Assembly: GCA_000934665.2 (NCBI GenBank)
Contig: KZ538288.1
Coordinates: 1-64,000 of the forward strand
Source: Catajapyx aquilonaris
Lineage: Eukaryota
Direction: 5' to 3'
Length of the DNA: 64,000 bases
The position numbers were made by a program, and so were the translations under genes. Positions 1 through 64,000 of the stretch are shown here, piece after piece. Under the pieces are notes generated by a model, which did not search any database, was not told the DNA's origin, and was given only the letters and a program-made list of their open reading frames with translations. The stretch's first letter is position 1, and each line of letters opens with the position of its first letter.

Positions 1-126
1 GACTCTGTACGCTCGTATACGTTCGCTAATATTTTTTTGATGAACGACCAAAAAATTTTAGAGTATAAATTGCAGGGGTCGAATCTTACATTTTTTTTGT
101 TCAGGTGCAACGTTTGCAAATTATTA

Positions 127-152
127 CAGCTGAATCCGGCTATAACAGCCTC
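127..152. mobile_element. Terminal fragment of the same MITE family
   Basis: TA|cagctgaatccggctataacagcctcg matches the family TIR. Confidence 0.55.
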
Positions 153-2632
153 GAAGGCTAGTCTACTCCCATGTATTTTTACTCCTGATGTAAGAGGCTC
201 ACTTTCTGCTTAATTTTTAATTACTGCGTTTAGCCAACTGGAGTGGAAACTTAGAACTCAAATGATCAGTTTGGAGTGAAAATTGTACCTTTGCATCCAA
301 ATATTTCGACCCCTAAAATTGCAGCTTAGCCGTTTTTTTTTAAATATAATTGTTCCAATCGATGCATATTACATTCAGTGTGATTAGTGGTTCTCGTCTT
401 ACTCCCAAAATTGTGGGTTTCCGGTCCCACAGGTTACCATCCGGATGTGGCACGAATAAATTCCGTTAATGAGAGCGCAACACACAAATTAATTGACAAT
501 GTGATTGCGGGGCACATACAATTCGATCGATCCGGTTGAAATTGAGTTATTAACAGTACAATCTTTGGGCCTGGTTCTGGTTCTGCCATCATGTTTTTTT
601 TTTTTGCCCGTATATCGTCAGAATCCGGGCTCGTCCCAGTAGCGATTACAGTTTTTTTCACGGTCGAGCGAGACGGTTCCCTTTGAACACGCCCAAAGCG
701 GGATGCACTTTGACCCAACGGGGGTTCACCTGGACTCAAAAACGTAGCACGTCCGAGTAATTTTTAGTGAAAATGTATATAAAAAAGTTGAGGTGAACTA
801 GACCGCGAATTAATTTTCGTACTTTACACACACACACACAAAAATATCCAACCGGATTTTAAGCGTCAAAACTAGTGCAAACAAATTTTCCGCTCAATTC
901 GAACCCGTTCATAATTCGCACCCGACACAAAATGTCCATTGGAGCCATTTGGGAGTTGACATTGTACTGCGACAAAACAAGTCCATGTTTCGCGATGAAA
1001 AGAGACGGACACACATCATAGACCGAAACATACAAAAAAAAATTTGAGGGGTCGTAGGAAAATGGCCTATTTTACATGAGTGGAAAACTTTTCCTCTTTA
1101 TACCTCCAAGGCGGTTTTAAAAACCCTGAGATAATCCGGAGCTGCACTAACTAATTAACTTTGTACGCGCACTTGAGGCACTTTTTATACCTAGTTCCAC
1201 CTTACATGGCGACGTGGAAAAAAGAAGAAGAAAAACGAGAAAAAATCCTCTTCTCCGAGAGGACCCCCCAACCCCAAATGGGTTTAGTTGACAGACGAAA
1301 AGCCCACTACAGCAATACGTTCCTTTAACAAATGTTCCCATTACCGAGCATAAATTCTGAGCAAAGGAANCCCCCCCCCCCCCAAAAAAAAAAAAGCAAG
1401 ATCGACCATGAGATGGGGAAAAAATTTCAAAGTCGAGGTGGTATAATAGGATGTTTTCCAGATTGAAGCTGTAGCCTGTGAGTGCTTTGTGCTGAATGAT
1501 TGGTATACAAGTTTAGACGTACTTCTTTTTAAAGAGGGCAACACTACAGAGCAGCAGTGTTTTAATATTTAAACACCTGTATACAGTGTTGTCACTCAGC
1601 ATTTCGTGTGTGAAAATACTCACAATTGATGAAAATAAATACCAACAAAAATAGTACACGAAGCAAGTTTAGCATATTTTATAAATATCTGCTCTATTTC
1701 CAGCCTCACTTCCTCATATCATGTTTAATATTTCTTCATGTAAAAATGCAGCTTCGTTGCTGAAGGTCTGTCACACATAAATGCAGACAAGACGAGTTTT
1801 TACGAGTAAGCAGGCTTTATGCAACTTTATACAACCCCATAAAAGACATACTTGACTGCTTATGTTGTTCGGCACCTAACGTTGACGGCTAATCAAAACA
1901 TCAAAAAAATTACAATTCCCTGAGAAAGTTTGAAGCATTCCACGTTTGTGAACATGCGTAATGCACACGTTTTGTTCTTTGATTATACGAACCGGGATTC
2001 AAATAATAAATACGCGTGAGTTCATCCGAACAAGGATCAATACGAGTCTGGCCAATTCTCTCATTGGACTCATGCCGACAAATCATTCCCCCCAATAGCC
2101 TCCCAGTAATTTTCCAAGCTGCAAACGATTTTGTTCCCGGGGCCTCGNCCTTTATATGTACTACCTAACCATTCCTATAGCCAATGGCCTCTTTGGATTG
2201 TAGCACCAAACCGCACTTGTCTGAGTCCAAGAGCCTCAGGAGTACATCAAAGAGAGAATTGCATATCTTGGCCAATTAATTCATAGTGCGGGAGGAAAAC
2301 CCTTGACGGGAGACGCTGATAGGATAATCACGTAGGCGTCTAGATTACTGGTTATGAGTGCGACTGCGAAATTAGCCCAGCCAGAGTCATCTTATACCCG
2401 GAACCCCGGATTGGGTGAGACTTAATTCAAGAGTCGCAAAGCACTGCGGATGTAACGCTGTAAACTTTGAATTTTAATATGTGCTTTGGTCACACTTTAT
2501 TTCCAACCTGTCCAATAAAACCCCACAGAGTTTCAATTGGTTTCATCAAACCAAAAAAGCTTGGAAACAGTGCAGAAAATTTAGAAATAGTGCACAATTA
2601 GGCCGAATTAGTAATCTGAAATTTGAACTTAC

Positions 2633-2674
2633 GTGTATTGTGGCATGTCGTTTCCTTTGTCTTGCAGCAATCTT
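2633..2674 (-). CDS. CTNND2: 42-nt phase-2/phase-2 coding exon, RLLQDKGNDMPQY(T), of the delta-catenin-like gene
   Basis: Acceptor tttgatttcgccttcttctcttccag| and donor CAC|gtaagt. It is in frame with both upstream exons and completes the LVDSCxRxLQxxG motif. It has an internal in-frame ATG at 2644-2646. Confidence 0.75.
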
Positions 2675-4010
2675 CTGGAAGAGAAGAAGGCGAAATCAAA
2701 CTCGTCACTCGCACTCTCCATGATGCAATTTTTTTCCCCAGCAAAAACCTGCTGGCTGTCACTTATCACACATTCAATGAGTCAACTGGCGTCACTGCCC
2801 AACAACCCACAACTTTTGCTCCTAAATCTACTCAAGGATATGACGCCACGTAAAGTACTGTACTGCACATTGTTTGAACAAAAATATTATTTCCCCTCAC
2901 ACGCCCTTGAGGTGTTACCAAGCTTCACACGGTGCTATCAGCCAGATAAAACCGCCACCTATCAAAGCTCAAAGTCCATTCTCGTATTAAGAACCCTGGA
3001 TAAATATGCAGATGACACACGTCGCATTCCACAGGGGGGGAACCGGACACGGTCCATTTGACCCTACTTGATGACACTATTGGATAGAATCACCCGTGCG
3101 AATTCGACCTGCAAGTACGTGCCCCGCAATTTATTGCCATTCCGTGTAATTGACAGTGGTTTAGGATCTGGCAACGATGGAGAAACTTGGGCCCCTCCAA
3201 AAAATTTCGGCTCCAGGAAACGCTGTCTGGAGGTTCAACCACCGCTAACTTGGTTTAAGGTCCCGGGTTTTTTTTTCTCCAGCTCTTCCTCCAGTTTCGT
3301 ATATATGAAAAAAAGTATAGCCTGTAGCCCTCAGAGTAGACAGACGCAGCTGCGACACTCAACTAAGCCCCATTTACCACTTGCAAACCGCCGAGCTCCC
3401 TCTGCTAACGACTGCAGATTACTGCTTGCCTCTTCCGATAAGGCCCTTATCAAACTGGCCCCAAATAGAATTAACATTACTCTGCACCGGGCTCCGCTGG
3501 GAGGATGTGTGCGTCACGTGTTTGTCACGTAAAACCAGGCCTCGGAGTTATAATCGAGTTGGGTTCGCCAGAGGGGGGCGAATGTGCAGCGCCGGGGGTG
3601 ACAGCTGGCAACGGTGATTCCAAGATGGCCACGCCGAGTTCAAGGCAGATTGGTCCCCAATGGAACCCAAACCCACCAGTCGAATTCTGATTTTCGGATA
3701 ATGAGGCTATACCCTCGTGGTGCAAGCGAGAGTCCAAAGTGGTCGAATCACACAGAAAATTTTGGGCCCCACACTGTCCACGTAGTACCATATCCCTCAC
3801 GTAGATGGCGCACTATTGCCACTCGCGGGGTCGTGCAGCGAGTGATACTACATGCACGTTTAGATAGAAATTTTTCATGCGCCCAACCCACACTCGCACA
3901 GCTCCATCGTTCTGACAACGTTGCCAGAGTAGCCTGTGACGTTAGTTCGGACCATTGGCAACGTAGCAAACGTCGGCCATTTTGTCCCCCGCAGTATAGC
4001 GTTGGAAATA

Positions 4011-4715
4011 CAAGTGAATCCGTATATAACATACTTCAAAAGATCGCGGAAAAAAGTATATTATAGACGAGGTTTGTTATAGCCAAATCATCACTTTCGC
4101 AACGAATATGTAGAAGTTTTCTGATTTCCATAAGCATTTTTAATGCCCTCTACTACATACTGATTAATGAAATACATCAAAAATGCAATATTACTGTGGC
4201 TCACACGAAAATTATGCAGGATCAAAATATTAATAAAATCCGAAATTTTCTTTTGGCTTTTCTTCTATTCGCAAATTTTATACTAGAAACCAGAGAATCC
4301 ATATTTTCCTTTCATGTGGCCAAAGAAAATGGTCTGTTATACCCGAGGTGAGTTGAAAATACGTGTTATATGGACTGTGTCATGCAATAATTTGTCAACC
4401 CACAAAAAAGTCAAAATTATTGAGCTAAGCCCAGGAACATATAATTACCTACAGGATCTTTATTCAGTTAAAATCACGCTGATGAAATCTGCATACTTCT
4501 GCCATAAATGACCGAAAAGAACACTGAATTAATTTCACAGTATGACCTTCAAAGCCCTTTTTCTCAAAACTGTTCTCATGTGGGTTGACTCATTATTGCA
4601 TAACACCGTCCATATCATGAGTAAAAATACACAGGCCTTATGGAAGTATGGCCTTTCGAGTCCATTATAACCGACAGTCTGTTACATCCGAGGCTGTTAT
4701 ATCCGGATTCAACTG
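4011..4715. mobile_element. Tc1/mariner (pogo/Tigger-like) MITE carrying a nested Sola-type MITE
   Basis: TIR consensus CAGTTGAATCCGGATATAAC (left caagtgaatccgtatataac, right gttatatccggattcaactg) with TA on both sides. The interior is homologous to 41151-41744. Confidence 0.8.
4372..4611. mobile_element. Sola1-like MITE (4-bp AWWT TSD)
   Basis: ~32-bp TIRs ggactgtgtcatgcaataatttgtcaacccac / gtgggttgactcattattgcataacaccgtcc, with TSD ATAT. Confidence 0.78.
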
Positions 4716-6319
4716 TACGTGAAGCGCTTATTTACCAGTACACCCACTATACAGAGATCATTGATAATGCGAACCCTACAAGCTGCACGAACTGTGGTGA
4801 GCACTTGGTTATACGCTCGTAAAAACAGATGAACAATGGCGCAGACTGTTGCACAAGTTGTTTCTCTTTAAACGGGGCTGTTGGACTAAACAATCCTAAA
4901 CTTTCTTTCCCGACTCTCCTCTTGAACTGTCCTCAATGTCCCAATCCTGACCGGGGGGGGGGGGGGGGGNNNNNNGGGGGGGGATACAAGTCGAAATAAC
5001 ACTGGGACTAACTGGACTGTTCTCCGGTTCAATTGCCTTGAGCCGGACACCTTTCATCAGAGTACTTGTCAAAAGGCAGCCGAGGTTTGTTTGGTCTACC
5101 TGTCCTCCCCAGCTGTCGATATTCAATGTCCAGAGCTTTCAAAACATGACCCGTCCCACTCTTCCGTCACATCCGCGGACATTTTTGACTGTCCCGTGTC
5201 TTATCCGACCATGTTTTCGACGCCGGGAGGTGTCACACACGCTTGTCACAACGTCCATTTTTTATCCCGAGGAGCTGCTTTGCCATCTGGCGAGGGCCAT
5301 TTCGCAAGGGGAGCCTAAAAGAGAGCGCCATGAATATTTGAGGATCCTTTCCTTGAGGCTCATCCCTCAGGAAAACGGCCATCTTGGATTCAGCCACAAC
5401 TCCTGCGGCACCTTCCAATCACCGTCTCGACAGCAGCCCTTTTCCGTCCTAAATTTATACCCGGGTCTTAGGCTCTTCCTGGTTGCAGCCTCCGTATCTA
5501 TTGGAAACAAGAGCGCTGGAAATAGCTTTTCCTAGAATCCACTTTTCCAACCCCCAGCAAGGTTTTGCAGGCTATAATTATATCAGGTTTCAAAATGGCA
5601 AATTCGAAGCGACCTATACCTTCCTCGTCACCTCGACAGGTGTGCCGGATCGATCCGAATCGACTCTTCTCCTATAGTTTCTCCCTGCACCTTTTCCTAT
5701 AGTATACAGTGTGAACAAGTGCAAAGACCTGTATACGAACTGCATCATTTGCAGCCTGGAGTTTGTATTACACTAAATCAATATAGGCAATGTAACTAGT
5801 GGCTACGTCCCCACGATTTCCTTTCCACTTCCCCTGCAATACTGTATACTAGAAATGGCCCTCCCTACATAGAACATCACTTTCATGTGACAGGCCCGAG
5901 ATGACAAATTATATTAATAAGCATGCAAGGAGTCGAGGGTGGGCGTCGCTTTAGCATGCGATCTAGTGGAGTCACACTCGGGTTAAAAAGAAGCGTTTGA
6001 AGAGGGGGGGGGGGGGGGGGTAAGTTTCATTCATGGGGACCGGTCACATCCGATCTAGGCTCGTCCTATCACGCCACCAGTCAAAAAAAGGGGGCCCAGT
6101 TCGAGACCCAGTCCATATCCGGTCCTTTCAAGCACCATCCAATAAAAACTTTTTGTCCGGTGTGGTCCTTTACTTGTATGCACGACGCTTAAGAGGCGAC
6201 TTCAGGTCCCTGTATGTTTTATTTCAATATATACATATATAAATAATAGGCAAAGCTTGTCTGTTTGTCCATTTTATACCCGCGCGAAGAACGGATTCCC
6301 TGCTATAGATGAATTGATT

Positions 6320-6560
6320 GCGCACCTGCATTCACGCAGCCTCAATGTTCTCACAACAACATTGCCATAGTTACTATAGAGGCCAAATTAACAACGCCTT
6401 GGCAACGTTGCAAACATCAGCCATTTCGTTCCCCGCCCCCAAATGTAGCGTTGGAAATAAATGCAGCCCTTATTTACCAGTGCACCCACTATATACTGAT
6501 AATGTCAACCGTGCAAGCTGCGCGAACTGTGGTGAGCACTCGGTTGCACTAGTTAAAAAC
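6320..6560. mobile_element. MITE family A copy, showing the empty site for the insertion at 4011
   Basis: ttggcaacgttgcaaacatcagccatttcg...gttggaaaTAaatgcagcccttatttaccagtgcacccactata is uninterrupted here. Confidence 0.6.
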
Positions 6561-8323
6561 TGCATCGTTACTTATTTTGTCTAGATTTATGCATCTCGTC
6601 TCTTGTAATTTTCTTTTGGTCCATGTTATACTTTCCGGTTGTTCCACGTCACATCCGGTCCGTCCCCCTCGAATACTTTGGTAGATTTTACTGTCAATGA
6701 GCTCCTCGAAATGGGTGCTATAATCGTGGCTTTTATGCTTTCCCCGTACTACATAGGGAATGGTCCTCCAGCAAAGTCGAGACGACAAAAAAGAGGCGGA
6801 AGAACTCGCATTTTCGGAACAAGTGAATCGTTAAATCAAACCGTATTTCCAACGACGGAGAACGGGGAGAGAAAAAAAAAAACTTCGCCCACAAGTTTTC
6901 CTTCCCTTTTCCTTGAAGCAGTATTTTCCAAGGACTTGCTCTCTACCAAAAATACCGGTCATCGGCCCAACATTATTTCCATAATCGATCATTCATACGG
7001 GGGCCACTTGTCCATGTCTCCAACCCCTCAAGAATTACAAAACGGCCGTCAGATGGAAGCATGTTTCTCTAAGAAGAAGAAATAGAAAAAAAATCTGAAT
7101 TTTTCAAGCTAAAACATAACAATAGGCTTTGATTAAAAAGACAAGCCACAGGTATCTGTGGAAAATCTCATCCGCGGATTCCTCCATTTAAGTGTAAATT
7201 CTAAGGGGGGTGGAAAAGCTCGCAGATCATCGATAAATCCCAATGACCCCAGACGTCGAGAGTTGGTCGACCTGGCGGAGATTTTGCGCGCCAAAAGCGA
7301 CGGAGATTGGTGCTTTTCGTGGCAGGAAAAAAAGGAGGATTACTGCTTGCTATATTTCACGGCTCGTAAATATTGTTCTTGGCTCCCTTTTAAAAAAAAC
7401 TGCCGAGTGTTTACCATCGGTTTTGCAAAATCTTAAGATTCGTACAAAACAACTGCAGAAAGTTCTCCCCCATCCATAAGTCACGCGAACTTAGTGCTAA
7501 TTATCTGATTTGCACACCCCCATCAATCTCGCAAATTCTCCATTTTTAAAAGTTTTTGGTTGTAAATATTTTTGCAAAAAAAAGTTCCTAGTGTAGGTAT
7601 GCAACACAGCATAGATCGTACATTAAAATTTGCCAAAACCTCATGCTGTTCATAACATATTGGAGCAAATCGTGCGTATACCTATTAAAATATGGCTTGT
7701 GTACTTAGTTGGTAAATAATATGGACTTCAATTAAACAGGATTCGTCCCAAATAAATTAATACCCATAATAATGCTTGTACAGGGGGATTCGGCAGTGAG
7801 CCCAAACTGAAATTATAATTAATTGTTATCAGAGGTATCATTAACATGAAGCTGTGCATGATCAATAGTAAATCCAGAACAAGTGGTTCTAGATTTACTG
7901 TCGGTCATGCAACCAGCCCTTAGAGGTCATATTTATTTATTCATTTCACATTCCTAGAGATCATACTTAATCATTATGAAAGATGCTGCATTAAACAGGT
8001 ATTGTCGCATTCTCTATATAGGTGAACGTCTTCTTACTTGTGAATGTTGTGACACAACAATGGCATCCCTGCAGGTCACATTATTCATTTGGCTTCTGCT
8101 CCTCTTGCTCATTTATATCACGTACAAGTTTCACCAGCTTGAGAGGGGGGGGGGGGGGGNTATTACGTCACCCAAACCCCACTGGTTGCCAACAAGAAAA
8201 CAACAAAAGCTACACAGAATCCAAAGCCCCCTACAGGAACATACCAGTATAGTAGAGTAGTTGAATAAAATACTGTGTGTGAGAGCCAGACAAAAAAAAA
8301 TAACCAGAGCAATGAACCAATAC

Positions 8324-8395
8324 CTCTGCAGAGTGGTGTACTCGGTGCGGGTGATGGTGTGCTCCTGGTGATGCTCCACCTTGCGGTTCACCAGC
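8324..8395 (-). CDS. 72-nt phase-2/phase-2 coding exon, LVNRKVEHHQEHTITRTEYTTLQ(R); probably an alternative exon of the same gene
   Basis: Acceptor ttttttctttcccctcgcatgcgcactgtttag| and donor CAGAG|gtattg. Nearly all codons end in G or C against an AT-rich background. The frame is open and compatible with both neighbouring exons. Confidence 0.8.
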
Positions 8396-8680
8396 CTAAA
8401 CAGTGCGCATGCGAGGGGAAAGAAAAAAGCGCCAGGAATTAGTGTTGCCAGGTGCGGGTCAATGCCAGGAGTGAGAGAAAAAGTGTGTGTGAGAGAGAGA
8501 GAGAGAGAAAAACGAGAGGGGAAAAAGAGAAAAGTAAGCACATTCAGCCGCCTTCCAAGCAAAACGGTCAAGCTGCCCAATGTCCCGTCAAAATGGAGTA
8601 GTTGAAGGCCACAATTTTCCAACATAAAAAAATATATTCTAGATATGATGCAACCGCCAGGAAACACTAGTTACTGTTTA

Positions 8681-8953
8681 CTATATGTGATTTTTTTTAC
8701 TAGCGCAACCGAGTGCGCACCACAGTTCACGCAGCGTGCACGGTTGGCATTACAGTGGGTGTACCGCGCTGCATTTATTTCCAACACTACACATTCGGGG
8801 GGGGGGGGGNGGGGGGGGGGACAAAATGGCCGACGTTTGCGACGTTGCCAAGGTTCTGGATCAAGCCTTTAAGGCTACAGAGGAGTAACGTTGTTGCCGG
8901 AATAATGAAGCTGCGCTAGTGTGGGTGCGCTCGGGAAAAAAAATCACAAATTG
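8681..8953. mobile_element. MITE family A with imperfect TIRs; other copies at ~3865-4825 (split by insertion) and ~6320-6560
   Basis: Ends ctatatgtgattttttttactagcgcaacc / gggtgcgctcgggaaaaaaaatcacaaattg, TA-flanked. The core ttggcaacg..gcaaacgtcggccattttgt...gttggaaata...gaactgtggtgagcact is shared by three copies. Confidence 0.65.
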
Positions 8954-9707
8954 TACTAGTATTTACTGTCGCATTCCCATCCGGTAAATTATTTCCTGGA
9001 TCCTGTGAAACTGAGGCTTTAATGTGCATGACGTGTGACCAGCAGGAGATCTGATCAAGCTCAGGCCTTCAACCACAACAGCTTGCTAAATGCAAGGGGC
9101 CCTCTCTTTGGCAGCCTCCTTTGATGAAACAAACACACATGCAAGTCTTGGGTCGGTGTTTCAGACAACCAACTTTCCCAGTGGTGCCTGACAGCAGGCT
9201 GTGGGTTTAATCCACGCGTCCCAAACAATTGCTCCAAAATTCAATGCTGTAAAAACCACTGTAAAGTAAGCAGGTTGCCAGAAGCAAGGAGGGCGGCTCA
9301 ACAACTAAGGGATGAGAATACAAAAAAAAACTACGTGCAATACCAGGAAAAAAGGGACAGCCAGACACCGAAATGAAGTCTACCTTGAATTTTCCATCAT
9401 CTGAATCGCAGATTTTTGGGAAGATCTTGGACCAATCCCGCACTTCATATGCTATACCCACCCATATTTATACAACGCGGTTACTCTTTTTTACCCGTGT
9501 GTAGTTTTCGGGAATCAATCCTCGATTATTAGGTTAGTCGGCACCTAACGCAATTAAATGGTGCACTGTACTACCCCCCATCCGGCCAAAGTTTCCTTGA
9601 AGCTTCATTTTTTTTTCTTTTTTCTGACCGTAGTCATTCCGGTGACTCGTCTCTGACACACATGTGTCATGCTGGAAATATTACAAGGGGGGTTTGGGTA
9701 TACTCAC

Positions 9708-9739
9708 AGGCAGGAGTCCACCAATTGGCTGCTGGCCAT
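9708..9739 (-). CDS. CTNND2: Start-codon-bearing coding part of a 138-nt exon (9708-9845) of a delta-catenin/p120-family gene; MASSQLVDSC(L)
   Basis: Acceptor tactgac...ttatttttttcttccag| at 9846 and donor CCT|gtgagt at 9707. The ATG (9737-9739) has strong context (AGTATGG) and in-frame stops upstream. Joined to exon 2633-2674 it gives LVDSCLRLLQDKG, versus human CTNND2 LVDSCIRSLQESG (recalled from memory; 9/13 identical). The symbol means 'CTNND2-like'. Confidence 0.72.
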
Positions 9740-9845
9740 ACTGTGTCCAGGACTCACAACTCCGGGAAGCTGGGCCCCCAGAACCTAGGCAGCCCAGGGG
9801 CCGTCATAGCCTCATGAGCACTGATAGGTCCGTCTTAGGCACTAC
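9740..9845 (-). other. 5' UTR part of the start exon, containing two uORFs (MRL*; MTAPGLPRFWGPSFPEL*)
   Basis: Lies between the acceptor at 9846 and the main ATG. It has three stops in the main frame, and two upstream ATGs whose ORFs close before the main ATG. Confidence 0.6.
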
Positions 9846-10278
9846 CTGGAAGAAAAAAATAACAAGAACGGTCAGTATATCATGAGAGACCCAGAATATT
9901 CAAACACGAGCGCCTGAGAGTTAGACAACCGCTCGAATGTAGCACGGGTTAGCTGACTTTCAGGATGAACAGTCTGGAAATGTGGCCGTTTTCCCCCCCG
10001 TTTAATTGTCGATGAAATTTTTTAAGTAGGGGTGATATTAGTGAAAAACAATATGCTCCAATATTTATCAGTTTAACTCATGGTGGGCCTTTTTAGCGTA
10101 AAATTCCGAAGAAATTCCTCCACATGGTGTTCCAGAAAAAATTAAAGCGAAATTAACTTTAAAATGTAATTAAATTAAAATTTTATAGTCACTATGGTTA
10201 CAAAATAATACTAAAACTCTGTACTATCAGAAATTCCAAAGAGTCCAGTCTGACAGCCCACCCTGTTCTGACGCCAAG

Positions 10279-10356
10279 GGTATGTTTAGCTCACGCTGGG
10301 AGGCGGTATGTTTAGCTCACGCTGGGAGGCGGTATGTTTAGCTCACGCTGGGAGAC
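10279..10356. repeat. Tandem repeat, 3 x 26 bp
   Basis: (ggtatgtttagctcacgctgggaggc)x3, with one mismatch in the last unit. Confidence 0.92.
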
Positions 10357-10454
10357 GGAAAAACTTCTTATCATACGCCATGGTAGTTGAGCCCCATTCC
10401 ACGAGGTGGTACCAGTTTGACCCTCAAATTGGGCCATTTCTATCGAAACTCTAG

Positions 10455-10514
10455 CGCGCCCAGTTCAAAAACCAGCAGATCGTCATATGACGATCGTAGG
10501 CTTCAAAGGGTTAA
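10455..10514. mobile_element. piggyBac-like terminus (single end)
   Basis: Palindrome gatcgtcatatgacgatc followed by ...caaaggg|TTAA; the partner end was not found. Confidence 0.4.
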
Positions 10515-11769
10515 CAGCAATCATGGCAGGTGAAGGGTATAAACAATAAATTAATAGTTTCCATCTCCTGCAGCACGACCCTGCATAAATGGATCAGTTT
10601 TCAGGCCTGGAAATATTTCCTGGAGACCCTGAAACCGGACCTTACGCGGCCCATTTGTTCCGACAATTTCGTCGCCATGCAGTTTTATTTTAGGGGGGGG
10701 GGGGGGCGAATATNATCTCTATCAATTGAGTCAGTGTTATGCAAAACCTGATGTAAAGACATGTCTCCTGATGGAAGAAAAAAAAAAATGTGCAAGGTCA
10801 AACGAACAAGGCTGTGTGTTGCACCCGGTCCTTTACCCGTCGGCCACTGACCCCGGCATCGATCCTCCAACATCCAACGCCGCCTCCGTCGATATCGTCG
10901 CTTTACTCGACGCGCACCTCTCTCTCTCTCCCTCTCTCCCCCAAAACTACGACATCCGACCTACGCAAAAGATCTCTCTCCGTATCTCCCCCCCTACTAC
11001 CCATGCCTCCAAACCAATATATTCTGGAGTTGACGGCTACTTAGAGCTCAGGCATTCCAACGGTCATTCGGCTAACCCCCAGAAGAGGCTTTCACACACT
11101 CGGGCTTTTCAGATTACAGCCCTGTTTTTGTCCTTNCCCCCCCCCCCCCTCTCTGCAATCCAGGAGACGCCTTTTTCCATCTAAGAGAGAAAAGAAGAAG
11201 CTTGGGTCTCCCCTTAGCACTCTAGCACCGACATTTTAGGCAAAGTCCTTGGAGAGATGCCTTCTTCTCTTTATCACTCGTAGGAACACCTTTACGTTGC
11301 GATAATTTTGATGGAAATGGCTTCTCGAATTATTAGAAAAATTAGGGTCGGTTGTGTTAGCTAAAATTAATAAGTAAGGGTTGAATTTTCGTCCCACTGC
11401 TAGTTACTGCTTACTTAACTTTTCCAACCTGCCAACACTGGTAAAGTTAGCAGTAACTATCAGTGAGACAAATTCTACCCCATATCTCCTCATATGTAGG
11501 TTTGTGTTGCGAATATTCATCGACGTACAAGTTCAACAAGATTGGTAAATCCAGCGAGCGTGATTCGTGTAGACTTTTTCTCATTGGGTAATGAGAAATT
11601 AGCCTGGCAACTTCGTTGAAATTGTTCAGAATTGTGACCAATACGACACGATGCGGTCCTGATGCGATTCTAATTGGACAACAATGACCTAGAATACTGT
11701 CATGCTCATTTCCCATTGACAGCAAGCAACCCACGAAAATAACTTCTAAATGGTGATGGCGGATAGAGT

Positions 11770-11951
11770 GGAGCCGGAAAACCGGAAGTGGCCGGCCACT
11801 TGAAGTTGACCATGAAACCTATTTTGGTCACGCTTAATCCGAATCCGAAAACCGTTTGTCGCTATCTCATGCGGTGTATGCCATGATCCCTGCACACAGA
11901 CAGATCGACAGAGCTGTTCTATGATACTTTTTTCCGATGAGAAAAAGTATA
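11770..11951 (+). mobile_element. Non-autonomous Helitron/Helentron (DINE-1/HINE-like) fragment
   Basis: aatccgaatccgaaaaccg core, an acag-type microsatellite remnant and a 3' stem-loop (atactttt...ccgatgagaaaaagtat). A homologous inverted copy lies at 38469-38622. Confidence 0.55.
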
Positions 11952-12134
11952 TGAAACCAGCTTCTAGCCATAGGTGTTGTCATGGCTTACTTATGATCCT
12001 GCACGTTGTACTTATACAGAAACCAAAAATCAATCCTGAAACACATCATTTTTATTTCAAAAATAGCTGGATTTTTCCGTCTTCCTTTTAAAGCCAACCC
12101 TTTTAAAGCTTCTAATAAGCCTATCTGGTATTAC

Positions 12135-12425
12135 CAAAGAGTTCTGCTATTATATAATATAATACCTAGAGGAGGTACTCCCTATCCTTTTCCATTAGAC
12201 AGGCTGAGGCAGCCGCCATCTTGTTGGAGGTCATATTGTTGTTCTAACAGTTGTCTAGCAACTGGGACAACAACCTATAATGACAACTGGGACGACAATT
12301 AGTTCAATAATGTCAGGCGTCCGCCATCTTGTTGGAGGTCATATTGTTGCCTGCATTGTTGCCTGCCTCACATTTCAGGCCGAGTGCCTCCTCTAGGTGT
12401 ATATATAATATAGCAGAACTCTTTG
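12135..12425. mobile_element. P-element-like (or hAT-like) MITE with an 8-bp TSD
   Basis: ~45-bp TIRs caaagagttctgcta...cctagaggaggtactc / gagtgcctcctctagg...tagcagaactctttg with a perfect TSD GGTATTAC. Contains two copies of the direct repeat ccgccatcttgttggaggtcatattgttg. Confidence 0.85.
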
Positions 12426-13329
12426 GGTATTACAACCGCAATGGGGGTTTCCATGGTCACTCTTTGTCAGTACGTAGATGCACCTAGCTCAGAAAACGAT
12501 AAATCTAGCCACTGTTGGTCACAATGTGTGTTTATAGTAAAGAGAAATGTAAGTTGAAAACTCGAACTCCGTCCAATCAGACTCTATTCTATCCATTTTC
12601 TAATTAGCAAGAGATATTTTATATTGATACTTTTTCCCATTACCTTGCCTGGCCTATATAGCAAAACGAACTTACTCTTGCTCATCAGATAGTGCACTGT
12701 TCAAGTCCCCAGTTCAAGAGTGCAAAGACATTGACTGTTCAGTCCAGCAACCAGTATTAAGAGGAGACACAATCACTAAAGAGTAAGTTTGGGCTCCAAA
12801 CGGCCATCTCTTTAGACCGGTTGCTGAGTGAACAATCAATAACATCTCCTTTCCCACTCTTGAACAGTGAACTTGAGCAGTGCACCACAAAGAGGAGGAA
12901 CAAATCACCAAAAATGAATACAGTTTTAAACAAGTTGCTGGGAAACGCTATTTTTATATTAAAACTGGCATAACTAATGTCCCGTTTCTGCTTGAAAAGT
13001 AGCCAAAAAATTTGTTAATCACTGCTGCGAACAATGGCTCATTTCTGACTGGTTAATATTTTCTGCAGACGATACTTCATTGTACCGGTTGCCATATTCG
13101 TAGACACTGAACGAAAGTGTAACTTTATGTACAAGAATGTACGCCCACTTATGAGCGCATGCCCTCAGTATTATCAATTTTTTTTTAATCGCTCTCCACA
13201 AAATTTGTTCATCAGATTCCTGGAGTGATTAACACTTCCTAACCCGTTCTCTCCCCCGTGGATACCAGTTGCCAGTCCTTTTCACTACCCAGTAATAACC
13301 ATTCCCCATCGCCCGAGTGATTTAGCGCC

Positions 13330-13670
13330 GCAATTGCTTTTCATGGCTCCCCCCCCCCCACCTCCTCGTACTACTACCCTCCTGATATGAATGAAGTGTT
13401 ATCCAAGCAGCCAGGTGAAACATAGCATCCCTCACCCAACGCAACATCGGAGGTTCTCCCAGGTACCAATAAATATGACAACAGAGGAGAGATTTGCTCT
13501 CCGTCTGGCCTCCATGGAAGCGATTCATCATCAGGGGGGTAGGTTTGGTAGAGTATAAGGTCTTTGCCATCTCCTGGTGAGGCATCTGCTCCAGATCTTC
13601 CGACCGCAAAGCACCACTTGAGTCCCCTGCCCTCGCATTCATTACTCCCAGCCGCCTATTAACGCTCCCT
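13330..13670 (-). pseudogene. Possible decayed LINE endonuclease fragment
   Basis: GVMNARAGD resembles the APE motif GDxNARTG, followed across frameshifts by TSFIS-GGSST-like residues. The similarity is weak. Confidence 0.25.
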
Positions 13671-14826
13671 CATCCCTTGTTACTGTGGCCCACGAAGCGT
13701 CAGCACATGTGTCACTGGGTAGTGATGCGAACTTCGGGAAAGTCCATAAAGTAGTTGCCTCCCAAAAATGTTTCGGACAAACTGTGAGGTTGGTCACCTT
13801 ACTCTACAGAGGTACTTGTAATATTATTATCTGCAATGAAATACAGCAATTGTCATACTTTAAAACGTACACTACAGGGTGTGCAGTTAGCAATAGGATG
13901 AAAAAGATGGGACTGCTTTTCTGCCCTGAAGCACATTCTGTTTGTCTTCCCTCTCACAAAAACCAGGGAGTGGGAAAAAGGATCCCACTTAATCTGCAAC
14001 AAAACATTCATTGCCACTAAAATCAACGCTAATTGCCCAATTCATCAGACAATAAAATCTCGACCTTTAAGACGACACACACCCAACGGCAATTAATGTG
14101 TCAACAAATAAGATAAGTGTCGCACTAAGGAATTTCAGTGGCTGCCAGCTTTTTTTTAAATGTGAATAAAAAATATCTTCCGTCACTATTGTCTGCTGAG
14201 GATCGATAAGCTGGCAGCTTATGATTTAACTGGATTTCGGATGAAGAAAAGAGAAAGAAAGACCTTAGGAATACCGATGAAGCTACTTCTGCAACGAAAA
14301 TTCTTTTTTTCCTCGCCTTTATCCAACTCCCCCCTTATTCATTCCTCATCTAGACTCCTTTTATTTGTTTCAGGCTGACTCCCCTGAAGAAGAAGAAAAT
14401 CGGGCTATACGTTTTCAACTCCCGGAAAAGTCGGAATTGATGAACATCCAGGGAGAGGAAATTTTTTTACACCCAAGTGAATGACTTAACCAACAACCCT
14501 CCGTAAAGCCCAGTGATTTACTCCTGTTCTACACCCCCCACCCTCTGCGTTCCAGTAATCAGCAAAAAGTTGGCTATTCGACCACCCCGATTCATTCCTG
14601 GGAGTGATTATGATTTTAAATCTCCCTGTGGGAGGAGGGAACGGGAAGAGGGGGGGGGGGGGGAAGGGAATAAATTTCCTGGCNCTGGCCCGAATCCAAA
14701 CTACCTTTTTACTGTCTTTAAAATCCACCTCCGAAAAGCTGGCTCCTGTCTGTGTGGTAAAGGAAGTTACAAATAGTAGCCTACTTCCAGATAAAAAAAT
14801 ATTCCAGATGTGACATTTTAATTTAA

Positions 14827-15055
14827 CTATAGTAGCGGACCAGTTGGCAAATTTTAGCAACACTGCTTGGTCCACCCCAACTTGGATGTAGTACAATAGG
14901 CCACTACCAGTTGGCGCACACACCACACTACATATCTCACGGCGAAAGATGCACGTTGGTGATGAGTCACTTCGCGGACAAAGTCCACCAGGGTTCTATA
15001 CTACTATGTCCTCTAATTGTTGAACTGGGAAAGTGAAAGCCATGCTAACTGCTAC
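14827..15055. repeat. Unclassified dispersed repeat (second copy at ~37390-37690)
   Basis: Shared blocks caaattttagcaacactgcttgg, ttggatgtagta, atgcacgttggtgat and tctaattgttgaac.gggaaagtgaaa occur in the same order in both copies. Confidence 0.65.
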
Positions 15056-17044
15056 CTAGGTGTTCACGGGGTGGAGTCACGGATTGTGAATTCTGTATAT
15101 CATAATATGGAGGCAAAGTCTACGTTCATACAACTGAGATTTCACATTTCCCCTTTAAATCTGGCCATTTTCCTTCTGCAGATAAATACCTTCCTCTTCT
15201 CTCTCTCTCTCTCTTTCTCCAGCAATGAAAATCTTGACTTCCGAGCAGTCACGGGCCAAGTGACAGTACAGGGAATCCAGAAGAAGCGTTTAGTTGGATG
15301 AATATGGGGAGCGATTATGCCCCAAAATTGTCCGAGCTATTATCACTCACCCCCCTTATAAGCAGCCGTGCCAAAGTACCACCCCAAAACCTCTTCATAT
15401 ATACCCCCACAGTCGAGGCTTTTGCGGAGAATAGCACGTATTTCCAGACTTTGTGTGTTCGCTTAAAAGAGACCCCGGCAGCTCTGCGGTTCAACCACTA
15501 TTCGTCCTCACCCCCACCATTTTAGAGAGGGTGCAGGGTTGGTAGAGAGTCATAAGTGCGGATAGTAATGGCCCGCTCGATTTAATTATACGAGCGCAAA
15601 TAAAGTGCTGGGGCCCTTCCCTCCCTATCTTCGCACTGACGTTGCCTGACAGCCGCTAACTCGACTCACCTAACCATATTTTTGCCCCCGGGAAAATAAT
15701 TATGACGTATCCAAAGTGGCAGTTGTATGCAAATGAGAGGCTAGAGGAAATCTCCCGCCAAAATCAGGACGTCTAACTCCGGACGCACTGTGAACAGGGT
15801 GTCCCACAACGATATCGACAATTCCTGTAGAACAACTGAATCAGAAGTTGTTGTTCAAACAACTAACATTACGCCAACCTACTGTACAAATACATGTAAG
15901 ATAGTACTTGAAATAAAAATTGCCGATTATTGCTTAAACTTACAAGTTCATAATTATCATTATCGTCATAAATATAAATGCCTGTGGCTGTCTTGAAGGA
16001 TTCAGCACACCTGTTTAAAATCTTCCAACAGCTTCCTACGGGTCTCCAGGAAATGTCACCTCAAAAAAAATCATAATAATAATTCCTGGTCGTACAGGTA
16101 CAGAGTAAAAATTCGAGTTGTGTCACCGGACAAATATCCCGAAATTCCCCTCTGGGCAAGTAGGACACACAGGCCACTCTGGAGTGCTCTCAGGCGAAAA
16201 GGCAGGCGTTGGACGTGTTTCCCTCCCTTGAATCTTGTTGATCCCCTCCCTCACTCCCTATCCTCCCATCCCATCCTCTCCCCACTTGCTGGTTTTCCCA
16301 CGTCCCACTGACAGGCCGTTGAGATGAAATGTGGGTAAGATTTTATTGGTGTCGGGGCGGTCAACACAGCCTCCCTCCCTCCCCCTATACCACCCACCCA
16401 CCAGGGTTTGATTCCTGATAAAAAGGCTCCTGAATTGCTGGCACGTCATCCGGATCACGCGCCCGGAATTTTCCCTTCCCAACTCCCCGGTTTATAATTG
16501 TCCACTTGTCCGGATTGTCCCCTTCTCTATACTTCTCAAGACTGCACTGAAAAACTTGGGGGAGCCTTATATATAGAGGCACACTCGAGAGGGTCGTTTA
16601 AGGGTGAATTCGATGCAGTGAATGGGATGGGGGTGAATTCTGAATTCCGATAGATGGCGCCACAGTTCCTCCCATGACGGCTCTACCGGATAGGATAATA
16701 GATGGCGGGAATTCGGTGCCAGGAATCAAAATGGACTTTTCTTCTGGTGGATCAGGTCGTTTGGGGAAAGAAGATGCTGACTGATCAGTTATTGACGATT
16801 TCTGGATAAATTCTTTAAATTTTAATATTTAAAAAATACATACCGGTATTTAAAATCATGGCCATGCAAAAAAAAANAAATTTTAATATTTAAAAAATAC
16901 ATACCGGTATTTAAAATCATGGCCACGCAAAAAAAAAAAAAAAACGCGTCACTGATCTTACTTCATGAGTCTCCAAGTCAGACACATCCACATAAATACA
17001 CTATAAAATAGCCGTGCTACCTAATATAAACTAAACCAATATAA

Positions 17045-17200
17045 CAAATGAAATAAATAAATAGTACCGTGAATGAATGAAAGAATTAATAAATGCTGTG
17101 AATTAATGAAAAATAAATAAACACTGTGAATGAATAAATAGTAGCCTACTGTGAATGAATGAAGAATAAATAAATACTGTGAATGAATAAATAAATAATC
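17045..17200. repeat. Degenerate AT-rich satellite (ctgtgaatgaataaata-like units)
   Basis: About five copies of actgtgaatgaat(g/a)aa with AATA runs. Confidence 0.7.
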
Positions 17201-19624
17201 GTAGGCATAGCGGAAAAATTCACTGCGTTAAAAAAAAACAGAGTCGAGATAAATGCAGGCATTTGCTTACATGCTAGTGACGACAGAAAATCCTGGGCAG
17301 CGTGGCTCATTATAAATCTTCAGCTCTAAATGGACTTCACAAGGCGATAGAGCAGAGCAAATGCTATGAATAAGTGACTCAAACCCGACAGTATTGGACC
17401 TAGTGGATTTCTCTATGTGGCCACAATGTACAGTACACTACAACTAATGGAAGATTTTCACGTCTCTTCAGACCACGATCACAAACATGGCCCCTGAATT
17501 TACTTGAAATGTATCACGCCGACTGGTTTCTCGTAGTATGACCAAATCCGGGTAAGAAAACGAAATTCGACCACTTTCAATAAACCCCGTCAATTCAGGA
17601 GCCCAGCCCCGGAAGAAGTGGCTGGGGAGATCCCGGAGAGAAAAATCTAAATGCTTCGCCGGTTTTCCACACTCCCTCTCCTCTACGACCTAAACCTTTG
17701 CCGGAAAGTCAACATGACGTCCTAATCCCTCCCAATGCCGCACTTGGATGCCTCAAGACGCAGTCGGCAGGATCGTAAAAATAAGAGTGGAAAAATTCAA
17801 TAAGGGCGGTGGTCCCCCCTTCTTTTCTTAGCGCCAAAACCTGAATCCCGGAACAAGTCTTTTCCTTTCTTTCTTCCCCGCCCCCCCTTCTTTGGAACCC
17901 CCCAAAAACGTCGCAATCAGGCGGGGGAGGGAGAGAAACCCCGAAGAAAAACTCATCTCTAAAACAAATTTCTTTACGTGCGATTGGAGACGACTGGAAA
18001 TTAACTTCCAGCCCCTTTTTTTTGACTTCCCATGGAGAGAACACGTGGCATTCTTCTACTTGACAAAAATCTGACATTAAATGTGTAAAAATCGAGCATT
18101 CCATTTTTTTCGCATAACAAAAAACCATTATCGTTAAAACGCCTGTGTCCTTTCAAAAATGGCAGCGAAATCTGAATGCATCGGATCATTCCACGAACAA
18201 TGCGAAGTTTTTTTTCGGAAGGCCACAAGTTTGCGGGGAAGGAAATACAGATCGCTTTTCTTTCACACCCTCTCCACAAGCACAAGGCGGAATAAAGAAT
18301 AAATAAGAAGAAAAAAAAGGAAGGAAGGGGGCGGATGACAAAAGGGCGGATATGGAAATGCGGGAGAAAAATGGTGAAAAAATAAGAATTTTCCTAGCTC
18401 ATGGTCGCACGTCCCCAGCATATTTTCCTCCCACATGCCTCTCATATTCCGCTAAACTTTTGAACAGTCGGGCGATCCCTCGCAACCAAATATGATTTCG
18501 ATTGTTGTCCTCTGAACGGGTCAACAATAATCAGCAGCAAGGCCACAAGCGGTTACGAGCAATCAGCGTCCATTTAAATATCTTGTTTACACGCAGCTGA
18601 TCGCCAAAATGGTGTAGGACAATCAAATTTCCCATTTCTGCCAAAACATTCGCAATTAGCAGTTATCAAGCCCAAGTTCATCCAAACTTCGAGTTCGCCC
18701 TAGGCATTAATCTGCGTATACTGAAAGTGACATAACAGTTCCGGCACATAACAAGAGATCGGCATCGTTGACATCTGGAGAAACGACACCTCCCAACCAC
18801 CCACACAAAACGCGGTCTCATTTCCTCTCTCGATTCCAAAAAAAAAAATTACATAGTTCCAACTCGTTATTGTTCTTCAACACGACAAAGTCCTCTAGAT
18901 GCCATCCAGTTTTTGGGAGAATTGATTAATCAGACGGGAGAGTGAGTGGGAAACCGAAATATTTTCATGGGAAGACTACCCCCATTTATCACCCTGGAAT
19001 GGGTGGGGGAGAAGCCCCTTATAACTCAATCTGACGCTTAACATGAAGCCGCTTTCTTTTTGCGGGCAATATCGTTAACCTCGCATTATTTTTTTTCCAG
19101 CCACCAACTCTCTCCGGTAATGAACTAAGACGTGATGCTGTTTCGCATCGCTAAAAAGGATGTAATTAATGATGCCTCCAGATTCGTTCCTTCTTCTGCC
19201 ATAATTATGAAAAACTGGAGCTTTAGCTCAAGCTACAACAAGGTGGGGTCAATGCCTAATATTTTTCATAAGATATGTGTGGGTCACTCTGTTCTTTTTC
19301 TATAAAAAAAAATATTTTTGCATCCAAAGTGCCGCACTCTCAGAATTCCCAAACAGCCACGCGATTTATACCACCATAATTCTGCGGCAGGCAACCCCTT
19401 CCTTTATAAGTCATTTTTCCGCCGCCGGTCTAGCCCACAATCGTTGTGGGTAGGGGCCAAGCGACGGATATAATTCAGTAGTGCATTAGTATATAACCCA
19501 TGAGCTCGTATTTTTTGAGGAGGACACAGCAGGACGTGACTACAAAAATTTTAAAAAAATCTGCGGCTTTCATCCTGTAAGGTATGCAAACCAAACAACG
19601 TCTGCCTCGAACGTGCGCACAGCG

Positions 19625-19812
19625 AACAAAAAATTATTACTGTAGGCCTACCCAAAAATTATTATTACTGCATACGAAAAATATTATTGCATACAAAGAT
19701 TATTGTACACAAAAATTTATTACTGCATACAAAAATAATTACTACAAGCAAAAATACTCTGTACACAAAAAAAAATATTCTTGCATAAAACTTACATAAA
19801 AAAATTATTGAA
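19625..19812. repeat. Degenerate ~20-bp AT-rich minisatellite; a related inverse-orientation tract lies at ~22040-22545
   Basis: Recurrent aaaaattattactgcatac-like units. Confidence 0.55.
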
Positions 19813-22186
19813 CCCAAGAGCACGTCAGCCTTAATTTCCAGCACTTTGAACATTTGCAATCTGTTTGGTAGCAATTGGCAGTCACTCACATGTTGTCGCT
19901 TTTGTAACACCTCTTTAATGAAATAAAACGCAGGTACGGATCGGTGCTGCTCAAAAGAGGTCCCCGTTTAGCGATTCGACCTATGGTGCTGGTGTGATGG
20001 AAGGATTTGCACGCAAAAAATAATCAAACGCGTCAAAAAATCGACGAGTCGTGCTAAGTGGTGCTGTCACACTTTTTTTTTTTTTTGGCACAACATGCGC
20101 CCCACTGGAATTATCCGGAATCGAAGTGACTCCATTCTCTTTCAGTGCTCGAAAATCGCGGTGGAACTTATCGTCTCGGCGTGGTTTTGCAATCTAATGC
20201 TGGGTTAAGTTCGTAGGCAAACATTAATTCAGTAATGAGGCGTGTGGAATGGACTCCGTAATGGAGAGAAGCTTGGAAACTCTGCACAATTTCGCACAAA
20301 AAAAAGCGATTGTTGATGGTTCTATTGAATCGAATGACAAAAATTGCGCAGAAAATTTTCGCAAAAATCGAGTGTGCACGGAACTAAATGCAGCTGCGTT
20401 CAAACGTAAAATATCTGAAAATATTTGCTGGCACATCGTAACTCATGGACTAATGTAAATTTAAAGTCGGGCCATATCTTCAAATACACACCTTCTTTTT
20501 TTGCATGCGAAAAAAAAGATCAAGACAAATGTAACCGGTGGACATCACTTGCCGGCCTAGAAAATGAAGCGGAAAAATTCTCCCAAAACCAAGAGTGACA
20601 GTAATCCCACGGTTTGGGTACGAATCTGACCCGCGGAGTCGATGCCTTGAATTCGGTGGGGCCATCTCAGATTCGGAGAATGAAGAATATCTTCCAAATC
20701 CACCTTCTTTTTTTTCTTCTTATTCTTCTTCTTTTCCCGTCTTCTTCGTCTTCTACCCCCAGAGTGATAAATTGCAACGGGAAGAATGCCTCGCCAGGGA
20801 AATCCCCCAGACGATACCTTCCCCTGCCACACTCTCAGGGTTTGGAAAATGGAGAAAATTCGGCGCTCCCCCGGATTTTTTCCAGTGAAGACGAAGATGC
20901 CTTTGTTGTCATACCGAAAGATATTATACCGGGAAGCGACGGATGCGGAGGAAAAAAAAGCAAAGTTTTCTGTGTCCCAAAGACTACGGGAACGCACAGC
21001 ATGTAATGAGATTTTCCATCCCACCTAGCACCGAGTACGGTACAAAAGTGAACTGGTCTTTCCCTGAGTAAACCTGCTGCATAATTCCATTAGATCACAT
21101 TGTTTTTGGTTGGTGTTCAGCCGACAGAATCCGGTCGTTTGTATACTCTATGATGTGAAGGTACGTGCAACACTATCCCCAGAAGGCAGCAAACTATTTT
21201 CTGAGGATAATGCGTTCCCCTTTTACCACTTAGGCATTGTTAGGGAAAAGGAGGGGGCCGCTTATAATTGCAGCGTTTGCGTCGTTTAATTGAATCATTG
21301 CCATTCCCCAGTCGGAATGTTTAGCTTCTAGAAAACAAGGCCATAAATATGGTCCCGAGCAACGAAAAATGTGTGCCATTATGCAAATTTATTCTGCAGG
21401 AGAAAACTGGGGGACGGGTTTTTTTTTTAACTATTCGCAACTGGAATACTTTCAATTATGCACACGCTTCTAAAAAAAATTTGTCGTGTTCACTTAATGG
21501 TATTGCCGCCCATGCGATCGTAAAGTTTGTTTTAAAAAAACAATAAAGCCCGATATTAATTCCACAAAAAAAAAAATATGTCGTACCAGTTGAACCGTAC
21601 ACGGAAATCCACTCTCTATACTGGGACACACGATATTTTCGGGCTGCTAATTCCTCATACCCATCCGAGCATCTAACTCTGTATCGATCCCGGTTTGATT
21701 TATAGGCAGGTGTCAGGACCCCCAGCGTGTGTACATGAGATTTTCCTCGAAATATTGTCCTCCATAAAACCCCTGAATGATTGCTTCTCGCCTGCTCGGA
21801 TTCCTGCCCCGGGCCCATTTTTTTTTGTTTATGGCCCATGTTGACTGAGCTTGGCATGTTTGCTATGAAAGTGCGGCTTAAAATCAGCTATAACAGTGCG
21901 TTAAAAAATCTGCTTCCATCTATCGGCCATTTTCAAAACTACTTCAACGCACTGCTGCCACCTGTCGGCCATCACCACACGATATACTGACTCAACCCTT
22001 AATCGACTAGAAGCAATGTGCGATTTTATTGCAAATCGATATTTGTGTGCACATAATTTTTGTATAATAATGATTTTCGTATAAGAACATTCCATAATAT
22101 TATATAGTCAAATATTTTCGTACAATAATTTTTGCACAGCCTAATGTTATAGTGCAGTAATTTTTTTGTACTTGTATAATCTAATA

Positions 22187-22331
22187 CAGTTGAATCCGGA
22201 TGTAACAAACTTTGGGTTATAACAGACTCGAAAGGCCGATCCCGCCATAATTCCATACATTCCATTGTGTATTCGGCTATAACAGACCGATTTCCGAGGT
22301 CATTTAAGTATGTTATATCCGGATTGAACTG
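22187..22331. mobile_element. Short copy of the same pogo/Tigger-like MITE family
   Basis: TA|cagttgaatccggatgtaac ... gttatatccggattgaactg|TA. Confidence 0.85.
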
Positions 22332-25300
22332 TATTATGGTAAAATATTTTTCTGTAGTCTAATATTGTCATGCAATTATTTTTTGCACAGCCTATAACAT
22401 GCAGTAATTTTTGTACAGTCTAATATTTTCGTGGAATCTTTTTCTGCAGTCTAATATTGTCATCCAATAATTTTATGCACAGTCAACATTTTCCTTACCT
22501 AATTGTTCAGCAGTTTTGTATAATAATTTTGTATAATATTTTTTTTATTACACGTTCGATATATCGATCTGCACTTTTTAAAATTTATCGACCTCGATAT
22601 AGAGTGAATATATTGCAGCGTGAAAATTCAATACAGTATATCGAAATATCGTCTCTTTTGGCGCGTCCATACGACGATGGCCGCAGCACAGGTGGAAGGG
22701 AGAGAGCCAGAAATTTCATCGGTTGTAACCGTGGCGGTCCCATATCGTAAAAAGTGGTCCTCCCCATCCTACATGCAAGCCAATTTCCGGTCCAAATTGC
22801 AAGTAAGTTTCCACAGCTCCCAGCCCGAGTCGTGATGGCCATTTTGTGTCCTTAAGCATCCCAATTGAAAAGCACTGCTGGCAATTACCGGTCCGGACTT
22901 CCCGTTCTCAGCCCCCAGTGTACCGAAATCGCTCATTCCGAGTGCCGCTTCTATCTGGAGGAAATCGCCGCCGTCTATCCAATCGTAACTGTCCTAATTA
23001 GAATAAGATCCCTCTTTATGACGCCCCCACTCTTGCGAGCTGCGTATACCTTGCTATTGCTGGATGGGATGAAAAAAAAAAACTGACTTGGCCATTTCAC
23101 TTCCGAGTTGGTTCTTCTGAAAAATATATATCAAGCCATATATGTATCGACTGAATTTCTGCCGTTCGCTGTTGGGTTCTTGTATGCTCTAGGCCCAGAG
23201 GGGCTCCAAGAGTTGCATCAGAGAGAAAAATACTCCCAACACTCCAGCTCCACGTGTAGCAAAAAAAATGCCAGGAAAATAAACATCTGCACAAGCCATT
23301 GCCTGGTGGAAAGGAGAAAAGTTTTACACTACAACAGCTTCAGGACGTACTGTCCAGCAGAGAAAAAGCGAACATAAATCGAGCACATTTCCTTCGAAAC
23401 ATCTTGGAAAAATTCACCTGATTGTCCGACCCCCGCAGAAAGGACTCGCTGCATCACCCTGTACATAAATTATGGCCGCTATTTTCGGGGGGAAAAACCC
23501 CTACCTGCGCTAGACAACCGTGCGGAAGTACTAGAATAAACATCCGTACCTGGGAAGCTTAGTGTCCAAAATAACCAGCAATTAACGCAACTGCGACTAC
23601 TAAAAATAGCCAAAAAAAAATCTCCGGACCCACATAAAAATTCCGGAAACAGAAACAGGTGCTCCCTGGGTATAAACAATAGCACTAGTTAACCCCCCCC
23701 CCTTCTATTTACACCCCCCCAGTAACACGGGGTTAATTAGCCAACCCTCCCCAAAAAAATCACGAATTATCCCTGCATTTTCCGCCCATCCTTTTTTTTC
23801 CATAGATTCCCCCACTACCAGAGCACCCATTATGGAACAACCCCCCACAACCCTTTCTTTTCATTAAGCCCTGCAATCACGTTTCCGCATTTTGTCATAA
23901 TCAAGCTTCCACTCTGCACCACCCCAGCTCTCCACATATGAAAGCAAACGCCACAGAAGCACATCGTAAGTCAATAAGGCGCGGCCAATGGAACCGCACT
24001 GTTCATAAAGTGGAATTAGATTCACTGACGAGTTTACTCCCGTGTTCACAGAAATTGTTTAAACAGTTCACGTCGAGGGTCCCATTTGTAGCCTTGGAAT
24101 TACTTCCGGACAATTTTTTGCGTAGGACTCTTTTTTTTTAACGGGCTACCGAATTCATAACAATAAGGAGTTAATGTGCAAAGAAAATGTCAACCAAATG
24201 TCTCTATTTCCCATGTTTGTCCGAGCTGATAGTACCAAGCTATGGCCCTGAGTGGCAGCACTGTGCGGAGAGGGATGGTACGCCATCTATGAAATGAGAA
24301 TGGCTCTAAATGGACAGTCGGGAGACACATGTCCTGAAAAGGGACGTCCACACCCAGCCCCCTTTCTTAATAACAAAAAGGAAAAGATATAGACGGGGAG
24401 AGGGAGAGATGGCTTAGGCACGTCTTGTGTTCCAGCGTCCCTGCCACGTCGTGACGACGCCAAGATACTTCCTGACAACTTAATTGATGTGGAAGTTTCC
24501 TTACTCTTTCCCAAGGCGAGTACAGAGTTTCCTCCACGCCCAACTCAATTAGGTTTCCAAGTCTTTGCCAGTTCTAGAACCCTGTTCAAGAGGACCGCCT
24601 TTTTGTTAGTCGAGTGCAGGCTTCTATGTACAGTACACATTAGGATGTGAACCGCATTAAATTTCTTAAATACTTCCTTTAATGCGATTAATTTCAGCTA
24701 GTAGGACAACAGGGCCTTATATAAGAGTACAGCTTTTACCAAAATCTGATAACATTTTCCGGTCATGTAAATTATTGTTTACTGTTCAAAGTAACCCGGT
24801 TCGTTAATTCGACCCGTAAATCGCAAATTACACCCCTTCAAAAAAAACACCATAAATTCAACAACACAACAAAAAAGGCCATATCTGCCTGGGTCATCCC
24901 CACGTGACCTCCGACACGTGCTGCGTCTCAGCACGTCCTCTTTTTTTTTACTTCACCCAGAAATCTTTTTTGCAGCTTACCAGACACCCTGCAGACTCGT
25001 GCCAAGAACCCAGAGACTAACTGCTGCGATTACATCCCGTACGTTTTGTCTCACGTTTCGCTGCACATGTTCCAATTTTTTTTTTTGGGAGGTTGACGCC
25101 AGGGTTGGTAATCATGGACGGGCCAATGTCTCATGGGGGACAGTCCCCTCTTCTCTATACTATAGGCGTCCTGCCCCCCCCCCCCCCCTTAATTAAGCCC
25201 CCCCTGGAATCGATCTCAAACACCCGTGGGTTTGATCACTAGGTGTGGGAAAAGGTCGATGATGAATGCATCCTCTGATTTCAACCCCGGGAGAGGTTAC

Positions 25301-26798
25301 GGATATCGTTTATTATCTTCTCCCAACCAATTGCTTCCATGTGTCGATATTGTCTGCGTCTCATCCCAAAAATTCAATATCGGCTTTAAAAAAACGGGAG
25401 CAATTTTTTTGTCCCTCTTGACAAAATGTGTCCGAAACTGTCAATCAAAAAATTTGCTTTCATTTTTTAAATGGCTTCTGCGTAATTTTTTTGCTATTTT
25501 TCACATGGGCTCCTCCTCTTTCCTCCTTTCCCTTTCAAGCCAATGGAGTTGCCTTCTTCACTTTCACGCCCGCCAACCTCCCAGGCCGCCTTTCGCACTT
25601 TACAAGGCGAGATGTGCCTGTCTGCAAGAATTACCACTACCTCTAACTGATGCTCGGAAGGTCCTCTTCCTCCGCCATGAAGCTGTTGGACACGGAATCC
25701 CTTGATCCCCACCCTCCACTGTATACCAGCAAACCTTCCTTTCCCCTTCCCCAATCAATACTGTTTACCTCCATCGACACGAACTGGAAAAGGAGGAAGA
25801 GTAGATGAGGAGAGTGGTGGTCGACGACCCAACAAAGGCCAGTTGTTATTGGCAGGTTGGGCTGAAATCTCTCATCTAAAGTCCAAATGATTAAGAGCCG
25901 CTATTCAGGTGCGTCAACACTTATTACTCCGGTTGTAAGTGGTGCTCAAACTGAACCACCAGCAAAAGGATGCCTATTCACTTTACCTGGAAAGCACCAA
26001 TTTATTTCTACCTTATTCATTTTCGACACATACTCACGACATGGCGGCTAACCAGTGGACTGTTACCAAATCCTCCGAAAACACACGTTCTTATCCCCAA
26101 GGCTTGGCAAAGGCGGATTATTCCTAGCTAATTACCGCCGGATAATAGCATGCCATGTCGATATTACTCTGCCACCTCCCCCCCCCCCCCCAAAAAAAAA
26201 AAACCCTTTCCGCCAGTGCTGAAATGCGATCTTTCATAGCTTAATTAGAAAAAACAACCCACCTTTTCAACCCATCATCATCTCCTCGTCTGCCGTTACA
26301 CTTTCAGCGCCCGTAATTAGCCGCGGAATGTACCACTTTTGGCTATGGGTCAGGACTTTGAGGAAGGAGTGGGGTGTATTATAGTACCTCCCAACAATTT
26401 CTCATCCATAAGGTAAAAACAGCCCCACAGCTGGCCAATGCCTCGTAAATCCCCAACCAAACCGAGAGGACTAGGAAATGCTGCGAATTCCAGCTGCGCC
26501 CCCGTGAATTCGAGAAAAGGTTACTTGATTGCACTTCTGTCCTACTCAAACGCTCCATTCAGGCATACCTTGCGAGTTACAGATGGCGCAATGATCGCCA
26601 GCCAAACCCCCATAAATTCTAGGCGTCTCCCTCCTTAATGGAGGACCGGCCTATATACCTCTCCCTTAAGCGTTTCGGATAAGGTTTCCCGTCAATGGAT
26701 TACCACGAGGGGGAACCTGTACCTGCCTGTTAAAAGCCGGGATCCTGAATTATGCAACCGCGTACACTGAAACCTCCTGCGAGTACAGGCGCAGAAAA

Positions 26799-27242
26799 GA
26801 GTAAGGTTGGCAGACCTGAAGCTCAAATTAGCCTCTAAGAGAGGCTTGGAGCTTGTAAAAGCCACAATAACGTCGGCGCCACATTGCGCTTATTGTGGGC
26901 TGTATCAGCAACACTTACTGCCAGTCTTGTGTTCCCGCAGGCCAACGAACGTTATTGTGACTTTGCCAAGCTCCAAGCCTCTCTTGGAGGCTAAATTGGA
27001 CGGTTATGCAATAATAAGTCAACCCACATGAGAACAGTTCTGATAAAAATGTATTTGAATGTATTTGTGAAAGCGTCATTTTCGGTCATTTATGGCAGAA
27101 GCATGCAGATTGATTTTAACTGAATCAAGTACGACATTTTGGGCATATGTTCCTAGACTTAACTCAATTTTGACATTTTCGGTGGGTTGACACATTATTG
27201 CATAACACCGTCCAATTGAGCTACAGGTCTGCTACCTTACTC
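26799..27242. mobile_element. Fold-back MITE with ~70-bp TIRs; the right TIR is interrupted by the Sola-like MITE
   Basis: gagtaaggttggcagacctgaagctcaaattagcctctaagagaggcttggagcttg pairs with caagctccaagcctctcttggaggctaaatt[insert]gagctacaggtctgctaccttactc. Confidence 0.75.
26998..27213. mobile_element. Second copy of the Sola1-like MITE, in opposite orientation
   Basis: Same TIRs, TSD AATT; the interior is the reverse complement of 4372-4611. Confidence 0.78.
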
Positions 27243-29236
27243 CTTTCGGAGATTTTTCTCGATATCTGAAGTCCAACAAACGTGCTTGTTCAAAACGGGG
27301 ATTCCCGTATTGTGCCCGCTATTATTTCGCTCTGTTTACGACGCAATTAGTTTTTAAAAAACGCCTGAAACCAGATTTAATGACTCGTACCTCAAGCCTT
27401 TTTAAACGGGGGCCTTATACCGCTGACGTATCAGACGGGTCAAGTTTCTCCCTCCTTTAATTAACCTCTTTTGCATAAGTGGCGGGATATTTCCTTGGCC
27501 AATTACGGTCCTCCTTTCATACATTCTTTTTACGACCCAAGCCTTAATCAAAACATGCAGCCATCGAACTTGATTGGCCGAGATTAAAAATGGAGCAAGC
27601 CATATTTTTCCTAACAAGACGGAAGCCGTCAAACGGTGTTTTTTCTTCTTTTTTTACAGGAATATTTCTGTAAAAACCTCCGTGCCCGGATCTGGTTGCT
27701 GGGAGGGGGGGGGGGGTCAGACTTCCGTTTTTGTGTAGCTTGTGTTCAGAGGCAGTCGTTCGTATCACTTCCGGCGTCAGTTCACCCATCCGTATGAAAA
27801 GAGGGCGCTCTTATTGCAAAAAATACCAATCTTCCAGGACAGGGTGGGTCTCGAAGCCTGTGCATATCACAGAAATCAAAATGGGGTTGGAAAAACTATG
27901 AATTTTAGTGCTAAGGCCCGTGAGATTCTGTAGGTTGGAAATACATCGACCCACACAATCATGTAGGTTGGAAATATATGGTTGGTCGATGATTATTTCC
28001 AGGCCTTGAATAAAGCTGTGCTCAGATATTCCTGAATTATTTTTTTGCTTCATTTTTTGAAATATTTAGCAAATGAACACGATAAACATCGAACAACTGT
28101 GACGCTGGCATATCTGGGTTAACATCAGCCAACTTCATAAAAAATTCAATTGTCGCCTGACAACTACGAAGCTTCAGTGTGTTTAATTGGTGCATTCTCC
28201 AACTTCTACACTGACTAAAAGTTGGTAACCGCTGCAATTTTCACAATCCATCCAAAAACGAGGCGGTGTCTCTTCCATTGAAATTCCCTCGGTTTTAGCT
28301 ATAATCTGATATCACGACCTTCCCAGCCTCAACTTTTGCATTCAATGAAGAATTTAGTGGAGCTCAGCAAAACCACTAACAGTTTTTCCCCTGGAAAAGG
28401 TCAAGCGGTGTTCTCTCTCTCACACACACTTGCAACCCGAAGCAGATTATGCCAGACTGGTGGCCCCCACCAAAAATAATTCATTCCAAGCCTGCAAATA
28501 ATTCACACAGCCCAGCTTTCCCATTGTTGCAATGTTATGACGCACCAAAGAAGGTTGAGTCACTACCCGGACTCATTTGTCATAAGAGTCCCCATAGGGG
28601 AATTAATAGCCACGTTTTCTGGTCAAGTGTCGACCCCACAGCCATTGTCGAGAGTCGCATTCATCAACCGTTGGAGGGAAGGGGGACACACACACACACA
28701 CACCGGTTTGCATTTTGCACCCACCACTTCACCGGTTCAAAATCCGGGGGGTCCTATAATCCGTCGGATCCGTGCTTTCATACTATTTTCCAATCGGAAT
28801 ATGTAAATAGGATTTCATAAACATGTTTGGATTAAGGTTGGTGGGGCCCAGAACGTTTTTGGAGTAGGGTACTGAGAGAGCGGACTTGAATTTGAAATGA
28901 CCAGTTATTTTTGTGTTTCGTGTACCTCCAGAGAGGACCAGGAATGATAACACAGGTTGTTCATGCGTTCAAATTATTGTCAAACTAGACGTTGAACAAG
29001 TGGATAAATGTGTCAATCATTTAACACACACACAAAAAAAAATCGTGCGTGCTTGGGTTGACTCTAGGACTGTACAGCCTGTCAAATAATAATTGCCATT
29101 GAATAACACGGGTAATCAACTGTCACACAATCTATCGAATTACAGGATAAAAATAAATACTGCAAACGTGTTACAGTATATGTCAACCCTGGCTTCTATC
29201 AACACTCAGGAATTTTACCACAAATTAAGTCCAATC

Positions 29237-29414
29237 CATTTTAATATCAATTGCACTTCACAGAGCCGGCACTTACAATAGTAAGTGTGCAAAACTTGTA
29301 TCAAAAGTCAAAACCAATTCTTCGGTAATACATATTAATTTTGGATTTGACTCCAGTTTTGCACACTTATTATTGTAAGTGCCGGCTCTGTGAAGTTCAA
29401 TTGATATTAAAATG
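29237..29414. repeat. Fold-back element with ~60-bp near-perfect inverted arms
   Basis: cattttaatatcaattgcacttcacagagccggcacttacaatagtaagtgtgcaaaact ... agttttgcacacttattattgtaagtgccggctctgtgaagttcaattgatattaaaatg. Confidence 0.85.
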
Positions 29415-32400
29415 AATGACACTTATTACTATATGGATGTGAAATTCAAATTTGCATGAATGCAATGATTTTTACATACATTCGTTTGAGAGAGAAAAAA
29501 ATGCCCACTCTTATAGTCATTCGGCAATACAAAATGAAAATTAGGTCAGCACCGAATAGCCAAAAACAGTTCCACGTGTTTAAAAAAACATACTGCCCCA
29601 CAGTGAAAACGTGATTAAATCTCTATTTTTTTTCCCAATTCCAGGTCCCTATTCACAATCACAAAAACTATTCGGCATATTTCCAACTCGTTACAATTCA
29701 TACCACAGTAATAATTAAAGCAATATTGTAAAATTTTCCGTTCGCCAAATCTCAGCATCTGCACCTGACCGCATCTGGCGCTCTAGTCTAGTGCAACCAA
29801 CGTTGCCAATATTCCGGGCATCAACATTTCGCCAAACAGGTGCCCACCTGTAGTTTAGTAGACGACCTTGGTCACCCCCCCCCCCCTTCCATTCTCCCCA
29901 AGCCCTCCCTCAAAAACCACCCGCCCAACCCGCTCTTCAAGCCTGGGTCATCCACCCAACAACTCTGGTTCAAGGCTAAGCTTGCACTTTCAAACGTCGC
30001 ATGTTGCATTTCTTAGAAACCGATTTCTTATGACATCATCAGACGCTATTTTTTCCCCCAGTCATTCAAACAGTACATCTTTAAAATGCGCAATTAAATC
30101 CGAAATTAAAATTAGATCGCGTGGTCACACAACAATGTCGTAATGACACGCATACGTCTGCAGCTTCCGTCGCACACTGAAAACCGATTTTACGTGGCAA
30201 TTTATGGCCCTATAAAATTCCCCCCCCCCCCAAAAATCTCCAACTAATCGACCACTACACACCGACCAAAAAAACCTCCGTCCCCGCAAAGTGGATACGA
30301 CAATGTCATTTTAAAGCCCTGCGCATGATACATGTACGAGTAGAGGGGGTTATGAACCTCGAAATAATAAAAAATCCCAGTTTTAAAAAAAAAATGGCCC
30401 ACAAAATCCAGTATTCCCCAACATGACCGCCTCTTGATTAGAATGTGCTTCCAATACTACGTTTTTAAAAATGTGGACCGTGGGCACACCCGGGAAAAAA
30501 AAACCGAATTCGTCCAGTTTACGCTCGCCATCACACTAAAAATGCGAATAATTGAACCCCATTTTTGAAACATTGATCTATAGGTCGCGGGCAAATTGTA
30601 CGTCCTGTTTGAAGGGGCTATGGGCGGATGGGAAAAGCGGATTTTACTGTCAAGATAAAAATGGTTGAATGGCGACGGTAAATGACGAACGGAATGCTAA
30701 TCGTGTGACGAGACCCGGATTTATATATATCCCCGCCGGGATGTATCACTTTCTCCGAAAGTGGTATTTTCTCTATTGTTATATGAATCTGGACAATACC
30801 AACCATATCCAGAATTATTGAAATGTGTTACTCCACCCTATACATGTTGGATGCTCCCCAAAAAAATATTTACAAATTATACAAATAATAATTCAGGCAT
30901 ATCTGGGTCAATGGTGTCACAAATGGCATATTAGGAAAACAGCTGACACCTTGTTTAGTACAAATCCGGGCCAGGCTTCCGGGTGTCGTTACCCGCTGTC
31001 TTTTTCCATACCTTCCGGGTCTCTCCCCTCACCCCTCCGGGTTTCCATTGAGCAATGACACCTAGGGGCTTTTTCCGGGCTTGCACCCCCTCTGGTCCAA
31101 CCCCTGCGGATAAATGTTCCATTTGCTCCGCATTGATTGCCCGGATAGCTGTAGGAGTCTAGGGCTGGGGACATTATCGTCCCCCGGAAATGAGCAGAGA
31201 GATGTATCAGATACTGAAGAGGGTAGTCCTGCTGGGGGCAGTTTCATAGGGTCGGCCTTGAGATACTGCCCCTATTGTCAGTGAAGGGTATGCAACCCTA
31301 GACATTACTTGAATTGTGGGGTTACATGATGGCCGAAATCACAATGAACAGTGCTGCTGAATTCCTAGGAAAACTTGCTGCCGGAAATTGCAAGCAAAAA
31401 ACAAATGATCAAAGAATGCGACTGAATTTCTGCGAAATCTGTCTATAGCGTGAGTATGATCTCCACTAATTACTTTGCCCTAGCAACCATCTTCGTTGCT
31501 TGGAATGTGATATCTTTGAGTTGAAAAAAAGAGACGAAGAATCCTATAAGCATATGCTACCAATTTCATTTTCCTTCCATCTTCCTTCCGAGAACAATAA
31601 GCATCCACTTGCTCCACTTCTTGGAAAGAATAATTTGAAGAAAAGTAGGGGGGGAAACGCTCAAGCAGACAATAAAATTGAGAAGGAATTGAAAGACGGC
31701 CAGGTAACATGCCAATCAGCAATAATGTTAGGTCTAATTAAACACTTCAGTTTCATAAAATCTGACGTCATAAAAATTTAAGAAAACGCTAATTTTTTTG
31801 ACTATTCCTACCATGGACTTCGTGATGTTTCCATGCAAACCCTTCCTGTGTTCGACTGGATGTGCACACCATTGACCAGCTTTCTCATCATTTGAGCCCC
31901 TGTGTTTTCCAAGGGTTCAAACGGTCACATTTGCTCCACTTACACAACAAACTCCCGAAGCCTCTCCCAGTATTCCCTTTGAACCCGGAGCATCCTGATC
32001 GAAACTACGAAGCCGGGGAAATGATGGCCGCGCAAAGACGCTCAGTTTTAATCAATGCTTATCTAATTCCGGCAGAAATTGTGTTAGCACAGGGCAAGAC
32101 ACCGCACCGGGGAGGCATTTCTGACTATATCCCAACGGCATGCAATTTTTATTATGCCTATGTAGAACCAACAAGTTCTGCATCCCGTTCCACAAACAAA
32201 CAAAAAAACTATAATCACATTTTCAGTGCACTAATTGTCTAGGGAGAGCTAACGCTCTGGTCAAGGTCGCAATTTTTTATGCGTCCGGTCACCAGCTCAT
32301 CCATGAATAATATGGGGAATTTTGGAGGGAGGAACCACGCCCGCGCAAAAAAAAAAATGGCCCGAATATTCCCAAAAACACAAGTCAGCAGGTACGAATT

Positions 32401-32480
32401 ATGGGTTGTCCATAAACAAGCTGAATTTCAACGTTAGAAAAAAAAACAGGCCATGTCACGCACAGTCACTTTGGCCTGGC

Positions 32481-33090
32481 CCTATCCTACCCCCCCCCCA
32501 CCCATTTAAAAATTAAACAGTTCAAACAGCAGTAAGCTTTTCTCTTGCAGACATTTGCCCAAAATTCGCGACTTCCAGGTCCACAATTATCAATATGCTA
32601 AAATTTTCACCCATTATATCCCCACCTCCCTCACCTTTCTATTCGTTTCTGTGAAAAAAATTGTTTAAAATGATCCTAACGCATTTTGGAACCATTATTT
32701 TTGAAGTCGATTTTCAAATCCAAATTTCTCAGGAACTTCTGGGTTTTTTTCATCTATAATATTATGAGGAGCATCTTGCAGTAGGCCTAAGAGTAACCTA
32801 TCCCCCCACCCCAGAGTTTTTTTAAAAATTAAACACTTCAAACAGCATGAACAGCCTCTTTGCAAAAATTGTGCGACTTCCAGGCAAAAAATTCACAATA
32901 GGCTAAAGTTTTCACACATTCTATTCTTTCCCAAATTGTTCGTTTTTTTCGTGTAAAAAATGTTTTAAAATGATCCTAACGCTTTTTGGACCCACTTGAA
33001 GTTAATTTTCAAATCCAAATTTCTCATGAATGTAATCAAAAAAATTAAATTTCACTTTTTCATCTCATTGTGAAGAAGACCTTGCAGTAG
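32481..33090. repeat. Diverged ~300-bp tandem duplication (2 units)
   Basis: Colinear blocks tttaaaaattaaaca, gcgacttccagg, tttaaaatgatcctaacgc, ttttcaaatccaaatttctca and cttgcagtag occur in 32481-32785 and 32797-33090. Confidence 0.8.
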
Positions 33091-34375
33091 CTGGAAGAGA
33101 GATCCTTCAGCATCATGATGCAAGGGCCTCTAATTTCCTACCATCAAGATTTCCCCTCCGGATATCTTAAATAGTTCATAACACTGTGCAAAAAGCAACG
33201 GAATTCATTAATATTTGATGCTGCCTGTACTCTTTTTTTTGTATATTCTAGTTCCCCCCCTTTTCCTGGCGCCTTTTCTTGTTACTTCCGACCTGTCATG
33301 ACTGCGCATGGGAAAAGGGGCTAAGCCGTCAAGCAGTTTCGACGTGGGGGTAGAAGAGGGAAGGTTTCTACCACCTACATTATGTACATATTTAGTAGGT
33401 GTGAGGATGGGGGAGAAGAGGCAAGAGATGGTAACTGCGCAGTGAAACACGTTCTGGACTGGTAGGCTACATTGTAAAGGGTTGGGAACGCTGTAAGTCT
33501 AACAAAACGCGTCTTACGATTCCGTTGGGTTATTGTACGACTTTGGGAGAAGGCTCCAGGAGATCGATTTTGGAGGAAAAGGAGGAGGGGACGCCCTAGC
33601 AAGGCCGCTTCCAAAAGGAAGCTGCAAGATTCCGCCAGACAAATTCTTGAGAATGAAGACCCTGCTGCCTATACAGTATTTTATCTGAGCCCAAGCCAGG
33701 AAAACATGATGGTATATATCACAAAAATTAGTCCAGAACATATAGGTAAAGTTGGAACATCCGGCCAAATTCAGGCATAATTTTTCGCAACTCGCAACAC
33801 TATATTCCGAAATCACAGCACTTTTTGTGAGCATCGGAGACATGAACAGATTGGGCAAAGCCACATTACTTGAGCCTCTCAAGAATTTCGGGCCAATCAC
33901 ACCGGAGCAATTTTTGTCCACTGAAATTTATCCCCGGACAAAAATCCAGGTCGGGGCTGGGTGGTTGCGAAAGGACGACTCCTGAGAGCCGTATAATCTG
34001 GTTGCCGCTGCTACTACCATCCCTGCTGTCGATGCTGTGCATTTCGGAACGGAGTCTGCGCCGTCTTCTCCAAAACGGGCCAACGCCCTATCTTTCCCGG
34101 AGCAAAAACCAACCCCCCCAACCCTCGACTCTTTTCCATGCAATTTCCCTGCTTCTCACACTGCTGACCTGTATCCAACTGACGCATAATCACCGACCCC
34201 CCAAAAAAATATTACAATGAGCTATTGTGGAACAGGGTGTCGATTAATGACAGTGACGTCACAAATTCGGAGGCGATAATTTTTAGGTTCAGCAATCCTT
34301 TGTCCTTGGTTGTGTGTAAGCCACAATGCATGCTGATATGCTGAAATGTGTAAAATCATGGTGTGCCGTACTCAC

Positions 34376-34409
34376 CACATGCACAGGTATTGAATCGGGA
34401 AGTGCTCAC
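34376..34409 (-). other. 34-nt micro-exon or recursive-splicing (RS) exon candidate
   Basis: The minus strand reads ctaac, ag, a T-run and cttctttgcag|GTGAGC...TGCATGTG|gtgagt. This is a branch point, polypyrimidine tract and CAG immediately followed by a 5' splice-site consensus, with a second strong donor 34 nt downstream. Confidence 0.65.
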
Positions 34410-35124
34410 CTGCAAAGAAGAAAAAAAACTGTTAGCATCGTGCCCATTTTCATCAACCAGGCTTCACCCTTTTTTTTTATCAGCTTAGTGTCTAATGAAA
34501 TAACCGGCTGCATTTATGACAACGTGCGCCATAACCAAGTCGATTCAGCTCGTTTTAATACCCACAGAAAAATATCGACCTGCTAAGAAAATCTCATCTT
34601 ATCGCCTTTTTTTCCGTACAGCAAAGTAATGAACTTTTTTTTTAAAGTGTCTATGAAATTGCGCGTTACCTATATCCTATAGATAAATAATATTGACATG
34701 CGGCGAATAATTGGATACACCAAAAGACTGCGATTACGAATTTAATCGCGTTTTCCCAGCACTGGCTGGCCAATTGATTTGCATATACAGGGATCAAATG
34801 CATTACAACGAAGGTCGCTCACTGACCTCAACTCGCACCTGCTGCAGCGTAAAAATCGATCTACGCTTTTTACGTCCAGTTTTACTCCCAGCAACTTGTG
34901 TGCCATCACAGGTATCACGTTACACCGTGTAGGGTCAGGTAACTGACGTTTATTCGACTAGCTCTTGAGCCCGGGAAAAACTGTAGCATGTTATATTCAT
35001 AATTAGGCTTCAAGACTTGGAAGGGATGTTATTCCACCTGGCACTTTTGATCCCAAGGTATTTAGCCCTACCTGGTATCCCCCCAAAAAATCAGGTTATT
35101 TCACCTCATACTCATACAGCATTC

Positions 35125-35515
35125 AGGAAGCCCCCGACTTACGTAAGCCCTATACGTAAGTCGAATTTTCCGTAACTCGGAACATTATGCGACATTCCGA
35201 AATCACAACACTTCTTGTCTTTGGAGCCATAAATTACAATTAGATGGAAACAGATTGGCAAAGCCACAATAACATTCCTCAAGACATTTTTACGTAAATC
35301 CGGATATACGTAAATCGCCGGAGCCATGTACTGTAGCCTAATGTACTTATGCGATATTCCGAAATCACAACACTTTCTGCTAATATAGGCGTCATGGCTT
35401 CCCAAGAAGTTAGTACGATACAGATTGGCAAAGCCACAATAACACTCCTTCAGAAATTTGTACTTAAATGCGGATCTACGTAATACTATAAGTCGAAGCT
35501 ACGTAACTCCTGTAC
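35125..35515. repeat. Two diverged tandem units of a transposon-like repeat; third copy at ~33780-33890
   Basis: The block pair attccgaaatcacaacactt ... acagattggcaaagccacaataac is repeated; the left end caggaagcccccgacttacg resembles a Tigger terminus. Confidence 0.55.
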
Positions 35516-37215
35516 TTCTAGCATCCTTCACCTGCAGGTTAATCGAACCTTGTTCACATGCGCTAGGTCACATTCACATAAAAACCGGGTTGACAGTTAT
35601 TGAATTCGTCTCTCGGATACGACGAAATTCCGTCACCCTCCACCGCACACACACATTTTCTTTTTTTTACACTTTTTTTTACTTGAAAAACGGGGGAGCC
35701 AGATTTACATCGCATCAGACTGTGAGACCATTCGCTCCCCCCACCAAATATTTCACATAATTGCATTTTTCATATTCCCGCGGACTTTCAGTCAAGAGCG
35801 AGACCTTCCTTCTTTTTTTCGATCTGCCAACGTTGTCCGATACAGTAAACGTTTTTAGAGCCTATAAACTCCCGTACAGGAAGGTGGAGGAGGAAGGGGG
35901 AAAAAAATGTGATCCCCCCTTAGTCCACGCCAACCACCTTCAGAAGCAGCCATATTTTCGTTTATGACTCTTCGACACTACGACAGACTGGGCCAGATAA
36001 TTTTTTTTTTACAAGTATGGGTTAATGCTGCTAATAATTTGTCGTAAATCAGCAAAAACGCAGCGAAAATGCAGACGCATTGCGCAAATTTCCGCGAATG
36101 TATTATGCATCCGATTTATTCAGTACAGTACCTTTTAATAAATAGTCGAGCTCGACAATGTTATGTGCTGACAGTCCTGTCTTTCGAAACGAGCTGCACT
36201 GTAAGCCTCTCAGTGTTACATAGCTGACAATTCCTACCCCACAGATGTCTGAACTGTATAAAACTAAGAGCTATGCAGTACAGCATGCATAATAAATTTT
36301 ATTCAAACTTCCAATACAGGGTGATCCAGCACTATGTGAGCCGCAAAGACCATCAGTTGGCACCACCGGTAGGTTCGCTGCATTGACATTTTCCCCGTGA
36401 CTTAATAAGCGAGTGCGCGACATTGCTCCGGCCATGCATTTCCCAGCTACCAGAATCGCAGTCTAATTTCCCTTGTTGCGAAGGAATGAGCTCCGAGTGA
36501 CTTTATGGGTCACGGGCCGTTGCATCCGTAATTGCCGGGGAAGGCCCTCTCTCTCCCCTACCCCCCATATAGCCCACCCCCCAAAACACCTGAATCTCGA
36601 CAACGATAAGTCTTTCTAAATGAGCACGGATTAGACGCGAGTTAAGCGCCTCGACCACTAATCTGAGAAAATATAGGCCCTTTTCGGAAGCTAAACAGGC
36701 GCAGTTTCATTTTGTGCTGCCTCCTGGTTTTGCAAACCCCAAAAACAACCTCCCATTCAGAACCCACAAAAAAGGACCAGCCCAGAAAAAAACAGTGCAG
36801 CGCGTGAACACGAACTTTTTTTCGACCATTATTTTGGTGTAGTGTTCTCCCATTGCTCCATCCTTGTTTACCCATCCTGCAATAATGTTTACACGCGGTT
36901 TCAACACTTAAAAGGGGAATGAAAAGTGTACAGGGTGCAATTTCTTCACTTTTGTCCTCTCTATTCTATAATACGAGCAGCCAGAATTGCCCCAAACTAG
37001 AAAAATACTATATTTTGGGTATTTAGACTCAAAAACGGCAGTTTCCCTAAATCAGCGGCACATGATCCATCAGTTTGCCAATTTTCATTACTCTCAGTAG
37101 TCCGAAAGTGGGTTAGGTAGCCCGGACATACAAACTTTCCCATTTATACTATAAGAGATTGCTGCAATAAACATTTGAAATTCGCAATTTAGTCCTTCAA
37201 ATCGATTACGTAACT

Positions 37216-37389
37216 GAAGGGTCGCCCCGAATAATGTCGTTAGTGACATTGGTTACAATCATCATTCACAACCTGATTCTGGGCGACCCTTCATATTATT
37301 AATTCAACCAGAGACATCTTTCGAGCCTTCAATTATTGATTGATGATTTTAACCAATGTCACTTACAACATTATTCGGGACGACCCTTC
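37216..37389. mobile_element. MITE with ~52-bp TIRs and a 4-bp TSD (Sola-like)
   Basis: AACT|gaagggtcgccccgaataatgtcgttagtgacattggtta ... taaccaatgtcacttacaacattattcgggacgacccttc|AACT, with an extra internal copy of the terminus at ~37277-37292. Confidence 0.75.
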
Positions 37390-38468
37390 AACTAGTAACG
37401 GACTCGTTGCCAAATTTTGGCGAAACTGCTTGGCCCACCCACCTCCATTTGGATGTAGTATATGATAGCCCCCTCCCTCTACACACTACTACCGCTCTCA
37501 GAGGGAAAGTACAGTAGTACTGCATGCACGTTGGTGATAAGTCACCAGGCAAGCCCACCAGGATGCAACAACCAGCACGTGTCTCGCCTCCATTGAAGTA
37601 GGTCCCACCCTCTCTGGCCGCTGTATATGTCATCTAATTGTTGAACAGGGAAAGTGAAAACTATGGCAACTATAGTTAACTACTACCCAGTATAGATTTT
37701 GATTAAAAATTTCCCAGCAATTATACACATGTCGTCTTTATACCACTACACTCATATGTAGCATATACACCTTTGTGCTTCCAGAAGTTCAGCATGTACT
37801 TTCACTTCTGAACCCATAGTTTTAAAACCCATATAAAACTGAACAATGTGGAAGCCGGATAATGTACTTAGCAGGCGGAGAAATTCCATCAAGAGGTTTA
37901 GTAAACTTGAATGCCCAGGCTATTACCAGGTCGACGACCTCGTCACAAGTCCCTCAGACTTGAGTAAATCACACTAAACTCTGTCCCTCCCGTTTTAGGA
38001 ACTGGCATGTTCACGTCAGTGTTCAAAGTTAGTGGGGAGAGGAGGGAGGTTGGTAGGTTGGTAGGTGGAGAGGTTTGGAGGAGGAGGAGGGGGATGGCGT
38101 TAATTTTGTCGGCTAGCACCTTTTCGAGAGGGGGGGAGGGCTTAAGTGACTTTCCACGAAACTCGGGGATGCTGCCGACAGCTTCGCTTTTTTGAACTTT
38201 TTTTAAAAAATTAGCGGGGCATAAAATTACCGTCAGAGTCATTGCGGGGAGCCTAACACCACTCGGCACCTTTTAGCGTCTGTCGGTTGTTGGCAGCTTG
38301 TCAAAAATGGACCCCCCTGTAAAGTGTTATCGGTTTCTCAAGAGATGGCGCAGCATGAGGGCGCCATCTCTGGGAGAGCATGGCACGTGCCCTGACAATC
38401 TATGAATACTGTATCAAAAATTAATCAAGTAACCTTCCCGTACGGTTATGGTCATTTTTCAATAAATT

Positions 38469-38622
38469 ATTAAACTTTTTCTCATCGAAAAAAAAAACAG
38501 TTGGCTCTGTCCGTGAACAGGTAAACCGCAGGGGATAGCGACAAGCGGTTTTCGGATTCGGATTCAGCGTTTCATGATCAACTTATAAGGACCGGCCACT
38601 TACGGTTTTCCGGGTCACCCTT
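38469..38622 (-). mobile_element. Second copy of the HINE-like repeat
   Basis: The reverse complement reads ccggaaaaccgtaagtggccgg...gctgaatccgaatccgaaaaccgcttgtcgctatc...ttcgatgagaaaaagt. Confidence 0.55.
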
Positions 38623-41150
38623 TCGGCTTCCGCTGGTGTTTTCACTACTTCACAACAGATGGCGCCACAAGCTGGACGCCACCTGTCGGCCTCATTTTCG
38701 TCCCAAATTCCCGGCCCCGTTTTCCCCGAGAATAAACCCAAGGTGTGCGAGTGTGATTTCAGACGAGTCGGTGTATAGCCAGCTAAGGTATACCAGAGGT
38801 CCGATGGGGATACCTGTAGGCTGCGTACTTATTCATGAGCCTACTACACCTGCCGGTGTCAGCCGTCGCTCCAAATTCGATTAGTTCGTTCGGAGAATGG
38901 GCCTTGCGGGGGTGTCCCGAGGGGTACTCCGTCACTGAACACCGCAAAATGCAACCGACCTGACGTGGAAAGAGGAACCCCGGTTGTATTCTGCGGCTTC
39001 CAGCATGTCCGGTACCAGGTATATCCCAGCATCTGACAGTGCGTTCCGATTTGCGGACGTTTCCAAAACCAAAGTTCTGAGCCGTTCGTCAATTCAGCTG
39101 TGTTTGCAGCCGTCCGACCGAATAATGCGACTCTGCTCTCTCGTGGTGTCGCACTCTACAACCTACTAAACTGCACTCGTGCAGTCTGTCACTGCGTGTA
39201 AGCCTGATTATTCAAGAAATAATACTCCACCGGATTTTTGTCAATGGACTCGGATTGTCAACTGACAGATGTAATTGCCACCAATGGTCAGCATTCCGCG
39301 GTGATCGAATTGAACCTCAAAATAGAGGTTGACAGAAATGATCCGTCAACTGAAATTAATCTAAACGGGACACCGACACCTGCTGAACATCTCTAAGCTT
39401 GCAAACCTGCCAAGTCTGCGCAATTATAATTCAGCCATTACACATTCCCTACCGACATTTCCGACTGAAAATGCAAAAAATTCTCAACATCAATCCACAA
39501 TCGGTACGTGTTCAGAATAACCTCGTTCCAACCCAAAATTGCACAAGTCCCAGAATTACAAGCGAGCAGGGCACAATGGCTTCCAACCCCAGCTCTATAC
39601 CCCTCTCGAATGTGTGCAGGTTTTCTCCGCATATCCAATGAGGGAATGATGATCGAGCTGAATTGAAGTCAATGACTTGATTGACAGCTAATCTGCATGA
39701 TGGGGGGAGGAGGGGGGGTGTAGTTCGCCCCCTTACCCGATATCGTTCCAGAGGGTTGGGTGGACAACCTTTAGTCATCTATACTGGGCTAGATACCACA
39801 AGAATTCATCCAGTCATCAGATCTTGCACTTGTAATAGAACCATTAATATTAATTTGCTGCTTTAATTATGACAACCAGAAGGGTGACCCTCACATTTCT
39901 CATGTCGTGGCTGGAAAGGATCCCTTCCAGCAGGATATACTGTGCAATGTACCACAATATTTTTTTAAAATATTAGCTAATATAAGACACACAAAAAATG
40001 AAAATATCGGGCTTGAATCTTTTTGTAGAATTTTCATCTAAATTTTTATGACTTTTTTGCATCAGGTCCACTTTTCTTACGTCAGAAATTTGTCAGGCCT
40101 CACGCGTTTCGATTTTCACTCCGACGAATCCAGTCTGATATCCCTGGTCAATTCCAAAACGCCTGCAATCACTGTACTTGATAGCGCACACTTTCTTTCG
40201 AGTTGGCCTGGGAACTACGTGTCCTTGCATACATATTCTCCCCGCCAAAAAAAAAAACTCGCAGAAATCGTCGAGGCACTTCGCACCTTTTCCTCCGATC
40301 GACCTTTTAAAAAAAGAAGAAGAAAATTGCGCCGGCTGCTGAAAAGGGAGGATATTATGTGGAAGCCCTCTTTGCAAACTTGGCAGGATCTTTTCTTTTG
40401 CCATCCAAGCAAATCCCATCGAACCAAACGACCCTACCCCCCAAAAAAGAGGATCAAACGTCCCAGGGTTTTTGATTATTTTAGAGCTCCAATGCCAATT
40501 AAGGGCTCCTGAAAATTTCCGCGACAATTTTTTTTTTCTGTGTGTGTCCCAACTACAAAGTGTTGGACGTTCGTTCCCCATGTCCATTTGGGAAGCAGCC
40601 CAGAGCTCCAAAGTGAGGAAAACTTGGAACCAACCTCGGCATGACTGTTACAAAGCTTTGCTCTCTCCCTGCTGCCTCTATCCGTCTAATGTGCAAAATC
40701 GATTCCCCCCTCTCTTGCCAGATACTCACTTTCCACTCCGCATTCAATGTATGGTACAGTTGGGGAGGCCAGGAATGGAAGTGGAGGAAAAGGAGGAGAG
40801 TGCTGTCTTGCCAAGCCTTTATTCCCTGGAGTCCAAGAAAAACGGGCAGCAAAGGCACTTCTGGGCTATTCCTCAACATCCCAGGTCTTGTTTGCACAGA
40901 GGCCTTCCCTGTGTATAGTGCCCCTCAAAATTGGAATGTTTTCCACACTCTCAAACCCGTGTTATTGTTGTCGCAGCCGCCGGCTGAATATATTAAAATA
41001 ACTTTATGGCCCCTCCAGGCACACTGCGATATTGACATACGAGGGTGATAACTGCATGTTTTACGCGAGTTGAATACTACTGTGCTGGGAATCCGCAGCA
41101 TATTCTGCGCCTTTAAGTAAAAATAAACAAATAAATAGTAACTGTAGGTG

Positions 41151-41744
41151 CAGTTGAATGTGGATATAATAACAGACATCAAGGGACCGCGGAAAAAGTA
41201 TGCTATAGCCAAATCGCCACTTCTGCAACGAATACACCAAATTTTCTCATTTCCATATGCTTATAATCCACACCACTGCATACTGGTTAAAATAATATAA
41301 TATCCACAAAATGTGAAATTTGCTCATCCGTAAATTACGCAGGACAACAAAAAAAAATCTGCCTTGTTGTTGCCAAATGTACTGTAGGCCTATACGTACT
41401 GGGAAAAATTATTTTGACCTTTTCGATAAGTGTTTACATCAGTGACAGATGCGAAAATCACTCCCTCTCCAGTATGCAGTGCTTTCCTCGCATGGGAAAG
41501 GAAGATAAGCAATCAAAAACAGCATATTTGATTTGCCCATGGTCTGTTATAGCCGAGATGAGTTGAAATTAGTGTTATATCAGGAGGAAAATACAGCACA
41601 TATGGAAGCCTTTCGAGCATGGGGAACGCGTCCCCACAAAAGGGTTATGCCCTCGAAAGGGGCTTCATAATAAATAAATAATAAATAAATAAAATATAAC
41701 CGAACGTCAGTTATAGTCGAGGCTGTTATATCCGGATTCAACTG
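41151..41744. mobile_element. pogo/Tigger-like MITE copy containing a short retro-tail insertion
   Basis: cagttgaatgtggatataat ... gttatatccggattcaactg|TA. It is colinear with 4011-4715 and shows the empty Sola site (gttatatcag). Confidence 0.75.
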
Positions 41745-42406
41745 TAACGACTAATATACCAATAAATAAATAAACCGAATCATAACCAGCTGTTATTTTT
41801 AATCAGTTTTCTAATACTTCGATGGAATTGTTAGCAACATCAACCACACATTCTTGCAGGTAAACACAAAGACTATTGGAAAACTTCTAAAGCTATACTT
41901 AACAAGAAGCAACCACAAGTCATTGTTGTTTCATTCCTGTGTTGGAAGTCTCAAAACCGACGCCTTAACTTTTAGGAGCTCAGACCGTAAAACCCAAACT
42001 AATTATGTGTGGGGGTTTGTTGCACCAAGACTCCCAAAATCCCTCTTAGCACCCACAATGGTTGTCCTGGGTGCAACGCATTAATCCGGGTTGAATAAGT
42101 GACAGTTTTGCGTGACTTGAATTAGTCATTATTAAGTACTTTGCCAAGCCGGCAACGCGTGCGGGCGTAAATTCCGCAAATAATGCAAAGTAGGTGAGAG
42201 CCAAAAAATTTACTATCAATCCTCTCTGTATGTAGGTGAATGACATTATTCAAAAAACACACAAAATCGCACCTTGTCCACAGTCATTAAACCACAGAAG
42301 ACTATACCATCAATTTTAATTTCTTAATTCAATGTGGCACCCAGGAGGCCACACCCAGTTAACCCAGTTCCTTGAGTGCAAAATTACTTAAGCGTTACAT
42401 CTCAAA

Positions 42407-42590
42407 AAATTCGTGGGTTGCATTTTTATACCCGATATCGCCTGATAGTAGGTATATATTTTTTGTAGCTTGTTGTGCCCCTAACCATGTGCCCCATTCC
42501 ATATCAACTGCTACATTCGACTCCCTAAAAATAACTACTATCAGGCGATATCAGTTACAAAAAAACAACCCACGAATTTGGACCACCCTG
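42407..42590. mobile_element. Tc1/mariner-like MITE with the left outer terminus lost
   Basis: Inverted arms aaattcgtgggttg...gatatcgcctgatagtag / ctactatcaggcgatatc...caacccacgaattt; right end ggaccaccctg|TA. Confidence 0.7.
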
Positions 42591-43826
42591 TATATTGCAG
42601 CAGGAGTGCACACTTTTGTGTTAGACTGTTGCTATTTAAAATTTAATTTAAATTCATAATTTATTTGCATATTGCTTGAAACATCCACCTTATGTCTCAT
42701 TAATTAAAATATCATGTACTTGCTATAATTACAAGCTCCCTGAATTCACATTTGCTGCAGTAGCAAAAAAAATATATATATACAAGCGCAAAGGTCGCCT
42801 AATCCCCAGGACAATCCCGATTAAATCTCGCTCTCCTGCCATATACACTTTTCTGCCAGGAAAATTGCAACAACCCTAACACGTGAGACCAAGTGTGAAA
42901 TTATCAGGCCTGTTCCGTGATACAGTACAAAGGCTCACTTAATCATTTATGACTTTTCAACCCTCCCCAACTATACACCTTTGCTCTATTTCCGAGAGAG
43001 AGAGAAAAAAAAAGGTGCTGCACTTGCCCGGATAATAGGTTGTTCTGCCCGGAGGAATATAAATCTCCTCCAGGTTGAGATCCTGAGGGATAATGGTTTC
43101 ACTTTTAAAGGGGGAAACTGTGAAAGATGCAATTGGATTATTCGTCACGCACATTTTTTTTTTTCTTCTGAACCAAATGGGGTAACCCCCCCTGTGGTCA
43201 ATACTGTACTTCAGCTCCAGAAATTTATGCTTCACATTACTTACCATAATAATGCGATAACCATTACTTGTCTGATTCGCTCCCAATCCCCCATTTGCCT
43301 TGTCACGATCGGCCACAAACCAATACAGGAGACAAATTGTAACCCAAGTTCATAGAAAAAGAAAGGCCATTCGCAAAAACAACAAAAAAATTCGGGTCCG
43401 TCTCGAATCGACCCGGGCCAAATGCTGATGATAATATATATAAAAAGTCGGTGTAGTGACCGATAAATTATGGTTTGAAATGCAGTCGCAGCCAGACGCT
43501 GTTGGCAAACACTCAAGATGGCCCATCCAGAACAAACGCACGTTTCCTGTGTTTGAAGCCTTCTAAATCGCTTCTATATCTGAACAACTGGCCGCGCGAC
43601 CACACGTTTTCTATATGGAATGTTATGCTGAATAATCAACTGGGATTGAGTTGATACAAATTTTTTTTTGCAAACTTTTCCACCAGTATGTAAAGCCTTT
43701 GTGGTGTGTTTTGCAGTCAGTGGAATAGCAAAGATGAGACCAGATTTTATCATCAAAGCTAATGCAAATGGCAGTTTTTACTAGATTTGAAGCACATGTA
43801 ACATATGCAGAACCAACTCACATTAA

Positions 43827-43934
43827 CCCAGGCATGCCTGACACTTCTACAGCTGTTAGATTTGTCGTTATATGCTCGTCATTTGCTTAAAAATATTTAA
43901 AAATTAAGCAACAAATAATTCAGGCATATCTGGG
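43827..43934. mobile_element. piggyBac-like mini-MITE (other copies at 28021-28118 and a partial copy at ~30860-30908)
   Basis: TTAA|cccaggcatgcctga ... tcaggcatatctggg|TTGA. The copy at 28021-28118 ends ggcatatctggg|TTAA. Confidence 0.6.
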
Positions 43935-46900
43935 TTGAGAACATATCGCTGATAATGTAGTGTGAATATGCAGTACATTTCAAGTATGCAACATCACGTA
44001 ATTATAAGCACCTTGGGTCATAACGATTGCGCCAGTGAGCGACATCAAATCCGACAATTGAATCATGTCTATGGCTTGCTATACATCTGACTTCAGAGGA
44101 TGAGTTATGCCTATTTGATGAGCATGTTCCTCGATGCATAGCTGAGCCCAATTACCAGTGCGCTGAATGGAGAATAGAGAAATTGCACATGAAACCAAGT
44201 GGTAGTAATCGCTCTCTGCGAATTCGCTTCCGTCCAGCAAAAAAAAAATAATATTAAATTCCACATAACTTTGAAGCAGATGACCGCCTAAAAGAATGGG
44301 AGGGATCATAGCTCAGATTATTTTTTTCGAGTCCATATTGTACATCATACATGACCTGCACTTAGCAAAGGTCATAAAGGAGCTTCGAGAACGGGGAAAA
44401 AAAACCCACGTCATATGCTCCACATGTTCGGTCCCCAACAGTCGCAGTCACTGGGCTTGAATCCGAACATTTTACTCGCGCCTGACTGCATCGTAACGCT
44501 GATGCTTTGCACGTATATACGAGGCTAGAGTATGTTTTGCCATGCACTTATTGGTTTGGATAAACGTTATTATAGAAGCGAATTGAGCGGACCCAATTGC
44601 TCGTTAACTTATAGCTACAGGTGTTTTTTTTTTCCTGCAAATTTTTCATCGCTATTTTCAGTACATGCAACCGCGCCCTACACAGTTCATCGGCTTATAT
44701 GACTAGCCCAAAATTCTATTAATCTCGCTTCAATTCACGCCGAGAACAAAACCTTAATCCCAGCTGCTAATGACGCCTCATTCTTTACCTCCATTAACCG
44801 GGCGGTACAGGTAATACGTGATAACCGAAACAATTAGCCAGGTAAATCAATGCTTCTATATCATCGGAAGTAGGTGTTACGATATTAACAATGGTGCTCA
44901 GCAATTTTTCTCCCCAGGCTATAGGGGAAGCAAATTACTCTTTATTTCCAGGGGAAAAAATACAATATTCTCCCCCCCCCCTTCCCCCCCTTTGTCAGAT
45001 TAGAACCCGGACGTCCTGATTGTTCGTCGCCTGATTATTGGACTCAAGTCGATTATCGTAACACGCACAAAGAACCTTGAACCGCTTACTGCTCAAATAA
45101 AGTCCAACAGAAGAGGGGGGGAGGGTTCTTGGCTTTTAATTTTCCACTTGAAACTGCTTCCCAGACGCCACTCGGCCTCGTCAAATGTCATGCAATTCGG
45201 GCTCCGTCAAGGGGGTTGTTCAAACGCAAATTTTCTCGCCGCCATTCACTTTTACTGAGGGGCTTGTTTGGTTCCTTCGGTAATTACTTGGGGAAGTCCC
45301 TGGATAAATGCGATAAGATCAAATTTCCTCCTTTTCTTCCTTGTACGTACAAAAAAAAATAAAGAGCACATGATTTTTCGCGCCTGGATCAGTGCTCAAT
45401 AAATTATTTGAAGTGTTTTAATTTCGACTCTTTACACTTGGAAGTTTAACACACAATAGTGACTGCTGGTTAAATGTCTTTAAAGGACAGTTTATACATC
45501 ACCTCAAGGCAGAAATTACTGTGTATCAAAATTTTACCAGCATTCTGAATCGACTCATTAAAAAAAAATATGTTTTAGTAATATTTTCGCCCAAATTGAT
45601 TACTCGAAGAATTGACTGATTAAGTCAATTAAACACAGTGGCGGAAAACCTGATCAAAAGGTTGGTGAAACATTCCTAAGTCCTCGGTTGAATAATGGCA
45701 ATTCAGTGATCAAAATCAGCAAATAATGGTCCATGATAGCTGCCAGCCCAGATATGTCCCCAGCACCTATATTTTCTGAGCTGTCCATCGAATCAGTTCT
45801 TTTTTTGATTAATGCCGCCGACCTCTATGTCATTCGTCTACGCCATAATTAGCATTGTGTCACACAAGAAAGATGCAAATTGTGGCCGCCATTTTCTAGG
45901 CAATTAACTCGCATTAGAGGCAGGTGTCAGTTAGTCAATTCAGGCAATAAGCCTCCCCTCATACATAATGCGAAGTTATTATAGGCGTGTTCGCACAATC
46001 TACCGGGAGACAATATTGGCTGTTACATACGTAAGTGATCAGTGTTTAAATATCACGTGGGGTTTAATCAATTATTCAACACTGCTGTTCGTCATCCTCA
46101 TAACTGCATGCAATAGGTCCCTGTACAGCAATCACCCACGACTAAGTGAAACCTCTCTTCCTACAACTATAGATGATGTCCACTTGACACCTGCGACGTA
46201 AAAGCAAAACTCCTTCAATGGACGTCACTTCTTTTGATAGCCATTGTTTCAATCTATTGAAGCAATCACGCTCAGGTTTCATAATGAGTGACGTATAATT
46301 AGGACGTAATGTTAGGTATCAGTGCCAATTTTTTATACATCATGTATATAGTAACGGTGGATGGAACTCAATTTTGAGAATCGAATACTGTTCACTAAAA
46401 CCTGAATTTAGCGAAGTTGATGAGGTTTTCCCATTTTATTATTCATGCATGAGAGAATAAACACGAATCAATACACCCACACAACTGACATGCGTGCCAG
46501 AAATGTACAGACATACGTAAGGTTCATTATCCGTTGGCCTGAACGGATTTTTTAAATTATCTGCTTGAAATTAATTAACGGCCCGAGTTAAGCAGTGTAA
46601 TACACTGTACTGGAATTCATTATTCCGGAACATGTAAGCCTACACGACAGACCATGAGTCACCAAGATATTAAAATAATCACAGACGTTACCTCGACCTT
46701 TTTTTTCCATCTTACAACAATGAAAATTACCTGCAATAATACAAACTCAACCGGAATTATCTCCTTTTTTTTTACACAGATAAAACGACCTTGTGACCCA
46801 AAACTCTCACGCCTTTCGCCCCCAAACACTCAACTTGTTTGTTCCCCCCTAAGACGCTGTCAACAATCCGACCATCCAACCGCACCGGTCACACTGACAT

Positions 46901-47919
46901 CTTGATGTTCCCATTCTGCCCTCCCCCCATCATCCTTCCTCCCATTCCATTAAGCAGAAGAAGTTTAAGGACGAAGAGAGAGAAAAAAAAGTTCCAACGT
47001 TGCACGAGCCCAAGAAAATGAAAGAAGTCACTCTCGTGATAATCATCCTTCAACGCTTCAACTCAAGTCGAAATTCGTCTCCCTCCCGCCTTTATAAGGT
47101 GATTAGATCAATATCACGAGTTATAAAGAAGGTAGAAGTTAGTTTCCTAGTCTCCCCCCATCTTCTTAGCCACCCCACCCACCTCCAGGCTAAAGACCCC
47201 CACTTTCCGACTTCAGGAAGAACCACATTCCTTTCCTAGGCAAGGAAGGAAAAATTGATTTCCCCCTTTACAATTCCCAAGACCCTGCAGGGTGGAAGCA
47301 ACTGCCAAAAAAATACATCCCACCCCCCCACCCCAAAAAAAAGGTGGCAAGTACGATCAATGCTGTACATTTGGAGGAGGCTGCAACTGGGGAATCATTG
47401 TGCTACACTTACTTCATCTATGATTCAGTAGGCCAGAAGAAGTGCCTGCCTGAAGCATCGTGATCAATATGGTGGAATCCTTGCAGCTGCGTCCCCAGTA
47501 CTATATATACTCAGGGATCGTAATTTGAAAAATATGCAAAAGGTTAGGCTCTTTGGAAGGCACGTGCACACACTACCTGTTTATATGCGCATAATATCGT
47601 GGGGGCAGGGGGGAGGATAATTATAGTGCGAGCCTCATGGTTTATGGATCCAAATTCGGGTGTCACTAATGCGAGTTTAATCCGATCGATTGTGGTAGGT
47701 TTTTAGCCCCGATTAAAATGAGTTCAAAAATTATTAATCACATATTTTGTTCGCGTCAGCGACGGATCGCAGATAAATTAGGGGAGATCTCGTTACGGGC
47801 ACGGTTTTTCTGTTGAAGCTCGGTTAAGAGGTGACTAGAGGCCAAATCGGCTAATTTAAATATTTTTTAAAAAAAACATTGTGTAACTTTCAAGCTCCGT
47901 TTAAAACCGTGTGATGTCA

Positions 47920-48110
47920 CTTAAATGAAATATCACTTCCAGGATAATATTTACTACAGTAATCTATCATATTAAAATCCTTCGTTGTCTGACCGAGGCT
48001 TCTCATTGGCCCGCCACATATTATTTGCGCGGCGCTTCCGATTGGTCCTCGTTCTGCGCCTGCGTAATGGGGAGATGCAGCGCCTCTGGTGGATGGGAGG
48101 AGGAACTAGT
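47920..48110 (-). promoter_or_regulatory. Candidate promoter (two CCAAT boxes, E2F-like, NRF1-like and CTCF-like motifs)
   Basis: ATTGG at 48005 and 48041, TTTGCGCGGC at 48024, TGCGCCTGCG at 48055 and GCGCCTCTGGTGG at ~48080, in a local CpG/GC peak within AT-rich DNA. A strong minus-strand donor GAA|gtaagt lies at 47412/47413. The strand is inferred. Confidence 0.5.
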
Positions 48111-51100
48111 TAATTTAAGTATTAATTTAGTATGATTTTTTTAAAGGTGTTCCTAACTGTATTTGGTTTTAAATATATTCTCTCTGAGTATGGAAAACCT
48201 AGCCTTGAAAGTTGAGAATTTGCACGCAAAAAACGCATAGTAGCCATCCATAATTTTAATTTCAATTTTTCTAACAATAGATGTTGGCCAATTTTATGAT
48301 CGTCGCATATTGTTCACGAACAATAATTCAAATGCATTTTAAAACGCATGATTCCACACTGAGGCGTTGGCACATAGTTCAGATTAAGTTTATTGCTTCT
48401 TCTAAGAAATATACATTTTATATTTCAACTTTATACTAAACAGGGAGAATATCACGTACATTTTACTTGTCATCTACCATTCTACCTTGACGCTTTAAAT
48501 TTTAAAAAAATTCAAACAGTAGTCCCGCCAATCCTCCTCCTTTCGCTCAAAAATTTTTAAAAACTACTTTCACGACGTGACTCAGAAAAGCATTACTGTA
48601 CAAAATTATATAACATGTTAGATAGCCTACATTTCCATGGCAGTTAACCTGTAAGTTATCATCTGTCTTCGGGCCCAAATATGAAATGCTCGTTATTGTA
48701 ATGTGACTGACCGGAAGATCTGATCACGGTTCAAACAGGAATGTAACGCAACTTTCAGCTCCAAAAAAAAAAAAAAACTTCTCCGATTTTTTTCTATACA
48801 TCACGTCCAAACAACCCTAAGTTCAAACACGCCACTGTTTTCAGGGCACGGTTGCCATTTTGAGCGTTGGTCCGGGGCTAGGAAAAGTGACAAGTTGATC
48901 AATTCCAGGGTCCTCCGGAGCAAACACCCGGTTCTGATTCTGCGCTGAAGAACCTTCCAAGTTCCTGAAGAGCTCTTTCCCATTTTATTGCTTCTGGCTA
49001 TACCCTTCAAATTTGCAACAAATTTTCACATGGCACGCTAATTTGCGGATGGGTTTCTGCAAATAAAAAAATTTCGTCGTGGCCATCCTAATTAGGAATA
49101 ACACACTGTTTAATTAACGGGTATTTTTTGCCGCATGTTGGTTTCAAATTAGCGACAGACTCATATTGCAGCATCGCTTGATGGCATTCCGGACATTCCT
49201 TCATGCCCTTATCCGTCCAGGGTCACTTAGGACGATGTCACGCCCATTTTTTTATTAGGTGGTGAGCTCACTGCTGATCTTGACCTATACCTGGGCATCA
49301 AATATTATTTACTAAACAGCACTAATGGGAATCGTCGCAAATTATTAGCATGAGAGTCTGATCAGGTTAAGAGCTCAGTTCCGGCTTCCTTACTAAAAAT
49401 GGTCGAACAAAGCGAATGACTTTTTTTTCCACTATCGATTTATTGAGCACTCGAAAAAGTATTGCCAGCTGCTTCCAATTTGCGGGTTCCTTATATTACA
49501 GTTAAAATCTCGCACATAAATCGTGGGAGGGTCGGCCCAACAGGGAAGCGCAAGTGTGTAACACTTTGAGTAATCACATGTTTGGCTTTCTATATATGCA
49601 CATGATGTCGAAAATGTATTTACAAAGTGCGGCGCAATTTTTGTGATTATATTTGGCAAGAAAATTACGCAAAAATTGATGTAATCGACATTCTTTGGCT
49701 GCATTCGAAATTTGCCATTAATATATTAATTAAAATATATGCACACACCTCTTCATATGTTTCACCTCGGTCAGATCGTGAGACTGACCGCACTATAATC
49801 CACACTAGCGGTCAACTCTTGTCCCACACAGTGCTCCATTCCGGATCAATCGTTGGGGGTGATTTGCATCTCTCAACTGCAAATGCACCCCCGATACGAG
49901 CTCTGCTCATGACCACATGTAACGTCGTGTGCCCCCAACCCATGCATAATCTGGTCTGACATTACAACACCTACTATGACAAGGTATGCATATGCACACA
50001 CAAAAAATACAGGGCGTAACTCACACTCTTATGCTTTCCCTTGAAATTCACACCCTTCAGCTCATGCATAATATTGTGCTTTCATTTTCAAAGTGCTCAT
50101 GACGATATCGAGTGAATCCAGGCAATTCCTTTATCTCGTGTTTGCTATACCCGGAGATTATGCCCCGATTTCAGCAACAAACAAGACCGGATCCACTTCA
50201 GCTGGCTTAACTCCTTGTTTACCCCCAATTACTGGAGTAAACAAAATTGACCGTTATCTGTACTAAATCCTCGCATATCATCACTCTACAGGCAAAAAGA
50301 TGAAGACTCTAGTGTTTCCCAGTGTTTGGTCTACAACGCTGCTTAAGCAGTTACCAAATGTTAGCTGTTATTAACTAATAGCAGCCTGTTGCCAATTTTT
50401 TTGTCCCACACAATACCTGTTTCTAATATCGCACATCTGGGTCCAGGTGACATTCCAGTGTCGCTTGTCCCACGTAGATTATTTTTTTATGTGTGTATGT
50501 GCAACCACCCACCTTCGGCATCCCCACCTCCCCACCCCCTGAGCCTATCCGGTCTTTTTCCCTCCCCCTTTTCCCGTCCCTCTTACCCACCTCTCCAATG
50601 GGTCAACGGCCCCTTGCTAGACACCACTGCCTTTACCAGCAGACAAGACTACTACTTGACGGTGCCTCTTTCTTCACAATATTATTCCTACGGATGAGAC
50701 CTACCCCGTGTTATTTGGCGACGCAAAATAAACGACCGATTCGCTCCCAAAATTTCGTGGTAGCTAGCCGTACATTAATCAGAAAATGCGTGCACGCACT
50801 TTGCAAAATTGCTTCATAACACGTGATGAGTATGTGAGCTCAATAATTCCTAACCCAACATAATTTCTATAGAAAATTATTCTGCTGCTGCAACGTTTAA
50901 CACCCAACGCTTGTTTCCAAATTAAAATGTCACTCCCAATCGCCATTAGATTTAAATCCAAATAATGCGCAGCCATTCACCACCCCAACATACTGCACTT
51001 ACTGTTATGCAGTTTCCAAAACCAGTTAGGCCGCTTTTATACCCTGCAATTTCTATACACTGCGCCAAAATTAATTACGCCGACAATGAGTAGAGAACCC

Positions 51101-54100
51101 CTGCGATATACGGTACGTACATATAATTCCCATATGGACCAGCCATATTTTGCAGAGGAAAATCCTCTGTTTTGTGTGTGCGTGTGTGTGTGGAAGCAGG
51201 CCCAGCAATGGAAATCGTTGGGTCTGGATGCTGAAAATCGGATTGACTGGGATGTGGCGATGAGGCCTGCGAACTATCCCAGCCCTGGGAAACATAGTAT
51301 TACAGTATCCTCAGTGGCCAGTGCGGCCGTGTACTGATCTTTTCAACGCTGGAGGGGCCAATGGGGAGAGGATTGCATGGATGCAACTATAGGCCTGATG
51401 TTGGCGACCTGTACGTGACCGGAATGCTGATGCCTCAAAAGCAACTACTGCCCATCTCTGATTACATTATACAAACTGCAGCTAACGCACCGTCTACATC
51501 TTCCATGCGAAAAAAAAAAAATCAGTTGATATTGAGACACTAATTACGAATTCAAACATATGCTGTAATTATGTGTCTCACCTCCGACGCAATGCTTCCA
51601 ATTTGGAGCACGTGTTTGTACCACGTAAATGAAAGTCAACAATGCACGACATGAATTCCGCTTCAATCTCAACAGAGTTCACGTTTCATATCAGTCACCC
51701 CCTCCAATCCCTTTATTTGCGTTTCTAACAGCCCGCCAAAATACAAACAGAACAGTTCAAATCGATTTATTTCCATTACTCCAGAGCAATGCGGATAATG
51801 CATGACGAAAGTTTTGCCAATTTAATCAGCAAGTTTCGTAGTAATAATTTGTGCCCCCAATTATCCCACTTTTTAGCAAAAAAAAATGCAAATAATTACA
51901 CCTTCATGTACTGCACAACCAAAATTTTGGGAAGCTAAATCAGGCCGCAATGGCGTCCCAATTACTACCCCCCCTTTTTTTTAAATGTATCACGCACTGC
52001 CTAGAGGGTAATAAAACCTGGTATGCTTCGTATTGTTAGTCCACTTCACCTTTATGGTTCACCAAACTTTTTGTTCCAGTGTCGCGACCTCCTCTTCCTC
52101 TATTGTTTCCTCCTGCACTTTCCGGTCATATTAGGTTATGTCTCAATCCCAAGTTGGAAATTCCGGGCCCATGAAACTTGACCTCCTCTGTACAAAAGCT
52201 GACGGTGGTTTTACCTCATCGACATCATCATTAAGCCTCTCTTTTTTTTGCGCAAAACTAGCTCGAGTTACTAGTAGGGGAAAAAAAAGTACAGTTTGGT
52301 TTCCGTCACGCTCCGTTATCCAACATGTCCGCTTATTTTCACAACTGTCACTTCCAATATCACGCTAAATGCTATTGAAAAAGGTCGGATGTATTTCCAA
52401 CGTGCGTTTGTCGTCATTCCGCCAGATAAAAGTGGCTGGAAGGTTTGCGTGTATCTTTAAAAGAAACAAAAAAAAAGGCAACAATCCGCACGAAAGCAAG
52501 GTCAATAGCATTCAACCATTGCTCAATTCATGACCGAGCTCGCAATATTAATAAATTTGCAGCACGTCATACATTGCCCTTGAAACACACAAACCCGCAT
52601 GTAACGCATCGTTGAATTTTCTTCTCGGTCAATGTAAACCGACCCCATAAACATGGGCCACTCTTTCCCTGTTACATCTCTTCAGGAGCCATATAGACAT
52701 AACCATGGAAACCCCCATGTCTTTTTCCTCTCCCTCTCTGGAAAGGCACTCCATCACGGAAGAGGATTACATTTTCGCAGGCGAGCTCTCCCGCGTAGCA
52801 AAACAAGGGACAATATTAGACTGTCTCTTCTCTCTCTCCCTTCACATCTACATTAATCAATTACCTACTGCAATTCCGAGTAATGTGTCTGACGAGTCTG
52901 GGCATCACGGGGACTGCTGGGAGGGGTGTGTGTAGCCCCCTAGAACACAATACAGTCGAGGAAACCACATCAAAAGGGACCTCTGTGCACCCGACAGATG
53001 AATCTACTTCCAGCAATGGGAGGCTGCCCTCTGGAAAATTATATGTGGCATGTCCAATGTGGTTTCGGACCCAGAGAGCCGACGGACGGGGCACGCGGTT
53101 CGCTTCCGAGCCAATCACAGTCGCAGATCTCGGTTCCAAACACCTCATGGCAGGTGTCACGGCACGTGATTGGCTGGGGCTCACTTCTAGCTCCTCCCAT
53201 TTCACCGGACAAACATCCAGCAGCGTTGATTGGCTGTGGCTCCTTCTAGCTCCTCCCATTTCACTCAACAAATATCCGGACAGATAGACTGGTAGCATTA
53301 TGGTCGCAACGGCGTCTCGACAACCTTGCACAATCAGGGGACGAGTAAACAGGCCGTTCCGGAGCAAATCCGGGGACACACTTCCAACTCCAAAGAAAAG
53401 AACTCGATTAGAGTGTTTCTGCCGGCATTTCGAGAAGCTGTCGAGCCATGTTCTCAGCAATTTCGGGGGGGACAATTTCCTCCCACAACATTCTAATCCC
53501 CGGGGCCATTTGATTCCAAGCAGACGGGGTTGTCACAGGTTCACCTTACAAGCAACACCCTGCATATTTTTAGTCAGCCAATCATTGTCGATAACCCTGT
53601 GGCGACCTCGGCCAGAAAATGCAATTAGGCCGGTAATAAGTCAAGGGTGTGCCGAAGGACGTGTAATTAATATCCTCGGCCAGGAATGTAGAGCTGGATA
53701 TGTGTGTGTATAAGCAGTTTTGCAAAGTCACACGTGTATGTTTTCGCCAATAGGCACGTGCTATGCTTACAGGTTACATGTTGTTCACACCCTGTACTCT
53801 CACCCTGCAAATTGAGCCAACTCTGCGGCCCAGTTGGCAACAATCGGCCCCCTTCCCCACCTAAAATCCATTCAGCCCTGGGCCATTTGCCATTCGCCCA
53901 TCAGTTGAGAGGGGACCACCCCCCCTCACAGCCTCTCCCAAAGCCATGACGCATGGCCAGGGCAACCCGACAACGCGCAAAAACTCTGTGTTTGTGTAAT
54001 ACTAATCCTCGGCTACTGCAAGACGACGCGTCGTTTTACAGCAGCCCATAAATCAGCCTGGTTTGAGTATGAGCTAAGGGGGTGGTCTGGATACATCAAG

Positions 54101-56009
54101 CTTGACAACCGTGCGCAATATGCTCCAAGCTGCTGACATGCAACTTGCGCCAATTTTTTTTTGTTTGCGATGTCTGCTAATTATATGAAGATAGTATGCA
54201 CCAGAATTCGAAACTTGCAGGGAACAATAATTACACAAACTTTTGAAGGAAAAAAAAAAATCGCGATGGACGTGCATAAATTTTTTTAAACACCACAGAA
54301 TCAATGTAAAGAAAATTAGAGTGTTCAGAACTTATCGGTCCAATAATCTATGCTTGGACTAGAAGCGGACTGGATGGGCAATATTCAATCCTATCACGTC
54401 TGTTGCGATTTTTTATTCAGGCAAAGTGAGGGATCGATATGCTGCACGTAGACTGTGCACTGGAGTTTCTCCACACAAATTTTCCACCAGCCCATGGCAT
54501 GATGCTCTTGTTATACTGTTGGATCTTTCAGAAAGGTTTTTTTTTTGTGAACATGTTATTAAATCAAGTGCTAATTTTAAAAGGTGTCCAGCCATGCTTG
54601 TAATACATTGTAAAAATCAGACTAGAATAACCAGAGCATTGCCTACTTCCTCATTGCTCTTCGATCATGCCAATGCCATAATCATATTAGCCCATTAAAA
54701 ATTGGCAGAATACAAGCAGGATAAGTGCAATGCAATTGCATTAAAATTTTACGACGATCGTACTGACACAGATTGTGATCGTCAATTTACTCTCGCCAGA
54801 ATTACAACGTACGTTGGGGTTTTTTTTTACATGCAGAAATATGTGTTGCAAAATTTATTGCAATATATATTTTTATCGGATTACGGACTCAAAAACCTTG
54901 GTCCTCTCCCCAGAAAATGTCAACAACAAGTTGTATGATACTTTCTCTAGTAGAAATTTTCTCAAATATAAATAGTTTCGGTGGATTGTTTTTCTCCACA
55001 TTTGCTCACACATTCCCAAAATCCAAAACGTCGCCCTTGCCCTTATCTCCCCGTATATCATTGCCTTAATTGCCTCGGCTCCCCTAATAAATCAAACCAA
55101 TCGCATGTGCAATTGAAGCAGTTGAGGCCCATTGTGCGAAGATTCCAGCAGCACAGCAATTTTTTTCCCCCTCCTCTTGCACAACAAGTTTTCTGACTTC
55201 TTGACAAATTAGTATCGCCTTAACCACATTGATAGCCCATAATTCATTGCAGGACAGTATTTAAGGAACTCTTGAACCAAGTGATCAAGTAAAACGTTTA
55301 AGAGCAAAAATTAATATAAAAGAAAATGCACAAGAATGTGGCAGAAACATAAAACGTTATTCTGTGTTTTTACAAAAAAAATGTGCAAATTTCCTGATTG
55401 GACTATCAGTGTCAATTGTGCCAGTTTTTGGTGATTGTTGGTGATCACGAATGATTAGTTGACTACATCGGTAAATGATTTTAATATCATTATGAAAATT
55501 ACTGAATATGAATTAGTACAATTTTCCCTCAATTTACATGACCAACATAAAATTGGCCATATCACTGGTCACTTCTGATCTTGTTATTTACAGTGTTATT
55601 TATTTACATTATTGTATTGTATTACGGGGCTTTGTGGACGTGCAAGCACCTTTGGTTAATTATCTACACTGCTCAATTATGTCACATTTATGTGAGCCAA
55701 ATATTAAACTTAAATTTAGTGAATTGGTTCTCTTACATCATTATATTGCTTGTTTTGTTTGTTTGTTTGTTTGTATGCTCGTATTTGTGAAATATTATTG
55801 AGTTGTACACTTGTACATGAGCATTGTATACCTCTGTGCAGTACATTCAATCTCATCTCCATACCCACCTTACCACACCTCCAAACCTGACCTGTAAACA
55901 TCTTTTATTTACCTTTATGAAGCATCGCCCTGTCCTCCGTTCCTCCTGGTCTCTTTCCACCCCCAAAAACCACACTTCACCGTTTCCCCACACAGGAAAA
56001 TATCACCAC

Positions 56010-56630
56010 ACACGCACCGCACCCTTGTCTCCTTCTCCTCGTCCTCCTCCTCCTCCGTCGCCTGAGGGGCTAATCCTCCCAAAGAAATGCGAACAACCTC
56101 AGGGGGTTTTGTCCTCTTCTCAGGCCGCCGCCATCTTTGCTCACCCCTCCCTCCACACCCTCCCTCACTTGCTGTTCGAAAACACTTATTCTTTTCCTCT
56201 CTCTCTCTCTTTTTTTTCTTTCCAAAAGTCCCGCCGGTCCAGGGGCGGCCCAGGGTTCCGGTCGTATCCCACCAGTCACCGGAATTTTAAAAAGAAAAGA
56301 AAAACCTGAGAGGCGGCTAACCAAGTCAGCGGAATTCCTTTTCCCGCCCGATCACTGCACTCTGAAGCCGCCTCTCTCTCTGGGTCTGGCCGAGCTGCCA
56401 CTATGCCTACTCCCCGATCCGATGGCGTAGTGCATTCTGGGAGAGGAGGACTTCGCCCCCTCTCCCGGTCAAAACCCCCCTCTTCCCCTTAACCCTCCTC
56501 CTCCTCCTCCCTTCATTCCCCACCAGCCCCACCGGCACCTGCCCTCCCCCACTCCTTTCCTCATGTGGATGGGGAAAGGTTCGGTGGATTTCAACGCCAT
56601 TTTGGAGCAACCGGTTGGCGGCCTGTTAGA
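56010..56630 (-). promoter_or_regulatory. GC-rich candidate promoter or first-exon region
   Basis: Locally GC- and CpG-rich, with YY1-type motifs (CCGCCATCTT ~56128, CGCCATTTT ~56595) and a GC-box-like GGGGCGG ~56242. Several minus-strand donors are present (GCG|gtgcgt ~56017, GGG|gtgagc ~56145). Confidence 0.4.
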
Positions 56631-56649
56631 ATCATAGGTTAGAATGAAG

Positions 56650-57110
56650 CTGTTGGCATTTGTGAGCATGTTCGCAGCCGGACACTGTTGGCTTCCTGAG
56701 CAGGTTGGAAGCATGTTCCTGTTGGCGTCATGAGCATGTTCCTGTTGGCGTCATGAGCATGTTCCTGTTGGCGTCATGAGCCTGTTACTGTTGGCGTCAT
56801 GAGTAGGTTGGCTGCCTGTTACTGTTGGCATCCTGAGCAGGTTGGAAGCATGTTCCTGTTGGCGTCATGAGCATGTTCCTGTTGGCGTCATGAGCCTGTT
56901 ACTGTTGGCGTCGTGAGTAGGTTGGCTGCCTGTTACTGTTGGCATCCTGAGCAGGTTGGAAACATGTTCCTGTTGGCGTCATGAGCCTGTTACTGTTGGC
57001 GTCAATGCGTCATGAGTAGGTTGGCTGCCTGTTACTGTTGGCTTCATGAGCATGAAGGCTGCATGTTGGCATCCTGAGCAGGTTGGTAGCCTGACACTGT
57101 TGGCATCTTG
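56650..57110. repeat. Minisatellite of interspersed 23-bp and 34-bp units
   Basis: Units ctgttggcgtcatgagcatgttc and ctgttggcatcctgagcaggttggaagcatgttc, with variants, in a higher-order arrangement. Confidence 0.92.
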
Positions 57111-60100
57111 AAAAGAGGGAAATGGCATGTTGAGGAGGGGGGGTGAATGACCTTTGAATAACCCGAAAGGTCACGGGTCCAAGGTCGAATCCGGGTCTGC
57201 CTAAAAGCATAGGCCACTAGAGAAACCATGTAGATTTGTGCGGGTTTATTCGAAGATCTTTTGCATGATGCAGGCTCATATCAAGTACGCGTAGTAGTTG
57301 GCATATTAGTACCGCGGTAACTAACAAGTAAGTAAGTAGTAATTACGAACTTGTTGCCCTCTTTACAACAATTATTTTTTGAGGAAAATCCACTGCAATG
57401 AGTACAGACTTTTCCCCCCAAAAAATGATACGAGTATACTCTGCATACACATGTCGTTTTTCTGTAAGCTGACCCAACAATCAGTGTGTACTTCATAATA
57501 AGGCACACATTATGTACTTTGCATACTATAAATAACATACACATACATAATATGCACGTGAACAATATGGAAAGTTGCATAGACCGCCATTTCGACGCGT
57601 CTCTAACCGATATACAAAAGGGCTTCCCATTCATTCCAATCAAAACTTGCTCGAACATGGCGCCGCCTCCGCATCCTCTATCGTCCCCTTTTTGATATGC
57701 CTGTAGGGCCAATAGCCTTTTACAGAGCTGGCAAAAAAAAGTGGTGGTGGACGGGGGGTGGAGGAGGGCTGCCATGCTCCATTGGGTACAGATACGGCAA
57801 AATAATTATCCCAACAAAACAGCTGTGATTTTAGTTGATAACCACGCCCACTAGGGTCGCCGCTATCTCGCCACCACACAACATAACACAAGCGGCCATG
57901 TTTGCGACTCTTGACACGCGGCGTCAAACAAAAACAACGTTTCGATTTCCATTTACACCACGGGGCCATTACTAGAGTGGACTCTATTAATAGATACGGG
58001 CACGCTCTAGGGCTAGGCCTAGTTTCATTCATTGCGCCCCTGGCACCCCCGCCTCTTTTGGATGCTTTTTCCCTCAGAGCCTAGGCACAAACTGCGCTCA
58101 CCATTATTGATCCGGGGGACTCCCGTAACGTGCGTTTGGCTAGTCCCAATGAACTATTTCCTTGCTCTCGATTTATGCACCTTCCCTTTCCTTCAGGGGG
58201 ATGTGTCACATCTATGAATTTGTGGAGAGGACAAAAATCTGAATGCCTTTTGTGGTGGCGATAATGATCACTTCATGAACTGGAAAATATTATACTATGT
58301 GAGAGAACATATCAATTAATTTAAAAAAATTAATATTAATACTGAGAATGACGCATGGAAAATTGAAAAATGCAGAACACTTCGGTAATATTATTTTGAG
58401 TCATCATTGGCTCACAGTAGTTCTTGTCTCGTATTATGTTTCTTGCTAAGTAATTACGGATAAAATCACTGCAGAACTTCATTTAAAAACCTTTGAAGGG
58501 ATCATGCAAGTCTCAGATTTCTCTAGCTCTAACCTTACTCTAAAAGTCTCTAAATGCGTAAATTCAAAACAAGTTCCTGAGAGCTCCTTGAAATTCACTG
58601 TTTCAGACATAGTTTCCAACAATAATTTTCCACAAGGTTTCACCATAATGTTCGGGGTTTACTATATATAGATTACACAACTCATCATAAACTCCATGCA
58701 GCATTTCAGATTTCCGCATTTTTTGCCCTATACAGTCCCGCATAAGTGCGCCTCCCGTTTTCCAGTTTTGCAATATTTATTTTACGGTCTGATGATTCCA
58801 TATAGGCACTGTAACTTTTCGTGAAGGCCACAACTATATAGTTAGTAATTCTTCCGGTTTGTTTGTTTTTTAACTTGAGCAGTTTATTGGAATAAATATA
58901 TCTCGCCGGCTTTAGGCGCATGTATACAGTATGTGCTACATTTTAATGCAATATTCACGAACGAATTAACTTCTTAGTTTATCCGCAGTATACAGTACAG
59001 TCCGTCATAATTATATGCTATCCGTAAGCTACCTATATAGATGCTGCTCCGTACTGAACATATATTTCCATAATGTATAACAAAACCATTGCATTGCCTT
59101 ACTAACATTTTGTGCTTTAGGCCATTACATTATCTTTCACTCAACTTCAGCAGTTCGGAAAAGTACCTGCTGTAACTCTTAAAATGTTAAAGGTTCCACT
59201 GCACGTTGACATGTTGGGTCAACTTTCACGATGTTGTTTACTGTCGATCTATTTCAGGAGCCTGTAAGTGAACACGCAATTACACCCACACGTTTCAGAA
59301 AAAAACATTCAATAAATTTCGACCGACACAGCATCTTCCAGAGTTATCGTGAAAAAAAAGACTCAAAGAAGTTGAAAAGTTCTGGACATCTTCCTCCCTA
59401 TTTTTGACCACATCTCGTCCATATTTCGAACGGAAAAACAGCTTTCTAAATCCTCCTTGACAGCTCTCCTTGTCCCTAGGTCCGGTCGTGACCTCTATTC
59501 CCATTCGTCTCGTCCCCTTCATGAAAAAGCGCTTAAAAAGTTTGCATGATAGTCCATAAAGAAAATGGCCGCTCACTAAAAAAGTCCATGTCTATAAATT
59601 TGAGGCCAAATTTTTGTCGAGTCTCACTATAGTAGCCTAATTCACACTAAAACATTTTTGATGCACTATCTGATACTTGTTTGGAAAAACACACATATCG
59701 TACTACACTGTAATTAATGTACCGATTCATGTACCAACTCGGAGATGGTATATTATTTGACCATCAAAATATTCCGTTCAGATGTCCTAACTTGCAACTG
59801 GTAATGTATCACGTAAACATTCCTATGTATGGGTTATTTCAATCATCAAATTGCAGCTTTCAGGTAAATTAAAATAAACTCATTCGGATGGAAAGTATGT
59901 GACAAAATATTTAATTACCCGCACCGGTATTTCATTAATGTTGTACTGTACTGTTTCGAGTGATTAAAATTCTGGTCCAAAAATTTCGCCCTCTCCAAAA
60001 AAATTTCAACTACCGTACTTATATTCGTCGCTATTTCCTAGCTCCTTCGCAGCTTCCATTGTTGCAATCCCATTACATGCCAGGATGTGCAGCAATGAAT

Positions 60101-62825
60101 AGACTATTATCAGCGCCATCAACCTCATTTCATCCGCAAGTACCAACATTACTCAGCGAATGCAAACATTACCAGGAAGACTTTTTTTGTCTTTTTTTTT
60201 GGGGGGGGGGGGCACCCCCCCCCGGCTCATTACAANCTCTTTTTTTTCTCTTTTTTTCTAGAGACCATATATACCCCCACGACAGATGCCTCACTTCTGT
60301 AGCTTTTTTTGTGTGTGTGCTCCTATGGTCTTTTTCTGGAGCAATATTGTCGACAGTTCGTTTTGTCTTGAGCCTGAAAACAAAATGCTGGAACGACAGG
60401 AATTCGCACTCTCATTGACAGACACTACAAACTTATTAGTGGAATGTGCAATTAATAATGACATTCCCCACTTCACCACATGACCCCAGACATTTCTATG
60501 CAAGCACTAATAGAAGAAGAAAAATCTTTTCTGGCAGGCCTGACTTTTGATTTCTGCAATTTGTGCAATTAGCCTAATTGCACAAATTGCACAAATCAAA
60601 GTGAAACCGGTGCCAAAATTTGGTACGACAGTGACAATCAAACAATCATTTTTAATGAAGTGTCCCGCCGATTTACCACGTAGTATGGTTCTTCACGCAT
60701 AGATGGCGCACACTCCATCTGCATACTCCTGCCACCTTCAGGTCGTGCGACAGAGAGCAATACTATCAGGACGGACAAACATCCCACGGAGAGAATAAGC
60801 CTATTAGAAGAAAGATAACAAACATAATTAACCAACCTGAACTGATTGCGACATTAATATTTTGGGTCATGTAATCGACCTTAACCTATTCACATGTAAG
60901 TCAATATTATCATATATGTATTAAACACACCAAAATCTATAGTGTTTGCACAGTCCATTCAAGCTATATGAATGGGAATCAGCAGGTTTGCACGCGAGCT
61001 GCAACCACACCTGAGGGGGTGTAAGATGACATAGTCGATAAGTGCAAATCTCCTGGAAATATAGTTCATTAATGAGACATAACCGTGGACGTTTACTACT
61101 TGCCGAGCCACGGTTTTATGGCAAATAATTGGGGAGGGAGCTTTTAAGTCTAATCAATTAATAAAATTGGTGCGGCCCCCCGCCAAGTGTTTCTTTCCTT
61201 GAATCTACAGTTTAGGGAAGGGCAATTTTCTTTTTAAAGGTTGCATAAGGAGGGCCATATCTAAAGCCCAAACCAGTGATTTTGGGGAGTGTTCTCTATT
61301 GATTTTTTTTAGCCGCCCTGAAGGTTGAGGCCAGTCCCACCGGATTCATTTCACACAGGAATGGACACAAAACATGGGCAAATTCTGCAAAAGAAAAAAA
61401 CCCCGAGGCTATATTATAGAAGGGAAGATTAGGGAAGAGCGTTCACTTCAAAAAGCCCCCCTGGGAATTATTATTTTTAAGCACGAAACTCTGACACAGT
61501 TTGATTGAGAAATGGTTCGAATCAATAGCAACACCACTTAGATATTGTGACAGTTACTGGAAAGCTTCATATATCAAATCCCTGGAAAAAGGGCGCAGAA
61601 AATGATCCAATTTTAGCTCCAAGTGTTGAAGTATTATTGGCGTCTGGACGTTTCAGTTCGATTACACACTTACACCATTTTTTTTACTATTGTTTTTTGT
61701 AGAGGATTCCAGTAAATCAGTGACATTGATAAGAAACTTTGCTCTTTCTTTTCCCTCCCCTCCCAACCTCTAGTATATGTTATCCTATAAAGTCGATGGT
61801 GCCAAGCACCACGTTGCTTTTTCGTCTCATGTTCCTCATGCTTTTCGTGGAGGTGGCCGGCCACATAAATCATCTCCCCCCCAACCCCAAAATCGATTGA
61901 CAGGTCCTTAAAGTTACTCAGAGTACGATAGGCGCCTGTGAAGAGCTGCCCTCCTTCAAAGTTCCAGCGAGAGATGAAAAAAAAAGTGTAAATAGTACCG
62001 TTGCCATCTTGTCGAATTAAGACGTTCAACAAAATGGCGGTAAGGCGGCCATGTGGAAAGAATTTCATCTAAACTGTCATGTGGTGTAGAGACAGGATTC
62101 CCTGTCCTTTTAGGGCCATTCATGTGCAGTGAATCGAGCCGGTTCTATTATCTTGGGATGAGGGTGAGGGGGAAGTCCCCTTTATATAGAAACATGGGCA
62201 AATATCACTTTATCGAATGATCGGGGCATGAACAAGGCAGCTTACTTATTGCTTTTTTTATGATAGCGAGGTTTAATTTGTTAGAAAGGAAGCGAGTGCA
62301 TACAGTACTGTGCCGATGGTAAAATCCAACCGTCATCTGTGGGCAAGTTTGCAAACAAGTCGAGTAACATGCACCATCTCGTGTATTTGCATAGAACCGA
62401 CGGACATACAGTAGCCTACTGTGTATGGCACGCACCTGACTTATCAAGCAAAAAAAAAAAGACACGAACAATTTCTATAATGGGAATGACGTCATGTCAA
62501 ATTGATGTGACCTAGAATTGGACAGATTTTCCTCTCAAAATGTAGGGCAGATGTGTCACAACAATTAGCACGCCTGCTGAGTGCTTACCTAATAGCCTTC
62601 ACATGTACTGACTCCTCTCCGTGACCTCCATAAGCATGAATGGTATGTACAACATGTGTCACATGTCATTGGAAATGGAGGAACTCTCTATGGTGCATGG
62701 TGTCGTAGTAAATTACTGTATAATGAGGCATTAATTACTTATCAGCATCAGTTATCACTATTACCAGCTCTTGCTATTACAAAAGATCACAATGCATGTC
62801 ATTACATTTAAATAGAGGAGCAATA

Positions 62826-63102
62826 CCGAAGCAGGTTGGTGTAGGGTGTAGGGGATAAGGAGCCCGCCTGCTAATCGGGAGGTCCTGGGTTCGAATCCCG
62901 CGGCCGGCGACCCGGACCATGGTTTTCTGTGGTTTCCCATGGTCCCCTCCAGGAGATTTCCGGAGTTGTTTCCTAAACTAATAGGCCACAGCCGCTTCCT
63001 TCCTTCCCTATCCCTGGTCCCATCCAATGGTGGTAATCCACCCTCCTAAGGGAGCCAAAGGCTCTAGCACGGGGTATGAAATAAATAAATAGAATAAATA
63101 AG
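62826..63102 (+). mobile_element. Full-length tRNA-derived SINE with a Nin/Deu-like central domain
   Basis: A-box-like TGGTGTAGGG, B-box GGTTCGAATCC (62888-62898), body GGTTTTCTGTGGTTTCCC...TAGGCCACAGCCGCTTCCTTCC and an (AAAT)n tail. A 13-bp TSD TAGAGGAGCAATA flanks it at 62813-62825 and 63103-63115. The domain assignment is from recalled similarity. Confidence 0.88.
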
Positions 63103-64000
63103 TAGAGGAGCAATAATGGAGCAATGAAGATATAAAATATGCAAATAATATTGAAGCAGCTCAGCATTAATTATTATTGGCAAGATATTATGCAAGTCAG
63201 GAGTAATTCGCTTTATGCAATAAATTATTCGTGTAAGTTTACAGAATTGTAAACCTTCCATATTACTTCTCCCATGAAAATTGAATGCAACTGGAGTAAA
63301 ATAATTACATAAATATCTACTTAACATTACACACTGTGTAAATAAAGGTAAATATCATTTAAAGTTTTGCACTATTTTTTAATCTTAAAAAGTGGAAGTT
63401 TTTCTGCACTCCTAGAGAGGTTAGGAAGACCATTACGAAGCGCGTTAATAATATTTGCCACTACATTTCATATGGGTAGCAATTATAATTAGGGCTTACC
63501 TTTAGGCCATTTGAAAGCAAAGGTATAATATTTAAATTTTAGCCAATTAGACTGTAGCAATGTGTGAAAAAAGTAGGCAATGACAACTAATTGCCCCGCA
63601 ATACTAAGGCCATATTGTGCAGTAACCCATCAATATTTCACTCTATTGGGTGTGGTCAGCTAGTTTTACACTTCGTCCTGATTATTTTTTTAAAGCCACA
63701 ATGATTCTCTTTTCATAGGTTTTTGGAAAGTAATTTTGTTGCACTCTGACCACTTTTTGCTCATTACAGCACAAATCACACGAGTTAAATAAAAGGAAAC
63801 CAGTAATCATTTGTTCATTGCACATGTTATGCAATAAAGACCTGGATTTTGGAGGGCACAGCATTGACATACAATCATACATGCAAGTTTTTTTTGGTAT
63901 GGTATGTAATTGTGAGATTTGGACCAGATTATGCCACTGATGAGAGTTCTTGTTTTGTTTCAATGGCAACAATATTATTGATCAACAATAAAAAAACAAT

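What the first reader, a model, noticed from the sequence alone, without database searches (positions are those of the whole stretch)
2633..9845. Hidden delta-catenin/p120-family N-terminus split over small exons missed by the ORF track
Seen: three exons with consensus splice sites and matching phase 2. Joining 9708-9739 to 2633-2674 yields MASSQLVDSCLRLLQDKGNDMPQYT. Recalled from memory: human CTNND2 contains ELVDSCIRSLQESG after its coiled coil. Here the protein appears to begin at this motif (stops lie upstream), and I found no coiled-coil exon in the window. Inference: the motif is an ancient helical module, and an armadillo-repeat region lies beyond the left edge.
Basis: partly seen in the sequence, partly recalled or inferred. 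Interest (0 to 1): 0.7.

Follow-up and report, generated by a model that had tools for sequence, protein, structure and literature searches.

The report
Arthropod p120/delta-catenin gene, first exons
These three small exons are the ordinary start of this arthropod's single p120/delta-catenin cell-adhesion gene; the one curiosity is a short helix shared with vertebrate delta-catenin that an optional exon can split in two.

Summary
Confirmed, and mostly ordinary. Three minus-strand exons (A 9845-9708 with ATG 9739; B 8395-8324, 72 nt; C 2674-2633, 42 nt) encode the N-terminus of the single p120/delta-catenin gene. The window's left end overlaps contig C7490, which overlaps C2266; these hold the in-frame linker exons, the armadillo repeats and a DSWV end. 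The A+C peptide matches insect homologues at 20 of 24 residues. B and C are frame-preserving; all four include/skip forms occur among annotated arthropod homologues. The LVDSC[LI]R motif also follows the coiled coil in amphioxus, hemichordates, annelid, brachiopod, nemertean and vertebrate delta-catenin. AlphaFold models it as the only confident N-terminal helix in an exon-B-skipped homologue. Pancrustacean proteins start at a Met just before it and lack the coiled coil. No exon-exon junction was seen in transcripts; no partner is known. I found no paper on the motif in limited searches. The scan had not noted this on other DNA.

The parts
9708..9845 (-). Exon A (138 nt): 5' UTR part 9845-9740 and first coding part 9739-9708 (Met plus first half of the LVDSC[LI]R motif); phase-2 donor
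   Evidence: a 264-letter contig of run X1 matches 9708-9847 with no difference and begins exactly at the donor
9737..9739 (-). Start codon; equivalent to the Met that precedes the motif in amphioxus, Glandiceps and Lingula (internal there, after the coiled coil)
9754..9815 (-). Two upstream ATGs in exon A (9815, 3 codons; 9807, 17 codons), both out of frame and ending before the main ATG; a second GTGAGT donor at 9757
   Evidence: use not shown
8324..8395 (-). Exon B (72 nt, phase 2/2, frame-preserving cassette); inserts 24 residues in the middle of the motif; weaker donor
2633..2674 (-). Exon C (42 nt, phase 2/2, frame-preserving); second half of the motif and the MPQY segment
1..958 (-). 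Intron sequence at the contig end that overlaps the first 962 bases of contig C7490 at 96% identity, linking the window to the rest of the gene (C7490 exons 1412-1625 and 4783-5032; C2266 armadillo exons 10590-13529, stop after 14921)

Best explanation
The exons are the 5' coding end of this arthropod's single p120/delta-catenin gene (the non-chordate 'delta2/ARVCF' orthologue), an armadillo-repeat protein that by family knowledge binds the cadherin juxtamembrane tail and, through its DSWV end, PDZ proteins. Shown: exon structure, linkage to the armadillo exons across two overlapping contigs, open frame, single copy. Translation starts at ATG 9739, at a Met that in several other bilaterians lies inside the protein after the coiled-coil head; the head appears lost in pancrustaceans (inferred from annotated proteins). 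Exons A and C together encode a 12-14 residue amphipathic helix, the best-conserved piece of an otherwise disordered N-terminal region; it most likely works as a short docking motif for an unknown partner (inferred, about 60%). Exons B and C are alternatively spliced cassettes (inferred from homologues, about 85%), so the gene can make forms with the helix whole (A+C), interrupted (A+B+C) or halved (A only, A+B).
For: Overlaps: window 1-958 = C7490 1-962 at 96%, the only long match among 48; C7490 7423-8326 = C2266 1-1360. All four exon combinations read open into C7490 exons D and E. Seven C2266 exons give 556 aa without a stop; top solved structure p120, 3l6x, E 1.2e-42; one genomic match for that exon; end in DSWV. 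Tree of 29 armadillo domains: inside the pancrustacean set, 96/90. Isoform forms among 132 homologues: A-C 35, A-B-C 25, A-B 5 (one of them, P0081, is A-B-C on reading), A only 7, motif not found 60; one mayfly shows all four. Motif in 116 of 116 further proteins, 113 of them vertebrate CTNND2 type. Mean column identity 0.84 for the motif against 0.33 for residues 20-180 and 0.75 for the armadillo domain in 39 rows. AlphaFold: helix 3-16, pLDDT 74/66, then under 50 for 19-180. Hydrophobic moment 0.55, reached by 213 of 5000 shuffles.
Against: No transcript junction A-B, A-C or B-C was listed in the one run laid; homologous isoforms are mostly automatic annotations. The 116 motif-bearing proteins were found with a query that holds the motif, and the 39 rows were picked by me for having the A-C form, so both overstate conservation. 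The motif is degenerate in ticks, scorpion and horseshoe crab, and was not found in 60 of 132 records, including the copepod, decapod, springtail and fly records; these may be truncated models or true losses. The link between contigs rests on 96-97% (and in part 88%) overlaps, not on one contig. Structures were predicted for homologues, not for this protein.
Confidence: 0.93

Rival explanations
1. Same gene, but a longer form exists: a coiled-coil head is encoded further upstream (beyond contig C511 or in an assembly gap) and is spliced in frame through an internal acceptor just before the ATG, as chelicerates and deuterostomes have it.
For: An AG lies two bases before the ATG; exon A is 138 nt, a multiple of 3; the 5' end of the transcript was not found; the assembly is in 20,583 contigs; ticks, scorpion and the myriapod keep the head.
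Against: No coiled-coil profile hit in 86,939 bases of C511 (best E 5.1 there); a tick coiled-coil query gave no candidate in the genome (one query, no positive control); 0 of 57 pancrustacean motif-bearing homologues have the head; that AG has no pyrimidine tract; the X1 contig covers the whole exon with its stops.
Confidence: 0.08
2. Same gene, but the motif is not a regulated binding helix: it is kept for another reason (for example lipid modification of the Cys or constraints of splicing), and exon B is included or skipped without effect on it.
For: Motif eroded in chelicerates and not found in 60 of 132 records; the difference between the two AlphaFold models is confounded by different species and alignments; Drosophila p120 is reported non-essential and without a distinct N-terminal domain (PMC3013132, passages).
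Against: Conservation from insects to mammals at helix-periodic hydrophobic positions; vertebrates keep the amino-acid motif; exon B itself is conserved in sequence from ticks to insects.
Confidence: 0.35
3. The exons belong to a second, partial or dead copy and not to the armadillo gene on C2266.
For: The exons and the armadillo repeats are on different contigs; overlaps are below 100% identity.
Against: Overlaps sit at contig ends, in the right order and orientation, and are unique; phases fit; one armadillo locus; exons intact.
Confidence: 0.02

Closest known systems
Insect p120ctn / 'catenin delta-2' (e.g. Ischnura P0020, Neocloeon P0039-P0044, Ceratosolen P0088-P0091; names as given by the sources)
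   Same: Same three N-terminal exon peptides, same start, same include/skip options, 80-86% identity over the armadillo region, DSWV end.
   Different: First armadillo repeat reads like the crustacean/chelicerate type; exon B is two residues longer than in most insects; branches just outside the winged insects in the tree (82/89, not firm).
Vertebrate delta-catenin (CTNND2)
   Same: LVDSC[IL]R motif, armadillo domain (58-61% identity), DSWV end.
   Different: CTNND2 has the coiled-coil head before the motif and no Met at the matching place; no exon-B-like insert in the 113 vertebrate rows seen; it is one of seven vertebrate paralogues, whereas non-chordates have one gene (PMC3141441, passages).
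Chelicerate and myriapod p120 (Dermacentor P0014, Ixodes P0054, Strigamia P0060)
   Same: Same gene; ticks have a cassette at the same place, with included and skipped forms.
   Different: They keep the coiled-coil head, and in chelicerates the motif has decayed.
p120 isoform 3 of vertebrates (head-less form made by alternative splicing; PMC3013132 and PMC4148249, passages)
   Same: A p120-family protein without the coiled-coil head that binds DIPA/CCDC85.
   Different: Here the head seems lost from the gene, not spliced out; whether the start Met is homologous to that of isoform 3 was not tested.

Membership tests
p120/delta-catenin subfamily | Central armadillo-repeat domain of the p120 type | tested here: met
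   PF00514 hits on C2266; p120 3l6x E 1.2e-42 against beta-catenin E about 1e-8; the 120 best listed homologues are of this family where named; repeats were not counted one by one.
p120/delta-catenin subfamily | The window's exons and the armadillo domain belong to one gene | tested here: met
   Contig-end overlaps and matching phases; not shown by a transcript.
p120/delta-catenin subfamily | C-terminal PDZ ligand DSWV (delta-catenin, ARVCF, p0071) | tested here: met
   Last C2266 exon ends in DSWV and a stop; 24 of 28 compared homologues end so.
p120/delta-catenin subfamily | N-terminal coiled-coil head of the vertebrate core members | tested here: not met
   No hit in C511, no candidate in the genome with one query. 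Not required of invertebrate members (PMC3013132 Fig. 1 legend), and absent from 57 of 57 pancrustacean motif-bearing homologues.
p120/delta-catenin subfamily | Single gene in non-chordates (delta2/ARVCF) | tested here: met
   One match in the genome, in line with PMC3141441 (passages).
p120/delta-catenin subfamily | Binds the juxtamembrane domain of classical cadherins | not testable with these tools
   Follows from family knowledge only.
Vertebrate CTNND2 proper | Groups with CTNND2 to the exclusion of p120, ARVCF and p0071 | not tested
   The tree held CTNND2 only among vertebrate paralogues; PMC3141441 places non-chordate genes outside all seven.
Paxillin-type LD motif (consensus LDxLLxxL, recalled, from no call) | Leu or Met at the third position after the Asp-bearing start | tested here: not met
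   The motif has Cys there in 36 of 39 rows; the spacing of hydrophobic residues is similar, so it is a resemblance only.

The most novel reading that the evidence does not exclude
The LVDSC[LI]R helix is an undescribed pan-bilaterian docking motif of delta-catenin, older than and independent of the coiled-coil head's fate: pancrustaceans dropped the head and kept the helix as the very start of the protein. An intron in the middle of the motif, implied also by hemichordate and brachiopod isoforms, lets a conserved arthropod cassette exon switch the motif off by splicing. If so, insects offer a direct handle on an unstudied element of a human neurodevelopmental gene.
Probability: 0.3. Interest if true: 0.55.

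Novelty: new member of a known kind. Interest (0 to 1): 0.25.

Why it matters
As annotation it repairs a gene that the assembly splits over three contigs, and nothing more. The comparative side result has some value: a 2010 survey described amphioxus and fly N-termini as having no distinct domain (PMC3013132, Fig. 1 legend), whereas current records show the coiled coil and a second conserved motif in amphioxus, hemichordates, a brachiopod, an annelid and a nemertean, with the coiled coil missing from pancrustacean records and the motif eroded in chelicerates. No Pfam model covers either element. A conserved short helix at residues of about 120-135 of mammalian delta-catenin, with a natural splice switch in insects, is a cheap and testable lead.

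Tried and rejected
Sequencing runs: no RNA holder listed; one run of unknown kind. In that run the bin holding exon B had no cover and no joint between the three exons was listed; neither is taken as evidence. Complex prediction of the motif peptide (P0036 1-32) with its own armadillo domain: no answer, score 0.01, alignments not used. Protein atlas with the 30-residue motif: no usable hit. The upstream non-coding exon was not identified; candidates at 34409-34376 and 56436-56145 do not end in AG, which the two-base overhang of the X1 contig would suggest. A whole-genome profile search for the coiled coil was not available, so that question stays at one query. 26 of the 70 long frames of the window were scanned against Pfam: 1 weak hit under the cut-off. 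Other armadillo loci read (C3017, C5549, C506, C382) look like importin-alpha types by eye and were dropped; part of that output was cut, and C52, C13759, C2782, C625, C10917, C4437, C1178, C6498, C467 were not examined further, standing in for them. A first isoform tally miscounted and was replaced. Paper searches for the motif text (0 papers), for insect p120 splicing, for CTNND2 N-terminal motifs gave nothing on it; the library lacks most subscription papers, and no supplements were read.
Full report
Observation. On the minus strand the window holds exon A (9845-9708), exon B (8395-8324) and exon C (2674-2633), each between AG and GT, with phase-2 junctions. A and C have strong sites; B has a weaker donor. 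Strong site pairs alone are as common on the plus strand (4) as on the minus strand (5), so the proof is homology: the A+C peptide is identical at 20 of 24 residues to P0091 and P0039, score 110 against at most 41 for 200 shuffles; the A+B+C peptide is identical at 36 of 48 to P0020.

The rest of the gene. The window is the start of contig C511, so the gene runs off the contig. A Pfam Arm search of the genome gave 27 matches; those on C2266 are p120-type. One of these exons, P0001, found 3772 proteins at E 1e-30 or better, the best 120 listed, mostly named catenin delta-2, ARVCF or adherens junction protein p120 of arthropods, and p120 as best solved structure. It has one match in the genome. 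A query from the linker region of an insect homologue found two exons on C7490. Window 1-958 matches C7490 1-962 at 96%, and C7490 7423-8326 matches C2266 1-1360 at 88-97%; the first overlap is the only long match among 48, the rest being pieces of a short repeat. These look like allelic overlaps left unmerged (inference). C7490 exon 1412-1625 starts in phase 2 and all four combinations of A, B and C read open through it. Seven C2266 exons give 556 residues without a stop, and the last exon ends in DSWV. From ATG to stop the gene spans about 31 kb by these overlaps. A tree of 29 armadillo domains puts it among pancrustaceans (96/90) and, without firm support (82/89), next to the seven winged insects.

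Transcript evidence is thin. One run of unknown kind, kept as contigs, was laid on 1-11000. A contig of 264 letters matches 9708-9847 without a difference, begins exactly at the donor, and has 124 further letters on the acceptor side that the shown rows do not place (83 rows were not shown). That is what a spliced transcript of exon A would look like, but no joint between A, B and C was listed.

Splicing pattern. B (72 nt) and C (42 nt) both keep the frame. Among 132 homologues, a pattern count gave A-C 35, A-B-C 25, A-B 5, A only 7 and no motif 60; reading the rows moves P0081 from A-B to A-B-C. One mayfly has all four forms; damselfly, cockroach, hornet and fig wasp have two or more. Ticks have a cassette at the same place with included (P0014, P0029) and skipped (P0054, P0102) forms; the ostracod P0081 has it; Lingula has an unrelated 14-residue insert at the same junction; Ptychodera isoforms join the coiled coil straight to the second half of the motif. 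These are protein annotations; I did not see the genes, so shared intron position is inferred.

The motif. LVDSC[LI][RK]xL follows the coiled coil by about 30-45 residues in amphioxus, Saccoglossus, Glandiceps, Lingula, Owenia, Tubulanus and vertebrate CTNND2. It is in 116 of 116 proteins newly listed, which is biased because the query held it; 115 of them have the coiled coil. In amphioxus, Glandiceps and Lingula a Met stands at the place of this gene's start codon. Among the first 120 homologues the coiled coil is in 8, all chelicerate or myriapod where named, and in none of the 57 with a pancrustacean-type motif, 56 of which have a Met just before it. No coiled-coil hit was found in the 86,939 bases of C511 or with one tick query in the genome. 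Against universality: chelicerates have a decayed motif, and 60 of 132 records, among them flies, copepods, decapods and springtails, did not show it.

Structure. For the exon-B-skipped Rhodnius protein P0036 with 39 rows, AlphaFold gives a helix at 3-16 with pLDDT 74 and 66 in the first two blocks, then under 50 up to residue 180. For the exon-B-including Ischnura protein P0020 with 29 rows, residues 1-284 are all under 50 and the helix is gone. Species and alignments differ, so this is a hint only. The hydrophobic moment of the window's 13-residue core is 0.55 when B is skipped (213 of 5000 shuffles reach it) and 0.39 when B is included (1059 of 5000). Pfam has no model over the motif or the coiled coil in five homologues.

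How it most likely works. Shown: the gene, its exons, its frame. From family knowledge: the armadillo domain binds and stabilises classical cadherins and the DSWV end binds PDZ proteins (PMC3013132, PMC9289679, passages). Inferred: translation starts at 9739; the protein lacks the head that binds DIPA/CCDC85 in vertebrates (PMC4148249, passages); the A+C helix is a docking motif that folds on a partner (about 60%); alternative use of B and C sets whether the helix is whole (about 30% that this is a regulated switch). The likeness to paxillin LD motifs is recalled and fails at the Cys position.

What is known. Non-chordates have one delta2/ARVCF gene (PMC3141441, passages). The exons and their combinations are already in public insect annotations. 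PMC3013132 calls fly and amphioxus N-termini free of distinct domains; the records seen here differ for amphioxus. I saw passages of four papers and PMC3141441, and search listings for the rest; no supplements. Eight searches showed no paper on the motif or on exon B, within a library that lacks most subscription journals.

Verdict. A correct and sharp reading by the first stage, of an ordinary single-copy gene: new member of a known kind, interest 0.25. The undescribed helix and its splice interruption are the part worth a follow-up.

Noticed in passing
   Followed up: partly
window 9815-9754 (minus): Two short upstream reading frames (3 and 17 codons) in exon A end 15 or more bases before the main ATG; a second donor at 9757 would give an 88-nt exon without the ATG.
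   Followed up: no
window 1-64000: GC skew is negative in 29 of 32 bins of 2 kb, and no Pfam hit over cut-off in 26 long frames; fits a window that is mostly intron of a minus-strand gene (inference).
   Followed up: partly
G000 C511 start, C7490, C2266 start: Contig ends overlap at 88-97% identity, suggesting unmerged alleles in the assembly.
   Followed up: yes
L034:1708-1931; L027:1675-1899 and 2697-2909: A self-complementary element of about 225 bases occurs three times in introns of this gene at 96-99% identity; MITE-like.
   Followed up: no
window 56651-57067; 10279-10358; 17055-17198: Tandem arrays (periods 114/23/34, 26 and 28); the first lies beside a GC-richer stretch with a candidate donor at 56144.
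   Followed up: no
L003, L004 (G000 C5549 about 2300-9100): Two importin-alpha-like genes in tandem, one visibly more diverged (family name by eye).
   Followed up: no
P0129, P0130-P0132: Lingula has a 14-residue insert at the exon B position, and Ptychodera isoforms skip the first half of the motif; both point to an old intron inside the motif.
   Followed up: partly
window 33517-33927 (minus): Weak PAN_1 hit (E 0.0028, under the curated cut-off), probably chance.
   Followed up: no

Follow-up and report, generated by a model that had tools for sequence, protein, structure and literature searches.

Between positions 34435 and 34370 of the 64,000-nucleotide stretch of DNA analysed here in its entirety (hereafter, the window), the minus strand carries a branch-point-like motif, a pyrimidine tract, and an acceptor followed without any gap by a donor, with a second donor a short distance beyond. 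The question that this locus raises is whether such an arrangement would serve to remove a very long intron in steps, as the ratchet points of Drosophila do, and, if so, what would become of the short segment between the two donors, which segment the initial annotation had proposed as a start-codon exon. We consider that the element is best explained as a Drosophila-type recursive splice site, consisting of a ratchet point plus a short cryptic RS-exon, a reading that draws on sequence statistics and on the agreement with the published defining features, and to which we assign a probability of roughly 0.55.

Scoring of splice-site motifs

Acceptors and donors were scored with rough matrices, based on general consensus frequencies; neither the ranks nor the strict-motif count given below is sensitive to the fine values of those matrices. 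The product expectation was obtained as the product of the empirical tail fractions and the count of AGGT sites. For a matrix-free count we used strict criteria, namely YAG/GTRAG (the slash denoting the junction between acceptor and donor), at least 14 of 16 pyrimidines at -20 to -5, and TT at -5 and -6.

Structure and rarity of the tandem site

Read on the minus strand, the element begins with a CTAAC branch-point-like motif at 34435-34431, whose branch A lies at -23, counted from the base that follows the AG; two bases separate that motif from an uninterrupted 15-nt pyrimidine tract (34428-34414), which has T at both -5 and -6, and a single G stands between the tract and the CAG ending at 34410. 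The GTGAGC at 34409-34404 directly abuts that CAG, the two together forming the putative ratchet-point core CAG/GTGAGC (34412-34404) with its junction at 34410/34409. The second donor, a GTGAGT at 34375-34370, lies 34 nt past the junction and is immediately preceded by TGCATGTG. The segment thereby delimited (34409-34376, ending in ATGTG) is the candidate cryptic RS-exon: its length of 34 nt is not a multiple of three, it contains a stop in frame 1, and the codon-bias signal is absent from it. The initial annotation had described the CTAAC, the pyrimidine tract, the CAG/GTGAGC, and the GTGAGT 34 nt farther on, and our reading of the minus strand confirmed all those coordinates and letters. In addition, a motif search located a TGCATG at 34383-34378, which includes the ATG at 34380-34378, and a second GCATG at 34333-34329, 42 nt into what would be the downstream intron.

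With the rough matrices applied to both strands, the site at 34410/34409 ranked first among the 418 AG/GT junctions of the window (233 on the minus strand, 185 on the plus strand), its summed score being 23.9 versus 15.6 for the runner-up. On the minus strand, its acceptor part ranked second among 3,668 AG sites, and the ratchet donor at 34409 first among 3,776 GT sites; moreover, the acceptor and the second donor that bound 34409-34376 constituted the best acceptor-plus-donor pair on either strand of the window. For acceptor and donor combined, the empirical product expectation came to 0.0013 (minus) to 0.0023 (plus) per strand. The strict criteria, for their part, retained exactly one site on the two strands of the window, 34410/34409 itself, and an order-3 Markov simulation produced 6 strict sites in 400 windows, both strands included, which frequency corresponds to 0.015 per window. 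When YAG/GTRAG was considered without the further criteria, five sites appeared on the two strands of the window: the one at 34410/34409 has 15 of 16 pyrimidines, whereas the other four have 3 to 6 of 16 and no GTRAG within 150 nt. As for the accompanying motifs, a randomly placed position has a GTRAGT beginning 20-100 nt farther downstream with a probability of 0.03, and a CTAAC at -45 to -13 was present in 59 of 3,676 minus-strand AG sites (0.016). The architecture is accordingly more than accident, being very unlikely in this window to have arisen by accident.

We also considered an origin from a repeat family, which possibility we rejected after a blastn comparison of 34100-34700 with the window returned only short low-complexity matches. 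In metagenome contigs, the exact 24-nt pattern across the junction had no match; the gapped pattern, composed of the junction core and the second donor, was found in them at seven loci, none homologous to the window, whose G+C ranged from 0.37 to 0.65 and among which there was only one 15-nt match to the pattern core.

The putative transcription unit

An excess of G over C and of T over A on the minus strand forms, in the cumulative skew, a steady domain of strand asymmetry from 1 to 61,965. G exceeds C on that strand in 29 of the 32 2-kb bins, and the cumulative excess of G over C, which climbs steadily from the first position, peaks at 61,965 and levels off thereafter (z = 15.3, a value that is the same after removal of the G/C homopolymer runs). 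In several eukaryotes, the non-template strand of long transcription units is distinguished by asymmetry of the G>C type; on the assumption that the same holds here, we read the domain as one long minus-strand transcription unit that would contain the site. Strong acceptors, as scored in the window with the rough matrices, number 20 on the minus strand versus 10 on the plus strand, and the place where the skew sets in has a cluster of strong plain donors (62,436, 62,589, and 63,500).

The window has a G+C of 43% and a CpG observed/expected ratio of 0.80, and holds a tRNA-like SINE remnant along with many G/C homopolymer runs; within it, Rfam at gathering thresholds gave no matches and ARAGORN found no tRNAs.

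Downstream of the site, the next exon on the minus strand is predicted at 9845-9708, with an acceptor ranked 10th of 3,668 and a GTGAGT donor; this exon would consist of 5'UTR with two short uORFs, followed by an ATG. That ATG, at 9739-9737, is flanked by A (-3) and G (+4), and its frame continues into 8395. When the frame was read back from 8395, three stops were encountered in 9845-9708, all upstream of ATG 9739, so that the CDS, if the exons are real, starts at 9739, and the long intron holding the site would therefore lie in the 5'UTR. In an intron so placed, a non-coding or out-of-frame exon content matters little.

The segment at 8395-8324 is a probable coding exon, in which G or C is the last base of as many as 19 codons in a run of 20; and, since that codon bias is unmatched in the window, we regard it as probably real minus-strand coding sequence. 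Another exon, of 42 nt, is predicted on the same strand at 2674-2633, with an acceptor ranked third of 3,668 and a GTAAGT donor. Regarding the identity of the encoded protein, a word-index search among longer proteins, for which the query was the 42-residue frame around exon 8395-8324, gave no candidate, and an exhaustive HMMER search with that exon gave two matches with E of ~1e-5, which we judged spurious because both are internally repetitive proteins, aligned through repeated weak stretches. The window has 101 open frames of 90 aa or more; the 40 longest among them contained no Pfam domain above threshold, their sole match being a sub-threshold PAN (17.9 bits vs a cut-off of 21.4).

Two independent lines—the skew and the codon-biased exon 8395-8324—thus coincide in that the minus strand appears to be transcribed across the site. 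It is plausible, furthermore, that the site lies in the middle of an intronic span of more than 35 kb, both of whose boundaries, at 9845 and, from the skew, at ~62 kb, we infer. Such boundaries fit an intron of ~52 kb, in which the site would be located ~53% of the way along and would split the intron into ~28 kb and 24.6 kb.

Donor competition and the proposed course of splicing

The features of ratchet points that we found at the site are the tandem acceptor and donor, the pyrimidine tract with its TT, the downstream donor, and the out-of-frame length of the exon. According to the ratchet-point reading, the 34-nt unit would at first be recognized as an exon, with U2AF/U2 at the CTAAC, the pyrimidine tract, and the CAG, and with U1 at the GTGAGT. 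The upstream exon, whose end is probably near 62 kb, would then be ligated to 34409 with the removal of ~28 kb, which ligation would regenerate a donor of the form xxx/GTGAGC. The splicing of that regenerated donor to the acceptor at 9845 would remove the remaining 24.6 kb and, with it, the 34 nt, the net result being a zero-length exon. Occasional use of the second donor would leave the 34 nt in the 5'UTR, and would there add a Met-Trp-stop mini-uORF and no new N-terminus.

In flies, the regenerated ratchet donor is generally stronger than the RS-exon donor, as stated by Joseph et al. (2021; PMC8605326). With the rough matrices, the intronic bases of the ratchet donor GTGAGC score 3.80 bits here and those of the second donor GTGAGT 4.72 bits, which weighs against the ratchet-point reading; a complete score also requires the three exonic bases at the end of the upstream exon and, when the genomic CAG stands in for them, comes to 7.6 for the ratchet donor vs 5.1 for the second. 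Since the two donors are nearly equal in strength, the site, if confirmed with RNA, would offer a ready test case for donor competition.

Alternative readings

The sequence (U)GCAUG is the binding motif of the Rbfox-family splicing regulators, and at least two GCATG occur in only 0.7% of the 120-nt windows on the minus strand. The pair present here, noticed after the fact, hints—as a lead only—at possible control over the inclusion of the 34 nt. Such a pair would suit an ordinary alternative (cassette) exon of 34 nt in the 5'UTR, possibly with Rbfox-type regulation, that would be included or skipped in a single step, the GTGAGC at its start being coincidental or rarely used. To this alternative, which has a limited but by no means negligible probability, we would also credit that the acceptor and the second donor suffice by themselves to make the best exon-like pair in the window, that the TGCATG stands inside the exon just before its donor with the GCATG 42 nt downstream, and that the intronic part of the second donor is stronger than that of the ratchet donor. 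Nevertheless, a YAG followed by a GTRAG at an exon start is rare, with only five YAG/GTRAG sites on both strands of the window, and the pairing of the GCATG motifs counts for less in having been noticed after the fact; besides, the cassette exon grades into the ratchet reading, in that the term RS-exon is applied in PMC8605326 to an exon that opens with a functional donor.

A chance juxtaposition of functionless splice-like motifs, whether in an intron or in intergenic DNA, is in our opinion unlikely. Admittedly, the site was picked by eye from the whole window, many windows having been scanned, and at ~0.001-0.015 per window some chance instances will, and indeed must, exist somewhere in a large genome. 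Yet the expectation of 0.0013-0.015 in the window is reached before the second donor (P = 0.03) and the CTAAC (P = 0.016) are considered, and the site is on the very strand that is indicated independently by the skew and by the coding exon 8395-8324; in all five invertebrates surveyed, moreover, most sense-strand RP motifs of long introns exceed the antisense background, to judge from the counts taken from Shepard et al. (2009; PMC2773006).

The initial annotation had gone further in proposing that competition between the two donors would decide whether a start-codon exon was kept, and would thus choose between two protein N-termini. The proposal had the appeal that a direct junction of the 34-nt unit with 8395-8324 keeps the frame of the ATG at 34380-34378 open, and that the two donors are similar in strength; and the three translations on which it was founded were reproduced by a script that joined the pieces by their coordinates, the 34-nt unit giving a continuous open frame from ATG 34380 when joined to 8395-8324, Met-Trp-stop when joined to 9845-9708, and Met-stop when joined to 2674-2633. 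The open frame, however, requires the skipping of the next exon 9845-9708, which has not only its well-ranked acceptor (10 of 3,668) but also an ATG of its own in the same phase, flanked by A at -3 and G at +4. Among random 34-mers from the minus strand, besides, 12.7% contain an ATG whose frame is open in the phase that leads into 8395, which chance rate means that the presence of such an ATG in the 34-nt unit carries little information; the context of ATG 34380-34378 is poor, with a T at -3, as had been correctly pointed out, and a T at +4 as well; and its embedding in a TGCATG implies that it may have a reason for its presence unrelated to translation. We accordingly rejected ATG 34380 as a meaningful start codon, given that the next exon yields Met-Trp-stop and has the better ATG at 9739, and we hold the selection of an N-terminus by donor competition, unsupported as it is, to be highly improbable. 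The part of the same annotation that remains the best explanation is the ratchet-point and RS-exon reading, with which the tandem motif, the tract and its TT, the downstream donor, and the length of the exon all agree.

There is also a composite proposal, in which the 34-nt unit is a regulated RS-exon and a tissue-specific (U)GCAUG-binding factor sways the competition of the regenerated ratchet donor with the second donor, thereby switching a 5'UTR uORF or an N-terminus; this scenario we regard as quite a long shot. If it were true, the mRNA would toggle between a clean 5'UTR and one with a minimal AUG-UGG-stop uORF—or, should the next exon also be skipped, a Met-Trp N-terminus would arise—and recursive splicing would serve to switch translation or the N-terminus in an invertebrate that is not a drosophilid.

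Relation to recursive splicing in other animals

Read as a Drosophila-type recursive splice site, the locus belongs, as a well-supported prediction, to a known kind of element and offers no new mechanism. Were it confirmed with RNA, it would represent clean fly-style recursive splicing with an exon-defined cryptic RS-exon outside Drosophila and the vertebrates. In the literature consulted, the experimentally demonstrated cases of recursive splicing are from Drosophila and from mammals; for other invertebrates, our limited literature search, itself extending to parts of the sources, found only the motif-enrichment survey of 2009 (PMC2773006).

The Drosophila ratchet points provide the closest comparison. 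As characterized in the portions used of Joseph et al. (2021; PMC8605326), they are tandem acceptor/donor pairs accompanied by a short cryptic RS-exon (~50 nt, variable) and a downstream donor; the RS-exon is recognized first, after which the regenerated donor usually wins, and its content is poorly conserved and usually out of frame. The site studied here resembles such examples as kuz and Bx in the AG/GT tandem of acceptor and donor with a short cryptic exon and its GT donor downstream, and resembles the RS-exons in that the 34 nt are not a multiple of three and are without sign of coding (PMC8605326). The prominent pyrimidine tract and the TT at -5 and -6 are likewise shared, the latter being present in 196 of 197 fly ratchet points according to the text available to us from the preprint of Duff et al. 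(10.1101/006163). In the portions cited of Pai et al. (2018; PMC6110457), 63% of the fly introns longer than 40 kb contain one or more high-confidence recursive sites, first introns are enriched in them, single sites tend to lie near the intron midpoint, and the recursive segments typically measure 9-15 kb; our single site would be near the midpoint of an apparent very long first or 5' intron, with the boundaries that we infer.

The departures from the fly pattern are also several, and the short exon and the long segments weigh against the ratchet-point reading. The ratchet donor here has G at +3 and C at +6, in contrast to the GTAAGT consensus; the cryptic exon is of 34 nt vs the ~50 nt given in the cited part of PMC8605326; and the presumed segments of ~25-28 kb are about twice the usual ones of 9-15 kb (PMC6110457, as excerpted). 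The window, moreover, looks unlike Drosophila DNA in its tRNA-like SINE remnant, its many G/C homopolymer runs, and its CpG observed/expected ratio of 0.80; and, whereas the Drosophila cases come with splicing intermediates and conservation, the present site is a candidate predicted from its sequence.

The Ubx microexons mI and mII furnish a second parallel, inasmuch as each is a small exon that starts with a functional-looking donor (PMC8605326, 10.1101/006163, in the sections at hand) and, as would occur here, the choice of donor after the first ligation decides between inclusion and skipping. Those microexons, as described in the same sections, are nevertheless coding, in frame (51 nt), and deeply conserved, whereas the present unit has 34 nt and probably belongs to a 5'UTR.

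The vertebrate RS-exons (Sibley et al., 2015, as reported in PMC8605326; Blazquez et al., 2018, PMC6224609), which occur in long genes and are controlled by donor competition and the exon junction complex, are comparable in that exon definition comes first and a 5' splice site is then reconstituted, and in the binary choice between two donors that we propose here; this account of them keeps to the portions of both papers that we drew on. The CpG observed/expected ratio of 0.80, however, argues against a vertebrate genome. In addition, the figures excerpted from Shepard et al. (PMC2773006) place the sense/antisense ratios of RP motifs at 0.9-1.5 in eight vertebrates, which is to say that their long introns have no sense-strand enrichment.

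The remaining comparison is with the predicted RP sites of invertebrates other than drosophilids. In introns longer than 50 kb, the part of the survey by Shepard et al. (2009; PMC2773006) used here gives, as the density of high-scoring RP motifs per 100 kb (sense first, then antisense), 2.20 and 0.10 for the fly, 1.03 and 0 for the mosquito, 0.81 and 0.10 for the beetle, 0.54 and 0.07 for the sea urchin, and 0.48 and 0.12 for the bee, the sense-strand enrichment in these five species being 4- to 22-fold. From those ratios we estimate that, in long introns of invertebrates, ~3/4 to 19/20 of the sense-strand RP motifs are something other than background; and the site at 34410/34409 is much stronger than a threshold RP match. 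The two kinds of prediction have in common a high-scoring motif on the sense strand (here the apparent one) of a long intron and the sequence as their only source; they differ in that Shepard et al., in the portion of the survey cited, present genome-wide counts for five species, whereas here a single locus is described, together with the downstream donor of its candidate cryptic exon.

Candidate first-exon region of the host gene

The G/C strand asymmetry, an excess of G over C on the minus strand that is present through the rest of the window, ceases within positions 61965-64000, where we also located three good plain donors on the minus strand, at 62,436, 62,589, and 63,500. From its sequence, this region is a candidate for the transcription start and first exon of the host gene, the minus-strand gene whose long 5' intron would contain the cryptic exon. 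Within the same region, the stretch at about 62860-62945, when read on the plus strand, resembles the T-arm and acceptor end of a tRNA; ARAGORN called no tRNA in the window, and the stretch is probably the remnant of a tRNA-derived SINE.

Predicted coding features

The predicted exon at 9708-9845 (minus strand) begins at a weak AG|GT junction (CAG|GTAGTG), and two short uORFs precede its ATG at 9739. A GTGAGT lying inside this exon on the same strand (9757-9752) could, to judge by its sequence, serve as an alternative donor. The open frame at 33514-33927, likewise on the minus strand, gave a sub-threshold match to the Pfam family PAN_1 (E = 0.0028; 17.9 bits versus a cut-off of 21.4), which similarity is probably due to chance.

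Across its 64 kb, the window contains 19 G or C homopolymers that are 10 nt or longer, examples being those at 4953, 6004, 8145, 25174, and 26178, as well as 15 N bases, several of which fall within or adjoin such runs; together, the runs and their associated Ns look like a signature of the assembly or the sequencing chemistry, or else an unusual property of this genome.

Motifs around the cryptic exon

A TGCATG on the minus strand (34378-34383) overlaps the ATG of the 34-nt cryptic exon, and a second GCATG (34329-34333, minus strand) lies 42 nt beyond the second donor, the GTGAGT at the end of that exon. The window as a whole has 32 copies of TGCATG on its minus strand versus 17 on its plus strand. 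(U)GCAUG is the binding motif of Rbfox-family splicing regulators, and the cryptic exon may be subject to Rbfox-type regulation. The perfect palindrome TGACGTCA (34254-34261), which we regard as CRE-like, adjoins a TAAT-core stretch and follows the second donor at a distance of about 110 nt; another copy of it is found at 62487-62494, close to the onset of the strand skew.
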